62,387 nt of DNA from Thermomicrobiales bacterium (lineage in GTDB: Bacteria; Chloroflexota; Chloroflexia; Thermomicrobiales; CFX8). Shown one piece after another: positions 1 through 62,387 of this stretch (position 1 is its first letter; every line of letters begins with the position of its first letter). The stretch spans positions 1-62,387 of the forward strand of contig DATKCN010000294.1 in assembly GCA_035513175.1 (NCBI GenBank), written 5' to 3'. The notes beneath the pieces were generated by a model. That model made no database searches. It was given only the letters and a program-made list of their open reading frames with translations, and was not told where the DNA came from. The translations under genes and the position numbers were made by a program.

Positions 1-684
1 GCGGCGCGGCCGACCGACCTGGCCGAAGACGAGGTAATGGTCTGGCCGACGCTCGTCGTCGTCGAGGCGTTGAGCGCAGTCATCTTCACGTTTTTGCTCG
101 TCGTCGCCTCGATCATCGTCGCGCCGCCGCTGGTCGACATCGCGAACCCCACAGTTACACCGAACCCATCGAAGGCGCCATGGTACTTTCTCAACCTGCA
201 GGAGCTGCTGCTTCACATGCACCCGGCTCTGGCGGGGGTGATCGTTCCGACGTTGGCGCTCGTGCTGATCGCGGCCATCCCGTTTGTCGATCGATCGCCG
301 CTGGGGGTCGGCATTCTGTTCACGTCTGACAAGGGCAAGCAGATCACGGCGTTTTCCGCCGTTTTCACCTCAATCGTGCTGATGCTGCTGATCTTCTTTG
401 ACGAGTACATCGGCGTCACGCGCCAGCTTTCCGGCACCAGCGTTCCAACGGTTGTCTACCAACAGGTGATTCCAGTCGCGGTCATGGTCGGCTTCTCGGT
501 GCTGCTTGGCGTCGTCGTGTCGAAACTGTTCCGCCCCACCCGCCGCGAGCTGATCATCGCGCTGTTCACCGGGTTCGTCGTTTCGTATTTCCTGCTCACC
601 ATTATCGGAACGTTCTTCCGTGGTTATGGCATGGAGCTTCAACTCTACTGGCCGTGGACAAATCTTCACGCCGCGGGCCACTGA
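1..684 (+). CDS. cytochrome b C-terminal / subunit IV-like protein of a Rieske-cytochrome b complex. The frame is open to the window edge, so it is possibly 5'-truncated.
   Basis: ORF 37..684 has no stop back to nt 1. The motif PSKAPWYFLNLQELL matches the conserved PxWYFL quinol-site motif of cytochrome b/b6f subunit IV. It has several hydrophobic helices and is followed directly by Rieske and cytochrome c genes. Confidence 0.7.
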   Translation, partial: AARPTDLAEDEVMVWPTLVVVEALSAVIFTFLLVVASIIVAPPLVDIANPTVTPNPSKAPWYFLNLQELLLHMHPALAGVIVPTLALVLIAAIPFVDRSPLGVGILFTSDKGKQITAFSAVFTSIVLMLLIFFDEYIGVTRQLSGTSVPTVVYQQVIPVAVMVGFSVLLGVVVSKLFRPTRRELIIALFTGFVVSYFLLTIIGTFFRGYGMELQLYWPWTNLHAAGH

Positions 685-742
685 ACCGTGGATGCGCGCC
701 ACATAACGACCGTGACTCAACGTCTGGGGATGAGGTAGATTC

Positions 743-1321
743 ATGTGGGCCTTGGTTCGAACGCTTGCGGGCATGCTGCTTGTGCCACTCATCATGCGTC
801 TCGCCGCGCTCGCGAGCTGGTTGCAACAGCATTCCGGTGGCACGCGCCGCGTCACGCGCCGCTCGTTTCTACGAAACGCGGTGCTGGGAAGCGTCGGCGT
901 TGTCAGCCTGCAGATCACCGGAGGTTTCGTCTACTTCTTCTGGCCGAATAAGACGGGCGCGTTCGGCGGCGAGATCGCGGTGCCCGCCAGTGCCGTTCCG
1001 GAGGTTGGCGCTCCGCCATACCGCAATCAATCTGGCCGCTTCTATGTGATCCACAACGATGACGGCGTCCTTGCGCTTTACTGGAAGTGCCCGCATCTCG
1101 GCTGTACGGTGCCGTGGGACGACGCGGCAGACGAATTTCACTGCCCGTGTCACGGATCCGTCTACGATCGAACGGGCGTCCTGATCGCTGGTCCCGCGCC
1201 GCGTCCGATGGACCTCATGCCGATTACCGTTCTGCCGGACCAGACGCTGCTTGTAGACACGAATCCGAACTCGCTGATCCAGCGCTCGGGCTATAGCCCG
1301 GAGCAGTCGACGCGGCTATAG
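743..1321 (+). CDS. Rieske 2Fe-2S subunit of the cytochrome bc-type complex, with a twin-arginine signal
   Basis: The two Rieske boxes CPHLGC and CPCHGS are present. The N-terminus reads RRVTRRSFLRNAVLGS (Tat-like). GAGG lies 8 nt upstream of the ATG. Confidence 0.9.
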   Translation: MWALVRTLAGMLLVPLIMRLAALASWLQQHSGGTRRVTRRSFLRNAVLGSVGVVSLQITGGFVYFFWPNKTGAFGGEIAVPASAVPEVGAPPYRNQSGRFYVIHNDDGVLALYWKCPHLGCTVPWDDAADEFHCPCHGSVYDRTGVLIAGPAPRPMDLMPITVLPDQTLLVDTNPNSLIQRSGYSPEQSTRL

Positions 1322-1406
1322 TGAGCGACGACGCAATTCGAGACGAATGCGTGGTGGTCGTCCGGCGCAACTGTGCCGCGGATGTCACGTAGGAAGAGAC
1401 AGGCGC

Positions 1407-2195
1407 GTGGGATCGGAACAACGTGAAGCGACGGTCGTCGCGCTGGGACTGGTGCTCGTCGCGACCGTGATGATGGTCTATCTCTTCAACGAGCCGAACC
1501 GGCGCGAGACGTTCGAACAGCAGAAGATCGATGAGTCCGCGCGGCGTGGCATTGATCACTATATTTCGTTCTGTCTCGAATGCCACGGCGAGGACGGCTT
1601 GGCGACCGGGCGCCGGGGCGTCCCGCTGAACACACCGCAGAATCAGACGGACGACCCGATTGCCTGGGAGCAACGAGAGCGTGAGATTCGACTCACTATC
1701 GAGCGCGGTGGTCCGACGATCATGCCTGCCTGGGCGCAGTCAGAGGGCGGCGCGCTCAACGACGAGCAGATCACGGACCTCGTCAACCTGATCCACCTCG
1801 GCCTGTGGGATGAGGTCGTCACGACCGTCATCGATCGGGTAGGCGCGATCCCAACTCGTCCGCCACTGCCGACCCCGTCAGGCGAGACTCCAACGGACCC
1901 GCTGGCCGCTGAAGGGCTGGCGCTCTCCGCGGAGCTGGGATGCGCGTCCTGTCACTCGGTCGACGGGATCGCGGGCATTGGCCCGACCTGGCAGGGACTG
2001 TACATGAGCGACGTTGCTCTCGAATCCGGCGAGACGGTCGTGGCGGATGACGACTACATTCGGGAGTCCATACTCGATCCCGGCGCGAAGATCCATGACG
2101 GCTTCACGAACGCAATGCCCCCGTTCGAAGGACGAGTCACCGACGAGCAGATAGACGCGCTGATCGCCTACATTGCGACGTTGACGGACGAATAG
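1407..2195 (+). CDS. membrane-anchored di-heme cytochrome c
   Basis: There are two CxxCH motifs (CLECH, CASCH) and one N-terminal TM helix (VVALGLVLVATVMMVYLF). The ORF track starts at 1347. GTG at 1407 is preceded by GGAAGAG, so the start is uncertain. Confidence 0.85.
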   Translation: MGSEQREATVVALGLVLVATVMMVYLFNEPNRRETFEQQKIDESARRGIDHYISFCLECHGEDGLATGRRGVPLNTPQNQTDDPIAWEQREREIRLTIERGGPTIMPAWAQSEGGALNDEQITDLVNLIHLGLWDEVVTTVIDRVGAIPTRPPLPTPSGETPTDPLAAEGLALSAELGCASCHSVDGIAGIGPTWQGLYMSDVALESGETVVADDDYIRESILDPGAKIHDGFTNAMPPFEGRVTDEQIDALIAYIATLTDE

Positions 2196-2227
2196 CCCGA
2201 TCGCTCACGGAAACGGAGAAGGTCACA

Positions 2228-2347
2228 GTGTTCTATCGAGCGACCGAGGGTGTCGAGCTGTTGATGGTGTTCCCACTGATGATCATTGGCATCCTCTTGA
2301 CGCACCTCGTGCAGCGCTGGGCGGACCGCACCTCTGGAGAGGAATAG
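2228..2347 (+). CDS. candidate 39-aa single-TM small protein, the last gene of the bc operon
   Basis: GTG at 2228 has GGAGAAGG 7 nt upstream. Translation is VFYRATEGVELLMVFPLMIIGILLTHLVQRWADRTSGEE, with one hydrophobic helix. It lies 33 nt after the cytochrome c stop. It is below the ORF-track size cutoff. Confidence 0.35.
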   Translation: MFYRATEGVELLMVFPLMIIGILLTHLVQRWADRTSGEE

Positions 2348-2467
2348 CATCCCTCACGAGCGGCGCCAACCCTGTCAGGATGTGACTCGGACCCATGTGT
2401 TTGTGCGGCACGGACGGCGGTTGCTTCAGTCCATCGTGGACGGACGCTGCTGAACTGGAGCATGAAG

Positions 2468-2857
2468 TCACCCGTGGGCTGTCGCCGCTGCGCGCAACAC
2501 GATGCCGAACGCCGCGGCCGCCGCGATGCCGAGGATGAGTGGCTCACGTCGCCCGTCCGCGCGCGTACCGAGGATGTACCCCGCCCCGGTGAACACCATG
2601 AGGCTGACGCCATACAAGTAGTGGAAGCTCGTCGCGGGTCGGGCGGGGTCCAGCAGCAGCACGAGGCCGACGATCGCCTGAACGACTGATGCGCCGACCG
2701 TCAGCGCGTAGGTCGACCGGAAGGCTCCATCAACACTCTGCCCCCGCGCCATGAAGTACAGCGCCCAGACCGTCAATCCGCCGGTGAGGATCAGCAATGT
2801 CGTGTAGAGAGCCGAGTGCGCCGCAAGCACCGTCAGTTTGTCCCTTCGCTCATACAT
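2468..2857 (-). CDS. hypothetical integral membrane protein (about 4 TM helices)
   Basis: This is the ORF 2468..2956 trimmed to the ATG at 2857 (MYERRDKLTV...). It has four hydrophobic segments and no recognisable family motif. Confidence 0.5.
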   Translation of the reverse strand: MYERRDKLTVLAAHSALYTTLLILTGGLTVWALYFMARGQSVDGAFRSTYALTVGASVVQAIVGLVLLLDPARPATSFHYLYGVSLMVFTGAGYILGTRADGRREPLILGIAAAAAFGIVLRAAATAHG

Positions 2858-3001
2858 TTGTCGGCTCGGGCAGAGGCAGCGCCTGTTCAGACACGAGACA
2901 CAGGCACATGGCATGATCGATCGAAGACGTAGCCTCCCGCCGATTGACGGTATCAACTTTGGCTACGACGGGCAAGCGGTAGCCGTCGTGACGGAGACGT
3001 A

Positions 3002-3457
3002 ATGGCCGGGAAGACGTATGCGTGGTGCGACCGCTGCCGCCGCTCGTTCGAGCACGCCGACACGGTCGCAGACGCGTGTCCGATATGTGGATCGCCAATC
3101 CGCGAGCTGGGATGGGTTTCCGCTTTCGTGCGCGGGTTCCTGGCGCAAGAGTTCGTGACGTCCGGGCTACCGAGCCGTCACAAGGCAATGATCAAGCTGA
3201 TCTGGACTGCAAACGGCATGGGGGAGCGCTACTTCCGCGCGCTCGGGCCGCCGGTTACTTACCCCCGTTTCGAGTCGATCGTGACGGATTATCTCTGTCA
3301 GGCGGCGTCTGACGGTTGGGTGCGCTTTGTGCTGCCCCCGAGCCCTATCGGGGCAGACGATCAGTCGTATCGCATGGAAATTGATGACGAAGAACGCTTC
3401 ATCCTCGAGATGGCCGCGCTGTTTGGCGCGCAGGACGAGCCCGATAGCGTGTCATGA
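3002..3457 (+). CDS. hypothetical protein with an N-terminal zinc-ribbon
   Basis: CDRC...CPIC (CxxC-N17-CxxC) lies within the first 30 residues. The remainder has no recognisable motif. Confidence 0.5.
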   Translation: MAGKTYAWCDRCRRSFEHADTVADACPICGSPIRELGWVSAFVRGFLAQEFVTSGLPSRHKAMIKLIWTANGMGERYFRALGPPVTYPRFESIVTDYLCQAASDGWVRFVLPPSPIGADDQSYRMEIDDEERFILEMAALFGAQDEPDSVS

Positions 3458-4600
3458 CGAAGCGTCCGGTCCCTCGCGCGCACGGTCCTCTTCCTCCTGT
3501 AGCCGGTTGTACACGTAGATGAAGACGTTGCGCGCGATCGCGGCCAGGGGAACGATGACGACGATGCCGATGAACCCAAACGAGGCTCCGCCGACGACGA
3601 GCAGCAGGATAATCAGCGCCGGGTTCATGTCGACGACGGCGCCTTGCACCTTCGGCACGAGAAACGTGTTCTCCAACTGCTGAATCATGAAGAACAGCAC
3701 CGCGACCGCCCAGATTTTCCCGGGGTCCGTGGCCAGCACGACGATTGCCGCGGCGAAGAATGCGATCCAGGGACCGAGAATTGGCACCATCTCGAGCAAG
3801 CCCGCCACGACTGCCAGCGCTACGGCCTGCTGGACATCGAGGACGTACAGCCCGATGAACGTCACGCTGCCGACGACAAGTCCCAGGAACAGTTGCCCGC
3901 GAATGTACGCGCTCAGTACCTTGTCGGCGATCCCGATAACATTGCGCACGTCGTTACGCAATGCGGGCGGCCACAGCGCGTAAAAGTGGGCCGCCGCCTT
4001 GCGCTGATCTTTCAACACGTAAAAGAGCCACAGTGGAAGCAGCGCGAGCCCGAGAATCAGGCCGATGACGCGTCTCACCATTCCGAACGTCGCGGTCAGC
4101 GCCGACCGAACCGCGCTGACGATTACTGACTGGATCCCGTCGAGATTCCGCTCGATTTCACGGCGCACTTCCGCGGGGACGTTCTCTTCGTACTGTCTCC
4201 ACCAGTAGGCGCCTTCTCCCTCCAACGTCCGCACGTAGTTGGGCAGGTTCTCAACAAGCTCGTACGTTTCATTCACGATCGGCGGGCCTACCGTCATCAC
4301 GAGGACGACGATGCCGCCAATCGTGAGCGCGTACACGATGACGACGGCGATCGTCCGGCGCACTGTTCCGATCCAGCCCCGGCCTGGGAAAATCGACTGG
4401 ACGAGGTTTACGAGCGGCGCCAGCAGGTACGCGAACACCAGCCCGATGAAAAACGGGAGCAGCGCCCCACGAGCGGACCAGAGAACCCACAGCACCACAC
4501 CGCTCGCCACCAGGACAAGCAGGACGCGGTACTGCCTGAGTCGATCCGCTCTGGTCGGGTCCTCCACCAAGAGCCTCCCCGCGAGACGCGCCGCGACCAT
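3452..4600 (-). CDS. AI-2E family (PerM/YdiK-like) transporter
   Basis: The 382-aa polytopic membrane protein has the typical AI-2E layout: an N-terminal TM pair (LLPFFIGLVFAYLLAPLV), a soluble insert and a C-terminal TM bundle. Confidence 0.8.
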   Translation of the reverse strand: MVAARLAGRLLVEDPTRADRLRQYRVLLVLVASGVVLWVLWSARGALLPFFIGLVFAYLLAPLVNLVQSIFPGRGWIGTVRRTIAVVIVYALTIGGIVVLVMTVGPPIVNETYELVENLPNYVRTLEGEGAYWWRQYEENVPAEVRREIERNLDGIQSVIVSAVRSALTATFGMVRRVIGLILGLALLPLWLFYVLKDQRKAAAHFYALWPPALRNDVRNVIGIADKVLSAYIRGQLFLGLVVGSVTFIGLYVLDVQQAVALAVVAGLLEMVPILGPWIAFFAAAIVVLATDPGKIWAVAVLFFMIQQLENTFLVPKVQGAVVDMNPALIILLLVVGGASFGFIGIVVIVPLAAIARNVFIYVYNRLQEEEDRAREGPDASS

Positions 4601-4668
4601 CGAGCGTCGACCTGCCCGCGGGGGCCTGGCGACGCGTCGGCAACGGCCCCGCTCAGCCCGCGTGCTTG

Positions 4669-6462
4669 TCAGTCGGTGAGCGACAGCGCTCGCGACGTGA
4701 CCTGTTCCTGAATCATCGTGACAACGTCGGACAGCGGCATCGGACCTGGGTTCTCCCCCGTTCGAAGTCGAACAGACACCGAGCCAGCCTCTGCCTCGCG
4801 GTCGCCGACGACAAGCATGTATGGCACGTGCTGGAGTTGCGCTTTGCGAATCTTGTTCTGCATGCGTTCCCCGCTGGCATCGACCTCGACGCGGAATCCG
4901 TGCGATCTGAGCTGTTCCGCAACCGAGCGACCGTACTCCGCGTGCCGATCTGCAATCGGGATGACCGCTGCCTGGACCGGCGCGAGCCAGACCGGGAAGG
5001 CTCCTGCAAAATGCTCGATCAACACGCCCAGGAAGCGCTCCGTGCTGCCCGTCACCGCGCGGTGGATCACGACCGGCGTATGCGGCTGTCCGTCCTCACC
5101 GATGTACTCGCATTCCAGCCGCTCGGGTTGAATGAAGTCCACCTGGATCGTCGAAAGCTGCCACTCGCGCCCCAGCACATCGCGCGCCAGAAAGTCCGCC
5201 TTCGGACCGTAAAACGCCGCCTCGCCCTCGGCGGGATCATACGCGACGCCCTTGGCGTTCATCGCGTCACGAAGCGCCTGCTCGGCGCGCGTCCACTTCG
5301 CGTCGTCCGCCACGTACTTGCCGTCCGTGCCACGCAACGACAGCCGGATACGATAGTCGGAGAAGCCGTATGTGTCGAGTATCTCGCGGATCAGGTCGAG
5401 CGCCCGGCCAAACTCATCGCCGATCTGATCCGGCGTGCAGAAGACGTGGCAGTCGTCCTGCGTCAACGCTCTTACGCGCGTCAGGCCGCTCAACTCTCCG
5501 CTCTTCTCGTAGCGGTACAGCGTCGCGAACTCCGCGTAGCGCAGGGGCAACTCGCGGTACGAGTGGAGCTGCTGGTTGAACAACGCCATGTGCGATGGAC
5601 AGTTCATCGGCTTGAGACGGTAGCGCTGTTCTTCATCGACCATCGGCGGAAACATCACGTCGCCGTAATGCTCGAGGTGCCCGGACTTGCGAAACAGCTC
5701 CTCCTTCACGAGATGCCCTGTCCAGACATGCTCGTAACCGTGTCGAGTCTGGACGTCACGGACGTACGACTCCATGAGATGCCGCAGCATTTCGCCCTTG
5801 GGAAAGAAGAGCGGGATGCCGAGGCCGACCTCCTCGGAGATCGCGAACAGCCCGAGTTCGCGCCCCAGCCTGCGATGATCCCGCTTTTTCGCTTCCTCGA
5901 TCTGATGGAGATGAGCGTCGAGTTCCTCGCGCGTGTTGAAGGCAGTGCCGTAGACCCGTTGCAGCATCGGGCGCTTCTCGTCGCCGCGCCAGTACGCGCC
6001 GGCAACGCTCATCAGCTTGAAAGCCCCGATCCCTCCCGTGTCCTCCACATGAGGTCCGCGGCACAGGTCAACGAACGAGCCGTTGCGGTAGGTCGAAATG
6101 ATCTCACCCTCGGGCAGATCCTGGATCAGCTCAAGCTTGTACGGCTGGTCAGCGAACAGGTCGAGGGATTCCGGCCTGGACACCTCACGACGCTCGAACT
6201 GCTCCCGCGCGTCGATGTGCGCCTGCATGCGCCCCTCGATCTCGGCGAGATCGTCTGGAGTCAGAGCACGAGGCAGGCCGAAATCGTAGTAAAAGCCCGC
6301 GTCAATTGCCGGCCCGATCGCGAGCTTGGCATCCGGAAACATTTCGAGAACCGCTTCAGCCAGCACGTGCGCCGCCGAATGCCGCATGCGCGCGAGGTCT
6401 GCTTCCTCCACGTTCTCAGCTGAAGCCAGAATATCATCGAGTCCCTCAGGTCCTGACGCCAT
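4669..6462 (-). CDS. thrS: threonyl-tRNA synthetase (no N-terminal TGS domain)
   Basis: Editing-domain motifs HSAAH and CRGPH, class II catalytic core and anticodon-binding domain are present. ATG at 6462 is preceded by GAGGAGGAG. A T-box leader with a Thr codon lies upstream. Confidence 0.95.
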   Translation of the reverse strand: MASGPEGLDDILASAENVEEADLARMRHSAAHVLAEAVLEMFPDAKLAIGPAIDAGFYYDFGLPRALTPDDLAEIEGRMQAHIDAREQFERREVSRPESLDLFADQPYKLELIQDLPEGEIISTYRNGSFVDLCRGPHVEDTGGIGAFKLMSVAGAYWRGDEKRPMLQRVYGTAFNTREELDAHLHQIEEAKKRDHRRLGRELGLFAISEEVGLGIPLFFPKGEMLRHLMESYVRDVQTRHGYEHVWTGHLVKEELFRKSGHLEHYGDVMFPPMVDEEQRYRLKPMNCPSHMALFNQQLHSYRELPLRYAEFATLYRYEKSGELSGLTRVRALTQDDCHVFCTPDQIGDEFGRALDLIREILDTYGFSDYRIRLSLRGTDGKYVADDAKWTRAEQALRDAMNAKGVAYDPAEGEAAFYGPKADFLARDVLGREWQLSTIQVDFIQPERLECEYIGEDGQPHTPVVIHRAVTGSTERFLGVLIEHFAGAFPVWLAPVQAAVIPIADRHAEYGRSVAEQLRSHGFRVEVDASGERMQNKIRKAQLQHVPYMLVVGDREAEAGSVSVRLRTGENPGPMPLSDVVTMIQEQVTSRALSLTD

Positions 6463-6569
6463 ATGACTCCTCCTCATCAGTGCTGATGCGATTGCCGCGT
6501 CGCCCTAATCCTCGGTCTCGAGTGCAGTGTCGGGCTCGGTCGCCACGTCGCCCTCCTCTCGCCCCGTTA

Positions 6570-6805
6570 ACGACAACGAGCCTGCCGCCACAAGGGACGG
6601 CAGGCCCGTGAACAGCCTGGCGTGGTTCCACCCTTCTTCCGGCGCCTGATGCGCCGCTCGAAGCGCCCGATAACGGTGGGCTGCCGGAAGCGGCTACCAG
6701 CGACGTGTCGCGTTCGCCGTTCAGCTCGCGGGTGGTCTTCTCGAAGCTTCGGTGAGTGGGACTCTCAGCCGATGATCCCACGTCTCTGCCACCGCAAGGC
6801 CCCAG
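6570..6805 (-). promoter_or_regulatory. T-box riboswitch leader of thrS (specifier ACC, Thr) with a terminator hairpin
   Basis: Elements on the - strand, in order:
- AG-bulge GCUGAGAGUCC.
- Specifier region GAGAAG-ACC-A (ACC at 6736..6734, followed by A).
- F-box CCGUUA (6676..6671).
- T-box sequence GAAGGGUGGAACCACGCC (6640..6619).
- 8-bp hairpin GCCUGCCG/CGGCAGGC (6605..6580), followed by UCGUUGUCGUU. Confidence 0.75.
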
Positions 6806-6833
6806 TACTCGTCCCGGTCAACGCCGTGAATGA

Positions 6834-6910
<77 letters not shown>

Positions 6911-6966
6911 TTGCATCGCATAATACCACGGCTGTCAGAACGCGATCAACGCTCCCCGCGAGACGC

Positions 6967-7572
6967 TTATCCGGCGCCTCCGGCTTCGAATCGCAACCGG
7001 TCGATCAGCCTGTCAGACAGTTGAATTGCGACGTACACGGGCAGATACGCGCCTTCCGCGACGACACGCGTCGACGGGGCGCCGCTGCTCACACTCATCC
7101 TTCGAAGCCTGACAGCCTCGTCGAACTGTTCGACCGCGCTCTGGATCCAGTCCCGCTCGTCATTGAGCAGCAGGTCGGCGTGCCTGTCCCCGATATCGAG
7201 CAGCGTCGACGCTATCATCGAGGAAACGGACGTAAACGCGTCCCACGCGTCGAAGTCATACTCCGCGAACAGCGGCTCCACGACCGACTTCCATCGGTTC
7301 CGCTGGAGGAGGATTGTCGCGTGCCGCATATCGCGCGCGGCGGACGCGACCAGCACACTGCCGATTTCGTACTTCGGCGGCAGCGCCATGGCGTCGCGCT
7401 TCAGCCAGGCCGCGTGCCAGTCCGGCTTCATGCGAGAGGCGCTCTCATACAGGAGCGCGAGCGTCCGAAACAGCTCAATGAACACGTCCTCGCGAGTCGG
7501 TCCGCGCCGGCTCCTGCGCAGCAAAAGTGTCGCGGACGCAAGCGCGATAGCCATGAGATGCAGCATCAGCAC
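6967..7572 (-). CDS. hypothetical protein (N-terminal TM helix plus soluble domain)
   Basis: 201-aa ORF with no recognisable motif. Its codon usage is consistent with its neighbours. Confidence 0.45.
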   Translation of the reverse strand: MLMLHLMAIALASATLLLRRSRRGPTREDVFIELFRTLALLYESASRMKPDWHAAWLKRDAMALPPKYEIGSVLVASAARDMRHATILLQRNRWKSVVEPLFAEYDFDAWDAFTSVSSMIASTLLDIGDRHADLLLNDERDWIQSAVEQFDEAVRLRRMSVSSGAPSTRVVAEGAYLPVYVAIQLSDRLIDRLRFEAGGAG

Positions 7573-7631
7573 GAGTTGGACTTCCTTACGTCGGCGCCAC
7601 AGCGCACTGGCGACGCGGCCAGACTAAGCCG

Positions 7632-8156
7632 TCATCCGCCGCCGAGCGACTCGACGCCCAGCATGAGCAGGGCGGCTTTTGGCCGGTCATCGATCGTCCT
7701 CCCAACATAACAGTAGCGAACGTTCCCAGCGGCGTCGACGATGAACGTGGATGGACGCGCGACAGTTCGCTGGGTCCCGGCGTCGAGTTCACGCAGGCCC
7801 AGGGCGTCCATCGCGACGGCGTCACGGTCGATCAGCACCTCGATCGTGTCGCCGACGAGGTCACGCATGGCCCGCGCCCCCTGTAGATCATCGGCGCTGA
7901 TGGCGACTACCGTGACCCCCAGAGTCCGGAACGCGTCGATGCCATCAGCGAGCCCTACGAGCTGCGCACAGCAGTGGTCTCACCAATGCCCGCGGTAGAG
8001 CACGATGACCGTCGACACCGCGTTCAGCGTTACGTCGCGATCGTCGACATTCCGTAGCAACAGCGTTGGGAACACGTCCCCGACGCCGATCGAGGGCGAC
8101 AGCGTCGACAGCGTCAATGTCCGAGAACCCGCACGGAGTGGAGCCGCGAGTGCCAT
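7632..8156 (-). CDS. peroxiredoxin-like AhpC/TSA (redoxin) protein with an in-frame TGA at the catalytic Cys position. It is a candidate selenoprotein (UxxC); the alternative is a nonsense pseudogene.
   Basis: The - strand frame reads ...SIGVGDVFPTLLLRNVDDRDVTLNAVSTVIVLYRGHW-TGA(7982..7980)-DHCCAQLVGLADGIDAFRTLGVTVVAISADD..ARPSTFIVDAAGNVRYCYVG.., continuous with track ORF 7632..7868. The TGA aligns with the first Cys of the family motif YRGxWCPxC. Possible starts are ATG 8156 or TTG 8117 (a TTGA overlap with the RNase H stop). Confidence 0.55.
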
Positions 8157-8563
8157 GAGACCGTCGTTGACCGGAAGCGCGTCAGCAGCTCGGCTGCTTC
8201 AGCATGCAGCGGACGCAGTCCCGGGTGACGCACCTTCCAGCGTCCGTTCAGCTGTTCCACGACGAGCATGGAGTCCGACAGGACTGCCAACGACACATCG
8301 TGCGGGTCGCGCGCGTTACGTTCCAGCTCCTGCAGGATGCGCCGCAGGCCGTGGATCAGCGTCATGTATTCGGCCTCGTTGCTTGTCGTGCGTCCGTCGA
8401 AGTCGATTCGAACCCGATCAGGTGACCCGACGAGGCCGGTCGTCACATACGTCCCATAGCCCTTGCCGGGGTTCCCTATTGATCCTCCGTCGAAGATCAA
8501 CGAGACATCCGCACTCGCGGCGGATTGCGCGCTCGCGCGCTGTCGCTTCGGCGACGCTGCCAT
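8114..8563 (-). CDS. ribonuclease HI family protein
   Basis: Motifs are FDGGSIGNPGKGYG (first catalytic Asp), TSNEAEYMTLIHGL (catalytic Glu) and VLSDSMLVVEQLNG (catalytic Asp). 149 aa. Confidence 0.8.
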   Translation of the reverse strand: MAASPKRQRASAQSAASADVSLIFDGGSIGNPGKGYGTYVTTGLVGSPDRVRIDFDGRTTSNEAEYMTLIHGLRRILQELERNARDPHDVSLAVLSDSMLVVEQLNGRWKVRHPGLRPLHAEAAELLTRFRSTTVSWHSRLHSVRVLGH

Positions 8564-8627
8564 TTCGCGTCCTCTATTGGATCGGTCGCAAGCCGCCTCA
8601 CACGCGTCGCGCGACCCACAAACAGCT

Positions 8628-10706
8628 CTAGACGCTTGCTTCCTGCCTGGCCCGGTGCGCGGAAACGATAGCGTCGGTCAGGTGGCTGGGAACCTGCTGG
8701 TAGTGGCTGAACTCCGTCGTGAAGGTGCCCCGCCCCTGCGTAATGGATCGCAGGTCCGTCGCATAGCGCTGCACCTCCGCGGACGGCACCGTGGCCTCTA
8801 TCGTCGTCGAGCCGGCGCCGCTCGGCGTCATCCCGGTCACGTGAGCGCGCTTGGTCGTGAGGTCGCCCATCACGTCGCCCGTGTATCCGTCCGGCACGGT
8901 CACCTCGATGCGCAGCACCGGCTCCAGGATGACCGGCTGCGCTGCCTGCGCCGCCTTCTTGAATGCCTGTGACGCCGCCAGCTTGAATGCCATTTCCGAG
9001 GAGTCGACGTTGTGGTACGACCCGTCCGTCAGCGTGACCTTGACGTTGACGACCGGAAATCCCGCGAGGATGCCCTCTTCCATCGCCTCGCGCACGCCCT
9101 TTTCGACTGCCGGAATGTACTGGCGTGGAACTGAGCCACCGAAGATGGACTCCACGAACTCGAAGTCCTGATCGGTCGGCGACACGTCGATGAAAACGTG
9201 GCCGTACTGCCCGTGTCCGCCGGTCTGCTTCTTGTGCTTGTACTCCACCTTCTGGACCGCGCGCTGGATCGTCTCGCGATACGGCACGGTCGGCAGCCCC
9301 ACGTCAACGTTAACCCCGAATTTCCGCGCCATGCGCTCCAACGCAATCTGCACATGCGACTCGCCAAGGCCGCCGACAATGGTCTCGCCGGTTTGCGGAT
9401 CGCGGCCGATCGTCAGCGTCGGATCCTCGTCGATGATGCGCGCGAGCGCGGCGCCCATCTTGTCCAGATCCGACTTGGTGCGCGGCATGACCGACGCGGT
9501 AAACAGCGTCCTCGGAAACCGGACGCCTTCGATGATCGCCTTGCGCGCGGGATCGCACAGCGTGTCGCCCGTCGACGTGTCCGCAAGCTTGGCAACCGCG
9601 CCGATGTCGCCGGCCGTCAATTCCGATACGGGAAGCTGCTCCTTGCCTCGCAGCACATAGAGCTGTCCGATCCGCTCGTCCTTGTCCTTGACCGTGTTCC
9701 ACACATGCGAGTCGGACCGGATCGTGCCCGAGAAAACCCGGAAATACGTCAGCTTACCGACGAACGGGTCAGCCATCGTTTTCCAGACGAGCGCGGCCAG
9801 CGGCTCGTCAGGAGATGGATTCAGCTCAACCTCGGCCGCGCTTATGGTCTTCGCGAGCTCCGGTCCAGGGGCAGGGGCAAAGGCGACGATCGCGTCCATC
9901 ACGATGCCGACGCCACGGTTCATCGCCGCTCCCGACACCAGCACGGGAACGACCTCACGCCGGGCAACGGCGGCACGCAAGGCCCTCCGCAGCTCGTCAG
10001 TCGAAATCTCCTCGTCCTCGAGATAGCGCAGCATGAGCTCTTCGTCGCTCTCGGCGATCTTCTCAACGATGTGCAGGCGGTACGTTTCAGCCTCATCGAG
10101 CAGTTCGGCTGGAACGTCCGCGTCGGTCGTATCCCCGGCGCGACCGTCGGCGAACAGATGCGCGCGCATTTCAAGTAGATCGACGACGCCGCGAAACGAC
10201 GACTCACTGCCGATTGGGATGTAGAGCGGGACAACGGCGTGCCCCAGCAGGGACTGGGCCGATTCGAGGCTGCTGGCAAAATTCGCGTTCTCGCGATCCA
10301 TCTTGTTGATCACGAGAATGCGCGGCAGCTCCCGCTCCTGGGCGAACTGCCAGGCATACTCGGTCCCGACCTCAACGCCAGCCGACGCGTCAAGCAGGAT
10401 GACGGCGCTATCGACGACGCGAATGCAACCCTTCACCTCGCCGATGAAGTCAGCGTATCCGGGGGCGTCGAGCACGTTGATCTTGTGGTCCCGCCACTCG
10501 ACCGGCGCGATGCTCGTGCTGATCGAGATTGTCCGCTTGACTTCGTCCGGATCCCAGTCCGAGACGGTGTTGCCTTCTTCAACACGACCAAGCCGAGAAA
10601 TAGCATTGCTGTTGAACAACATGGCCTCGGTCATTGACGTTTTCCCGGCGCCACCATGTGAGAACAGGCCGATGTTGCGGATGCTGTCGACAGGGTACGT
10701 CTTCAC
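8628..10706 (-). CDS. elongation factor G family GTPase. It lies outside a str operon, so it is likely an EF-G paralog.
   Basis: G1 is HGGAGKTS, G3 is DAPGYADF and G4 is NKMD. EF-G domains II-V are present across the 692-aa length. Confidence 0.9.
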   Translation of the reverse strand: MKTYPVDSIRNIGLFSHGGAGKTSMTEAMLFNSNAISRLGRVEEGNTVSDWDPDEVKRTISISTSIAPVEWRDHKINVLDAPGYADFIGEVKGCIRVVDSAVILLDASAGVEVGTEYAWQFAQERELPRILVINKMDRENANFASSLESAQSLLGHAVVPLYIPIGSESSFRGVVDLLEMRAHLFADGRAGDTTDADVPAELLDEAETYRLHIVEKIAESDEELMLRYLEDEEISTDELRRALRAAVARREVVPVLVSGAAMNRGVGIVMDAIVAFAPAPGPELAKTISAAEVELNPSPDEPLAALVWKTMADPFVGKLTYFRVFSGTIRSDSHVWNTVKDKDERIGQLYVLRGKEQLPVSELTAGDIGAVAKLADTSTGDTLCDPARKAIIEGVRFPRTLFTASVMPRTKSDLDKMGAALARIIDEDPTLTIGRDPQTGETIVGGLGESHVQIALERMARKFGVNVDVGLPTVPYRETIQRAVQKVEYKHKKQTGGHGQYGHVFIDVSPTDQDFEFVESIFGGSVPRQYIPAVEKGVREAMEEGILAGFPVVNVKVTLTDGSYHNVDSSEMAFKLAASQAFKKAAQAAQPVILEPVLRIEVTVPDGYTGDVMGDLTTKRAHVTGMTPSGAGSTTIEATVPSAEVQRYATDLRSITQGRGTFTTEFSHYQQVPSHLTDAIVSAHRARQEASV

Positions 10707-10910
10707 AACCTACCTCCCGTAGTTCGGCCGGACCAGGGTGTGCCGTAACCGGCGCCAGAAGCGCTCGATGACAGGCGGGCTACAATCGTCCTGTTCCAGC
10801 GCGGACCCTCACACGAGCGCCTGAGGCCGAGGTTACATGGGCAACCTAACCTGGCTGATCGGTCTATTATAGACGACCACGAATTCCGCGAGCATTGGGG
10901 GGGACATCAG

Positions 10911-12020
10911 GTGAGTAATCGCGAAACACTTGTCGAACGCATCCGTGATCTGCTCCGCGAGCTCGCGCTGCTGGACGGGGTGGCCGGGCACGAGCATGCG
11001 GTCGTTGGGCGGCTGACGGAGCTGCTCGACCCAATTTCGGCGTCAGTCGATGTCGACTCGTTCGGCAATGTGTTCGCGCGCGTCAACGAGCACGCGTCAG
11101 GTCCATTGTTAATGATCGCCGCTCACTCGGACGAAATCGGAGCGCTCGTCAAGTCAATCGAGCCCAGCGGCATGCTCCGCTTCGAACGCGCTGGCGGCAT
11201 CATCGAGACGTTGATGATCGGCCGCTTCGTGCGGATCCGCGGACACCGCGGAGTCGTGGGCGTCAAGGCCGGGCACATCCAGACCAGCGACGAACGGGGC
11301 CGCGCGCCCGCAATGCGCGAGCTGTATGTGGACATGGGCGTCGACTCGGCTGATGCAGTGCGGAAGCTGGGCATCCGTGTCGGCGACGCCATCGCCTACG
11401 AGTCGCCGATGCAGGAGCTGGCAAACCCAATTCGCGTCGCCGGAAAGGCGTTGGACAATCGCGTGTCGTGCGCGATCGTCGTGCTCCTCGCGGAGCGGTT
11501 ACGTGGGTTGGACCTGGCGTGCTCCGTTCAACTGGTTGTCACCGTTCAGGAGGAAGTCGGGCTGCGTGGCGCCCAGATCGCAACCCATCGCGTCAACCCG
11601 GACGCGGCCATCGTGATCGACACCGTGCCGGCAGGGGGCACGCCGGACGTCGACTACCACCGCGATCTCAGCATGCGTATCGGCGATGGACCTGTGCTCG
11701 CCCTCGCCAGCCGAGGCGGCTCATCCGGCCACCTGCTGAATCCCGCGATGCGTGACTTCCTCAGAGGGTGCGCGGCTACAGCCGGAATCGGCCTCCAGGA
11801 ATCGCTGTTTTACGGCGGCACGTCCGACGCCTCGGCGGTGCATCTGGTCCGGGATGGCGTCCCAACCGGAGTCATTAACATCGCCAGGCGCTATTCGCAC
11901 TCGCCGGTCGAGACGCTGGACCTTGGTGACGCCGTCGACACGCTCCTGCTCGTCGAGCAGGCAGCAAAGTCGTTCGGTCCCGGCACGGCGCTGGGATTTC
12001 TGAGCGCGGAGTGGGGATGA
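10911..12020 (+). CDS. M42 family metallopeptidase (FrvX/PepA-like aminopeptidase)
   Basis: Motifs include AAHSDEIG, ALDNRVSC and VQEEVGLRGA, plus C-terminal IARRYSHSPVE, all typical of M42. Confidence 0.85.
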   Translation: MSNRETLVERIRDLLRELALLDGVAGHEHAVVGRLTELLDPISASVDVDSFGNVFARVNEHASGPLLMIAAHSDEIGALVKSIEPSGMLRFERAGGIIETLMIGRFVRIRGHRGVVGVKAGHIQTSDERGRAPAMRELYVDMGVDSADAVRKLGIRVGDAIAYESPMQELANPIRVAGKALDNRVSCAIVVLLAERLRGLDLACSVQLVVTVQEEVGLRGAQIATHRVNPDAAIVIDTVPAGGTPDVDYHRDLSMRIGDGPVLALASRGGSSGHLLNPAMRDFLRGCAATAGIGLQESLFYGGTSDASAVHLVRDGVPTGVINIARRYSHSPVETLDLGDAVDTLLLVEQAAKSFGPGTALGFLSAEWG

Positions 12021-12791
12021 TCAGGTCGGCCGCGCTCGCTCCCAGATCAGCCGGAGGCCGTCGATCGTCAGATCGGGCAGGTAGATGGAAATGCGTGGGC
12101 AGTGCTCGGCGAACAGCCTGCCGAATCCACCAGTAGCCACGACAGTCGTCGTCTCACCAACCTCCGCGTCGATGCGCCTGATCAACCCTTCGACCAGTCC
12201 CAGGTAGCCGAACATGATGCCGGACTGCATGCTAGCGACCGTGTTTCGCCCTATGGCGTTCGCAGGCATCACGAGCTCGACGCTCGTCAGGCGCGCCGCG
12301 CGCCCGACGAGCGCGTCGTGCGCGGCGCGGATATCCGGGGCGATCGCGCCGCCAATGAAGCGACCGTCGCGCGTCACGACGTTTAATGTCGTGGCCGTGC
12401 CGAAGTCGAGGACAATGGTCGGCCCGCCGAATCGAGCGAAGGCGGCGGCCGCGTCGACGAGTCGGTCCGGACCGACCTCCAGCGGGTTGTCGATGTCGAC
12501 CTGAATGCCCATGTTCGTCATCGCGTCGACGACGATCGGATCGAGTCCGATTCGGTCGCGGATCATCTGGCTCAACCATGGAGTCACTGCCGGCACGCTG
12601 CTGCTCAGGACAGCCCCATCCAGGCTGTTCAACTCGACCTTGTCAGCGGCAGCGAGTGTGTTAATGATCACCCACCACTCGTCGGGCATGCTGGTGCGGT
12701 TCGTCGAGACGCGCCATCTTGCGACGAGCTCGTCGCCCTGACTCACCCCGAACTTGACGTTGGTGTTGCCCGCGTCAATCAGCAGCAGCAT
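12021..12791 (-). CDS. coaX: type III pantothenate kinase
   Basis: The N-terminus is MLLLIDAGNTNVKFGV, with DFGTATT and TGG motifs of the ASKHA-fold CoaX family. 256 aa. Confidence 0.9.
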   Translation of the reverse strand: MLLLIDAGNTNVKFGVSQGDELVARWRVSTNRTSMPDEWWVIINTLAAADKVELNSLDGAVLSSSVPAVTPWLSQMIRDRIGLDPIVVDAMTNMGIQVDIDNPLEVGPDRLVDAAAAFARFGGPTIVLDFGTATTLNVVTRDGRFIGGAIAPDIRAAHDALVGRAARLTSVELVMPANAIGRNTVASMQSGIMFGYLGLVEGLIRRIDAEVGETTTVVATGGFGRLFAEHCPRISIYLPDLTIDGLRLIWERARPT

Positions 12792-12812
12792 CGCTTACCC
12801 CACGCGCGGCAC

Positions 12813-13961
12813 TCATACGCTAACCGCTGTCAAAGCACGATGAATCTCGCTTCGGACGTACTCGTCGCGCTCGGCGCGCCACGCGGCTCTCAGCGTCCGG
12901 CGGGCCTCATCCCCGGCAAGCTGCGTCAACGCGGCGGCCGCATGTCCCCGCGCCAACGGCAGGTCGTGCGCGAGCAGCATGCCGATCAGAATCGGCTCGG
13001 CTCGCGGGTCACCGGTGTTGCCGAGCGCGACCGCCGCGTTGCGCGCCATTCCCGACCGCTTGGCTCGCGTAACCGGCGTGCCTGAGTACGCCTCCCGGAA
13101 TTGCTCCTCTGTCATCGTTGCAAGGAAGCCGAGCGATGGGAAGACGTTGTCAATCGAGCGTGGCCGGAAGTCGGGATCGTCGGTTACCTTCGCAGCAGCC
13201 GTATACGGGCAGACGTCCTGGCAGATGTCGCAGCCGAAAACATACGTCCCCATTCGGGACCGCAGTTCGTGCGGGATCGGTCCGCGCTCTTCGATGGTCA
13301 GATAGCTGACGCAGAGATTCGAGTCCACGCGATACGGCTCGACAATAGCGCCAGTCGGACAGCGAGCGATACAGATCGCGCAGCGGCCGCAGTCCTTCGC
13401 CAACGGCGGATCCGCTGGCAAGCGGAAGTCAACAATGATCTCGCCCAGCATCGCCCACGAGCTGTGACCCGGAATGATGATCATCGTGTTCTTGCCGTGC
13501 CAGCCAACGCCAGCTCGTGCGGCAATCGCGCGGTCCGACGCACGTGCCGTGTCGACCAGCACCCGCGCCTCGATGCTCCTTCCCGATTCTGCTTCGAGCA
13601 GCGCGACGAGGCGGCGCATGCGCTGCTTCAACGTGACGTGATAGTCGCGTCCCCAGGCATAGCGGGCGATTCTGCCGCGAAGCAGCCCGTCGTCCGGCGG
13701 GGACACGATGCCAGACCAGAACGGAACGGCGACGGAAATGATCGACCGAGCGCCCGGATGTAGAACGACCGGATTCATCGACTGGCGCGCGCGTTCGGCG
13801 GTAAACCACCGCATGCCCGCCATATGCCCGCGCTCGACGTGATCGACGACGTAGGGTTCAAGGTCCGCGAACGGCTCAGCCGTCGTGACGCCGACAACGG
13901 CGAGACCGATCTCACGGGACCGACGGGCGATCGTTGATCTTGACAGGACGCCTGCGCTCAC
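12813..13961 (-). CDS. queG: epoxyqueuosine reductase
   Basis: Two 4Fe-4S motifs are present (CGRCAICIARCP and CDICQDVCP). The cobalamin-binding core and C-terminal HEAT-like repeats match QueG architecture. Confidence 0.9.
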   Translation of the reverse strand: MSAGVLSRSTIARRSREIGLAVVGVTTAEPFADLEPYVVDHVERGHMAGMRWFTAERARQSMNPVVLHPGARSIISVAVPFWSGIVSPPDDGLLRGRIARYAWGRDYHVTLKQRMRRLVALLEAESGRSIEARVLVDTARASDRAIAARAGVGWHGKNTMIIIPGHSSWAMLGEIIVDFRLPADPPLAKDCGRCAICIARCPTGAIVEPYRVDSNLCVSYLTIEERGPIPHELRSRMGTYVFGCDICQDVCPYTAAAKVTDDPDFRPRSIDNVFPSLGFLATMTEEQFREAYSGTPVTRAKRSGMARNAAVALGNTGDPRAEPILIGMLLAHDLPLARGHAAAALTQLAGDEARRTLRAAWRAERDEYVRSEIHRALTAVSV

Positions 13962-14902
13962 TGAGTTCCGGCCTGTTCCCGAATCACGCGCTCGACTTCA
14001 ACTCGCGTCGGCAAGCCCGCGCGCGCGCCGAGTGCGCGGCACGCAAGGCCCCCCAGCGCGTTCGCGCGCGACAGAATCGTTGGTTCATCACAGTGTTCGA
14101 GCATCCCCCAGAGGCAGCCGGCGGCGAACGCGTCTCCAGCGCCGGTTGTGTCCACCACATCGACATCGATGGCTGGCGCCGAGACGACTCCCGACTCCGT
14201 GATCGCCAACCCGCCGTGCGGTCCATTGCTGACGAACACCACGCGACACGCGTTGTGCCGGATGTCGCGGCTCGCGATGTCAGTAGCAGCCGACAGGTCG
14301 GAGCAGCCGGTGAGCGTCATCAATTCGCGGGCGTTGCCGGCAACGGCATCGTGGCGCATGATCTGATCCCAGCCTGCTGCCGGATCCATCTCGACCACGT
14401 ACGTCATCGTGCCGAACAGACGGGTGCGCGGGCTACGGTGCGCGGGCAGATCGAGCAGAAAGCTGCGCAGGCGCGCGTCATCGATGTCGATCATCAGCCA
14501 CTCGCGAGCAAGCATCTCGTCAATCGGGAACGTCATGCCGGAGACCGGCTTGACCCCCTGAATCCAGTAGATCGTGCGATCGCGGTTGGCGAGCTCTCCA
14601 GAGATCACGATGACACCGCTGTCCGACGCACTGCCTGAAATAGTCTCAACGTGGTCGACGCCGCAGCCGGTGTCACGCAAGGAGGCGACCAGCCGTCGCC
14701 CCTCTTCGTCATCACCCACGCGCGATACGAGCGTCACGTCCACGCCCAGCAGCGCGAGCGCGGCGCAGGCGTTGCCGGTCGTGCCACCAGCTTGCTCGAA
14801 GCGCTGTCGCACAATCGCGTACTCGCCGGGTCCGGGGTACTGATCGGTGACGATGAAACGATCCCACGAGCACAGGCCAATTGCGGCGACGCCGTGAATC
14901 AT
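13958..14902 (-). CDS. PfkB-family carbohydrate kinase (ribokinase-like)
   Basis: The C-terminal signature DTTGAGDAFAAG and the N-terminal GGTTGNAC motif are present. There is a 4-nt overlap with queG. Confidence 0.8.
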   Translation of the reverse strand: MIHGVAAIGLCSWDRFIVTDQYPGPGEYAIVRQRFEQAGGTTGNACAALALLGVDVTLVSRVGDDEEGRRLVASLRDTGCGVDHVETISGSASDSGVIVISGELANRDRTIYWIQGVKPVSGMTFPIDEMLAREWLMIDIDDARLRSFLLDLPAHRSPRTRLFGTMTYVVEMDPAAGWDQIMRHDAVAGNARELMTLTGCSDLSAATDIASRDIRHNACRVVFVSNGPHGGLAITESGVVSAPAIDVDVVDTTGAGDAFAAGCLWGMLEHCDEPTILSRANALGGLACRALGARAGLPTRVEVERVIREQAGTQ

Positions 14903-14976
14903 GTGAGTGGCATCCCTTCTCGGCGACTGACGTGGCGTCGGTGACCCGGCTCAATACGAAACGTTAGCACAGGGCC

Positions 14977-15723
14977 GTGATGACTTCGGTCCGGCATGGG
15001 TACAATCACGCCGTGACGTCAACACAGAAAGCGCCCGAACAGTCGATTCTGGTTGTCGAGGACGAGCGTACGCTCGCAGATGCCCTGCGGTTCAATCTTG
15101 AGCGGCAGGGGTATGCGGTGCACGGAGTCGACAATGGCTATGACGCCGTCGACTTCGCCACGGAGCTCAACGTCGACCTTGTCATCCTTGACGTCATGCT
15201 TCCCGGCATCGACGGACTCGAAGTCTGCCGGCGGATCCGCGCGCGGTCAGACGTGCCGATCCTGATGCTGACGGCGCGTGGCGAGGAGATCGATCGGGTG
15301 TTGGGGCTCGAAATCGGCGCCGACGACTATCTCACCAAGCCGTTCAGCTTGAGGGAACTCATTGCGCGCGTGCGGGCACTCCTCCGCCGCTCGGGACGCT
15401 CGGTCGTCACGCGTCCGGCGAGCGCCGCGCGTGAGTCCGGAGACCTGAAGATCTCGACCGCGGAGCGGCGCGCGTGGAAGGGCGACACCGAGCTTGTGCT
15501 GAGACCTCGTGAGTTCGAGCTGCTTGCTTTTCTGATGCATAACCACTCGCTGGCGTTGACACGGCAACAGCTTCTGGACGGAGCCTGGGACGCCGAGTTC
15601 CAGGGCGACGAACGAACCGTCGACGTCCACATCCGCGGCCTCAGGGAGCTGATCGAGAGCGATCCGCGGCGTCCTACCCGCATCGTAACCGTTCGAGGCG
15701 TCGGCTACCGGTTCGAGGGCTGA
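14977..15723 (+). CDS. OmpR-family response regulator
   Basis: The receiver domain has ILVVEDE, DLVILDVMLPG and the Lys motif YLTKPF. The winged-helix output has TVRGVGYRF. The start is uncertain (GTG 15013 is an alternative). Confidence 0.9.
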   Translation: MMTSVRHGYNHAVTSTQKAPEQSILVVEDERTLADALRFNLERQGYAVHGVDNGYDAVDFATELNVDLVILDVMLPGIDGLEVCRRIRARSDVPILMLTARGEEIDRVLGLEIGADDYLTKPFSLRELIARVRALLRRSGRSVVTRPASAARESGDLKISTAERRAWKGDTELVLRPREFELLAFLMHNHSLALTRQQLLDGAWDAEFQGDERTVDVHIRGLRELIESDPRRPTRIVTVRGVGYRFEG

Positions 15724-15725
15724 TC

Positions 15726-17102
15726 ATGAAGCGAGAGCTTGTCGAAATCACGACGCCGCTGCTGGTGTTTCTGGCTGGGTTTGCGCTGGGCTGGTCCGTC
15801 GCCTCGCCGGGCTGGGGCATCGTCGCGGGATTGGCGCTCAGCGCGGTGTCGCTGGCAATGCTCCTGGATCGTCGTCGTCGATTCACTGCCGGGATCGTGG
15901 CGCTCACCCGCGGCGACGACGCCGCCGCCGAGCTTGATCCCGCGCTGCTGAGCCTGCGGGGCGCGTCCGGGGACCTGTATAGATCAGTTGCGAGGCACGT
16001 TACCCGCTCCGACGAACGGTGGCAGGACGCGGCGGCGCGGGTGCGGCAGCAGGCGCTCCTGCTCGACCGGATGAACGAGGGGCTGATGCAGGTGTCCGCG
16101 TCCGGCGTCGTCACCTATGCCAACGTCGCTGCGAGCTCGCTTTTCGGCGGCCGAAATCCCGTCAATCGGTCGTTCATCGGCGTAACGCGCGACTATGAGC
16201 TCGATCGGGCGCTGCAACAGTGCTTTCGGACCGGCGCCCCGCAGCGACACGTCTTCGAGATTGCCGGCGAGGGACGCATAGTCGACTCGGCGATCGTCGT
16301 GCTGAGTGAGACGCCACCAGAGGCGCTGGTCATGCTACGCGACATAACCGAGATGAATCGGCTTATGAGCCTGCGGCGTGACTTCGTGGCGAATGTTTCG
16401 CATGAGTTGCGGACGCCGCTGTCGACAATCAAAATCCTGACCGAAACACTGATCGATCTTCGATCCGAGGATGACGAGGCGGTTCGCTTCCTCAACAAGA
16501 TTGACGGAGAAGTGGACTCGATGACCGCGCTCGTGCGCGACCTGCTGGAGTTGACGCGCCTCGAATCGGGAGCCGGACGACTGGCGATCCGCACGATCGA
16601 TGTAGCGTCGATGGTCGAGGATGTTTGCGACCGGATGCGGCCGCTGGCGAACCGCCACGGCGTCACCGTTGAAATGTGCGTTGACGCGGCGGCGGGCGTG
16701 GCGTCGATTGACGAACGACGGCTTCATCAGGCGTTGATCAACCTGATCTCGAACGCAATAGCGCACTCGATGTCCGGGCAGATCGTCAGTGTGCGTGCCT
16801 CAGGCGACCGGGAAATCGTCACTTTTGAGGTCGAGGATCGCGGGGACGGCATTCCAGTGGCGGACCTGCCGCGAGTATGGGAGCGATTCTTCAAGACGGA
16901 TCGGGCGCGCGCGGGCCCAGGGACCGGTCTGGGGCTGGCGATCGTGAAACACATCGTACAGGCGCATCGCGGCAGCGTGTCGGCGTCCAGCGTCGTGGGC
17001 GCGGGATCGACATTCCGCATCACGATTCCTCGCGGCGCTGGGCTCATCGAGACACAGTCAGGGGTTGATCCAGCGATGGACGACGTGTTCGTCCCCGGCT
17101 AA
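15726..17102 (+). CDS. sensor histidine kinase (2 TM, PAS-like, HisKA, HATPase_c)
   Basis: The H-box is FVANVSHELRTPL, the N-box is LINLISNAIAH and the G-boxes are DRGDGI and GTGLGLAIV. It is adjacent to the response regulator. Confidence 0.9.
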   Translation: MKRELVEITTPLLVFLAGFALGWSVASPGWGIVAGLALSAVSLAMLLDRRRRFTAGIVALTRGDDAAAELDPALLSLRGASGDLYRSVARHVTRSDERWQDAAARVRQQALLLDRMNEGLMQVSASGVVTYANVAASSLFGGRNPVNRSFIGVTRDYELDRALQQCFRTGAPQRHVFEIAGEGRIVDSAIVVLSETPPEALVMLRDITEMNRLMSLRRDFVANVSHELRTPLSTIKILTETLIDLRSEDDEAVRFLNKIDGEVDSMTALVRDLLELTRLESGAGRLAIRTIDVASMVEDVCDRMRPLANRHGVTVEMCVDAAAGVASIDERRLHQALINLISNAIAHSMSGQIVSVRASGDREIVTFEVEDRGDGIPVADLPRVWERFFKTDRARAGPGTGLGLAIVKHIVQAHRGSVSASSVVGAGSTFRITIPRGAGLIETQSGVDPAMDDVFVPG

Positions 17103-17105
17103 CGA

Positions 17106-18236
17106 TCAGGACACCGCCGTGAGCTCCCGCTCGGCGAGCACAGTGCGGATCTCAGTCTTCAGCGCCTCGACGATCTCGTCTTCCTTCACGGTGCGGACGA
17201 TCTCACCCTTGCGGAAGATCAGACCTTTGCCGCGACCGGCGGCGACCCCGACATCGGCGTCGCGCGCCTCGCCGGGTCCGTTGACGACACAGCCCATTAC
17301 GGCAACCTTGATCGGCTCCTTGACCTCCGCGAGGAATGCCTCGACCTCGTTGGCGAGCTTGAACAGATCGACCTCGACGCGACCGCACGTCGGGCACGCC
17401 ACCATCGTGGCGCCTTTCTGTCGCAGCTCGAGGCTCTTGAGGATCTCGTAGGCGACGAAAACTTCTTCGACCGGGTCGGTGGTGAGCGACACGCGGATCG
17501 TGTCCCCAATCCCGAGCGCGAGGAGCGTGCCCAATCCAACCGCCGAACGCACACTGCCTGCCCGCGGCGTGCCCGCCTCGGTGACGCCCAGATGCAACGG
17601 GTAGCTGTTGCGCTTCGCCATGCGCGTGTACGCCTCGAGCATGACCGGCACTTCGAACGCTTTGAGCGAGATCTTGATGTCGTGGAACTCGAGCTCCTCG
17701 AGGATGCGCACGTGCCCCAGAGCGGTGCGCACCATGTGCTCCGCGATGAGCTCGACGTGGGTCGCGTTCGTCGTCGCCATCTCGTCGACAAACTCCTGGG
17801 TCATCGGAGGCGTCGAGCCGAAATTAACCCCGATGCGAATCGGCACGCCTCGTTCCTTGGCCCTGACGACCACCTCACGCACATCATCCGGCTTGCGGAT
17901 GTTTCCCGGATTGAGCCGCAGTCCATGGATGCCCGCGTCGATCGCCTTCAGCGCGAGTGTGTGCTCGAAGTGGATGTCGGCGATAAGTGGCACGGGCGAA
18001 TGCGGCACGATGTCCGGCAACGCGGCCGCCGCTTTGCGGTCTGGGACCGCGACACGCACGATCTCGCAGCCGGCGTCCGCCAGCTCCGTGATCTGCCGCA
18101 AGGTCGCCTCCGGGTCGCGGGTGTCGGATGTCGTCATGGACTGCACGACGACAGGCGCCCCGCCGCCAATGCGCACGTTCCCAACGTACACGGGTCGCGT
18201 CAGACGCCGTGGAGACAGTAGCGTCAACTGGAGCAC
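17106..18236 (-). CDS. ispG: 4-hydroxy-3-methylbut-2-en-1-yl diphosphate synthase
   Basis: GcpE family over the full length: VGNVRIGGGAPVVVQSMT, RINPGN-type LRLNPGNI and the C-terminal Cys cluster ACPTCGR...GCVVNGPGE. Confidence 0.95.
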   Translation of the reverse strand: MLQLTLLSPRRLTRPVYVGNVRIGGGAPVVVQSMTTSDTRDPEATLRQITELADAGCEIVRVAVPDRKAAAALPDIVPHSPVPLIADIHFEHTLALKAIDAGIHGLRLNPGNIRKPDDVREVVVRAKERGVPIRIGVNFGSTPPMTQEFVDEMATTNATHVELIAEHMVRTALGHVRILEELEFHDIKISLKAFEVPVMLEAYTRMAKRNSYPLHLGVTEAGTPRAGSVRSAVGLGTLLALGIGDTIRVSLTTDPVEEVFVAYEILKSLELRQKGATMVACPTCGRVEVDLFKLANEVEAFLAEVKEPIKVAVMGCVVNGPGEARDADVGVAAGRGKGLIFRKGEIVRTVKEDEIVEALKTEIRTVLAERELTAVS

Positions 18237-18335
18237 CTCCTGATCAGACCGGCCAACGTTCGAGCCGGCGCGGAACCTTCGCGAGCATCGATGAGTCGCG
18301 TCAGTGTTACGTGTCGCGAGTTCCCTGTCATCGCA

Positions 18336-19664
18336 TTACTGCAGGAATGAACGGCCGCTGAAGATGCGGTCCACGTCGCGAAACGCGATGACGAGCATGA
18401 GCGACAGCAGGATGGCGATGCCCACGAAGTGCACCAACCCTTCCTTTTCCGGCGCAACGCGCTTCCCACGCCTTAGGAACTCGATTGCCACGAACATCAG
18501 ACGTCCGCCATCCAGTGCGGGGAGCGGGAGCAGGTTGAGCATGCCGAGGTTGAGCGAGAGAATGATCGAGAGAGTGACCAGCGTGACCCACAGCGGCATC
18601 GCGCTCTCTGAGATGATCTCCGATGTCAGCTGCCCCATGCCGATTGGACCGGCAACGTCGCCAAACGAAGCCTGGCCGGTGATTAGGATGATGATGCCTT
18701 CGACAAGCCGCACCGTCCACGTAACGGATGTGCGCACCGTTTCACCGGGGATTTCGAGCAGTGGAACCCGCTCGAACCGGATGTCTCGCGCCAGACTCAT
18801 CCCCATCGGCTCGGTTTCCTCCGGCAGGGACTCCGGCACGCGGCCGTCCAACGTAATGAGCTGACCGTTGCGCTCGATGCCGAACGTGACAACCTCACCT
18901 GCGCGTTGGGCCAGGTACGTTGCATAGCGCATGTAGTCCGTGGTCGGAACGCCGTCGACCGAGCGGATGAGATCATCAGTCTGGAAGCCGGCGGCGTCGC
19001 CTGCTGACTGCGCGGGGACTTCCCGGACATGGATGTCGGCGAGAACCGAGCTGCCGAGCCGGATGCCGGTTCGACCCTCGCCCGCTGGCGGGTCGACGCG
19101 CGGCGTAATCGTTGTGTCGATCAGTTGACCCGAGCGCTCGAGTGTTACGACGATGGCGCTCCCTGCTCGACCCGCCGTGATCTGCCGAACCTGCTCGTCG
19201 TTGTCGATCTCCTGACCGGCGACGCTGACGAAGCGGTCGCCAGCCAGCCACCCGGCCTCCGCGGCCGGTGAGCCTGGCATGACCTCCGTCACGTAGACGT
19301 TCTGATCCGTGCGTCCCTGAAACGCGACAAGCGCGCCAACGAGCACGAAGGCGGTGACGAAATTCATGAACGAGCCGGCTGCGAGGAATCGCGCGCGCTG
19401 CCCCATCGACTTGGTCTGCATACTGTCGTCGGAGAACGATTTGCCGTCTTCGCCATGAACTCTGACGAACCCGCCTAGCGGGATGGCGTTGATCGAGTAG
19501 ATGGTGTCGCCGTGCCGGTGTCCCCAGATGCGCGGAGGCAGGCCGATGCCAAACTCCTCGACGCGGACACCGGAGCGGCGCGCCATGACAAAGTGACCGA
19601 GCTCGTGCAGGAAGATGAGAATCGCGAGGATCGGGATGATCCACAGAGCGTAAATGAAGCCCAC
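18336..19664 (-). CDS. rseP: RIP metalloprotease RseP (M50 site-2 protease with PDZ domains)
   Basis: HELGHF zinc motif in TM1, internal PDZ-like segments and a C-terminal LNLLPLPALDGG motif. Confidence 0.85.
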   Translation of the reverse strand: MGFIYALWIIPILAILIFLHELGHFVMARRSGVRVEEFGIGLPPRIWGHRHGDTIYSINAIPLGGFVRVHGEDGKSFSDDSMQTKSMGQRARFLAAGSFMNFVTAFVLVGALVAFQGRTDQNVYVTEVMPGSPAAEAGWLAGDRFVSVAGQEIDNDEQVRQITAGRAGSAIVVTLERSGQLIDTTITPRVDPPAGEGRTGIRLGSSVLADIHVREVPAQSAGDAAGFQTDDLIRSVDGVPTTDYMRYATYLAQRAGEVVTFGIERNGQLITLDGRVPESLPEETEPMGMSLARDIRFERVPLLEIPGETVRTSVTWTVRLVEGIIILITGQASFGDVAGPIGMGQLTSEIISESAMPLWVTLVTLSIILSLNLGMLNLLPLPALDGGRLMFVAIEFLRRGKRVAPEKEGLVHFVGIAILLSLMLVIAFRDVDRIFSGRSFLQ

Positions 19665-19819
19665 AGTGTGCCTTCTGAAGTAATGGAACCGCGTTCAGCG
19701 CTCAGGACGAGTGAGGCGCGCGGAACCACTCGAATCGTACCTGTCAGGAAAAGCCGCCGTCAACGGGCCCGTTACATTGCGAGGCGGCGCCCGAGCGAAC
19801 CGGAGCAGACGGCGCGTTA

Positions 19820-19828
19820 TGTTAGAAT
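19820..19828 (+). promoter_or_regulatory. candidate extended -10 promoter element upstream of ald
   Basis: TGtTAGAAT lies about 120 nt upstream of the ald ATG. No clear -35 is present. Confidence 0.3.
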
Positions 19829-19946
19829 GACGCGGCTGTCGAACGGACTGTCAGCCTCGTGATGCGACCCCCTTGTTCGGGTGTGCGGACTGAGCCTGTC
19901 CGGCGCAACGATTGTCAGGAGCGGTGGTGAAGGGAACAGATCGCAG

Positions 19947-21059
19947 ATGATCGTCGGCATTCCCAAAGAGATCAAGGACAACGAAAATCGGGTCTCAACG
20001 ACTCCGTCCGGCGTCTCTGAGTACGTGTCGCGGGGTCACGAGGTGCTCGTTGAGCGCATGGCGGGCGCAGGAAGCGGTTTTGATGACGGTGAGTATGAGG
20101 CCGTCGGGGCGACGCTGGTGGACACGCACGCGGGCGTGTTCGCTCAGGCCGACATGATCATCAAGGTCAAGGAGCCCATCGAGTCCGAATATGGGCTGAT
20201 GCATGAAGATCAGATTCTGTACACCTACCTGCACCTCGCCGCCGAGGAGCATCTGACGAAGACGCTGATCGAACGCAAAGTCGCGTCGATTGCCTACGAG
20301 ACCGTCGAGCTCGTCAACCGCTCACTCCCGTTGCTGACGCCGATGAGCGAGGTTGCCGGCCGCATGTCGGTGCAGGTCGGCGCGCATTATCTGGAGAAGG
20401 TGCATGGTGGCAGGGGTCTGCTGCTCGGCGGCGTTCCAGGCGTGGCGCCCGCGGATGTCGTAATCCTGGGCGGTGGCGTCGTCGGCATCAACGCCGCACA
20501 GATGGCGCTTGGACTTGGGGCAAACGTGACGATCATCGACCTCTCGGCCGATCGGCTTCGATTCCTTGACCAGGTACTGCATGGCCGCATCAACACGCTG
20601 GCGTCGAACCGCGGCAACATCGCGGCGGCCACGCGGGCGTGCGATCTGCTGATCGGCGGCGTCCTGATTCCGGGCGCGAAGGCGCCCAAGCTCGTCTCGG
20701 CCGAGATGGTGGCTGCCATGCGTCCAGGATCGGTCATCGTCGATGTGGCGATCGATCAGGGTGGATGCGTGGAAACCTGTCGCCCGACGAGCCACAGCAA
20801 TCCAACGTACTTCGTCGATGGTGTGCTTCACTATTGCGTCACGAACATGCCGGGCGCCGTCCCGCGCACCAGCACCTTCGCGCTGTCGAATGTGACATTG
20901 CCGTTTGGATTGAGGCTGGCGGACCTGGGAATCGACGCGGTTCGGACCGATCTCGCCCTGGCAAAGGGTGTCAACGTGTTCAAAGGACATGTAACCTATC
21001 AGGCGGTCGCCGACGCGTTCGGACTGCCGCACACGCCCCTTGACGCGCTATTGGCCTGA
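19947..21059 (+). CDS. ald: alanine dehydrogenase
   Basis: MIVGIPKEIKDNENRVS N-terminus, Rossmann motif VVILGGGVVGINAA and MPGAVPRTST. The track ORF was trimmed to the ATG at 19947, which has an upstream GGTGAAGGG. Confidence 0.9.
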   Translation: MIVGIPKEIKDNENRVSTTPSGVSEYVSRGHEVLVERMAGAGSGFDDGEYEAVGATLVDTHAGVFAQADMIIKVKEPIESEYGLMHEDQILYTYLHLAAEEHLTKTLIERKVASIAYETVELVNRSLPLLTPMSEVAGRMSVQVGAHYLEKVHGGRGLLLGGVPGVAPADVVILGGGVVGINAAQMALGLGANVTIIDLSADRLRFLDQVLHGRINTLASNRGNIAAATRACDLLIGGVLIPGAKAPKLVSAEMVAAMRPGSVIVDVAIDQGGCVETCRPTSHSNPTYFVDGVLHYCVTNMPGAVPRTSTFALSNVTLPFGLRLADLGIDAVRTDLALAKGVNVFKGHVTYQAVADAFGLPHTPLDALLA

Positions 21060-21139
21060 TCGACGTTTCCTGGCTGGGCGGCATCGCTTCGTTTCCCCGT
21101 CTCGTCGGCGCAATTGCCCCATCGCGAGAGGACAGATTC

Positions 21140-22081
21140 ATGCAGGACAGTGTTGACCGGTTTCTTGACGCGCTCGAAGCGGACAGCGCGTTCTCAGGGA
21201 ACACCGTCTCGGCATACAGGATCGACCTGAAGCAGTTCGTGGAGTACATGCAGGAGCAGCTCAACATCGGGTCGTGGTCGGAGGTCGAGCCGACGCATCT
21301 GACATCCCACCTGCTGCATTTACGCGAGCGTGAGTATGCCAGTTCGACCGTTGCTCGAAAGACGGCCGCGGTCAAGTCATTCTTTGGCTTCCTGCGACGG
21401 GAAGGCGAACTGCGGACGAATCCGTCCACGTCGCTGTCGTCTCCACGAGTCGACAAATACGTGCCGAAGCCAATGACGGAGCGAGAGATTCAGAAGCTGC
21501 TGCTCGCGCCAGCGGGTGACACGGCGCCGGAGTCAATCCGCGACAGCGCGATGCTGCACGTGCTGTATTCGACCGGCATGCGCGTCTCCGAGCTTGTAAC
21601 CCTGGACCTCGATGATGTCGACATGGACGCCGGGACTGTCTGCTGCACCGGAAAGCAGAACCGGCGCCGCTCGATTGACGCCAGCCCTGAGGCCGTGCGT
21701 GCACTGAGGATCTATCTGGAGACCGCACGACCGGCGATTGTTCGAGAATCGGACGAGCAGGCCCTGTTCCTCAACCATCGCGGCTCGCGGCTGACGCGTC
21801 AAGGTTTCTGGCTCATCCTCAAGGGGCACTCCGAACGCGCCGGATTCGATAACATCACACCGCACACGCTGCGTCATTCGTTTGCCACGCACCAGATCAC
21901 GCACGGGCGAGATCTCGCCGACGTTCAACGCATTCTCGGCCACGTCAGTATCTCGACGACGCAAATCTACCAGCGACTTGCACAAGAGCACGCCGACGGG
22001 AGAGTCGCCGACCCTAATTCCGGCGGGACCGCTGAGGAGCCAGTAGACTCGCTCGCGAAACCGGTGAGCTCCGACGACTGA
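21140..22081 (+). CDS. XerC/XerD-family tyrosine recombinase
   Basis: SAM-like N-terminal domain. The catalytic residues sit in MRVSEL (R), HTLRHSFATH (HxxR) and LGHVSISTTQIY (H...Y). Confidence 0.85.
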   Translation: MQDSVDRFLDALEADSAFSGNTVSAYRIDLKQFVEYMQEQLNIGSWSEVEPTHLTSHLLHLREREYASSTVARKTAAVKSFFGFLRREGELRTNPSTSLSSPRVDKYVPKPMTEREIQKLLLAPAGDTAPESIRDSAMLHVLYSTGMRVSELVTLDLDDVDMDAGTVCCTGKQNRRRSIDASPEAVRALRIYLETARPAIVRESDEQALFLNHRGSRLTRQGFWLILKGHSERAGFDNITPHTLRHSFATHQITHGRDLADVQRILGHVSISTTQIYQRLAQEHADGRVADPNSGGTAEEPVDSLAKPVSSDD

Positions 22082-22186
22082 ACGATCAACTCAGGCGCCG
22101 GTGGAGTCAACGTGGCTCGGGCCAACGTCGCCCGCTGCACGGAAGGTAACAGCCGCGTGGATCATTCGTCGGAGCCACGAGTGACG

Positions 22187-23569
22187 ATGGACGCCGTGAT
22201 GTCGTTGTGCAAGCGAAGGGGATTCGTCTTTCCGGGCAGCGACATCTACGGCGGTCTCGCGAACACCTGGGACTTCGGCCCGCTCGGCGTGGAGTTGCGG
22301 AGCAACATCAAGATCGCCTGGTGGCAGCGCTTCGTGCGCGAGCGCCCCGACATCGTCGGGCTCGACGGCGGCATTTTAATGAGCGCGCGCGTCTGGGAGG
22401 CGAGCGGGCACGTCGCGGAGTTCAACGATCCCCTGACAGATTGCCGCGAATGCCGTGTCCGCTTTCGGGCCGACGATCTTATCGAAGCGGCAACCGGCAC
22501 GAGCGTCGAAGGCAAATCGCACGCCGAGATGACGTCGTTGATGAGCGCGCATGCCGTTTGCTGCCCGAACTGCGGGAAGAACTCATGGACGCCGGTGCGC
22601 GCGTTCAACATGATGTTCCGGACGCAGCTCGGACCGGTCGATGAGACCGCCACGCATACCTATCTCCGGCCTGAGACAGCGCAGTCGATCTTCGTGCAGT
22701 ATCGGAACGTGCTGCAATCGTCGCGGCTGAAGGTTCCGTTCGGTGTGGCGCAGGTCGGAAAGGTCTTTCGCAACGAAATCACGCCCGGCAACTTCATCTT
22801 CCGCCTGCTGGAGTTTGAGCAGCTGGAAATCGAATATTTCGTCCATCCGGAAGACTGGGAAGGACAGTTCGAGGAGTGGCTCGAGGCGAAGGAGTCGTTC
22901 GTCTTGTCGCTGGGCGTGCAGCCCGAGCATCTCCGGCGGCGCGAGCATGCGCCCGAGGAGCTGTCGCACTACTCCCGGCGGACGGTTGATCTCGAGTACC
23001 GCTTTCCGATCGGCTGGCGCGAGCTGACTGGGCTTGCCTATCGCTACGACTTCGATCTCCGGCGCCATCAGGAGGCCTCAGGCGAGGACCTTACGTACTT
23101 CGATCAGGCGCGCAACGAGCGGTATCACCCGCACGTCATCGAGCCAACGATGGGCGTCGACCGGCTGATGCTGATGATCCTGTGCGAAGCCTACGACGAG
23201 GAACAGACGGTGGACGCCAAGGGCGAGACCGCGACCCGTCTCGTCATGCGTTTCCACCCTCGGTTCGCGCCATACACGGTTGCCGTGCTGCCGCTGTCGA
23301 AGAAGGACGAGCTGGCTGGCGTCGCCGAGCCGCTCTTCCGTCAGCTTTGCCGCCGATTCTCCGCCGAGTATGACGACACGCAAAGCATAGGGCGACGTTA
23401 CCGGCGTCAGGACGAAATCGGCACCCCCTGGTGCGTGACCGTCGACTTCGAATCGCTGAGTGACGGCGCGGTCACCGTACGCGATCGCGACAGCATGGAG
23501 CAGGTTCGCGTGTCGATCGGCGATGTGTCGGGCCTGATCGAAGCACGGCTGCGGGCTGCTGGCGGCTAG
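22187..23569 (+). CDS. glyQS: glycyl-tRNA synthetase, dimeric (alpha2) class II type
   Basis: [24 protein letters not shown]-terminus, [15 protein letters not shown] and the Zn-like insertion [11 protein letters not shown]...CPNC. The start is placed at ATG 22187 inside track ORF 22112. Confidence 0.9.
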
Positions 23570-24426
23570 ACCAGCTCATCGTCGGTCAGCATGCGCCCCA
23601 GGATCGCGTTCAGCTCTTCGTCGGAGTGGAAGCTGATCGTGATCCTGCCGCCGTCCTTGCCACGGGTGATCGCCACGTTCGTCCCGAACGCGCGCTGCAG
23701 CTCTCGCTCGATGGCGCGCGTCTCGACGTCGACCGTCCGCGGGCGGGCCGGCCGTTTCGGCGCCGGCGAGCGTTGCGCGAGCGCCTCCGTCTCCCTTACG
23801 CTGAGCCCGCGGGCGAGGACCAGCTCGAGCAGCGCAACCTGCCGCCCAGGCTCGTCGACGGCCAGCAGCGCTCGCGCGTGTCCCGCCGATATGTCTTCGT
23901 TGGCGACTGCCTCGCGGATCGGCGCGGGCGCGGTCAGCAGCCGCATCGTGTTCGCGATCGCCGGCCGGCTCTTTCCGACCCGCTCAGCGATTTCACTCTG
24001 CTTCAGCCCGAACTCGTCGGTGAGGTGGCGGTATGCCAACGCCTCTTCAATCGGGTTCAGGTCGGAGCGCTGAATGTTTTCGACGAGGGCGATCTCCAGA
24101 ATCTGTGATGGCGTCGCCTCGCGCACGAGGACCGGCGTCGTCCGCAATCCAGCCCGCTGCGCGGCTCGCCAGCGACGCTCCCCGGCTATGATCTGGTACG
24201 GCTTGGCGCCCCGGCCGCGGGTAACGACGATCGGCTGGATGATTCCATGCTCGCGGATTGAATCGGCCAGTGCCGCGAGCTGGGTCTCGTCCCAGCGTAT
24301 GCGGGGCTGGAGTGGGTTTGGCTCGAGGGAGTCCACGTCGACGAATTGTGTCGCGGATTGCCCGACGTCGCCACCGGGTATCAGTGACTCCAGCCCGCGG
24401 CCGAGGCCGCTTCTCCTGCCGGTCAT
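23566..24426 (-). CDS. parB: ParB/Spo0J-family chromosome partitioning protein (no adjacent parA)
   Basis: [12 protein letters not shown]-terminal box, ParB box IIQPIVV...[14 protein letters not shown] and [29 protein letters not shown] is at 24426. Confidence 0.85.
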
Positions 24427-24554
24427 GTGTGTCTCCCTTTTCCGCCGTGAGCCTGCTGGAGTATACCCGCACGTGACGCACCTCCTGTGAGATTTCTCAC
24501 GAGGCTCCAATCGGCTGGCTATACTCTCCGGCGGGTGGGCGACTTTCTGCCCGC

Positions 24555-25532
24555 GTGCGAAGACGGAGCGCGACTGTGGGTGGAGAACTCGTCGACGTCA
24601 TCGGGATGCTGCTGTCCGCACTCGCCCTGGTTGGCAGCGTAGCCTTCTTCTGCCTGTGGGCGCATCGAGCCGAGGGCAACCGCGCGCTCACCATGGGACT
24701 CTACATCGTCTTCGGCGCATTCGGCTTCTTCGTCCTCCTGTATGGGCTCGGATCGGCATACCGGAGCTATCTCGAAGGTGAACCCGTCGGCAACATATCG
24801 TACCTTGCCGCCGCGCTCGGGCTCATTGCGGGCATTGGCCTGATTCCACCGCTCCGCCTTCTCGTGACGAAGGTTGTTCCATTCGATCCCCATTCCAAGC
24901 CCGACATGGTGGGCTTTATCGTCCTCTCCCAGATTGCCGTGCTGTCGATCGTCGCCCTGGCCGCCGACGACGGCGAGTTCGAGCCACTGACTTACCCGTA
25001 TCTGGTCATTCAGGCGGCCGCGTTCATCGCCGTCGCGTTTCTGCTGGTTGGCACGTGGATCTATCGCTCGCCGCGCTCCTCATTGGAGCGGTTGGGCCTG
25101 GTCCGGCCAACGCAAAAGCAGGTGTGGATCTCAGTTGGGTTCGTGTTTGTGCTGTTTATTGTGTCGATCACGTCATCGCTGCTGGTGTCGGAATTTCAGC
25201 CCGAGATCGGCGACGAGATCACCGACAACCTTGGCCGCATGACTGAAAACATCGAGACGGGCCCTGGCGCGTTGCTGCTGGGAGTGACGTCCGGCGCCGG
25301 CGAAGAGATCCTCGTGCGCGGCGCCATTCAACCGCGATACGGGATAGCGTTCACCTCGCTGCTGTTTGCCGTGCTCCACGCGCAGTATGGGCTGAGCTTC
25401 GTAACCGCCGGCGTGTTCGTCACCGGAGTCGTCTTCGGTCTGGAGCGGAAGTACCTGAACACCACCTGCTGCATCATCACGCATTCGCTCTACAACACGA
25501 CCGCTGTGGCCGTGACGCTGGTCATAGCCTGA
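24555..25532 (+). CDS. CPBP-family intramembrane glutamic endopeptidase (CAAX protease-like)
   Basis: Polytopic protein. Motif 1 is GAGEEILVRG, motif 2 is FAVLHAQYG and motif 3 is ITHSLYN. Confidence 0.8.
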   Translation: MRRRSATVGGELVDVIGMLLSALALVGSVAFFCLWAHRAEGNRALTMGLYIVFGAFGFFVLLYGLGSAYRSYLEGEPVGNISYLAAALGLIAGIGLIPPLRLLVTKVVPFDPHSKPDMVGFIVLSQIAVLSIVALAADDGEFEPLTYPYLVIQAAAFIAVAFLLVGTWIYRSPRSSLERLGLVRPTQKQVWISVGFVFVLFIVSITSSLLVSEFQPEIGDEITDNLGRMTENIETGPGALLLGVTSGAGEEILVRGAIQPRYGIAFTSLLFAVLHAQYGLSFVTAGVFVTGVVFGLERKYLNTTCCIITHSLYNTTAVAVTLVIA

Positions 25533-25670
25533 CGGCGCGCCGGGTCTGATGGCAGTTCAACCGTTGACGGTCTCTTGTGCTCGACCGCAAGCTCGCGGCG
25601 GAACGCGTGCGCCTGCCGCGCCGGGCGATTCCCTCGACTCGTGGGATCGTCCCGGTGCGGCGGACAATGG

Positions 25671-27236
25671 TTACGAGATGTTGGGATAGAACTCCCAGGT
25701 GGACGCGCCGTCGTAGTAGATCACGTAGATTGAGTTGGTTCCGACCAGGATCACGCCCCGTTCGAATTCCTGCACCGTCGAGGTGAACGACGTGGCGTAC
25801 TCGCTGGTTGCATGTCCGATTTCCGCAGCGATGCCTGAGTCGGCGCGCCACAAGTAGCCGAGCGCTCCGCCGGGGATCCACAGACCCGGCTCCGGACCGT
25901 CCTCAGGCTCGGGCAGCGTCGCCGCGCTGTCGATGAATCCGCTCCAGCGGCCGTCCGAGGACAGCACGTAGATCCAGCCGATGTCGTGTCGCAGGAACAT
26001 CGTTCCGCGCTGGAATCCCTGAATCTGGGCTGGCGTCGTCGAGGACACTGCAAGCGGTTCTCCCAGATTGCTTCGCACCAGCTCGTCGCCCCAATAGACG
26101 TTGCCGATCGCGCCCGTAACCGCGAATGTCTCGGGTGTCGGGGTCAACGTCGGCGGCGGAGCCGAGGTCGGCGTGCTCGTCGGCGCCTCTGCGGTTGGCG
26201 TGGGCGATGGCGTCGAGGTCGCCGTCGGATCGACAACCACGGTCGGCGTTGCGGTTGGGACACTCGGCGCCGTTGGCGTCGGCGTCGCGTGCGGTGGCAG
26301 CTCGTCTCCACTGCCAGGGTCGGGATGGGGAGTCGGCGTCGGCGTTGCAGGCGCAGGCGGAGTTCCGTCCCCTCCGGGCTCTCCTTGCTGATCGATGGGA
26401 CTCGCCGTGGCCGGAGGAACCGTGCCTGGAACGTCAGTTGGCGAGATGACGGCGGGATCTGATTGTGGCGTGCCTTCACTGGGACGCGCCGTCGCGGGAG
26501 CAATGACGGGTGTCGGCGTCACTGTTGACGCCGCGGGTGTCTCCGCGCCCGGAGTCGGAGTCTCAAACACCGCGACAGTCGTCGCCGTCGTAAAGCGCAG
26601 GAAGAATGGGGGGTCAAGGCGATTGCCCCAGTCGTCGCGCGCGTCGCTGGAGATCCTGATCTGGTAGGTGGTGTCGGGCCGCAGGACCTGATTGCTGCCG
26701 ATAATCAGCGTGTTGCCGCTCCACTGATAGCCGAGCCGCTCGATCTCTCCTGCCGGTTCCATGGCCAGCGCCGCCTCGACGGACGCCGCATTCATCGGCT
26801 TGTTGAACTCGATCTCGATCGGGCGCTGGACGGGCCATGGCTCATCCTGCTCCACCGTCGGGGCAGACGCCGCGACGGCGGGCTGGATTGCACGCTGGTA
26901 TCCGCCCATGATGAGATAGCCGGACACGATGAAGATCAACGCAACCGCCGCCACCGCGGCCATCGAGTATCCGACCCTGCTGGTGATCAGGAACAGCCGT
27001 CCCGGCTCCCCGTCAATGGTCTGCGCGAAGATCGTGTCGGTCAGGTGCTCAGGCGCATGAACCGGAGGCAGCGAACGGATACGTTCACCGATTGATCGGT
27101 ATGACTCCAGCACGCCCGCGCATTCTCGGCACGCAGCGAGATGGGCGCGCAGCTCGATCCGCTCGCGTGGCGAGATTTCTCCATCGACGAGCGCCGAGAT
27201 CAGCTCGCGGGAGTCGGCGCAACGTTGGGCGTTCAT
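25671..27236 (-). CDS. anti-sigma factor: zf-HC2, one TM helix, an Ig-like domain, a long Pro/Thr-rich linker and a C-terminal repeat domain
   Basis: The N-terminus carries the H-x3-C-x2-C motif HLAACRECAG. A TM helix lies around residues 90-110. The linker is TPTPTP-rich. There is a 4-nt overlap with the ECF sigma gene. Confidence 0.75.
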   Translation of the reverse strand: MNAQRCADSRELISALVDGEISPRERIELRAHLAACRECAGVLESYRSIGERIRSLPPVHAPEHLTDTIFAQTIDGEPGRLFLITSRVGYSMAAVAAVALIFIVSGYLIMGGYQRAIQPAVAASAPTVEQDEPWPVQRPIEIEFNKPMNAASVEAALAMEPAGEIERLGYQWSGNTLIIGSNQVLRPDTTYQIRISSDARDDWGNRLDPPFFLRFTTATTVAVFETPTPGAETPAASTVTPTPVIAPATARPSEGTPQSDPAVISPTDVPGTVPPATASPIDQQGEPGGDGTPPAPATPTPTPHPDPGSGDELPPHATPTPTAPSVPTATPTVVVDPTATSTPSPTPTAEAPTSTPTSAPPPTLTPTPETFAVTGAIGNVYWGDELVRSNLGEPLAVSSTTPAQIQGFQRGTMFLRHDIGWIYVLSSDGRWSGFIDSAATLPEPEDGPEPGLWIPGGALGYLWRADSGIAAEIGHATSEYATSFTSTVQEFERGVILVGTNSIYVIYYDGASTWEFYPNIS

Positions 27237-27799
27237 GACGCCACGCCTTCGTCGCCCGTGTACAACCGCCGGAACTCTTCACGTCCACGAAACAGCACGG
27301 ATTTGACGGCGGACCGGGACAGTCCCAAAGCGTCGCCGATCTCCTCACACGACAGGCCCTCGTATTCCCGCATGATCAGCGCGGCGCGGTTGCGAGGCGA
27401 CATGCGCATGAGCGTTTCCTGCACGGCGGACGATGTCTCGCGCGCGAACGTCCGGCGTTCGGGATCGTCCAGCTCTCCGCCTCCCAGCAGGTGCTCGTGC
27501 TTCATGTTGTCCCACGGGAGCCAGCGGATGCGCTTGCGCCGTCTGAGGATGTCCAGGCAGGCGTTGGACGCGATGCGGTGCAACCAGGCCGACACGTTCA
27601 GATCGGCGTTGGTCGATCCCAGCCCACGATACGCGCGCACGAAGCAATCCTGTGTCAAATCACTCGCGTCGTCGGGATCGCCCATCATGCGGTATACGAA
27701 GCTGTAGATCTGTCGTTCGTAGCGAAAGACGATCTGCTCAAAGGCAGCCTGGTCTCCAGCCTTTGCTCGACTTACCCACACATCCTCTTCGGATGCCAT
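27233..27799 (-). CDS. ECF-type RNA polymerase sigma-70 family factor
   Basis: Region 2 reads FEQIVFRYERQIYSFVYRMMGDPDDASDLTQDCFVRAY. Region 4 reads REYEGLSCEEIGDALGLSRSAVKSVLFRGR. ATG at 27799 follows GGAAAGG. Confidence 0.9.
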   Translation of the reverse strand: MASEEDVWVSRAKAGDQAAFEQIVFRYERQIYSFVYRMMGDPDDASDLTQDCFVRAYRGLGSTNADLNVSAWLHRIASNACLDILRRRKRIRWLPWDNMKHEHLLGGGELDDPERRTFARETSSAVQETLMRMSPRNRAALIMREYEGLSCEEIGDALGLSRSAVKSVLFRGREEFRRLYTGDEGVAS

Positions 27800-27834
27800 C
27801 AGGGGCCTTTCCAACGCCGCCCTCCGCTCTGTAC

Positions 27835-27858
27835 AACGTGTGAGCGGGCGTCTGGTTG
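27835..27858 (-). promoter_or_regulatory. candidate ECF-type autoregulatory promoter (CAACC-N15-CGTT)
   Basis: The - strand reads gcaCAACCagacgcccgctcacaCGTTgtac, 36 nt upstream of the sigma ATG. It fits the generic AAC-N16-CGT ECF pattern. Confidence 0.3.
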
Positions 27859-27974
27859 TGCCGGCGCCAGCAGGCCGGCCCGGATTCGCGAGCGACCAAA
27901 AGACGCGATCTCGGATGTTACAATCGCGCTTACGCCATGCTGCGTCTTGGATCTGTCCCGGGAAGGATACCCCA

Positions 27975-29852
27975 ATGGCTCATCCATTACTCGCGCGCCT
28001 GGGGGACGGCCCGGTGTTGTGTGATGGCGCCATGGGAACGCTGATACATGCCCGGGGAACGCCCATCGACGCCTGCTTCGATGAGTTGAACCTATCCTCA
28101 CGCGAAACGATCGTCGAGATCCATCGCGAGTACATCGCGGCCGGCGCCGACATAATCGAAACGAACACCTTCGGAGCCAATCGCTTCAAGCTCGCCGAGC
28201 ACCGCCTCGAGCACCGCGTGCGCGACATCAACTTTCTCGGCGCGAAGCTGGCTCGCGAGGCTCGCGAGCTGTCCGGCTCGCTCGTCCTCGTCGCCGGGTC
28301 GGTCGGCCCGACCGGCATGGCTCAGGCGCCGTTCGGTCTCATGGAGCCAAGTGCTGTGCGCGCAGCCTTCCGGGACCAGATCGGAGCCCTGCTTGAAGGC
28401 GGAGTTGATCTGCTCATCATCGAGACGATTGGCTCGCTGGCCGAGATGACGGAGGCCATCGGCGCCGCGCGCGAGGTGTGTGACTTGCCGATCATGGCGT
28501 CCATGACATTCGCGGATGACGGGCGATCGACGATGGGCCACTCGCCCCAGGAGGTCGTGAACGCACTGCTTGGCCTTGAAGTCGACGTCGTAGGCGTGAA
28601 TTGCAGCGTTGGACCGCGTGGGGTGCTGGATGTGCTGTCGAAGATGCGCGACGCCGCTCCATCAAGCGCGTTCCTGGCGGGCCAACCGAATGCGGGATGG
28701 CCCATGCAGGTCGGCGACCGCGTCATCTATCCTTCATCGACCGACTATTTCGGGACCTATGTCCGGGAGGCGCTCGACCTCGGCGTGCGCGTCGTCGGGG
28801 GCTGCTGTGGCACGACGCCGGATCACATCGCCGCGATGCGAGCCGCCATCGACAGTCATCGAAGCACTCGTTCGCGCCCGGCTCTGGTCTCTCAGCGCTC
28901 CCGCTCGATCGAGCTCATCCCCGCGGAAGAGCCGACGCAACTCTCCCGCAAGCTGGGCAGACAGTTCATCGTGGCAGTTGAGCTCGACCCTCCGCGCGGC
29001 TTGAACCCGTCCAAAATCGTTGCCGGCGCGCGGATGCTCAAGGAGGCGGGCGTCGACGCCGTCAACGTCGCAGACTCGCCGATGGCCCGCGTACGCATGG
29101 GCGCGCTGGCTTTGTGCTTCCTGGTGCAGACCGAGGTCGGGGTCGAGACCATCCTGCATTTCACAACGCGCGACCGCAACCTGATGGGCCTGCAATCCGA
29201 CCTGCTGGGGGCGCACGCGTTGGGCGTGCGCAACATTCTCGCCCTCACCGGCGATCCCCCCAGCCTCGGCGACTACCCGAACGCCACCGCCGTCTACGAC
29301 ATCGACTCGACCGGTCTGGCTGCGGTGCTAAGCTCAATGAACGCTGGCAACGACGCGGCCGGGGCTCCAATCGGGATGCAGGCGAGCTTCACAATCGCCG
29401 TCGCCGCCGACCCGACCCGCGCGGACCTCGCGGAAGAAGCGGACCGCATGCACCGCAAGGTGAGCGCCGGCGCGCACTTCGTCATGACGCAGCCGATCTA
29501 CGAGATGATTACCTGGCGCGCGTTCCTCGACGTGTACGAGCAACGACATGGGCCACTGTCCGTGCCGGTAATGCTTGGCATCCTGCCGCTCCATAGCCAC
29601 CGCCACACCGAATTCCTGTACAACGAAGTCCCCGGCATCCGTCCCACCGACACTATCCGCGAGCGCATGCGCCTGGCCGGCAGTCAGGGCAGGGTGGAAG
29701 GGATCCGGATTGCGCAGGAGCTGCTGCTGGAAGCTCGGGATGAAGTGCATGGTGTTTACATCATGCCCTCGTTCCAGCGCTATGAGTCAGCCGCCGAGGT
29801 CATGGATGTCGTGGGCGACCGGACGCTAACGGCGGCGTTGCCCGCAAATTAG
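27975..29852 (+). CDS. bifunctional homocysteine S-methyltransferase / 5,10-methylenetetrahydrofolate reductase (YitJ-like fusion)
   Basis: The N-terminal Hcy-binding domain has LCDGAMGT, ETNTFGAN and GGCCGTTP. The C-terminal MetF domain spans roughly residues 330-625. ATG at 27975 follows GGAAGGA. Confidence 0.85.
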   Translation: MAHPLLARLGDGPVLCDGAMGTLIHARGTPIDACFDELNLSSRETIVEIHREYIAAGADIIETNTFGANRFKLAEHRLEHRVRDINFLGAKLAREARELSGSLVLVAGSVGPTGMAQAPFGLMEPSAVRAAFRDQIGALLEGGVDLLIIETIGSLAEMTEAIGAAREVCDLPIMASMTFADDGRSTMGHSPQEVVNALLGLEVDVVGVNCSVGPRGVLDVLSKMRDAAPSSAFLAGQPNAGWPMQVGDRVIYPSSTDYFGTYVREALDLGVRVVGGCCGTTPDHIAAMRAAIDSHRSTRSRPALVSQRSRSIELIPAEEPTQLSRKLGRQFIVAVELDPPRGLNPSKIVAGARMLKEAGVDAVNVADSPMARVRMGALALCFLVQTEVGVETILHFTTRDRNLMGLQSDLLGAHALGVRNILALTGDPPSLGDYPNATAVYDIDSTGLAAVLSSMNAGNDAAGAPIGMQASFTIAVAADPTRADLAEEADRMHRKVSAGAHFVMTQPIYEMITWRAFLDVYEQRHGPLSVPVMLGILPLHSHRHTEFLYNEVPGIRPTDTIRERMRLAGSQGRVEGIRIAQELLLEARDEVHGVYIMPSFQRYESAAEVMDVVGDRTLTAALPAN

Positions 29853-29867
29853 GGCGGGTGCTATACT
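29838..29867 (+). promoter_or_regulatory. candidate sigma-70 type promoter for rplS (TTGCCC-N18-TATACT)
   Basis: The hexamers are read directly. They overlap the 3' end of the upstream gene, about 130 nt before the rplS ATG. Confidence 0.35.
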
Positions 29868-29998
29868 CCCATGATGCCCGCCGAACGCGGGACTTTCACT
29901 GTGTAGCTCGATTCTCCGGCGCGTGAACGACAATCTGATCATGTTGCCCAGCGACGCTCCTTGTCGTCGGCTGAGGTCGTGGATGAGGAAAGTGAATC

Positions 29999-30367
29999 AT
30001 GGTTGACACGATTCGAGAGTTGGAGAGCGTGCATCTTCGCAGCGACCTGCCTGACTTCGGTCCCGGCGACACCGTGCGCGCCCACGTCAAGGTCGTTGAG
30101 GGCAGCCGGGAGCGCCTGCAGGCGTTCGAGGGTGTCGTCATTCGCCGTCGTGGCGGCGGCATCAACGAGAACTTCACGATTCGCCGCATCGCGTCGCACA
30201 GCATCGGAGTCGAGCGCACGTTCCTGCTGCACTCCCCGCGCGTCGAGCGCATCGAAGTGCTGCGTCATGGCAAGGTGCGACGCGCCAAGCTGTACTACCT
30301 GCGCGGCCGGACCGGCAAGGCTGCGCGCATCCGCGAACGCCGTCGCCCGTCGGGCTCGGTGATGTAG
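29999..30367 (+). CDS. rplS: 50S ribosomal protein L19
   Basis: Full-length L19: [51 protein letters not shown]. Confidence 0.97.
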
Positions 30368-30537
30368 CGCGTCCGTCCCGTTTCCAGACCAATCAGCGCG
30401 CGATGGGACAGGACCATCTGGCGCCATTTCGTGTCCGCCGGCTGGCAGACGGGCGCGGCCTGGCAATCGCCATGCGTGGCTAACATTGAACGTAGCCCAG
30501 GGCGTAGCGGAATGAAGACGCCGGATCGGAGGGCTCG

Positions 30538-30759
30538 ATGCAGAAGCGCCAGCATGACAAGTCTGCCGAATCCTTGTTGCGAGCACACGGGCACAAGCCG
30601 GAAGAGTTGTCAGAGCTGACCGGTGTTGGGGCCAACATCATCCGCCGCGCCTCATACGACGGCGATCTGGGGGCCACGATCGTCGAAACCGACATCGTCG
30701 ACATTCCGCGAGCCTTCCCGATCGCGTGGCTCAACGTGCGCTCCGAGGTGATTTCCTAG
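30538..30759 (+). CDS. small excisionase-family / MerR-like HTH protein (putative)
   Basis: 73 aa. The segment PEELSELTGVGANIIRRASYDGDLGATIV..DIPRAFPIAWL resembles the excisionase-type HTH pattern (helix-turn-helix, then 'G-L-P/A...I-P' wing). Coding status is uncertain. Confidence 0.4.
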   Translation: MQKRQHDKSAESLLRAHGHKPEELSELTGVGANIIRRASYDGDLGATIVETDIVDIPRAFPIAWLNVRSEVIS

Positions 30760-30923
30760 GAGACGCCGTCGTAACCCGTCGGGCCGGGTGGATCTCGGCA
30801 CGAGTGTTTTCGATAGATCACCTTACGGTTCGACGTCCGCTCCCGTATGCGATGATACCGACCGAACGAGTAGCGTCGATCCGTCGCGACGCGCCGCGGC
30901 GTCCGGCCACTGCGAGGCTGAGG

Positions 30924-31619
30924 ATGGTGAATCCGTCCATGTCTTCGATACGGAATCAATCCCCGAGCCTGCGATGGGAGAAGGACGCGTGGTCCGGCGG
31001 CAAGCTTCTGGTGGCCGGCGTCGACGAGGTTGGGCGCGGAGCATGGGCGGGTCCCATCGTCGCCGCAGCCGTCGCGCTTCCGGCAGACCCGGCGTTTCGA
31101 GCGCGCCTGACGCGCGCGTTGCGCCGTGCCGAAACGCCGATACGCGACTCCAAGCAGATGTCGCCGCAACAGCGGCGGCGCGCGGTAAGCGCAATTCAGG
31201 ACATCGGCATGCAGTTCGCCGTCGCGTCGATTCCGGCTAGTGACATCGACGTGGTGGGATTGGGGCTCGCGAACCGGCAGGTGCTGTGTGACGCGGTGCA
31301 GGCGCTGTCGCCCGAACCAGATCACGTGCTGGTGGACGCCTTTGCTCTGCCAAATCTCCGCTGCTCGCACGACGCGATCGTCCACGGCGATTCGATCAGC
31401 TTCGCGATCGCGCTTGCCTCCATCGTCGCAAAGGCGCATCGCGACTCGCTGATGATCGAACTCTGCGAGCGCTTTCCCGTGTACGGGTTCTCCGCGCACA
31501 AAGGGTACGGCACCGCCCAGCATCGGGCGGCACTTCTCACCCATGGGCCGCTCGAACACCACAGGCGTTCATTCCGGCCGGTCGCGGAGCTGGCGTGGCA
31601 TGCGGCGCACGACCGCTAG
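30924..31619 (+). CDS. rnhB: ribonuclease HII
   Basis: VAGVDEVGRGAWAGPIVAAAV (DEDD first motif), DSKQMS and the C-terminal HKGYGT motif. The start is chosen at ATG 30924 (GAGG upstream) within track ORF 30726. Confidence 0.9.
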   Translation: MVNPSMSSIRNQSPSLRWEKDAWSGGKLLVAGVDEVGRGAWAGPIVAAAVALPADPAFRARLTRALRRAETPIRDSKQMSPQQRRRAVSAIQDIGMQFAVASIPASDIDVVGLGLANRQVLCDAVQALSPEPDHVLVDAFALPNLRCSHDAIVHGDSISFAIALASIVAKAHRDSLMIELCERFPVYGFSAHKGYGTAQHRAALLTHGPLEHHRRSFRPVAELAWHAAHDR

Positions 31620-31971
31620 CATCGGGGTCGCGGGCGAAGCACGCGCCCGGCAGTCCCTGATCGATGCCGGGTACCGCATCGTCACGCAGAACTGGCGCGT
31701 TCGAGGAGGCGAGATCGACATCGTCGCGCTCGATGGGGACGCGCTTGTGTTCGTCGAGGTGCGGACCCGCGCACTCCGCGCGCCGGTTATTGCCGAGTCC
31801 ACGGTGGACGAGCGCAAGCTCGCGAGGATCATGCTGGCGGCCGACGCGTTCCTGCAAGCGCATGAGGACTATGTCGACCACGTCTGGCGCGTCGACCTCA
31901 TCGCGCTTACGATGGACGGCGCGGGTGTCGTGCGGGGCTACCGGCACTACCAGAATCTGACGCTGGAATGA
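31600..31971 (+). CDS. yraN: YraN-family (UPF0102) endonuclease-like protein
   Basis: [46 protein letters not shown] is the YraN signature. It overlaps the rnhB 3' end, and rnhB-yraN synteny is common. Confidence 0.8.
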
Positions 31972-32147
31972 GCGACGGGGCGCGCGCGAGCCTCAGCACG
32001 GCGATTCTCTTTCGCGGGCGCGAATTGCACGGGCCGAGCCTGCTGCCGTCAAGAAGGATCGGCCATGATCGTCGTGCAACCTCCGCGCTCGCACCGACCC
32101 GCACACCTGTGTCGAATCGCGAACAAGCGGAACGAGGAGCCAGAAGC

Positions 32148-32657
32148 ATGAGCCAGTCAGCGCAGGAGCATCGCGATTCGGCGCCGGATTCGGTCGCGTG
32201 CGCTGTCATTACCGTCAGCGACACACGCACGCCGGAGACCGACGCGAGCGGCTCGATCATGCGTTCGACGCTCTTAGCCGCAGGGCATTCGGTCGTGGCG
32301 TACGAGATCGTGCGCGATGAGCCTGAGCTGATCCGCTCGGTGCTCAATCGGCACGCGAGCGACGTGACCTGCGACGCCGTGCTGTTCAACGGCGGAACCG
32401 GGATTGCTCGCCGCGACACCACCTTTGATACGCTGAGCGCCATGCTCGATCAGACGCTTCCCGGCTTCGGCGAACTGTTCCGCATGTTGTCGTTTGAGGA
32501 GATCGGACCGGCGGCGATGCTGTCGCGCGCGACTGCCGGCGTCTACCGTGGCAGGCTCGTCTTTTCTACCCCCGGCTCGTCGAATGCCGTCTCGCTCGCG
32601 ATGAACAAGCTCATCGTGCCCGAGATTGCCCACATCATCTTTGAGACGCGGAAGTAG
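32148..32657 (+). CDS. moaB: molybdenum cofactor biosynthesis protein B (MoaB/MogA-family)
   Basis: [30 protein letters not shown] and STPGSSNAV motifs are present. ATG at 32148 is preceded by GAGGAG. Confidence 0.85.
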
Positions 32658-32762
32658 ATGGCGCCACGCGGCCAGGCGCTCCGCGGGGCGGATCGCCTTT
32701 AGTATCATGCCGCGTGTCGGTGGCATCAGCGGCGCGGCCGAGCGAAGGGTATTGTCCCGCTC

Positions 32763-34163
32763 GTGAACAGAGATGATATGACGACGCTACAGCCCATGTC
32801 GACCCGGCAGCCCCGCCGTCAGGCGCAGATTCTGAAGGGCATGCGCGACTTCCTGCCCGAGCGCATGATTCCCCGCCAGCACGTTATCGCGACCCTGCGC
32901 GACGTGTTCGAGCTCCACGGCTTTGAGCCGATCGACACTCCTTCACTGGAGTACTACGAGACGTTGGCCGGAAAGTACGGCGAAGATGAGAAGCTGATTT
33001 ACCACTTCGCCGACCACGGCGGCCGTGAGATCGGTCTACGCTACGATCTCACGGTGCCGCTCGCGCGTTTCATCGCCGTGCACCGCAATGAGTTGACATT
33101 TCCGTTCAAGCGCTACCACATCGGCCCGGTCTGGCGCGCTGACCGCCCGCAGAAGGGACGCTATCGAGAGTTCTGGCAATGTGATGCTGACATCGTCGGA
33201 ACGACCTCGATGCTGGCGGACGCCGACATCGTCTCGATCGTTATCGAGGCGCTGCAGGCCATCCGAATGCCCAACTTTGTCGTGCACATCAACCATCGTA
33301 AGCTGCTCGAATCGGTCGCGCTGTACGCGGGCGTATCCGCGGATCGGGCCGGCTACGTCTACCGGGCAATTGACAAGCTATCGAAGATCGGGCCGTCCGG
33401 CGTTGCCGGCGAACTGGTCTCCGCGGGCGTCGAAGCGGCGACCGCGTCGCGCATCGTCGACCTTGTTTCGACGTCCGGACCACCGGACGAGGTGCTGTCG
33501 TTGGTTGCCCGGCGTCTCGAGGGCAACGCGCTCGCCGCGGAGGCCCTCGCAGACCTCGACAGCCTGTTCAACTACCTGGCCGCGCTGAACGCCGATCCAC
33601 GGCACTATGTCTTCGACCTCGCGCTGGCTCGCGGGCTGGAGTACTACACTGGTCCGGTTTTCGAGACGACCGTCGACGAGCCGAAGATCGGGTCGTTAGG
33701 CGGCGCGGGTCGCTACGACGGCCTGGTCGGCATGTTTTCCGGACAGGACATACCGGCGACCGGCATGTCGCTGGGGCTCGAACGCATCATTGATGTCGCC
33801 GAGGAACTCGGCCTGCTTGACCTGAGCTCGTCGGTTTCCGATGTGCTGATTACCGTGTTCGATCGTGAGCACGCCGCCCCGTCGCTGAGCGTCGCGTCAG
33901 AGTTGCGATCGGCCGGCGTTCGCGCGGAGGTGTTCCTGGAGGACGGACGCGATCTGAGTCGCCAGCTCCGATTCGCGAGCAAACGCGGCATCCCGTTCGC
34001 CATCGTTATCGGGCCGGACGAACTGGAGCGCGGGGTCGTGTCAGTTCGGGACATGACCACCGGGCAGCAATCGGAAGTCGCGCGCGACGGCGCCGCTCAA
34101 TACCTGCTGTCTCACGTCCGGCAGCCAAATTTGACATCGAATTCAAAGGACGCCAAACCCTAA
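32763..34163 (+). CDS. hisS: histidyl-tRNA synthetase
   Basis: GMRDFLP, LRYDLTVPLAR, FKRYHIGPVWRADRPQKGRYREFWQCD, GGGRYD and the anticodon-binding C-terminus are present. Confidence 0.95.
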   Translation: MNRDDMTTLQPMSTRQPRRQAQILKGMRDFLPERMIPRQHVIATLRDVFELHGFEPIDTPSLEYYETLAGKYGEDEKLIYHFADHGGREIGLRYDLTVPLARFIAVHRNELTFPFKRYHIGPVWRADRPQKGRYREFWQCDADIVGTTSMLADADIVSIVIEALQAIRMPNFVVHINHRKLLESVALYAGVSADRAGYVYRAIDKLSKIGPSGVAGELVSAGVEAATASRIVDLVSTSGPPDEVLSLVARRLEGNALAAEALADLDSLFNYLAALNADPRHYVFDLALARGLEYYTGPVFETTVDEPKIGSLGGAGRYDGLVGMFSGQDIPATGMSLGLERIIDVAEELGLLDLSSSVSDVLITVFDREHAAPSLSVASELRSAGVRAEVFLEDGRDLSRQLRFASKRGIPFAIVIGPDELERGVVSVRDMTTGQQSEVARDGAAQYLLSHVRQPNLTSNSKDAKP

Positions 34164-34184
34164 CACCGCCAGTTGGCGTCCTTT
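34145..34184. terminator. bidirectional hairpin between convergent hisS and the GT4 gene
   Basis: A perfect 12-bp stem AAAGGACGCCAA / TTGGCGTCCTTT has a 16-nt loop containing the hisS TAA. TTT..TTT follows on the + strand. Confidence 0.5.
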
Positions 34185-34214
34185 GATTTCGGGCTTGCAT
34201 ACAGGCATCCTGAG

Positions 34215-35456
34215 TCAAGACTTCGCCGCTCGTGTCGTCGTCGACCGTGCCCGCTTGCCGGACGAGCGCCTTCGCTCGACGACGGAACTGTAGACACACT
34301 CCAGGTCGATGACGCGGTCGTCCCAGTTGAAATTTTCCACAATGCGCTGCCGGAGCGCCGAGCGCTCGCAGTCACCGTCGGCCAGTGCGCGCTCAATGCC
34401 CGACGCAAGCTCCCCAGGGTCTGGCGCGACCAGGTGGCCAAGCTCACCAAGAATCGCTCGATTCGTGTCGTTGTCGATCGCGACTACCGGAAGACCCATC
34501 GCCATATAGTTGAACAGCTTGCCATTGCTTTCCGTCAGTGACTGCTTCGGAGCGACGGCGACATCGCCCGCGGTGAGCAGCTCGGGCGCGTCCTCATACG
34601 GAACCCGACCCGGGAACAGCACCCGGCCGCTGACCGGCATGCCCGCCGCCTTCGCCGCGTACGCGTCGGCGCCAGGATAGCCTGCGATCACGACGTACAC
34701 GTCTGTCCGGCGGCGCAGCAGCTCGCGTGCCGCGTCGATCAGCAGCGACGTCCCCTGATACTCGGCAAGCAGGCCGAGATAGACGACCACCGGAGCGTGG
34801 ACTGGAATGCCCAACCGCTCTCGCACGACTGCGCGCGATCCGCGCAGGCGCGCCGGATCAAAGCGGTGGGTGTTGACGCCATCGAGGATCAGGTTGACCT
34901 TCGCCTCGTCGACGCCGGACCGAATGAGATGTCGTTCCGCCGCGATGCCGCTCGGCACGATCGCGTCGGGCAGCCGGTCTATGCGGCGTTCGAGGAAGCG
35001 GAAGACGCGCTCCCGCTTTCCGCGCTGGCGGATGAATCCGTGATCGAGCATCTCCTCGGTGAGAGATCCCTGATAGTCGAACACGAGCGGCTTTCGGAGC
35101 AGCCGAGCGACGACGCTGCCGATCAATGCCCCCTCATGCAAGTGCCCGTGGATGACATCCGGACGAAAGGCCAGAGCCTGCCGCGCTGTTTCGACACATA
35201 GTGCGACGTCGAGGTACGCCTTGTGCCGCGATGACCCGACCTCGGCGCGTTTCAGCCACGGGATGTCTACTGAGCGGCGAATCTCAACTCCGGCGACATC
35301 CGAGCCGTTGTGGTACGTGCATACCCGCACCATGTGGCCCCGCTCTGTCAGCGCCCGCGCCTCTTCGAGAATTCGCACGTGACAGCCGTAGTCCGCGAAG
35401 AACGAGGTCGGCGCGACCATCAGGATCCGCAGCGGGTTCATCGTTTCCGACCTCAT
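34215..35456 (-). CDS. GT4-family (GT-B fold) glycosyltransferase
   Basis: RILMVAPTSFF N-terminus and the C-terminal EX7E-like region ESNGKLFNYMAMGLPVVA. The start may be ATG 35441. Confidence 0.8.
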   Translation of the reverse strand: MRSETMNPLRILMVAPTSFFADYGCHVRILEEARALTERGHMVRVCTYHNGSDVAGVEIRRSVDIPWLKRAEVGSSRHKAYLDVALCVETARQALAFRPDVIHGHLHEGALIGSVVARLLRKPLVFDYQGSLTEEMLDHGFIRQRGKRERVFRFLERRIDRLPDAIVPSGIAAERHLIRSGVDEAKVNLILDGVNTHRFDPARLRGSRAVVRERLGIPVHAPVVVYLGLLAEYQGTSLLIDAARELLRRRTDVYVVIAGYPGADAYAAKAAGMPVSGRVLFPGRVPYEDAPELLTAGDVAVAPKQSLTESNGKLFNYMAMGLPVVAIDNDTNRAILGELGHLVAPDPGELASGIERALADGDCERSALRQRIVENFNWDDRVIDLECVYSSVVERRRSSGKRARSTTTRAAKS

Positions 35457-35606
35457 CGTCCCTCCCTCGGGACGCCATTCTAGCGAATCGCGAGCCCCAG
35501 CGAACGTAGTGCCCCGCGCGCGTCTTGACGCGACAGGCTTACTCGTGAATAGTGGCGCGCGGACAATGCACGGTGAAATACGTCACGAGGGGGGAAGCGC
35601 CGACTC

Positions 35607-36338
35607 ATGTCAACAGGAACCTCGGGCCAAGCGGCCGAAGCGCCAGCGGAGAGCGCGCTGAACCGCGTCATGGTCGTCGTCGCTCATCCGGACGACGCTG
35701 AGTTTTCGTGCGCGGGCACGGTCGCGAAGTTCGCGCGCGAGGGTAAACACGTTGTCTTCGTGATATGCACCTCAGGCGATAAGGGAACTGCTCGCCGCGA
35801 CATCAGCTCCCCTGAGCTGGCCGTGACGAGGGAGAAGGAGCAGTTGGAAGCCAGCAAGCGTCTTGGCGTGGCCGAGACCGTGTTCCTTCGTCTTGGAGAC
35901 GGAGAACTGACGCCCGATCTGAGCTTCCGTGAGAAGATCGTGCGCGAAATCCGGCGCCATCGCCCGGACGTTCTCATAACTCACGACCCGTTCCGTCCGT
36001 ATGCCCTGCACCCCGACCACCGGGCCGTCGGGATCACCGCCGTCGACTCCGTATACCCAACCGCGCGTGATCCACTGTATTTCCCCCAACATCTGGCCGC
36101 AGGGCTGGAACCGCACAAGGTTGCCGAACTCTGGATGTACGGCTCAGAGACTCCCGACACATTCATCGACATCAGCTCGACCTTTGCCGACAAGATTCAC
36201 GCGTTGAAGGCGCATGCCAGCCAGGTTGGGACCGGCGAGACGCTGGAAGCCCGCATGCGTGAGCGTGCCGCCGAAGTTGGGCTCGAGCACGGACTGGAGA
36301 TGGCGGAAGCCTTCAAGGTGGTAAAGATGCGGCGCTGA
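35607..36338 (+). CDS. PIG-L/LmbE-family N-acetylglucosaminyl deacetylase
   Basis: VVVAHPDDAEF zinc motif, HPDH motif (LHPDHRAVG) and the typical length of 243 aa. Confidence 0.85.
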   Translation: MSTGTSGQAAEAPAESALNRVMVVVAHPDDAEFSCAGTVAKFAREGKHVVFVICTSGDKGTARRDISSPELAVTREKEQLEASKRLGVAETVFLRLGDGELTPDLSFREKIVREIRRHRPDVLITHDPFRPYALHPDHRAVGITAVDSVYPTARDPLYFPQHLAAGLEPHKVAELWMYGSETPDTFIDISSTFADKIHALKAHASQVGTGETLEARMRERAAEVGLEHGLEMAEAFKVVKMRR

Positions 36339-36380
36339 CGAATGGCGTGAACCGGCGGACCGCGCGCATGGGAGGGCACA

Positions 36381-37574
36381 GTGGACGCAAACATCGTCAG
36401 CGAGAAAATCGCACAGGCGACCGAAATCCTTAACGAAGAAGGCGTCGACGTCTGGATGTTGATGGGACGCGAAACGGATATCCTCGGCGATCCAAGCCTG
36501 CCGCTGGTCGTCGGCACGAGCGTCACCTGGGAGTCCGCGTTCATCATCGCCCGCGACGGCGACCACGTGGCCATCGTCGGGACCGGGGACGTGGAAAACA
36601 TCCGGCAGACCGGCGCGTGGCAGAACGTGATCGGGTACGTCGAGGGCATCAGCGCGCCGTTGAACGCTGAGCTATCGAAACGTGACCCGAACGCGATCGC
36701 CCTCAATTACTCACGCGACAACAGCATGGCTGACGGGCTGACCCACGGCATGTATCTCCTGCTGCAGGATCAATTACAAGGATCGCCATACGGCCAGCGA
36801 ATCCAGTCAGCGGGCGAGATACCGACCAAGGTGCGCGCGCGAAAGTCTCAGACGGAGATCACGCTCATCCGCGAGGCAGTACGCGCGACCGAACGCATCT
36901 GGGAAGCAACGCGGTCGTGGTTGCGGCCGGGGCTGAGCGAGCGTGAAATCAGCCGCTTCATGCACGATCAACTGGAGGAGCGCAGGATCGGGTCCTCATG
37001 GGATTGGACGTACTGTCCGGGCGTAACGGCCGGTCCCGACTCGCCGCGCGGACACGTCGGACCGACCGACATCGTGACGAAGGCCGGTGAGCTGATCACG
37101 ATCGACTTTGGCGTTCGGCAAGACGAATACACGTCCGACATGCAACGCACCTACTACTTTGCCAGGCCTGGGGAGACGGAAGCTCCTGAGATCGTCAAGC
37201 GCTACTTCGCGATCGTCGATCGCTGCATTCAGGACGCCGCGGCGTTCATCAGACCCGGCGTCATGGGCTGGGAGGTCGATGACGTCGCCCGCCGTATCTT
37301 CGCCGAAGAAGACCTTGAGGAGTGGCAGTACGCGCTCGGTCACCAGATGGGCCGCGCGTGTCACGACGGCGGGACCGTGCTCAGTCCCCGCTGGGAACGC
37401 TACGGCCAACGCCCATACGGCAAGCTCGAAGAACATGAGGTCTACACGCTGGAGATCGGCTGTCTCGTCCCGGGCTACGGCTACGTCAGCCAGGAGGAGG
37501 ACATCGTCGTCACCGGGAACGGTTGCGAGTTCCTCGCTCCACCGCAGCGCGACGTGATCGTGATTCCGTCGTGA
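36381..37574 (+). CDS. M24-family metallopeptidase (Xaa-Pro aminopeptidase/creatinase-like)
   Basis: A creatinase-like N-domain is followed by the pita-bread fold, with DFG..YTSDMQRT, HQMG and TLEIG...EEDIVVT metal-ligand contexts. Confidence 0.85.
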   Translation: MDANIVSEKIAQATEILNEEGVDVWMLMGRETDILGDPSLPLVVGTSVTWESAFIIARDGDHVAIVGTGDVENIRQTGAWQNVIGYVEGISAPLNAELSKRDPNAIALNYSRDNSMADGLTHGMYLLLQDQLQGSPYGQRIQSAGEIPTKVRARKSQTEITLIREAVRATERIWEATRSWLRPGLSEREISRFMHDQLEERRIGSSWDWTYCPGVTAGPDSPRGHVGPTDIVTKAGELITIDFGVRQDEYTSDMQRTYYFARPGETEAPEIVKRYFAIVDRCIQDAAAFIRPGVMGWEVDDVARRIFAEEDLEEWQYALGHQMGRACHDGGTVLSPRWERYGQRPYGKLEEHEVYTLEIGCLVPGYGYVSQEEDIVVTGNGCEFLAPPQRDVIVIPS

Positions 37575-38734
37575 CCGTCGCCGACCTCGTCAGCCGCGCC
37601 AGGCAGCGTGAACGCCAGTACGTCGGGGACCTGACGCGGATCGTCAACATGGATAGCGGGACGCACGATGTCGAGCGCGTAAATGAGGTTGGACGACTGA
37701 TCGCCATGATGCTCGCTGACAGCGACTGCTCCATCGAATGGCACGAGCCTCGATCGAACGACGTTGGAAACACGTTCGTCGCCAGGCTCGCCGGGGAACG
37801 TCCGGGTCGCGTCGTTCTGCTCGGCCACCACGACACTGTGTATGCCAGCGGAACGGCTGACGAACGGCCATTCCGCGTCGAAGGTTCACGCGCATTTGGG
37901 CCCGGTGTCATGGACATGAAGGGCGGAGTGCTGCTCGGCGTCTACGCGCTGCGCCTGATCCGCGAACTGCGAGGCGCCGACCATCCGGAGCTGATCTTCG
38001 TCGGCAATCCCGATGAGGAGATCGGTTCGCCGAATTCTCGATCGGTGATCGAGGACGCCGCCCGCGACGCCGATCTCGTCCTCGTTCTCGAACCGGGCCG
38101 CGAGGCAGGCAGCATCCAGACGACTCGCAAGGGAGTCGGCATGTACGAGCTGGTCGTCGAGGGCGTCTCATCACACGCTGGAGCGCGGCCCGAAGATGGC
38201 CGCAGCGCGATTCTTGAGCTCGCTCACAAAACTATCGCTCTGCACGCGCTAACCGACTTCGAGTCCGGCACGACAGTCAACGTAGGTGTCGTCCGCGGTG
38301 GATCGCGCCGCAACGTTGTTCCCGACCGGGCTTCCGCGTCGATCGACCTGCGCGCCTCGACTGTTGCCAACGCTGACCGCGCGCGCGAGCTGATTCACGA
38401 GATCGCGCGCCGCGCGACCATCGAAGGCACGAGCGCGACAATCTCAGGCGGCATGAACAGGCCGCCGATGGAGAAGACGAAAGCAACCGAACGCGCGATC
38501 GATGTCGGTCGCACGCTCGTAAGCGAGATGGGACTCGACTTCCTTGAGACGACGTCCGGCGGGGGTTCGGACGGGAATTTCACAGCCGCGCTTGGAGTAC
38601 CGACCCTCGACGGTCTTGGACCGGTTGGCCGGCATGCGCACTCCCCCGAGGAGTGGCTCGACCTGTCGTCGTTCCCCCAACGGCTTGCGCTGGTCGCCGG
38701 CCTCATTGACCGCGCGCCTCTCAGAGGGGCGTGA
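37571..38734 (+). CDS. M20-family peptidase (carboxypeptidase G2 / glutamate carboxypeptidase-like)
   Basis: LLGHHDTV, GPGVMDMKGG, NPDEEIGSP, SHAG and GGGSDGN motifs are present. The GTG at 37571 forms a GTGA overlap with the M24 stop. Confidence 0.85.
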   Translation: MTVADLVSRARQRERQYVGDLTRIVNMDSGTHDVERVNEVGRLIAMMLADSDCSIEWHEPRSNDVGNTFVARLAGERPGRVVLLGHHDTVYASGTADERPFRVEGSRAFGPGVMDMKGGVLLGVYALRLIRELRGADHPELIFVGNPDEEIGSPNSRSVIEDAARDADLVLVLEPGREAGSIQTTRKGVGMYELVVEGVSSHAGARPEDGRSAILELAHKTIALHALTDFESGTTVNVGVVRGGSRRNVVPDRASASIDLRASTVANADRARELIHEIARRATIEGTSATISGGMNRPPMEKTKATERAIDVGRTLVSEMGLDFLETTSGGGSDGNFTAALGVPTLDGLGPVGRHAHSPEEWLDLSSFPQRLALVAGLIDRAPLRGA

Positions 38735-38737
38735 CGG

Positions 38738-40261
38738 GTGCGCGTCGCGGCCTCTTCAGGCGCCTCGCTCGCGCGGATGTCCGGGGCGGTCGTCTCAGCG
38801 ATCGTGATTGGCGGAGTGCTCGGCGTCGTCGTTACACGTGGCGGACCGCAACTCGCCCTGCTCGCCCTCGCGGCGACGCTCGCAATTGCGCTGCTGTTGC
38901 GGTCGGTCTGGAACTCGTACGCGTTCGTCATTGGCGCGTTAGCATTGTTACCGTTCGCCGTCATGCCCATCGACGTTGGCGTCAGGCCGACGCTGCTGTC
39001 CCTGGCTCTCGTCACCGCGCTCGCATCGGTGGGTGCGGTGACGTTGATCGATCGGCGAGAGCGACTGCAAGTCGGAGTCCCGCATGCCCTGGTGCTGCTG
39101 TTGATCGGCGTGACCGCATTCGCGCTGCTGCTTGGCGTGGGACGCGGCTACACCCCGCAAACGCTTCATGACTACGTGAAGTTCGTGCTCGGCATCTTGG
39201 CGTTCTTCTTGACGACACAGCTCGTCCGCAGTGCGCGCGATGGCCGGCGCTTGCTGCTGATGCTACTCGCGGGCGCGGGCGGCGCCGGATCGATCGCGCT
39301 CCTGCTGTACGCCGGAGGTCCGGACGTTACGCATCGGGCTCTGGCCCGGCTGATTCCATATGGCTACCCCGGCGACCGCGTTGTGCGCTACATCGAGGAC
39401 AATCCGGCGCTTGCAATGAGGGCCGTCGGAACCGGCGTCGACCCGAATTCGTTTGGCGGGTTGATGATGGTCGGCTTTGTGCTCGCGGTGTCACAACTCC
39501 TCGTCCGTCATCGATCAGTCCCCATCTGGCTCACGACCGGCGTCTCGATACTGACGTGCGCCGCCATGCTGCTCACGTACTCGCGGGGCGCGTGGATGGG
39601 CGCTTTGGCTGGCGTGGGCCTCGTCATCCTGCTGCGCCGTCCGCTGCTGGTGCTGCCCGCCGTTGGACTCGGAGCGTTGGGACTTGCCGCCGGAGTCGGC
39701 TCGGGATTTGTCACAAGATTGTGGCTTGGCTTCACCCTCCAGGACCCCGCTACGCGTCTGAGGCTCGCCGAGTATCGCAACGCATGGGACATCATTCAAC
39801 GACACCCATGGTTCGGCGTTGGATTCGGGGACGCGCCAACGATCGACCTGCAGGTCGGTGTCTCCAGTGTCTATCTGACCATTGCCGAACGCGCGGGTTT
39901 CATCGGCTTACTGGTGTTCGTGGTGGCGCTCGGGGTTGTTGGCTGGGGCGGTCTCCGATCATCCGCCTCGTCAGAACACGACGCGACGACAGACCTTGCG
40001 CTGACGTTCACGGCGGCGCTCGCGGCAACGTTGACTGTAGGGCTGGTTGACCACTACTTCTTCAACCCGCAGTTCCCGCACATGGCTGCGCTGCTCTGGA
40101 TCGTAGCCGGAACGATCGTATCCATCGCGCCCTTTCCGCATGCTTCCGATGTTTCCCGAGCCGATGTATCCTCATTCCAGCGAAATCAACTTCGTCGAGG
40201 CGCACGGCGCCGTGAGTCCGCGCGACGGCGACGCGACCTGACACGAACAGGAGAACCATAA
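38738..40261 (+). CDS. O-antigen ligase/polymerase-like (Wzy_C domain) polytopic membrane protein
   Basis: About 11 TM helices. The loop YSRGAWMGALAGVGLVILL is typical of the Wzy_C/WaaL family. The C-terminal tail is basic. Confidence 0.7.
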   Translation: MRVAASSGASLARMSGAVVSAIVIGGVLGVVVTRGGPQLALLALAATLAIALLLRSVWNSYAFVIGALALLPFAVMPIDVGVRPTLLSLALVTALASVGAVTLIDRRERLQVGVPHALVLLLIGVTAFALLLGVGRGYTPQTLHDYVKFVLGILAFFLTTQLVRSARDGRRLLLMLLAGAGGAGSIALLLYAGGPDVTHRALARLIPYGYPGDRVVRYIEDNPALAMRAVGTGVDPNSFGGLMMVGFVLAVSQLLVRHRSVPIWLTTGVSILTCAAMLLTYSRGAWMGALAGVGLVILLRRPLLVLPAVGLGALGLAAGVGSGFVTRLWLGFTLQDPATRLRLAEYRNAWDIIQRHPWFGVGFGDAPTIDLQVGVSSVYLTIAERAGFIGLLVFVVALGVVGWGGLRSSASSEHDATTDLALTFTAALAATLTVGLVDHYFFNPQFPHMAALLWIVAGTIVSIAPFPHASDVSRADVSSFQRNQLRRGARRRESARRRRDLTRTGEP

Positions 40262-41163
40262 TGACTACGAAGCCCCTCGCCGGAGTCCTCGCTCCGATAG
40301 CGACGTTGTTCGGAGCTGACGGAGAGCTCGACCTTGGCGCGTACCAGCGAAACGTCGAGTGGTACTGCGGCACGCCCCTCGACGGCATCGTCGTCATGGG
40401 ATCGAATGGTGAATACGCGTCGCTCGAGCGGGACGAGAAGCTGCGGCTGATTGACGCGGGCGTCACCGCCGTTAACGGCCGCAAGCTCGTGCTGGCCGGA
40501 ACAGGCGTGGAGTCGACCCGCGGCGCCATCAGCCTGACGCGCGAAGCGGCGCGCATGGGCGTCGACTACGCGCTTGTCGTGACGCCGTATTACTACCGAC
40601 CACGGTACGACAACGCGGCGTTCATCAGGCACTATCAGACGGTGGCCGACGCGTCTCCGATTCCGATCATCATCTACGTCATGACCGCGTATACCGGCGT
40701 CGATCTCGCGTCATCGGTCGTGGCGGAGCTTTCGCGGCATCCGAATATCGTCGGGGTGAAGGACAGCGCGGGCAACGCCGTGAAATTCGCGGAGATGGTC
40801 TCCACGTCGGCAGACGGCTTCGCGGTGCTCGCTGGCTCCGCCAACTTCCTGTATCCGGCGCTGTGCCTCGGCGCTGCCGGGGGCATCCTCGCGCTGGCCG
40901 ATATCGCGCCCCGGGAATGCTCGGAGATTCGCGATCTGTTCGAGGCGGGCAACCATGAGAGGGCGCGGATTGCGCAGTTCAACCTGCTGGCTCCGAACGC
41001 CGCCGTGACGACGAGGTTCGGGATCGCAGGTCTGAAGGCGGCGATGGGAATGATCGGTCTTGAAACCAGCGATCCGCGCCCGCCGCTCATGCCCGCGACC
41101 GAGAACGAGCGAACGCAGATTCGTGAGATCATCGAGCGAGCCGGGATACTTGCCAGAGTTTGA
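40261..41163 (+). CDS. DapA/NanA-family class I aldolase (dihydrodipicolinate synthase family protein)
   Basis: GIVVMGSNGEYASL, YALVVTPYYY and the Schiff-base Lys context GVKDSAG are present. There is a TAATG overlap with the upstream gene. Confidence 0.85.
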   Translation: MTTKPLAGVLAPIATLFGADGELDLGAYQRNVEWYCGTPLDGIVVMGSNGEYASLERDEKLRLIDAGVTAVNGRKLVLAGTGVESTRGAISLTREAARMGVDYALVVTPYYYRPRYDNAAFIRHYQTVADASPIPIIIYVMTAYTGVDLASSVVAELSRHPNIVGVKDSAGNAVKFAEMVSTSADGFAVLAGSANFLYPALCLGAAGGILALADIAPRECSEIRDLFEAGNHERARIAQFNLLAPNAAVTTRFGIAGLKAAMGMIGLETSDPRPPLMPATENERTQIREIIERAGILARV

Positions 41164-41674
41164 GCGCTTCGATGTCCCGTTGCGCATCGGGGTGGTCTCG
41201 GACACACATCTGATCAACGCTGAGCGTGGCATCTCCGACCGCGTGCTCAAGCTGCTTGATGGGTGCGATCTGATCTTTCACGCGGGCGACATCAACCGAC
41301 AGTGGGTGCTGGATGCCCTCCAGACCGTTGCGCCCGTGCGAGCGGTGTACGGCAACAACGACCCGATCGAGCTTCAATTGCGCCTGGCTATCGACCGCTA
41401 CTTTCAGATTGGTCCTCACCGCATGGGGCTGATCCACGGCCACACCGCGACGCACGCAAAACGGATGACGGCGCGGCAACGGGCGCAGGAAGGCATGCAC
41501 GGCGTTGTCGACTGCGTCGTCTACGGGCACAGTCACCAGCCGGAAATCGAAACGCGGGACGGGTTGTTGATGGTCAACCCGGGATCGCCGACAGCGCCGC
41601 GCTGGGCGCCATTTCCGACGCTCGCGATCATCGAGATTGGAGAGACGATCGATGCACGACTGATCGTCGTCTGA
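41150..41674 (+). CDS. YfcE/MJ0936-family metallophosphoesterase
   Basis: RIGVVSDTH, HAGD, GNND, IHGH and YGHSH motifs appear in order. The start is uncertain (TTG 41150 or TTG 41180) and overlaps the upstream stop. Confidence 0.8.
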   Translation: MPEFERFDVPLRIGVVSDTHLINAERGISDRVLKLLDGCDLIFHAGDINRQWVLDALQTVAPVRAVYGNNDPIELQLRLAIDRYFQIGPHRMGLIHGHTATHAKRMTARQRAQEGMHGVVDCVVYGHSHQPEIETRDGLLMVNPGSPTAPRWAPFPTLAIIEIGETIDARLIVV

Positions 41675-41741
41675 CGTCAGGGAAACGCTGGGGACGCCGC
41701 TGAGGCCGCGCTGCGCGTGGCAACCACGTGATTAAGTCGTG

Positions 41742-41771
41742 TTGCGCGTCACTAACTACGCGCCCTATAAT
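41742..41771 (+). promoter_or_regulatory. candidate sigma-70 type promoter of rpsA (TTGCGC-N18-TATAAT)
   Basis: The hexamers are read directly in a local AT-rich patch, about 78 nt upstream of the rpsA ATG. Confidence 0.45.
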
Positions 41772-41848
41772 AGGGTGCGTTTCGCCGACGTAGCGTAATT
41801 TGTTTTGCGTTGCCATAAGTCGGCAAATCTGACGCGCGAGGATGGCAC

Positions 41849-43756
41849 ATGGATCGTAGTGATTTCGACGGGGCCCCGGGCCGCATGCAGGGGGGCGTGG
41901 GCTTTGACGACGATGGCGCCGACAGCGTCGGCCGCTCTCTCATGGAACAGCTACTTGCTGATCCGACCCACGATTACCGCACGCTGAAATATGGAGATGT
42001 CATCGACGGCACGATCATGCACGTCGACCGGGATGAGATTCTGGTCGACATTGGATCGAAGTCCGAAGGCGTCATCCCGGCCAGAGAGTTCTCATCACTC
42101 AACGACGATGAGCGCGACGCTCTCGACGTTGGTCACGCGCTGCTCGTGTTTGTGGTTCAGCCTGAGAACCAGGACGGACACGCGGTGGTGTCAATCGACC
42201 GTGCCCGCCAGGAGAAGAGCTGGCGAGTGCTGCAGGAGCAGTTCGAGGCCAGCCAGGTGATCGACGCCGAGGTTGTCAACTACAACAAGGGCGGGTTACT
42301 GGTCAATCTCGACGGCGTGCGAGGTTTCGTGCCCGCGTCGCAGGTGACGGAGATCCGCGGCGGTGACGACGCTCAGAAGCAGGCCGACATGGCCCGCCTG
42401 ATCGGCTCGAAGCTGCAGTTGAAAATCATTGAGATCAATCGGCACCGCAATCGGTTGATTCTCTCCGAGCGTCAGGCGTTGCAGGAACGTCGTGACGAGA
42501 TGAAGGAGAAGCTCATCGAGCAGCTCCGCGAGGGCGAGGTCCGCACCGGGCGCGTCTCCAGCATCTGCGACTTCGGCGCGTTTGTCGACGTCGGTGGGGC
42601 TGACGGATTGGTTCACCTATCCGAGCTGTCGTGGAGCCGGGTACGCCACCCGAGTGAGGTGCTGACGATCGGACAGGAGATCGACGTCTTCGTGCTCGGA
42701 ATCAACGCGGATGAGAAAAAGATCGCGCTGTCGATCAAGCGCACGCAGGCAGAGCCCTGGAGTCGCGTCGCCGCGAACTATGACGTCAATCAGCTCGTTA
42801 CCGGCGTCGTTACCCAGCTCGCTAACTTCGGCGCATTCGCACGCATCGAGGATGGCATTGAAGGTCTCGTGCACGTGTCCGAGCTTTCTGACGCGCGGAT
42901 TTCACACCCGCGCCAACTGGTTTCTGAGGGTCAGGAGCTTCTGCTGCGGATTATCAGAATCGATCCGCAACGGCGACGCATGGGCCTGAGCCTCAGGCGC
43001 GCGCTGGAAGCGACTGACGAGGAAGTCGAGGAGGCGATCGGCGCGGAAGCCGTGGCCCTCAAGGCGCACCTGCTCGCTATGGAAGTTGAGCCGGACCCGG
43101 ACGCCGAGGAGTCGTTCGACGTCGAGTCGTTCGAACCCGCCACCGACGACGTTGCCACACCCGAGGTTGTCGAAGCCGCCGTCGAGCAAGAGCCGGCTGC
43201 TACGGCAATGTCTGAAGCGTTCGCCGCAGCCGACACGACTGACGATGTCGCGACGGCAGACACGATAATGGTCGATCCGGCAACGACCGTCGAAGCCGAG
43301 ACTACTGACGCGACTGCCGCCGCCACCAAAGGCGACGAAGCGGCAGCGAACGCCGAATCAGTGGCGCGGGCCGAAGAGCCAGCGGCTACCGGGCTTGCGG
43401 ATGAACAGCCTGCCCCGATTACGGAAGTCGGTGTCGAAGCGGCTGAGTCTCCATCCATCACGGAGGCTGTGAAAGCGACCAGCCCGATTTCAGACGCCAA
43501 CGCTGAAGTCGACGCGTCGGCATCGTCTATCGATGAAGATGCGATCGATGCTGGCTCCGCGGCCGAGAGCATCGAGCCGGTTGCGGACATCTCAAGTGAT
43601 GTGATTGAAGCCTCCCCAGAGGATTTGGATGGTGACCACGCGGCGACGACGGAGGCACGTGTCGAGGAACCCGCGCAAGGCGAGGCCGATGAAGCTGATG
43701 CTGCCGCCAGTACGAAGGCCGCATCGCCCAGGAAACGCGCGAAAACCGCGTCTTGA
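41849..43756 (+). CDS. rpsA: 30S ribosomal protein S1 (four S1 domains) with a roughly 240-aa acidic low-complexity C-terminal extension
   Basis: There are four OB/S1 repeats (e.g. GRVSSICDFGAFVDVGGADGLVHLSELS). GAGGA lies 6 nt before ATG 41849. The tail is rich in A/E/D/T and ends in PRKRAKTAS. Confidence 0.9.
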   Translation: MDRSDFDGAPGRMQGGVGFDDDGADSVGRSLMEQLLADPTHDYRTLKYGDVIDGTIMHVDRDEILVDIGSKSEGVIPAREFSSLNDDERDALDVGHALLVFVVQPENQDGHAVVSIDRARQEKSWRVLQEQFEASQVIDAEVVNYNKGGLLVNLDGVRGFVPASQVTEIRGGDDAQKQADMARLIGSKLQLKIIEINRHRNRLILSERQALQERRDEMKEKLIEQLREGEVRTGRVSSICDFGAFVDVGGADGLVHLSELSWSRVRHPSEVLTIGQEIDVFVLGINADEKKIALSIKRTQAEPWSRVAANYDVNQLVTGVVTQLANFGAFARIEDGIEGLVHVSELSDARISHPRQLVSEGQELLLRIIRIDPQRRRMGLSLRRALEATDEEVEEAIGAEAVALKAHLLAMEVEPDPDAEESFDVESFEPATDDVATPEVVEAAVEQEPAATAMSEAFAAADTTDDVATADTIMVDPATTVEAETTDATAAATKGDEAAANAESVARAEEPAATGLADEQPAPITEVGVEAAESPSITEAVKATSPISDANAEVDASASSIDEDAIDAGSAAESIEPVADISSDVIEASPEDLDGDHAATTEARVEEPAQGEADEADAAASTKAASPRKRAKTAS

Positions 43757-43850
43757 GGACAGCGATCCTGGTCGTTCGATTCTCACTTATGGTGTCGATC
43801 ACAACAGACGAGATCCGTTCTCTGCTGCTGGCGGCCACCGGCCCTCGCAC

Positions 43851-43876
43851 GTTGCGATACAGTGTTGCGATACAGT
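43851..43876 (+). repeat. perfect tandem direct repeat 2 x 13 bp (GTTGCGATACAGT) in the clpC upstream region
   Basis: Read directly: 43851-43863 and 43864-43876 are identical. Confidence 0.9.
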
Positions 43877-44083
43877 TATGTGACAAGGCGACCGGCCTCA
43901 CACATTCGTCCAGTAGTCTGCCGGTCGCGAGAGCGTCGTGACTGGACGACGTTGGACTGGTACTTGCGCTCACCACGAGGGCAGCAGTACGCTCTAGGCA
44001 GGCAGCCACCATAAGCGGTTTGAGCGGGACCGGGGTAGTTGCTGCACCCGAATCTCGCGTCGCGCAACCGTCGGAGAAACCAG

Positions 44084-46537
<2,454 letters not shown>

Positions 46538-46574
46538 GGGTCAGGCTCCAAGGCGTAGAACTGAATTGCACATG

Positions 46575-46598
46575 GCGAGGGCGCGACGGCGCCCTCGC
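46575..46598 (+). terminator. hairpin after clpC (candidate intrinsic terminator)
   Basis: A perfect 10-bp GC-rich stem GCGAGGGCGC / GCGCCCTCGC has the loop GACG and is followed by GTCGTCTGTC (a weak U-tract). Confidence 0.45.
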
Positions 46599-46626
46599 GT
46601 CGTCTGTCGGGGCAGGCAAAGGAACG

Positions 46627-48000
46627 ATGGCCAGAGCACGCACGAAGTACGTTTGTCAACAATGCGGGCTCGAGAGCGCGGCATTCTATGGTCGCTGCCC
46701 GGATTGCGGAGCCTGGTCGTCGCTCGTCGAAACGATTGACCGCAAGGACTCAGCGTCTCACCCGCGCGGCAGCGTGGCGACGGCGACCGCCGGAAGGCCT
46801 GAAGCACTCTCGTCAGTTCGTAGCGCCGATCTCTCTCGCCGTCCGGTGCCGTTAACAGAGTTCTCGCGCGTGCTCGGCGGAGGAGTCGTGCCCGGATCGC
46901 TCGTGCTCGTCGGCGGCGATCCCGGCATCGGCAAGTCAACGCTCCTGTTACAGGTTGCCGCTGGACTCGCTTCCGGCGAGTCGCCAGTGCTGTATGTCAC
47001 CGCAGAAGAATCTGCGCAGCAGCTCAAGCTTCGGGCCGATCGTCTCGGCGTCCCGCACGACGGCCTGTTCGTCCTGTCGGAAACGAACATCGATTCACTA
47101 CTCGCGGCTGCCGAACAGCTCAACCCGTCGATCGTCGTCGTCGATTCGATCCAGACAGTTTTCACGGACGAGATCGCGTCTGGGGCGGGCAGCGTCGGTC
47201 AGGTGCGTGAGTGTACGTCGCGACTCATGGCCTACGCCAAGCCCCGCGGCGTCGCCATCTTCATCGTTGGACACGTCACGAAAGAGGGTTCGATAGCCGG
47301 CCCACGGGTTCTCGAGCACATGGTCGACGCCGTTCTCTACCTGGAAGGCGATCGATTCCATCAGTATCGGATCCTGCGAGGGGTCAAGAACAGGTTCGGA
47401 TCAACCGACGAGGTCGGCGTGTTCGAGATGGCCGAGTCGGGCATGCGTGAGGTCCGCAACCCGAGCGAGGCGTTCCTTCGCGAGCGGGCCGGGAACGCTG
47501 CCGGGTCGGCGATCACCGTGACCGTCGAGGGCACACGGCCGATACTCGTCGAGGTCCAGGGTCTGACGACCAGAAGCGCTTACGGCAACGCGCGCCGCAC
47601 GGCGAATGGGTTTGAGCTGAATCGCCTGCACATGCTGATCGCCGTGCTTACCAAGCGCGTTGGACTGAGCCTCGGCGACCAGGATATCTATGTGAACGTG
47701 GTCGGTGGACTGAAGCTCGGCGAACCAGCCGCCGATCTCGGGATCGCCGTCGCGATTGCGTCGAGCGTTCGCGAGACGCGTGTCGACAATCGGCTGGTTG
47801 TCATCGGAGAGATCGGCCTGTCCGGCGAACTCAGGTCGGTTTCGCAGCTTGATCGCCGCCTGAATGAAGCATCCAAGCTCGGATTCAACCGCGCCATTGT
47901 GCCCGCAACACTCGGTCGTGGCGTCGCGCGTCCGCCGCGGGGATTCGAGCTGAGCAGGGCGTCGTCGGTCGACGAAGCGATCTCACTGGCGCTCGCTTGA
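46627..48000 (+). CDS. radA: DNA repair protein RadA/Sms
   Basis: Zinc ribbon CQQCG..CPDCG, Walker A GGDPGIGKST, KNRFG motif and a Lon-like C-terminal domain. Confidence 0.95.
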   Translation: MARARTKYVCQQCGLESAAFYGRCPDCGAWSSLVETIDRKDSASHPRGSVATATAGRPEALSSVRSADLSRRPVPLTEFSRVLGGGVVPGSLVLVGGDPGIGKSTLLLQVAAGLASGESPVLYVTAEESAQQLKLRADRLGVPHDGLFVLSETNIDSLLAAAEQLNPSIVVVDSIQTVFTDEIASGAGSVGQVRECTSRLMAYAKPRGVAIFIVGHVTKEGSIAGPRVLEHMVDAVLYLEGDRFHQYRILRGVKNRFGSTDEVGVFEMAESGMREVRNPSEAFLRERAGNAAGSAITVTVEGTRPILVEVQGLTTRSAYGNARRTANGFELNRLHMLIAVLTKRVGLSLGDQDIYVNVVGGLKLGEPAADLGIAVAIASSVRETRVDNRLVVIGEIGLSGELRSVSQLDRRLNEASKLGFNRAIVPATLGRGVARPPRGFELSRASSVDEAISLALA

Positions 48001-48002
48001 CA

Positions 48003-49160
48003 TCACGAAACGGGCCCATCAACCAACGCAAGCAGCTCATCGACAAGACGAGCTGCAGCGTCACGGTGCGTGCGCATGGATGCCGCATGCCGCATTCGTG
48101 ACTGCTCTTCAGGATTCTCCAGCAGTTGACGGGCGATGCTGAGAAGCGCCTCCGGACTCAGATCGCGCTGTTCGATCATGTATGCCGCGCCCGCCTCGAC
48201 GAGATGCAGTGCATTCTGACGCTGCTCTTTCGCGCCGGGCAACGGGATGAGGATCGACGGCACTCCCACGGTCGAGAGTTCGGCCACCGTTCCCGCGCCC
48301 GCCCTCCCGATGACCAGGCTGGCGGCTGCGTACACATCTCCAAGCTCGCGCCCCACCCGCTCACGCACGTGGTATCGCTCTCGAAGCGGCGGGGGCAGCT
48401 CACTCGCCGCGCTCCGGAGCCGGTCGAAGTCATCGTGAACCGACCGCGGGCCGCACTGATGGATCACCTCGGCATGAGCCAGCAGGTCCGGCAACACGCC
48501 CAGGATCGCGGCATTGATCGACCGCGCTCCCTGAGCGCCCCCGGTGACGTATACGAGCGGCAGTCCCCCGTCGAGCTGAAACCGCGCGAGCGCCCGCCCT
48601 GCATCTCCCTCCGTAACGAACCTTCGCACTGGATTACCCGTAACGACGACACGCCGCGCTGTCGTTCGAAGAGCGTGCCGCGAGCTTTCGTACGAGAGCG
48701 CAACGACATTGCAGAATCGCGCATTGATGCGCGTGGCCAGTCCAATGTGCGCGGTTTGTTCGTGCGTCAGAGACGGAATCCGCAGCAACGCTCCGGCGAT
48801 CACCGTCGGCACACTCACGAACCCCCCGGTGGAGAAGATAGCGTCGGGTCGAAATGTCCGGAGAATCCTCAGCGCCTGTACGACGCCCGCGGGGATGCGG
48901 AAGCTGTCGCCGAGCGTTGCAAACGACGGATAGCGCCGTAGCTTCCCCGCCCGGACGGCGCGGAATTCGATGCCCAGTTCCTTGGCCGCCGCACCCTCGT
49001 AATCAGCCTTGGCCCCAATCCACAGGGCCTGCAGTTCGACGCGACATCGTAACGCTTCGATAACCGCGACGGCAGGCGTCACGTGCCCGCCACTGCCGCC
49101 GCCAGCGACAACAACGCGGAAAGGACGCGGCGCGTTCCCGGTGGTAGACTCCGACAACAA
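48003..49160 (-). CDS. murG: MurG-type UDP-GlcNAc:undecaprenyl-PP-MurNAc-pentapeptide GlcNAc transferase (GT28)
   Basis: VVVAGGGSGGHVTPAVAV N-terminal G-loop and a C-terminal GT28 domain with GAGTVAEL. It is not in a dcw cluster. Confidence 0.8.
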   Translation of the reverse strand: MLSESTTGNAPRPFRVVVAGGGSGGHVTPAVAVIEALRCRVELQALWIGAKADYEGAAAKELGIEFRAVRAGKLRRYPSFATLGDSFRIPAGVVQALRILRTFRPDAIFSTGGFVSVPTVIAGALLRIPSLTHEQTAHIGLATRINARFCNVVALSYESSRHALRTTARRVVVTGNPVRRFVTEGDAGRALARFQLDGGLPLVYVTGGAQGARSINAAILGVLPDLLAHAEVIHQCGPRSVHDDFDRLRSAASELPPPLRERYHVRERVGRELGDVYAAASLVIGRAGAGTVAELSTVGVPSILIPLPGAKEQRQNALHLVEAGAAYMIEQRDLSPEALLSIARQLLENPEEQSRMRHAASMRTHRDAAARLVDELLALVDGPVS

Positions 49161-49180
49161 TCGACCTTCCCTCCGGACCC

Positions 49181-49786
49181 TTGGTCGGGGCCCGACGCCC
49201 AGGCGACGTTACCCGGTACGCCACCCAGGAGTGTCACACAATCGCCAGCTTGACTCAACGTGCGAAGCCCTCTCGCCTGCTGCTGTTGGGAGGCTCGACC
49301 ATCTTCGGCGTATTCGTTCTGGACCAGCTCACGAAGTGGGTGATCATCGAGACGATCGGCCCGGGGACGGGCCGGAGCAGCGTGGCAATCATTCCGGGTG
49401 TACTGGAGCTCGTCTTTGTTCGCAACACGGGCTCAGCATTCGGGCTGTTCCAAGGCAGCTCTGAGTTCCTGAAGATCGCCGCCGTGGTCGCCGTCGTGAT
49501 CCTGCTCGCGTATTACTTCCGGGCGGCCACTCGTGACTGGGTGATGTCATCTGCGCTTGGTCTACAGCTCGGCGGCGCGTTAGGAAACATCACCGATCGT
49601 TATCGGCACGGCTACGTGGTCGACTTTATCGACTTCCCCAGGTTCCCAACATTCAACGTCGCGGATTCAGCGATTACCATTGGCGTCGTCCTTTTGATAT
49701 TTGCTTTGTTGTTCAGGGACACGGACACGCGACGCGGCGACGAACACGCAAGCGAGCCACGACTGCCGGCCCACGAGGACGTATGA
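49181..49786 (+). CDS. lspA: lipoprotein signal peptidase (signal peptidase II)
   Basis: VRNTGSAFG, GGALGN..DR and FNVADSAITIG motifs are present. The start is uncertain (TTG 49250 is possible). Confidence 0.85.
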   Translation: MVGARRPGDVTRYATQECHTIASLTQRAKPSRLLLLGGSTIFGVFVLDQLTKWVIIETIGPGTGRSSVAIIPGVLELVFVRNTGSAFGLFQGSSEFLKIAAVVAVVILLAYYFRAATRDWVMSSALGLQLGGALGNITDRYRHGYVVDFIDFPRFPTFNVADSAITIGVVLLIFALLFRDTDTRRGDEHASEPRLPAHEDV

Positions 49787-50709
49787 GTGAACCGGATGTC
49801 TTCGTCCTGAAGATTGAGACTCCCCAGGCCTGTAATGGCGAGCGTCTCGATCGATTCGTCACCGATCGCTTGCCCGACACCAGCCGATCATATGTCCAGC
49901 GACTGATCGAGGAGGGCAACGTGCTTGTAAACGGCGCGCCGCCGCGACCGAGTTACCGTGTGTCTCCGGGGGACCTCATCGAAGTGCGTATTCCGCCACC
50001 CGGCGAGCCCATCGACATTTCTCCGGCCGTCGTCCCCATCCCCATTGTTTTCGAGGACGACGATGTGATCGTCTTCGACAAGCCAGCCGGGCTCGTTACC
50101 CATCCGGCGCCTGGCCACGAGCATGGCACGCTGGTGAACGTGCTGCGCTGGATCCGCCCGGACATTATCGTCCCTGGAACAGAACGGCCCGGCATCGTGC
50201 ATCGCCTCGACAAGGACACCTCCGGCCTGATCGTCGTGGTGAAGAATGAGCGAGCAAGGCTTGCGCTTCTCCGGCAATGGCAGCGGCGGGACGTTCTGAA
50301 ACAGTACATAACGCTCGTCCACGGCGGGCTGCCCGAAGACACGGCAACGGTTGACGCTCCCATCGGGCGTGATCCGCACAACCGCAAGCGCATGGCGGTC
50401 GTCCGTGACGGGCGACCGGCGATTACGCATCTTGCCACCCTCAAGCGATTCGCGGGCTACTCCCTGCTGGACGTGACGATTGAAACGGGCAGGACGCATC
50501 AGATTCGAGTTCACTGCGCGTTCCTGAAGCACCCGATCGCAGGTGACGCGTTGTACGGCGGTAGTTCGAGGGAGTTGCCGCTTGATCGACAGTTTCTCCA
50601 CGCACGGCGCCTGGTTCTGACATTACCCAGTGGTCAGCCCATCGACCTCGAAGCGCCTCTTCCAAGCGACTTGCGCGATGTGCTGACCATCCTTGAGGAA
50701 CGGCGATGA
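49783..50709 (+). CDS. rluD: RluA/RluD-family 23S rRNA pseudouridine synthase with an S4 domain
   Basis: S4-like N-terminus, catalytic HRLDKDTSGL and the KxY motif. lspA-rluD synteny is present, with a 4-nt overlap. Confidence 0.9.
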   Translation: MSEPDVFVLKIETPQACNGERLDRFVTDRLPDTSRSYVQRLIEEGNVLVNGAPPRPSYRVSPGDLIEVRIPPPGEPIDISPAVVPIPIVFEDDDVIVFDKPAGLVTHPAPGHEHGTLVNVLRWIRPDIIVPGTERPGIVHRLDKDTSGLIVVVKNERARLALLRQWQRRDVLKQYITLVHGGLPEDTATVDAPIGRDPHNRKRMAVVRDGRPAITHLATLKRFAGYSLLDVTIETGRTHQIRVHCAFLKHPIAGDALYGGSSRELPLDRQFLHARRLVLTLPSGQPIDLEAPLPSDLRDVLTILEERR

Positions 50710-51971
50710 CCATCGCAGACAGCGTGTCGGCGATCAGGGAGATCTACGAAGCAGCCGCGAAGCGTGTCCATGCGGGGGAGGCGGTGCGCAGAAGCTTGAA
50801 GATCGGCAAGGACGGGATGCTTCAGATTGTGGGCGTAAGCGCCCCGATCCCACCGCAGGGCGTCCATGTCATTGCCTTTGGCAAGGCGGCGCTCGGAATG
50901 ACGCTGGCCGCCGCGGACATTCTCGGGGACGCGTTAGCGGCCGGGATCGCGGTGACGAAAGACGAGCGTGCTGTCACGCCTGACCGCGTGCGTGTCTTTC
51001 GTGGGGCGCACCCAGTGCCCGGCGAGGATTCCGTCGCGGCAGGCGACGCGGTGCTGTCGTTTGCCCGTTCGATTCCGGCAGGATCCGTCGTCCTGTGCCT
51101 CATTTCCGGCGGCGGCTCGGCCCTCGTCGAGGTCCCGCGTGATGGCGTGACACTGGACACTCTTCAGGATGTCACCCGCGTGTTGCTGCGTGGCGGCGCG
51201 TCAATTCTCGAGATCAACGCGGTCCGTTCGAGGCTGAGCGCTTTCAAAGCCGGAGGGCTGCTGGCCGAGCTAGTTCATACGCGAGTTCACAATCTGATCG
51301 TGTCCGACGTGCTTGGGGACAACCTCCAGGCAATCGCCAGCGGACCGACCGTGCAACCGGCAGACGAAGGAAGTCCAGAAGACATCCTCAACCGACTTGG
51401 CATACAGATCGAGCTGCCGCAGAGGCACGACTCCGTTCGACACCTCGATCTGCATTCGGCGGTCATCGCGAACGTTTCCGTGGCGATCGACGCGGCGGCC
51501 GAGAAGGCGGCAGAACTGGGACACCAGCCGTTTGTGCTGACTCGCTCTATCGCCTCGGAAGCGCGCGAAGTTGGGCGACTCATCGCAGGGGTCCTGACCG
51601 ACTCCAGTCGCGGATTGACATCCGTTTCAACGGGCACGTGCCTGATCTGCGGGGGTGAGATGATCGTGAACCTGCGAGGAGATGGTGTAGGTGGCCGTAA
51701 TACTGAGGCCGCGCTGTCAGCGGCGATTGCGCTGAGGGGCGTCGACTCCTGTGCCGTTGGATTCCTGGCGACCGACGGCGACGATGGGGCCAGCGGAGCG
51801 GCGGGCGCGATCGTTCATGGCGCCACGGTTCCAGCCTGTGACGAGAGACGGGCCATTGACGCGCTCGAGAACAACGATTCGTTTTCGTATCTGCACGAGC
51901 GAGGCGCGACGGTAATCACCGGACCAACCGGCACGAACGTCAACGATCTGGTGATTGGCATCGTGAGCTGA
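50706..51971 (+). CDS. glycerate 2-kinase / hydroxypyruvate reductase-like (DUF4147 + MOFRL)
   Basis: FGKAA, ISGGGSAL, SGPT and the C-terminal GGE..V.L.G.G.GGRN and TDG.DG motifs are typical of the MOFRL family. Confidence 0.8.
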   Translation: MTIADSVSAIREIYEAAAKRVHAGEAVRRSLKIGKDGMLQIVGVSAPIPPQGVHVIAFGKAALGMTLAAADILGDALAAGIAVTKDERAVTPDRVRVFRGAHPVPGEDSVAAGDAVLSFARSIPAGSVVLCLISGGGSALVEVPRDGVTLDTLQDVTRVLLRGGASILEINAVRSRLSAFKAGGLLAELVHTRVHNLIVSDVLGDNLQAIASGPTVQPADEGSPEDILNRLGIQIELPQRHDSVRHLDLHSAVIANVSVAIDAAAEKAAELGHQPFVLTRSIASEAREVGRLIAGVLTDSSRGLTSVSTGTCLICGGEMIVNLRGDGVGGRNTEAALSAAIALRGVDSCAVGFLATDGDDGASGAAGAIVHGATVPACDERRAIDALENNDSFSYLHERGATVITGPTGTNVNDLVIGIVS

Positions 51972-52044
51972 AGCCGGTCGAACCGGAGAGTCGCTGCATG
52001 CTATAGTGCGCCCCAGGTTGACCGTCGGAAAGGACTCGTCATCA

Positions 52045-53748
52045 GTGAACGTAAGCGAAGCGATAGTCACCATCCTTGCCGACAGCGGGGTCGAGCACGT
52101 CTTCGGTCTCCCCGGCGACACCGGCATGGATTTCTATGACGCGTTGTATCGTAGTGAAGGACGAATCACACACGTCCTGACGCGCGACGAACGCTCAGCG
52201 TCGTTCATGGCGGATGCCTACGCGCGCGTCAGTGGCACGATCGGCGTCTGCGAAGGACCCAGCGGTGGCGGAGCTACCTATATCGTGCCCGGCGTCGCGG
52301 AAGCTCAGGGATCGTGCGTCCCTCTCATCTGCCTGACTTCGGATACCCCGATAAGCGAAGATGGTCGCGGCGTGCTGACGGAGCTCGACCAGCAAGCGCT
52401 ATTCGCGCCGATCACGAAGTGGTCCGCACGCATGACAACCGCAGACACAGCGCCGGATGTCGTGCGGCGTGCGATTCGGCTCGCGACATCGGATCGGAGC
52501 GGCGCCGTATCGATCTCGATGCCCGCGGACGTGCTTGGCGCCGACGTGGACGTTACTAACGTCTATGGCGTGCCCGATTTTGTTCGCGCTCCGTCATCCC
52601 GCGTACGTCCTGATCCGGAACATGTTAACCGCGCGGCCGACATCATTCGCGCCGCCAGATCGCCGGTGATTGTCGCCGGTGGCGGGGTGATCATTTCTCG
52701 AGCGTGGGACGCGCTGACGCGGTTCGCTGAGCTCGCCTCGATTCCAGTTGGGACATCGATTAACGGAAAAGGCAGCATCGCTGAGACGCACCCGCTGAGC
52801 CTCGGGGTCGTTGGTGGAAACGGTGCGAGACCGTATGCCAACCGGGTCGTTGCGGACTGCGATGTGCTCGTCCTGGTGGGGACACGCACGGACTCGACGA
52901 CGACTCTCAACTGGACGCTGCCGAAGCGGGAGCCCGGACGGACCGTCGTACACATCGACATTGACGCCTGGCAGATCGGCAACAACTACGAGACCAAGGT
53001 CGGTCTCTTTGGAGATGCACGAGCGGCCATCGAGGATCTCACCTCCGCGCTGGGCACGATGACGCATGATTCCGCGACATCGCTCCGAATCGAGGAGATG
53101 GGCGCGTCGAAACAGCGCTATTTCGACGAACAGGCAGAGTTCATGAGATCCGACGCTCGGCCGATAAAGCCGCAGCGCGTAATTTCCACGCTGAAACGAC
53201 TCCTGCCGGATAACGCCGTGCTCGTTGCTGACCCCGGCACACCGACTCCGTTTATCGGCGCCCAGTATCTGCTACCGCGACCGGGCAGGTGGACGGTCAT
53301 CCCACGTGCGCACGGGGGTCTGGGCTACGCCCTGCCCGCATGTGTCGGCGCTCATTTCGCCCGGCCACAGGGACGGACGGTCAGCCTCCTGGGTGACGGC
53401 TCGTTCGGGATGTCCGTCGGCGAGCTCGAGACGATCTCCCGGCTCAATTTACCGATCGTGCTCGTACATTTCAACAACGGCTGTTTCGGGTGGATCAAGG
53501 AGCTGCAGCACCTGTACCACGAGCGCCGCTACTTCTCGGTCGATTTCAATCCGGTCGACTATGCTGGCATCGCTCGAGGTTTCGGGCTCGCGTCATGGCA
53601 CGTGGCTGATCCTGTGGACCTGGAGGGTGTCTTGCGGTCGGCGCTGGATCACGGCGGGCCTGCCTTCATCGATGTCGTCACTGAAGCTGCGATGACCGAG
53701 ACTCCGCCGGTGCACGCCTGGCTCGAAGCCGTGGGCGCGAGTACCTGA
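52045..53748 (+). CDS. thiamine diphosphate-dependent enzyme (acetolactate synthase large-subunit-like)
   Basis: N-terminal Pyr domain (VFGLPGD...RDERSASFMADAYAR) and the ThDP motif GDGSFGM...NNG. The GTG at 52045 is preceded by GGAAAGGA. Confidence 0.85.
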   Translation: MNVSEAIVTILADSGVEHVFGLPGDTGMDFYDALYRSEGRITHVLTRDERSASFMADAYARVSGTIGVCEGPSGGGATYIVPGVAEAQGSCVPLICLTSDTPISEDGRGVLTELDQQALFAPITKWSARMTTADTAPDVVRRAIRLATSDRSGAVSISMPADVLGADVDVTNVYGVPDFVRAPSSRVRPDPEHVNRAADIIRAARSPVIVAGGGVIISRAWDALTRFAELASIPVGTSINGKGSIAETHPLSLGVVGGNGARPYANRVVADCDVLVLVGTRTDSTTTLNWTLPKREPGRTVVHIDIDAWQIGNNYETKVGLFGDARAAIEDLTSALGTMTHDSATSLRIEEMGASKQRYFDEQAEFMRSDARPIKPQRVISTLKRLLPDNAVLVADPGTPTPFIGAQYLLPRPGRWTVIPRAHGGLGYALPACVGAHFARPQGRTVSLLGDGSFGMSVGELETISRLNLPIVLVHFNNGCFGWIKELQHLYHERRYFSVDFNPVDYAGIARGFGLASWHVADPVDLEGVLRSALDHGGPAFIDVVTEAAMTETPPVHAWLEAVGAST

Positions 53749-53761
53749 GAGCAGGACCTCA

Positions 53762-54670
53762 TTGTCCAGGCCGCTGCTGCTCGACGTTGACACCGGAGTG
53801 GACGACGCGATCGCCATTGCTCTGGCCACCCGACTCGTTGACCACTCGCTCGTAGCGGTCACGACCGTTGCTGGAAACGTACCGATCGAGTTCGCCACGG
53901 ACAACACGCTGAAAGTGCTCGCATGGCTCAAGCAGGACATCCCCGTCTACCGCGGAGCCAGCGAGCCGCTCGTGCGCGCGCTGCACACGGCTCGTGAGCA
54001 CCACGGTCATGACGGGCTGGGTGGCTGGACGCTACCATCCGCGCAAACCGGCGTTCAGGAGCAGACTGCGCCGGAAGCTATCGTTCGGCTTGCCCGCGAG
54101 CACAGGGGCGACATCACCTTCGTTTTTGTTGGCCCGCTGACCAACCTCGCGATCGCGCTGAATCTCGAACCTCGTATCGCCGACTGGGTTCACCGGCTCG
54201 TCATCATGGGAGGCGCGTTCTTTGGCCCTGGAAACGTCACGTCCGATGCAGAATTCAACATCTTCGTCGATCCTGAGGCAGCGGCAGCCGTGGCTCGCTC
54301 AGGCGTGCGCGCGACGTGGGTCGGGCTCGACGTGAGTCATCAGACGTCGATCTCGTCCGGACAGTGGGCTCGGCTGGCGGGCCCCGACGAGGGTGGATTG
54401 ACACTGGTCAGGGAAGTCACGCGCCAAGCGTTGACTGAGTTGGGACGCGCGGCAATCCATTTGCATGATCCGCTCGCGGTCGCAGTGGCCGAGCGACCGC
54501 AGATCTGCACATATTTCACCGGCGACGTTGGGATCGACACCGGACACGTACAACGCGGGAAGACCCGCGTCACAACATCGGTTGGCCCGACTGCTTCCGC
54601 GAACGTCGCGCGCGAGGTCGATCAACACGGGTTCGACACCGTGCTTCGAATGTTGGTCGATCGTTCGTGA
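53762..54670 (+). CDS. inosine/uridine-preferring nucleoside hydrolase family protein
   Basis: N-terminal fingerprint LLLDVDTGVDDAIAI, GPLTNLA, and H..D at HLHDPLAV. Confidence 0.9.
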   Translation: MSRPLLLDVDTGVDDAIAIALATRLVDHSLVAVTTVAGNVPIEFATDNTLKVLAWLKQDIPVYRGASEPLVRALHTAREHHGHDGLGGWTLPSAQTGVQEQTAPEAIVRLAREHRGDITFVFVGPLTNLAIALNLEPRIADWVHRLVIMGGAFFGPGNVTSDAEFNIFVDPEAAAAVARSGVRATWVGLDVSHQTSISSGQWARLAGPDEGGLTLVREVTRQALTELGRAAIHLHDPLAVAVAERPQICTYFTGDVGIDTGHVQRGKTRVTTSVGPTASANVAREVDQHGFDTVLRMLVDRS

Positions 54671-54694
54671 CTTTGACGCCTTGACGACGAATGG

Positions 54695-55348
54695 GTGAAC
54701 GTACACAATGACACCGGACTGTTTTCTATCCTGCCTGGAACGGATGTGTGCGACGTGTTAGCCGGAGCTCAACTGATCGATCAGGTTCCTCTACAGGATG
54801 TGGACCTGTTGCAGCGCTTGAACCACTATTTCTCGACGCTAGACTTTCGCTTGCGCCAGGGCCAGGGATGGGTCATTTACAACACCGCCGGGACGCGTGC
54901 TGGCAGGATCACGCGGTTTCTGCATCAGGCGCTCCAGACTGCTGATGTTCCGTTCAGCCATTACTTCCTTCCGTGGCGGGACTTTGCGCTGACATCGTAT
55001 CTGGTCGAGGTCGAGCTGCGAGACGTGGACGGTCGAGACCACACGCTGACCGATCGTGTCAAGCATGAATATGCGATTGCCACGAACGTGTCGCGGCAGA
55101 CGCTTGCGCGGATGGTGACTGCCGATTTATTGATATTGAGCGGGCTCGCTCCGCAACATCAGCACGAGGTCTCGTATCTCGACGAGACGATCGAGCGCAG
55201 GTACAAAGGACGCCTTGCGACCATACTGCTGACGCCGGGGCAACCTCACGAGTTGGCGCTGAGCGTCAGCCAGCTGGCAGACGAAGGCGAGCAGACCTGG
55301 CTCCGCCTGGCGACACGTCTGTACGAAACCAACCTCATCGCCGTCTGA
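54695..55348 (+). CDS. hypothetical protein with a DnaC/IstB-like AAA+ layout but degenerate Walker A and B motifs
   Basis: GWVIYNTAGTRAGRITRFL lies where GxxGxGKT is expected. ADLLILSGL lies where DLLILDDxG is expected. IERRYKGRLATILLT..RLATRLYE mirrors the Ry..ptiiTsN..RL C-terminus of helicase loaders. Local GC is about 52% in a hand-counted 100 nt. Confidence 0.45.
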   Translation: MNVHNDTGLFSILPGTDVCDVLAGAQLIDQVPLQDVDLLQRLNHYFSTLDFRLRQGQGWVIYNTAGTRAGRITRFLHQALQTADVPFSHYFLPWRDFALTSYLVEVELRDVDGRDHTLTDRVKHEYAIATNVSRQTLARMVTADLLILSGLAPQHQHEVSYLDETIERRYKGRLATILLTPGQPHELALSVSQLADEGEQTWLRLATRLYETNLIAV

Positions 55349-55406
55349 TGCGGCACGCGTTGGACAGGTGGAGGATGTTCCTGGCCGGCTTGACGCGCGG
55401 TGGTCG

Positions 55407-56384
55407 TCAGAATGTGCGATCGAGCGCAAGGTCGGCGAAGGCTGAAAGCTGGCGTGCCACATCCTGGTCCGGAAGGCTTGCCAATCGCGCTCGCGCATGA
55501 TCGGCATACTCACGCGCGGCGTCAAGCGCGGCATCAACGGCGCCGGACTCGGCGATCATCGTCGCAACGGCGAGATAGTCTTCATCTGTCACGCCGTCTC
55601 CTGCCACGACTCGGTGCAGTTCGGCTGTCCTTGGGCCTCCCCCGTCGTCTGAGAGGAACAGCATCGTCGGCAACGTGATCGTGCCCTGTCGCAAGTCGAG
55701 GTTTGCCGGTTTCCCGGTTGTGTCGGACATCGCACGCAGGTCGAGCACGTCGTCAACGATCTGAAACGCCATGCCGACTTCGCCGCCAAACGCGCGCAGG
55801 ATCCGAATGTGTTCCTCTTCGGCGCCACTCAGGATCGCGCCCATCTCCGCGGATCCCGCGAACAACGATGCCGTCTTTCCGTAAATGCGCCGCTCGTACT
55901 CCTCGCGAGATTGATCGAGCCGGTGCGCCGTAAAGACTTCTCGGAGCTGACCGTCGCAGATGTCGGCGAGCGTTGAGGCAAACACCGCGACAACCCGTGG
56001 ATTCATCGTCGCGGCCGCCAGAATGGCTGATTGCGCGAACAGATAATCGCCCATGAGGATCACGGTCCCGCTGTCGAACATCGAATTCAGCGTCGGCTGC
56101 CCTCGCCTGAGCTGTGAACGGTCGATCGTGTCATCGTGTACCAGCGACGCGGTATGAAGCATCTCGACACCGGCCGCGGCCGGGATGAGCGCTTCGAGAT
56201 CGTAATCCCACGACTTTGCCGAAAGTAACAGGAGGAGGGGGCGAAGGCGTTTGCCGCCGGAACTGATAATCGCCTGCAGGATTGTGCCAAGCTGGGGAAA
56301 CTCCACTTTTGCAGCAAGGCGCACACGGTCCTCGACGCGAGCCAGATCATCGTGGAGATTCTCGACGACGTCAGCAATCTCCAC
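55407..56384 (-). CDS. trans-polyprenyl diphosphate synthase (hepta/octaprenyl-type)
   Basis: First Asp-rich motif is LVHDDTID, second is IVDDVLD. 325 aa. Confidence 0.9.
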   Translation of the reverse strand: MEIADVVENLHDDLARVEDRVRLAAKVEFPQLGTILQAIISSGGKRLRPLLLLLSAKSWDYDLEALIPAAAGVEMLHTASLVHDDTIDRSQLRRGQPTLNSMFDSGTVILMGDYLFAQSAILAAATMNPRVVAVFASTLADICDGQLREVFTAHRLDQSREEYERRIYGKTASLFAGSAEMGAILSGAEEEHIRILRAFGGEVGMAFQIVDDVLDLRAMSDTTGKPANLDLRQGTITLPTMLFLSDDGGGPRTAELHRVVAGDGVTDEDYLAVATMIAESGAVDAALDAAREYADHARARLASLPDQDVARQLSAFADLALDRTF

Positions 56385-56680
56385 CGTAGCAGCAGATCCG
56401 TTCCTTCGCGAGCGTCAACCGCTCTCCGTGAGAATCGTCACAATGCCAGATTATACGGATCAGCGATTCCGGCGGTCAACGCTGCTCGCTTCGTCGCGCT
56501 GTCCCTTGCGTTGTACACTTCGGCCAACAGTGGGCGCGGGCTCTACCCTTGCGGCATGGTGCGTACGATCGAAGGATGGGATTCGAGCCCGCCCTTCGTT
56601 CAGAGTCCGTGCCAAACGGGTGATGATCGGATTATGAGTTCACAACGTAATTCGAGCTCCGCGGCTCCTCGGAGGTGTGA

Positions 56681-58450
56681 TTGATTCCCGAACGAACGCC
56701 ATTTGGCCGGCGACAACGCCGGTGGGACCGCATCAGTTGGTGGTACAGCCTGCTGTTTGCGCTCCCGCTCATCGGGCTGATTGTTACGCTGGCCGTCTCA
56801 GCTGGGGATGATGACTCGCTTACTGGCGTCGTTCTAGACGCGTACACGGGCAGCCCCGTTTCCGGTGCAATCGTTTCGACCGCACATGCGACCGCGACGA
56901 CGAACGGCAGTGGCGAGTTCTCTATTACCGACCTCACCGCGACCACACTGGCCGTCAGCCGCGAGGCATACGAGAGCACCGAGGTAGCCGTTACTGACGA
57001 CGCTGAAAGCATTGAAGTGAGCCTTCGTCCCACGACGGTGAGCGGAATCGTCACCCATCGACGCACCCTTGAGCCGCTATCCGGCATTGAGGTGAGAGCT
57101 GAAGGTCCTAACGGCGAGTCGTTTACGACGATGACCGACGATGACGGGCGATACACACTCGACGATATTCCGGCCGGAGCCACGATCTCAGTTCATTACG
57201 AAGGATTCACGGTCGCGTCCCGCCTCATCGGCGAGGACGTGGATCTTGACTTCGAGATCCGTCCCGACGTGCTGTCAGGACGCGTGACGGATCAGGCGGG
57301 CGTCCCTCTGGAGGGCGCGAGTGTGGCAATTGGTGAGGCAATTGTCACAACTGAGCCTGACGGCACGTTCCGTCTTGGCGCCGTTCCGGAATCGGGGGTC
57401 ATAACCGTCAAGAAAGCCGGGTATCGCGATCTCTCCGGCGAGTTGCCGGAGTCGCTCGTGTTCAATGCCCAACTGGAAGAGTTCAGGGTGAAGGCGATCT
57501 ACGTGACTGCCAACACGGCTGCCCTCGACTACCGGTGGGAAGAAATGCTCGCGGTCGTCGAGAGCACCGAGGTGAACGCGATCGTTCTCGACCTGAAGGA
57601 CTCTGTCGGACTGGTTTACTACGACACCAACGTTGTGATGGCACATGAAATCGGCGCAGTCTCACCAATCCTGGACATCGAACAGCGGCTCGGTGACATG
57701 CAGGAGCGCGGCATTTATACTATCGCGCGCATTGTCGTCTTTGAAGACCCGCTACTGGCACAAGCTCGTCCCGATCTGGCCATACACGATACCGCCACTG
57801 GCGGTCTTTGGAAGACCTGGAACGGGCTCGCATGGGTGAACGCGCACGAGCGCGAAGTTTGGCACTACAACATCGCGCTTGCCGTCGAGGCCGCGAACCT
57901 GGGATTCGACGAGATTCAGCTTGATTACATCAGGTTCCCATCTGACGGCATGCTCGAATTGGCCGACTATGGTCCCGAATATGCGGACAGCACACGCCTC
58001 GACGCGATCACTGGCTTTCTGGCCGAGATGCAGCAGGCGCTCGCGCCTACCGGAGCCCTGCTCGCGGTCGACATTTTTGGCATCACAATGTGGGAAGAAG
58101 ATGATGGCGGCATTGGGCAGAATTTCGCGGCGATTGCGCCGTTCGTTGATGTCGTCTGCCCGATGATCTATCCATCACACTTCTATCCGGGAGCGATCGG
58201 ACTGGACATTCCAAACAATCACCCGTACGAGGTGATATACACCAGTCTCATGAGCGGCGCGGCGATGGTGCCGGAAGCCCGCGAGAAACTGCGACCATGG
58301 CTTCAGGACTTTTCGTATGGCGAGGGCATTGAGTACGGAGACATCGAGGTGCTCGCGCAGATTCGGGCCGCGGACGACTTCGGAGCTAATGGCTGGATGA
58401 TTTGGAACCCTGGCAACGAGTACCGCCTGGGTTCCTTCAACGGATCGTAA
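56681..58450 (+). CDS. membrane-anchored protein with carboxypeptidase-regulatory-like beta-sandwich repeats and a DUF4015/COG1306-type putative glycoside hydrolase domain
   Basis: N-terminal TM helix. The repeat 'GxVxD..G.P..GA.V' occurs 4 times. The TIM-barrel-like C-terminal part reads KAIYVT...NAIVLDLKD...ARIVVFEDP...GFDEIQLDYIRFP. The TTG start lies 5 nt after GGAGG. Confidence 0.7.
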   Translation: MIPERTPFGRRQRRWDRISWWYSLLFALPLIGLIVTLAVSAGDDDSLTGVVLDAYTGSPVSGAIVSTAHATATTNGSGEFSITDLTATTLAVSREAYESTEVAVTDDAESIEVSLRPTTVSGIVTHRRTLEPLSGIEVRAEGPNGESFTTMTDDDGRYTLDDIPAGATISVHYEGFTVASRLIGEDVDLDFEIRPDVLSGRVTDQAGVPLEGASVAIGEAIVTTEPDGTFRLGAVPESGVITVKKAGYRDLSGELPESLVFNAQLEEFRVKAIYVTANTAALDYRWEEMLAVVESTEVNAIVLDLKDSVGLVYYDTNVVMAHEIGAVSPILDIEQRLGDMQERGIYTIARIVVFEDPLLAQARPDLAIHDTATGGLWKTWNGLAWVNAHEREVWHYNIALAVEAANLGFDEIQLDYIRFPSDGMLELADYGPEYADSTRLDAITGFLAEMQQALAPTGALLAVDIFGITMWEEDDGGIGQNFAAIAPFVDVVCPMIYPSHFYPGAIGLDIPNNHPYEVIYTSLMSGAAMVPEAREKLRPWLQDFSYGEGIEYGDIEVLAQIRAADDFGANGWMIWNPGNEYRLGSFNGS

Positions 58451-58463
58451 CAAGCGCGATCAG

Positions 58464-59444
58464 GTGAGCGGCCGGGATGCCCGACTTCGACACTTCCGGA
58501 ACAGATTTATGACGCCAAACGTCGAAACAGTGCATGGTCGAGTAGCTCCCTCTACGGCATCGCCGTCACGTCGCGCGGTTGTGACTAGCGCGTTGCGTGC
58601 GCTCCGACCGAAGCAGTGGACGAAGAATGCGCTTGTCTTCGCGGCGCTCGTGTTCGACCATCAACTGTTCGATCCGTCTCGCCTCGCGACGGTCGTCGGA
58701 GCTTTCGCATGCTTTTGTATTGCAAGCAGCGCCGTCTATCTGATCAACGATATCCACGACATCGAGTCTGATCGTCAGCACCACCGAAAGCGGCTGCGCC
58801 CCATCGCTGCTGGCCATATCTCTCCGACGAGTGCCTGGAGCATGGCCGTACTGCTCAGCGTCACTGCGCTTGTCGGAGCCATACTGCTGCGACCCGCGTT
58901 TGCGGGCATCGTTGCCGCCTATCTGCTGTTGATGGTCGTCTATACCTACGTGCTCAAGGATCTCGTTATCGTCGATGTCTTTACCATCTCGGCGGGATTC
59001 CTTCTGCGAGCTGCCGGTGGAGCCGTCGTATTGTCCGTGCCGATCAGCCCGTGGCTGTACGTCTGTACGATTCTCCTGTCGCTGTTCATCGGATTCGCCA
59101 AACGTCGCCATGAGCTTCAACTGTTAGAGGAAAGCGCGGGAGCCCACCGTCGAAATCTGAACGACTATTCGTCGAACTTGCTCGACCAGTTCATCTTGAT
59201 TGCTGCAGCCGCGACGGTGATGGCATATGCGCTCTACACGTTTACCTCCCCCAGCCTGCCGGATTCCCACGCGATGATGGTCACGATTCCCTTCGTGCTG
59301 TACGCGATGTTCCGCTACCTGTTCCTCGTTCACCGCCGTGACGAGGGCGGCTCGCCCGAGCAGATGCTGTTGAGCGACTTGCCCCTTCTGACTTGTATTA
59401 TTCTCTGGGGAGTGGTGACGATCGTAATTCTGTATGCGTCCTGA
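58464..59444 (+). CDS. UbiA-family decaprenyl-phosphate 5-phosphoribosyltransferase-like enzyme (Rv3806c/UbiA type)
   Basis: RPKQWTKNALVFAALVF and YLINDIHDIESDRQHHRKRLRPIAAG (NDxxDxxxD), a second Asp-rich region, and about 8 TM helices. Confidence 0.8.
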   Translation: MSGRDARLRHFRNRFMTPNVETVHGRVAPSTASPSRRAVVTSALRALRPKQWTKNALVFAALVFDHQLFDPSRLATVVGAFACFCIASSAVYLINDIHDIESDRQHHRKRLRPIAAGHISPTSAWSMAVLLSVTALVGAILLRPAFAGIVAAYLLLMVVYTYVLKDLVIVDVFTISAGFLLRAAGGAVVLSVPISPWLYVCTILLSLFIGFAKRRHELQLLEESAGAHRRNLNDYSSNLLDQFILIAAAATVMAYALYTFTSPSLPDSHAMMVTIPFVLYAMFRYLFLVHRRDEGGSPEQMLLSDLPLLTCIILWGVVTIVILYAS

Positions 59445-59480
59445 ATTGAATCATTTCGCATCGACTCCTTGAGTCGCGGG

Positions 59481-59509
59481 TTGTCAGACTTCTATATGCT
59501 TGCTATACT
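59481..59509 (+). promoter_or_regulatory. candidate strong sigma-70 type promoter of hsp20 (TTGTCA-N17-TATACT)
   Basis: The hexamers are read directly in an AT-rich gap. The palindrome CGACTC-CTT-GAGTCG (59462-59476) abuts the -35. Confidence 0.5.
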
Positions 59510-59591
59510 ATTCTTGTTCTGCCAGCACGTTGATTGCACGTCGATTGCGGTGGAGAGACGTTGCTCGCGCCCAACGCGGTTATGAAGGGTA

Positions 59592-60053
59592 GTGCAGATG
59601 CTGGTGATTCAAAAGCGAAGCGATCGAAGCATAGAGCGCATTCAGCACGAGATGGAAGATCTCTTCCACGAGATGGTGTCGGGCGGACAGCCGATCCGTG
59701 TGCGGATCTCCAGCGCGTCGCGCCCGGCATGGCGTCCTCCGATTGAGGTCTACGAGACTGAATCGTCGCTGGTCGTGCTCTCTGAAATTGCTGGCCTCAC
59801 CGAAGCCGAGTTCGAGGTGATCGTTGATGACTCGGTGCTGACCATTCGGGGAGAGCGATTGCCAGTGTCGTGTGACGATCGACGGATCGTGCATGAGATG
59901 GGCATCAGGTACGGGACGTTCGCGGCGGACATCTACCTTCCATTTACCGTCGAGCATGACGCGGTGGCAGCAACCTATGACAACGGACTCTTGCGCATCG
60001 AGTTGCCGCGCGGCGTCGCGACGCAAGTGAACGTGTCGGGCCCCGGACACTGA
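59592..60053 (+). CDS. Hsp20/alpha-crystallin family small heat-shock protein
   Basis: Alpha-crystallin domain: [23 protein letters not shown]...LTIRGER...F...LPFTV....[14 protein letters not shown]. The start is GTG 59592 or ATG 59598. Confidence 0.9.
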
Positions 60054-60126
60054 CGTTCTCAGCAACAAAGACATCGCGCCGCAGACGGTTCGACCCGCCG
60101 CGTCGATGGATAGCAAGGAGGCTATC

Positions 60127-62387
60127 GTGAATGAAGATATAACAACCAGCGCCTCGGACGAGCTCGTCCCAGACGCCGAGCAAGTTGAAGAAGATGTGAC
60201 CGTGAATTCCGCATCCGCGGTGGTTCCGGTGCTGCCGCTACGTGGAACCGTTGTGTTCCCAATGACGATAGTGCCACTTGCAGCCGCACATCCGCGCTCG
60301 CTGCGCCTGATCGATTCAGTCGCCGCTGGCGATCGCACCGTTGTGCTCGTGCTGCAGAACGACGCCGAGCAGGATGCAGCTGGACCGGGTGAGACGCGTG
60401 AGATCGGCACGCTGGCAACGATTCACCAGATGATGCGCGTGCCAGACGGTAGCGTCAGGCTCGCTGTCCAGGGCGTTCGCCGCGTGCGAATCAACGAGTG
60501 GGTGTCTGAGGAACCGTACCTCACGGCGATCGTCAACGACCTGCCGGAGATCAGCGACGACAGCATCGAGTCCAGGGCGTTGATGCGTTCTACCGTTGAG
60601 TTGTTTCAGCGACTCGTCAGCCTCGTGTCGAATTTGCCGGATGAGCTGATCACCGCCGCCCTCAATGTGGATGAGCCGCTACAGCTCGTGTATCTGGTTG
60701 CCACGAATCTGCGGATGGAGCCGAACCAGCGCCAGGAGATGCTGGAGCTCAACTCCGTGCAGGAAAAGCTGCAATTCGTCGCGCGATTCATGACTAAGGA
60801 GCTCGACCTTCTTGAGTTGGGGAAAAAGCTTCAGGGTGATGTACAGGAGGAGCTTGGCAAGACTCAGCGCGAGTATTATCTGCGCGAGCAATTGAAGGCG
60901 ATCCAGCGCGAGCTCGGCGAGGCCGACGGTCAAGTGGCCGAAGTGAGCGAGTTGCGCGAAAAGATCGAGGCAGCCGCACTGCCCGAGGAGGCCCTCAAGG
61001 AGGCGAACCGCGAGCTGGATCGGCTGTCGAAGCTCCCTCCTGCCGCCGCAGAGTACGGGGTTATCAAGACGTACCTCGATTGGCTCGCGTCACTTCCGTG
61101 GCAGGTGTCCACCGAAACGGAAATCGACGTGAAGACTGCCAAGGAGATCCTCGATCGCGACCACTACGACATGGAGCAGGTGAAGGATCGCATCCTTGAG
61201 TACCTCGCGGTTCGCCGGCTGCGCCAGGAGCGCGACGCTGAGGACGGCGCAGAGCAACGCCGTGGGGAGCCGATACTGTGCTTCGTCGGACCTCCCGGGG
61301 TGGGAAAGACCTCGCTGGCTCAAGCAATCGCCGAAGCGCTCGGCCGGAAATTCACGCGCATGTCCCTGGGCGGCGTGCGGGACGAGGCCGAAATTCGCGG
61401 GCACCGTCGCACATACATCGGCGCGATGCCTGGGCGCATCATTCAGGCGATCCGACGCGCCGGGGCTAACGACCCCGTGTTCGTGCTCGACGAGGTCGAC
61501 AAGCTTGGCTCTGACTGGCGCGGCGATCCGTCGTCCGCGTTGCTGGAGGTTCTCGACCTCGAACAGAACGATACGTTCCGAGATCACTATCTCGATGTCC
61601 CCTTCGATCTGAGCAAGGTGATGTTCGTCACGACCGCCAATCTGCTCGATCCCATCCCGTCGCCGTTGCGCGATCGGATGGAGATTATCCATCTCTCGGG
61701 GTATACGGACGACGAGAAGCTTCACATCGCCAAGCGCTATCTCGTGCCCCGCCAGGCGATAGCGCACGCGCTTCCAGTCGACGGTCCTAATTGGGACGAT
61801 GACGCGATACTGAGGATAATCCAGATGCATACTCGGGAGAGCGGCGTCAGGAATCTGGAGCGTGAAATCGGAACTGTCTGCCGCAAGCTCGCGACGCGCT
61901 TCGCGTCCGGCGGCGAGGTTCCCGAGCGGATCACCGTCGAGCACGTACGTGAGTTCCTCGGGCGTCCGAAGTTCTTCTACGAAGAGCTCGCGACGCGCAC
62001 GTCCCTTCCTGGCGTCGCGATCGGTGTCGGTGTCACGGCAGTTGGCGGGGACATCATGTTCATCGAAACGTCGAAGATGCCCGGACGCGGTTCGTTGACA
62101 ATCACGGGCCAGCTTGGCGACGTGATGAAGGAGTCAGCCCAGGCAGCGATGTCGTTCGTGCGGGCCCGAGCGTCTGACCTCGGTATCGACGACGGCATGT
62201 TCAGCGAAACCGACGTTCACGTACACGTTCCGGCGGGGGCCACTCCAAAGGACGGCCCTTCCGCAGGCGTCGCACTGACGACTGCCCTGGTGTCGCTCTT
62301 GACCGGCATTCCTGCCAACGAGGATGTCGCCATGACTGGTGAGGTCACATTGCGTGGGCAAGTGCTTCCTGTTGGGGGCATAAAGGA
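60127..62387 (+). CDS. lon: ATP-dependent Lon protease (3'-truncated by the window end)
   Basis: AAGGAGG lies 5 nt before GTG 60127. LON N-domain [11 protein letters not shown], Walker [10 protein letters not shown] and the protease Ser context PKDGPSAGV are present. The frame is open to nt 62387. Confidence 0.95.

What the first reader, a model, noticed from the sequence alone, without database searches (positions are those of the whole stretch)
7632..8156. Peroxiredoxin-like gene interrupted by one in-frame TGA at the catalytic Cys: candidate UxxC selenoprotein missed by ORF calling
The six-frame track reports only a 78-aa ORF (7632..7868, -), which is the C-terminal half of an AhpC/TSA redoxin fold.

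Reading the same frame upstream gives uninterrupted homologous sequence back to ATG 8156 or TTG 8117: SIGVGDVFPTLLLRNVDDRDVTLNAVSTVIVLYRGHW-[TGA 7982..7980]-DHCCAQLVGLADGIDAFRTLGVTVVAISADD.

In Cys-containing family members this segment reads ...FYRGxW-C-P-x-C-N-x-Q-L. The only stop codon therefore sits precisely on the peroxidatic/redox Cys and yields a U-x-x-C motif.

Prx-like and thiol:disulfide oxidoreductase-like proteins are established bacterial selenoprotein families, in which Sec replaces exactly this Cys. The total length (about 160-174 aa) is normal for the family. Neither half alone would be functional.

The alternative is a TGC/TGT-to-TGA nonsense pseudogene or a sequencing error.
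Basis: partly seen in the sequence, partly recalled or inferred. Interest (0 to 1): 0.8.

Follow-up and report, generated by a model that had tools for sequence, protein, structure and literature searches.

The report
Missed selenocysteine redoxin gene in Thermomicrobiales
The "broken" peroxiredoxin-like gene is almost certainly an intact gene whose internal TGA codes for selenocysteine, a well-known kind of recoding that gene callers routinely miss; here it is newly documented in soil Thermomicrobiales.

Summary
Window 7632..8117 (-) is one AhpC/TSA-fold gene of 161 codons with a single in-frame TGA at 7982..7980.

The TGA is not an error or a decay product:
- A near-identical contig from another dataset carries it.
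- Six more diverged orthologues from five other datasets have TGA at exactly this codon. About 30 other orthologues have Cys (TGC/TGT).
- Downstream of the TGA, TGA-bearing pairs show dN/dS of 0.11-0.18 with no further stops or frameshifts.
- All seven TGA forms share one hairpin, CAGCUC-GUN-GGGCUG, whose loop starts 21 nt after the UGA. It meets every criterion of the published bacterial SECIS model. Only 2 of 9 Cys orthologues pass, with unrelated hairpins.
- Of 35 amino-acid-invariant degenerate columns, only the three stem codons (CAG, CUC, GGG) are codon-invariant.

The Sec sits at the first Cys of a thioredoxin-like W-C-x-x-C motif, not at the classical peroxidatic Cys. That position is kept as Cys49.

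The Sec machinery of this genome could not be examined. All three cultured Thermomicrobiales in a published survey have SelD, SelA and SelB.

Verdict: a real selenoprotein and a new member of a known kind (Prx-like UxxC oxidoreductases). Confidence is about 0.88 and interest is moderate.

The parts
7632..8117 (-). Complete selenoprotein coding sequence: 161 codons plus the stop TGA at 7634..7632. It is a Prx-fold redoxin with a U46-D-H-C49 motif. ATG 8156 in the same frame is a less likely alternative start.
   Evidence: Translation. Pfam AhpC-TSA full-length match across the TGA. The start position is conserved in orthologues. An AlphaFold model of the 63%-identical Cys orthologue P0001 has pLDDT 93.7, with Prx/Bcp/AhpE as top structural neighbours at TM 0.77-0.84.
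7980..7982 (-). In-frame UGA, read as selenocysteine (residue 46).
   Evidence: TGA at the same column in L005, L088, L089, L090, L091, L010 and L021. TGC/TGT in L001, L002, L006-L009, L011, L012, L055 and in proteins P0004-P0026.
7940..7973 (-). Predicted bacterial SECIS stem-loop (nt 10-43, counting the U of UGA as 1). It has a lower stem, an internal loop, and an upper stem GC-AGCUC/GGGCU-(C)-GC with a bulged C. The apical loop is G25-U26-A27 (7958..7956).
   Evidence: MFE -13.1 kcal/mol, loop GUA, 21 nt between the UGA and the loop, 5-bp uninterrupted upper stem. It meets the published bSECIS criteria. The same hairpin occurs in all 7 TGA forms. The stem codons CAG/CUC/GGG are the only invariant codons among 35 invariant degenerate amino-acid columns. 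L091 has one G-C to G.U change. There is no double-sided covariation.
7971..7973 (-). Cys49 codon (TGC), the second residue of the UxxC pair. It is the inferred resolving partner that forms a selenenylsulfide with Sec46.
   Evidence: Invariant in all homologues aligned. It aligns with the peroxidatic Cys of PrxQ/Bcp and with the second Cys of ResA WCxxC.
7752..7754 (-). Pro122 codon, aligned with the conserved cis-Pro of thioredoxin-fold oxidoreductases. It takes the place of the catalytic Arg of true peroxiredoxins.
   Evidence: Invariant or near-invariant. It aligns with the Pro of ResA '..lPTSFLID' and with the Arg of PrxQ 'AKRAVFVID'.
8114..8563 (-). Upstream RNase H-like gene (149 aa). 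Its TGA stop (8116..8114) overlaps the TTG start (8117..8115) of the selenoprotein gene, which suggests translational coupling.
   Evidence: ORF list. Pfam RVT_3/RNase_H in orthologous contigs. NCBIfam RNase H hits. The overlap is conserved in 13 of 16 loci.
6967..7572 (-). Downstream conserved gene of unknown function (201 aa), the third member of the conserved cluster.
   Evidence: No Pfam or NCBIfam hit. It lies immediately downstream of the redoxin gene in every locus with enough sequence.

Best explanation
Window 7632..8117 (-) is one functional gene for a 161-residue selenoprotein.

Decoding (inferred by analogy with the established bacterial mechanism). During translation the UGA at 7982..7980 is decoded as selenocysteine. 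A stem-loop in the mRNA just downstream (nt 10-43 after the U of UGA, apical loop GUA) acts as a bacterial SECIS element. It recruits SelB-GTP carrying Sec-tRNA(Sec) to the ribosome.

Product. The protein has a peroxiredoxin-type fold, but its active site is thioredoxin-like: W-U46-D-H-C49 at the N-terminus of a helix, opposite a conserved Pro122. The canonical peroxiredoxin Thr and Arg are missing.

Chemistry (inferred). The selenolate of Sec46 attacks an oxidised substrate, either a disulfide or a peroxide. Cys49 then resolves the intermediate into a selenenylsulfide. That bond is re-reduced by a thioredoxin-type reductant.

Shown here: the TGA/Cys alternation, selection on the downstream reading frame, the conserved hairpin, and the fold with its motif alignment.

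Inferred: actual Sec insertion, the presence of selABCD in this genome, and the substrate.
For: 1. The TGA is real. A contig from another dataset (L005) has it while differing at two other sites.

2. Six further diverged orthologues have TGA at the identical codon: L088 and L090 (Logan SRR32481286), L089 (JGI 3300072952), L091 (JGI 3300048569), L010 (MAG MGR_bin225) and L021 (MAG MFD03066.bin.1.56). All sit in the same RNase H-redoxin context where it can be seen. About 30 other orthologues carry Cys there, and the closest Cys forms read YRGHW-C-DHCCAQLVGLAD.

3. The frame downstream of the TGA is under purifying selection between TGA-bearing pairs, with no extra stops or frameshifts in about 115 codons:
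- window-L088: dN/dS 0.17, dS 1.2
- L010-L091: dN/dS 0.11, dS 0.67
- L010-L021: dN/dS 0.13

4. All 7 TGA forms pass the published bSECIS model. The criteria are a loop of 3-9 nt with G in its first two positions, an upper stem of at least 4 bp, 16-37 nt spacing and MFE of -7.5 kcal/mol or lower (quoted in PMC13188914). They pass with the same hairpin: loop GUN, spacing 21, stem 5-7 bp, -8.1 to -16.6 kcal/mol. Only 2 of 9 Cys orthologues pass, with unrelated hairpins. My own one-sided Fisher calculation gives p = 0.003.

5. Among 35 amino-acid-invariant degenerate columns in the 7 TGA forms, only 3 have an invariant codon: Q52 CAG, L53 CUC and G55 GGG. These are exactly the stem codons. The loop codon V54 varies in its third position. 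The chance of this placement is 1 in 6545 by my calculation.

6. TGA is an ordinary stop elsewhere in the window. Both the RNase H gene and this gene end in TGA, so a reassigned genetic code is excluded.

7. The organism belongs to Thermomicrobiales. Sphaerobacter thermophilus, Thermomicrobium roseum and Nitrolancetus hollandicus are all SelD+, SelA+ and SelB+, with 9, 5 and 8 known selenoproteins (Peng et al. 2016, Tables S1 and S2).

8. Prx-like UxxC oxidoreductases are an established predicted selenoprotein family.
Against: No selA, selB, selD or tRNA-Sec gene is in the 62-kb window or in the Thermomicrobiales loci fetched. The rest of this genome could not be read, so the machinery is only inferred from cultured relatives.

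The hairpin is not thermodynamically exceptional for this G+C-rich sequence (z-scores +1.0 to -0.6). It shows no double-sided compensatory changes: the stem is nearly invariant, with one G-C to G.U change.

The two outermost stem pairs seen in five TGA forms are replaced in the window and L088 by a shifted register with a bulged C.

There is no experimental evidence of selenium incorporation.
Confidence: 0.88

Rival explanations
1. Recent nonsense pseudogene: a TGC-to-TGA mutation killed a Cys-type redoxin gene, and the downstream sequence simply has not yet decayed.
For: The closest full-length homologues (P0001, P0002) have TGC at this codon, one base away from TGA. Both SNPs between the window and L005 fall inside this gene, which makes up about 19% of the compared length.
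Against: The same TGA is found in six further orthologues that are saturated at synonymous sites relative to each other. All have intact frames and dN/dS of 0.11-0.18 downstream.

The window shares the SECIS-type hairpin with all TGA forms, and the Cys forms lack it.

Both SNPs are third-position transitions: one is synonymous and one is Met/Ile.

A random nonsense hit landing on the redox Cys in three clades is not credible.
Confidence: 0.03
2. Sequencing or assembly error at 7980 (true base C or T).
For: It is a single-base difference from the Cys codon. Read pile-ups were not available.
Against: An independently assembled contig from run SRR8556377 has TGA while differing at two nearby positions. 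Six other assemblies from five other datasets have TGA at the same codon.
Confidence: 0.01
3. The conserved UGA plus hairpin is a recoding or regulatory signal that does not insert Sec. Possibilities are hairpin-stimulated read-through by a near-cognate tRNA (Trp or Cys), or programmed termination that yields a 45-residue peptide, with or without re-initiation.
For: The Sec machinery was not observed for this genome. The structure evidence rests on conservation, not covariation.
Against: The UGA replaces the nucleophilic Cys of an otherwise invariant CxxC pair, which is the classic Sec/Cys signature.

The hairpin fits the SelB-type SECIS model, including the G-U in the loop at about 21 nt.

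Relatives in the order have SelD, SelA and SelB and multiple selenoproteins.

A truncated 45-residue product would lack the whole fold, yet the downstream part is under selection in frame.
Confidence: 0.05

Closest known systems
Prx-like thiol:disulfide oxidoreductase selenoproteins (PF00578, UxxC/UxxU). Also the related entries 'Redoxin family protein PF08534 UxxC' and 'Peroxiredoxin-like family protein cd02970 UxxS', all listed in Table 1 of PMC13188914.
   Same: - AhpC/TSA (PF00578) and Redoxin (PF08534) domain.
- Sec at the first position of a UxxC redox motif.
- Cys-containing orthologues.
- SECIS immediately downstream of the UGA inside the coding region.
   Different: No direct sequence comparison with the type member (WP_010940744.1) was possible here.

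This clade is confined, as far as sampled, to Thermomicrobiales and related Chloroflexota from soil metagenomes. It has its own motif (YRGHW-U-[DE]-[HY]-C-x-x-QLVGLA). It also has a fixed gene context: RNase H-like gene, redoxin, then an unknown gene of about 200 aa.
Canonical peroxiredoxins of the PrxQ/Bcp and AhpE type, and the Sec-containing Prx (PxxxTxxU)
   Same: Overall fold. The model of orthologue P0001 superposes on Bcp4 3hjp at TM 0.84 and on AhpE at about 0.78. These are also the best PDB sequence hits. Cys49 occupies the peroxidatic-Cys position.
   Different: The catalytic Thr is replaced by Sec/Cys. The catalytic Arg is replaced by an invariant Pro. The Pro of PxxxT is replaced by Arg42. 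In Sec-Prx the Sec is at the peroxidatic position (TxxU); here it is three residues earlier (UxxC).
ResA/TlpA/DsbE thioredoxin-fold thiol-disulfide oxidoreductases
   Same: The W-C-x-x-C motif aligns column for column with W-U-D-H-C. The conserved cis-Pro loop aligns with Pro122. NCBIfam ResA is the second-best hit.
   Different: By inspection of the sequence there is no N-terminal membrane anchor or signal peptide. The scores are far below family cut-offs (30.6 vs 170 bits). The overall fold is closer to Prx than to TlpA.
E. coli fdhF-type bacterial SECIS recognised by SelB
   Same: A coding-region hairpin right after the UGA. The apical loop presents G-U at nt 25-26, compared with G23-U24 in fdhF (the fdhF numbering is from my own knowledge). 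It meets the consensus bSECIS model.
   Different: The loop is a GUN triloop closed by C-G rather than GGUC. There is no 5'-side bulged U; the window has a 3'-side bulged C. SelB binding is untested.
SelL-related redox protein (NCBIfam NF040769)
   Same: Best NCBIfam hit. It is a Prx-like2 type redox motif region.
   Different: The score is 32 bits against a cut-off of 120, so it is not a member. SelL proper has a UxxU diselenide motif (from my own knowledge).

Membership tests
Bacterial selenoprotein gene (Sec-UGA recoding) | In-frame UGA that aligns with Cys in homologues (Sec/Cys pair), with sequence conservation on both sides | tested here: met
   TGA 7982..7980 aligns with TGC/TGT in 9 orthologous loci and about 25 database proteins. 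Both flanks are conserved.
Bacterial selenoprotein gene (Sec-UGA recoding) | TGA-containing homologues in other organisms, with the frame maintained past the TGA | tested here: met
   There are six diverged TGA orthologues plus one strain copy. dN/dS downstream is 0.11-0.18, with no further stops or frameshifts.
Bacterial selenoprotein gene (Sec-UGA recoding) | [quoted passage not shown] | tested here: met
   The window has loop GUA, spacing 21, a 5-bp stem and -13.1 kcal/mol. All 7 TGA forms pass with the same hairpin, against 2 of 9 Cys forms with unrelated ones. Stem codons are uniquely invariant. There is no compensatory covariation.
Bacterial selenoprotein gene (Sec-UGA recoding) | selA, selB, selC (tRNA-Sec) and selD in the same genome | not testable with these tools
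   None are in the window. Indirect support: all three cultured Thermomicrobiales surveyed are SelD+, SelA+ and SelB+.
Bacterial selenoprotein gene (Sec-UGA recoding) | Selenium demonstrably incorporated into the protein | not testable with these tools
   This needs 75Se labelling or mass spectrometry.
Prx-like thiol:disulfide oxidoreductase selenoprotein family (PF00578, UxxC) | AhpC/TSA domain | tested here: met
   PF00578 with E 4.7e-18 and 65.7 bits against a cut-off of 26, profile positions 1-123 of 124.
Prx-like thiol:disulfide oxidoreductase selenoprotein family (PF00578, UxxC) | Sec in a UxxC redox motif | tested here: met
   W-U46-D-H-C49. Both positions are invariant as C/U and C across orthologues.
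Prx-like thiol:disulfide oxidoreductase selenoprotein family (PF00578, UxxC) | Specific sequence relationship to the described members (e.g. WP_010940744.1) | not tested
Canonical peroxiredoxin (PrxQ/Bcp, AhpE, AhpC) | PxxxTxxC active-site motif with catalytic Thr, plus a conserved catalytic Arg | tested here: not met
   In profile alignments the Thr column holds Sec/Cys, the Pro column holds Arg42, and the Arg column holds Pro122. NCBIfam peroxidase models score far below their cut-offs.
Canonical peroxiredoxin (PrxQ/Bcp, AhpE, AhpC) | Prx fold | tested here: met
   The model of the 63%-identical orthologue P0001 has pLDDT 93.7. Its TM-score is 0.84 to Bcp4 3hjp and 0.77-0.79 to AhpE.
SelL-related redox protein (NF040769) | Score at or above the curated cut-off | tested here: not met
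   32.2 bits against a cut-off of 120.
ResA/TlpA-type thioredoxin-fold oxidoreductase | WCxxC motif and cis-Pro loop | tested here: met
   Column-for-column alignment to ResA 4nmu and 3c71. The whole-protein score is below the NCBIfam ResA cut-off (30.6 vs 170), so this is a mechanistic resemblance and not membership.

The most novel reading that the evidence does not exclude
The conserved UGA-plus-hairpin module is decoded without the canonical SelA/SelB/tRNA-Sec system. That would mean a hairpin-dependent read-through or a non-Sec recoding event at a redox Cys position, in genomes that lack selABCD.

A milder novel reading is also open. Sec may be the ancestral state of this Thermomicrobiales redoxin, with many Cys forms arising by repeated Sec-to-Cys reversions. 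The leftover QLVGLA segment in P0001 and P0002 would then be a decaying SECIS fossil.
Probability: 0.04. Interest if true: 0.8.

Novelty: new member of a known kind. Interest (0 to 1): 0.42.

Why it matters
It corrects an annotation error. In the assemblies where gene calls were seen (L005, L088-L091), the gene is called as one or two fragments. No full-length call of a TGA form appeared in the protein search.

It adds a well-supported UxxC selenoprotein clade with a defined, conserved SECIS sequence. The clade belongs to an aerobic soil lineage (Thermomicrobiales) known mostly from metagenomes.

The set of 7 Sec forms and about 30 Cys forms in one syntenic locus is a compact natural experiment on Sec/Cys exchange. 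It also shows how a SECIS constrains, and after loss releases, the coding sequence.

It does not reveal a new mechanism.

Tried and rejected
- The genome-contig scan with the redoxin alignment found nothing. The back-translated patterns either required a Cys codon at the TGA position or needed the exact CAQLV[GS]LAD peptide.
- The metagenome-contig scan gave only two distant Cys relatives.
- Single-sequence folding z-scores are not significant in this G+C-rich sequence, so thermodynamics alone was not used as evidence.
- RNAalifold on three sequences gave a weak consensus.
- The count of structure pairs found no double-sided covariation.
- A scan of the window for other TGA-split ORFs with high GC3 on both sides gave 51 mostly spurious candidates. 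Nothing was recognisable besides this gene.
- ARAGORN, Rfam (gathering and E-value modes) and Pfam on 20 window ORFs found no sel gene or tRNA-Sec.
- tblastn with E. coli SelA, SelB and SelD against the window and 85 loci found only a SelB in a Dehalococcoidia MAG, L060.
- ARAGORN on all loci found no tRNA-Sec.
- A database search seeded with the L060 SelB, meant to find SelB entries named '[Thermomicrobiales]', was saturated by close relatives of the query (the few named hits are Dehalococcoidia/SAR202) and was uninformative.
- Mukai et al. 2016 (PMC4833512) on unusual Chloroflexi tRNA-Sec is not held.
The Cys orthologue P0001 was modelled instead.
- The hypothesis that TGA is reassigned (code 4/25-like) was rejected, because neighbouring genes and this gene itself terminate at TGA.

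Full report
**Observation**

On the minus strand the frame running from 8156/8117 to 7632 is open except for one TGA at 7982..7980. It reads ...STVIVLYRGHW-[TGA]-DHCCAQLVGLADGIDAF....
- The mechanical ORF list reports the two halves as separate ORFs of 58 aa and 78 aa.
- With Cys in place of the stop, the product matches Pfam AhpC-TSA over the whole profile (1-123 of 124, E 4.7e-18) and Redoxin (E 3e-13). A single domain therefore spans the stop.

**Is the TGA real?**

The exact RNase H-like protein encoded just upstream is also found on a 2528-bp contig assembled from a different dataset (Logan SRR8556377, locus L005).
- L005 equals window 6874..9401 apart from two substitutions. Both lie in the redoxin gene at third codon positions: 7917 is synonymous and 7809 is Met/Ile.
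- L005 carries the same TGA.
- A one-off sequencing error is therefore excluded.

**Orthologues**

The two closest full-length database homologues are P0001 (63% identity) and P0002 (59%).
- P0002 lies in the same order of genes: M42 peptidase, EF-G paralogue, RNase H-like, redoxin, protein of about 200 aa. The short P0001 contig shows a gene on each side in the same arrangement.
- Both read YRGHW-C-DHCCAQLV[GS]LAD, with TGC where the window has TGA.

An EF-G-seeded scan of one genome per species placed the window in Thermomicrobiales (Chloroflexota). The best EF-G identity was 76%, to uncultured MAGs, and the scan returned 80 syntenic loci.

tblastn of the redoxin against those loci found orthologues immediately downstream of the RNase H-like gene in nine of them.
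- Seven have TGC/TGT at the critical codon.
- Two have TGA there: L010 (MAG MGR_bin225) and L021 (MAG MFD03066.bin.1.56).

A profile search then returned about 30 more family members.
- Five of them were only C-terminal fragments of 93-107 aa.
- Fetching the contigs of four fragments showed that each is the tail of a gene with an in-frame TGA at exactly the same codon, again directly after an RNase H-like gene: L088, L089, L090 and L091.

In total, seven distinct sequences from at least six datasets have TGA at this column. They are 41-66% identical to the window protein. Every other member has Cys.

**Is the sequence after the TGA translated?**

Between TGA-bearing pairs, synonymous sites are strongly diverged or saturated while amino-acid change is restrained. 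dN/dS downstream of the TGA was:

| Pair | dN/dS | dS |
|---|---|---|
| window-L088 | 0.17 | 1.2 |
| window-L089 | 0.18 | not quoted |
| L010-L091 | 0.11 | 0.67 |
| L010-L021 | 0.13 | not quoted |

There are no additional stops or frameshifts in about 115 codons. A dead gene would not show this. TGA is also a normal stop in this genome, since the RNase H-like gene and the redoxin gene itself end in TGA. A reassigned code is therefore not the explanation.

**SECIS**

The published consensus for bacterial SECIS elements requires (quoted in PMC13188914):
- an apical loop of 3-9 nt with a G in its first two positions, usually G followed by G or U;
- an upper stem of at least 4 bp;
- 16-37 nt between the UGA and the loop;
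- an MFE of -7.5 kcal/mol or lower.

I applied exactly these rules to the 60 nt after the codon.
- All seven TGA forms pass, and with the same hairpin: (C)CAGCUC-GUN-GGGCUG(G). The loop is GUN, the spacing is 21 nt, the stem is 5-7 bp, and the MFE is -8.1 to -16.6 kcal/mol.
- In the window the element extends to nt 10-43 (7973..7940) with a bulged C, at -13.1 kcal/mol.
- Only 2 of 9 Cys orthologues pass, with unrelated hairpins at other positions. A one-sided Fisher test gives p = 0.003 (my calculation).

The strongest evidence is at the codon level.
- In the seven TGA forms, 35 alignment columns have an invariant amino acid with a degenerate codon.
- Only three of these also have an invariant codon: Gln52 CAG, Leu53 CUC and Gly55 GGG.
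- These are precisely the stem codons. Val54, whose third base is the third loop nucleotide, varies (A/U/C).
- L091 shows one G-C to G.U change that keeps the pair.

Limits of the structural evidence:
- The stem is too conserved to show double-sided covariation.
- Folding energies are not exceptional against shuffles of this G+C-rich sequence.
- The structural claim therefore rests on model fit, on exclusivity to the TGA forms, and on synonymous-site conservation.

**Sec machinery**

None of selA, selB, selD or tRNA-Sec is in the window or in the Thermomicrobiales loci held. The remainder of the genome could not be reached, and an attempt through SelB homologues was uninformative.

Indirect support comes from Peng et al. 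2016 (ISME J).
- Table S1 lists all three cultured members of the order it covers as SelD+, SelA+ and SelB+: Sphaerobacter thermophilus, Thermomicrobium roseum and Nitrolancetus hollandicus.
- Table S2 gives them 9, 5 and 8 known selenoproteins.
- The Sec trait is thus normal in this order. Its presence in this particular organism is inferred, not shown.

**What the protein is**

That needs correcting.

Profile alignments to PrxQ/Bcp structures (2ywn, 2cx3, 3hjp) show:
- the retained Cys49 aligns with the peroxidatic Cys;
- the Sec aligns with the Thr of the PxxxTxxC motif;
- Arg42 replaces the motif's Pro;
- the invariant Pro122 replaces the catalytic Arg.

Against ResA (4nmu, 3c71) the motif aligns as W-C-x-x-C, with the Sec at the N-terminal nucleophilic Cys. 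Pro122 aligns on the cis-Pro loop.

An AlphaFold model of the Cys orthologue P0001 (pLDDT 93.7) puts the first Cys at the N-terminus of helix 46-57. Its best structural neighbours are Bcp4 (TM 0.84) and AhpE (about 0.78).

The protein therefore has a peroxiredoxin scaffold carrying a thioredoxin-type U-x-x-C centre. This is what the literature calls a Prx-like thiol:disulfide oxidoreductase. That family is already listed as a predicted selenoprotein family: UxxC, PF00578, with 32 selenoproteins in 28 organisms in Peng et al. Table S3.

The best NCBIfam hit, SelL-related redox protein, is far below its cut-off (32 vs 120 bits).

Whether the physiological substrate is a disulfide or a peroxide cannot be decided from sequence. 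A selenolate could do either without the Prx Thr/Arg.

**Gene boundaries and context**

The start is best placed at TTG 8117..8115, which overlaps the TGA stop of the RNase H-like gene (TTGA).
- In 13 of 16 orthologous loci a TTG or ATG start overlaps that stop in the same way.
- Several orthologues have no alternative upstream start.
- ATG 8156 remains possible in the window, but it is not conserved.

A 201-aa protein without any family match follows the redoxin gene in every locus with enough sequence.

**Evolution**

In a neighbour-joining tree without bootstrap support, the TGA forms fall in three places:
- window + L088 + L089, with the Cys forms P0001 and P0002 nested beside them;
- L010 + L091 + L021;
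- L090 alone among Cys forms.

All TGA forms share the same hairpin at the nucleotide level. The nested Cys forms keep the QLV[GS]LAD peptide but have already changed the stem codons or residues (CAA CUG GUG GGG CUG in L002, Gly to Ser in L001). An ancestral Sec state with repeated Sec-to-Cys replacements is therefore the more economical reading. This is an inference only.

**Verdict**

This is a genuine, previously unannotated selenoprotein gene with a well-defined SECIS. It is a new member of a known kind. Confidence that UGA 7982..7980 encodes Sec is about 0.88.

The residual doubt is the unobserved machinery in this genome and the absence of experimental proof. Interest is moderate. The case is clean, and it is useful for annotation and for studying Sec/Cys exchange. 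It would not surprise a specialist.

Noticed in passing
window 6590..6830 (-): A T-box leader match (RF00230, 73 bits, E 5.9e-14, below the gathering score of 93, full model 1-219). It lies between tRNA-Val (6837..6910) and the threonyl-tRNA synthetase gene (4669..6477). It is probably a T-box riboswitch controlling thrS.
   Followed up: no
window 6967..8563 (-); the same arrangement in L001, L005-L012, L021, L055, L088-L091: A conserved three-gene cluster: an RNase H-like (RVT_3) gene, the Sec/Cys redoxin, and a protein of about 200 aa with no Pfam or NCBIfam match. The redoxin start overlaps the RNase H stop (TTGA/ATGA) in 13 of 16 loci. The functional link between an RNase H-like protein and a redoxin is unexplained.
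   Followed up: partly
L001:8133, L002:589 (Cys forms) versus window 7982, L088:2966, L089:805 (Sec forms): The Cys forms P0001 and P0002 are nested next to the window's Sec clade. They keep the peptide QLV[GS]LAD that overlies the SECIS, but they have lost the stem-forming codons. This looks like a recent Sec-to-Cys conversion followed by SECIS decay. The tree has no bootstrap support.
   Followed up: partly
window 7809 and 7917: The only two differences between the window and the independent contig L005 over 2528 bp both fall inside the redoxin gene. Both are G/A third-position changes: one is synonymous and one is Met/Ile. L005 has the Ile found in the closest aligned orthologues (P0001, P0002).
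   Followed up: no
window about 29853..31010 and 41164..41848: Two stretches have no recognisable gene. The only long ORFs there have atypically low third-position G+C (0.63 and 0.44) and no Pfam hit. Rfam finds nothing. The second stretch lies upstream of the ribosomal protein S1 gene. The RNase HII ORF at 30726 matches Pfam only from residue 97, so its real start is probably further downstream.
   Followed up: no
L060:308..2194 (-): A Dehalococcoidia MAG locus (close SelB homologues include a SAR202 entry), fetched through its EF-G paralogue, carries a full-length selB about 4 kb from that EF-G gene. It is 33% identical to E. coli SelB and has the SelB winged-helix Pfam domains.
   Followed up: no
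L088 and L090 (both Logan SRR32481286): Two different Sec-form orthologues from different clades of the tree occur in the same sequencing run. Sec-using Thermomicrobiales of more than one lineage therefore coexist in that sample.
   Followed up: no
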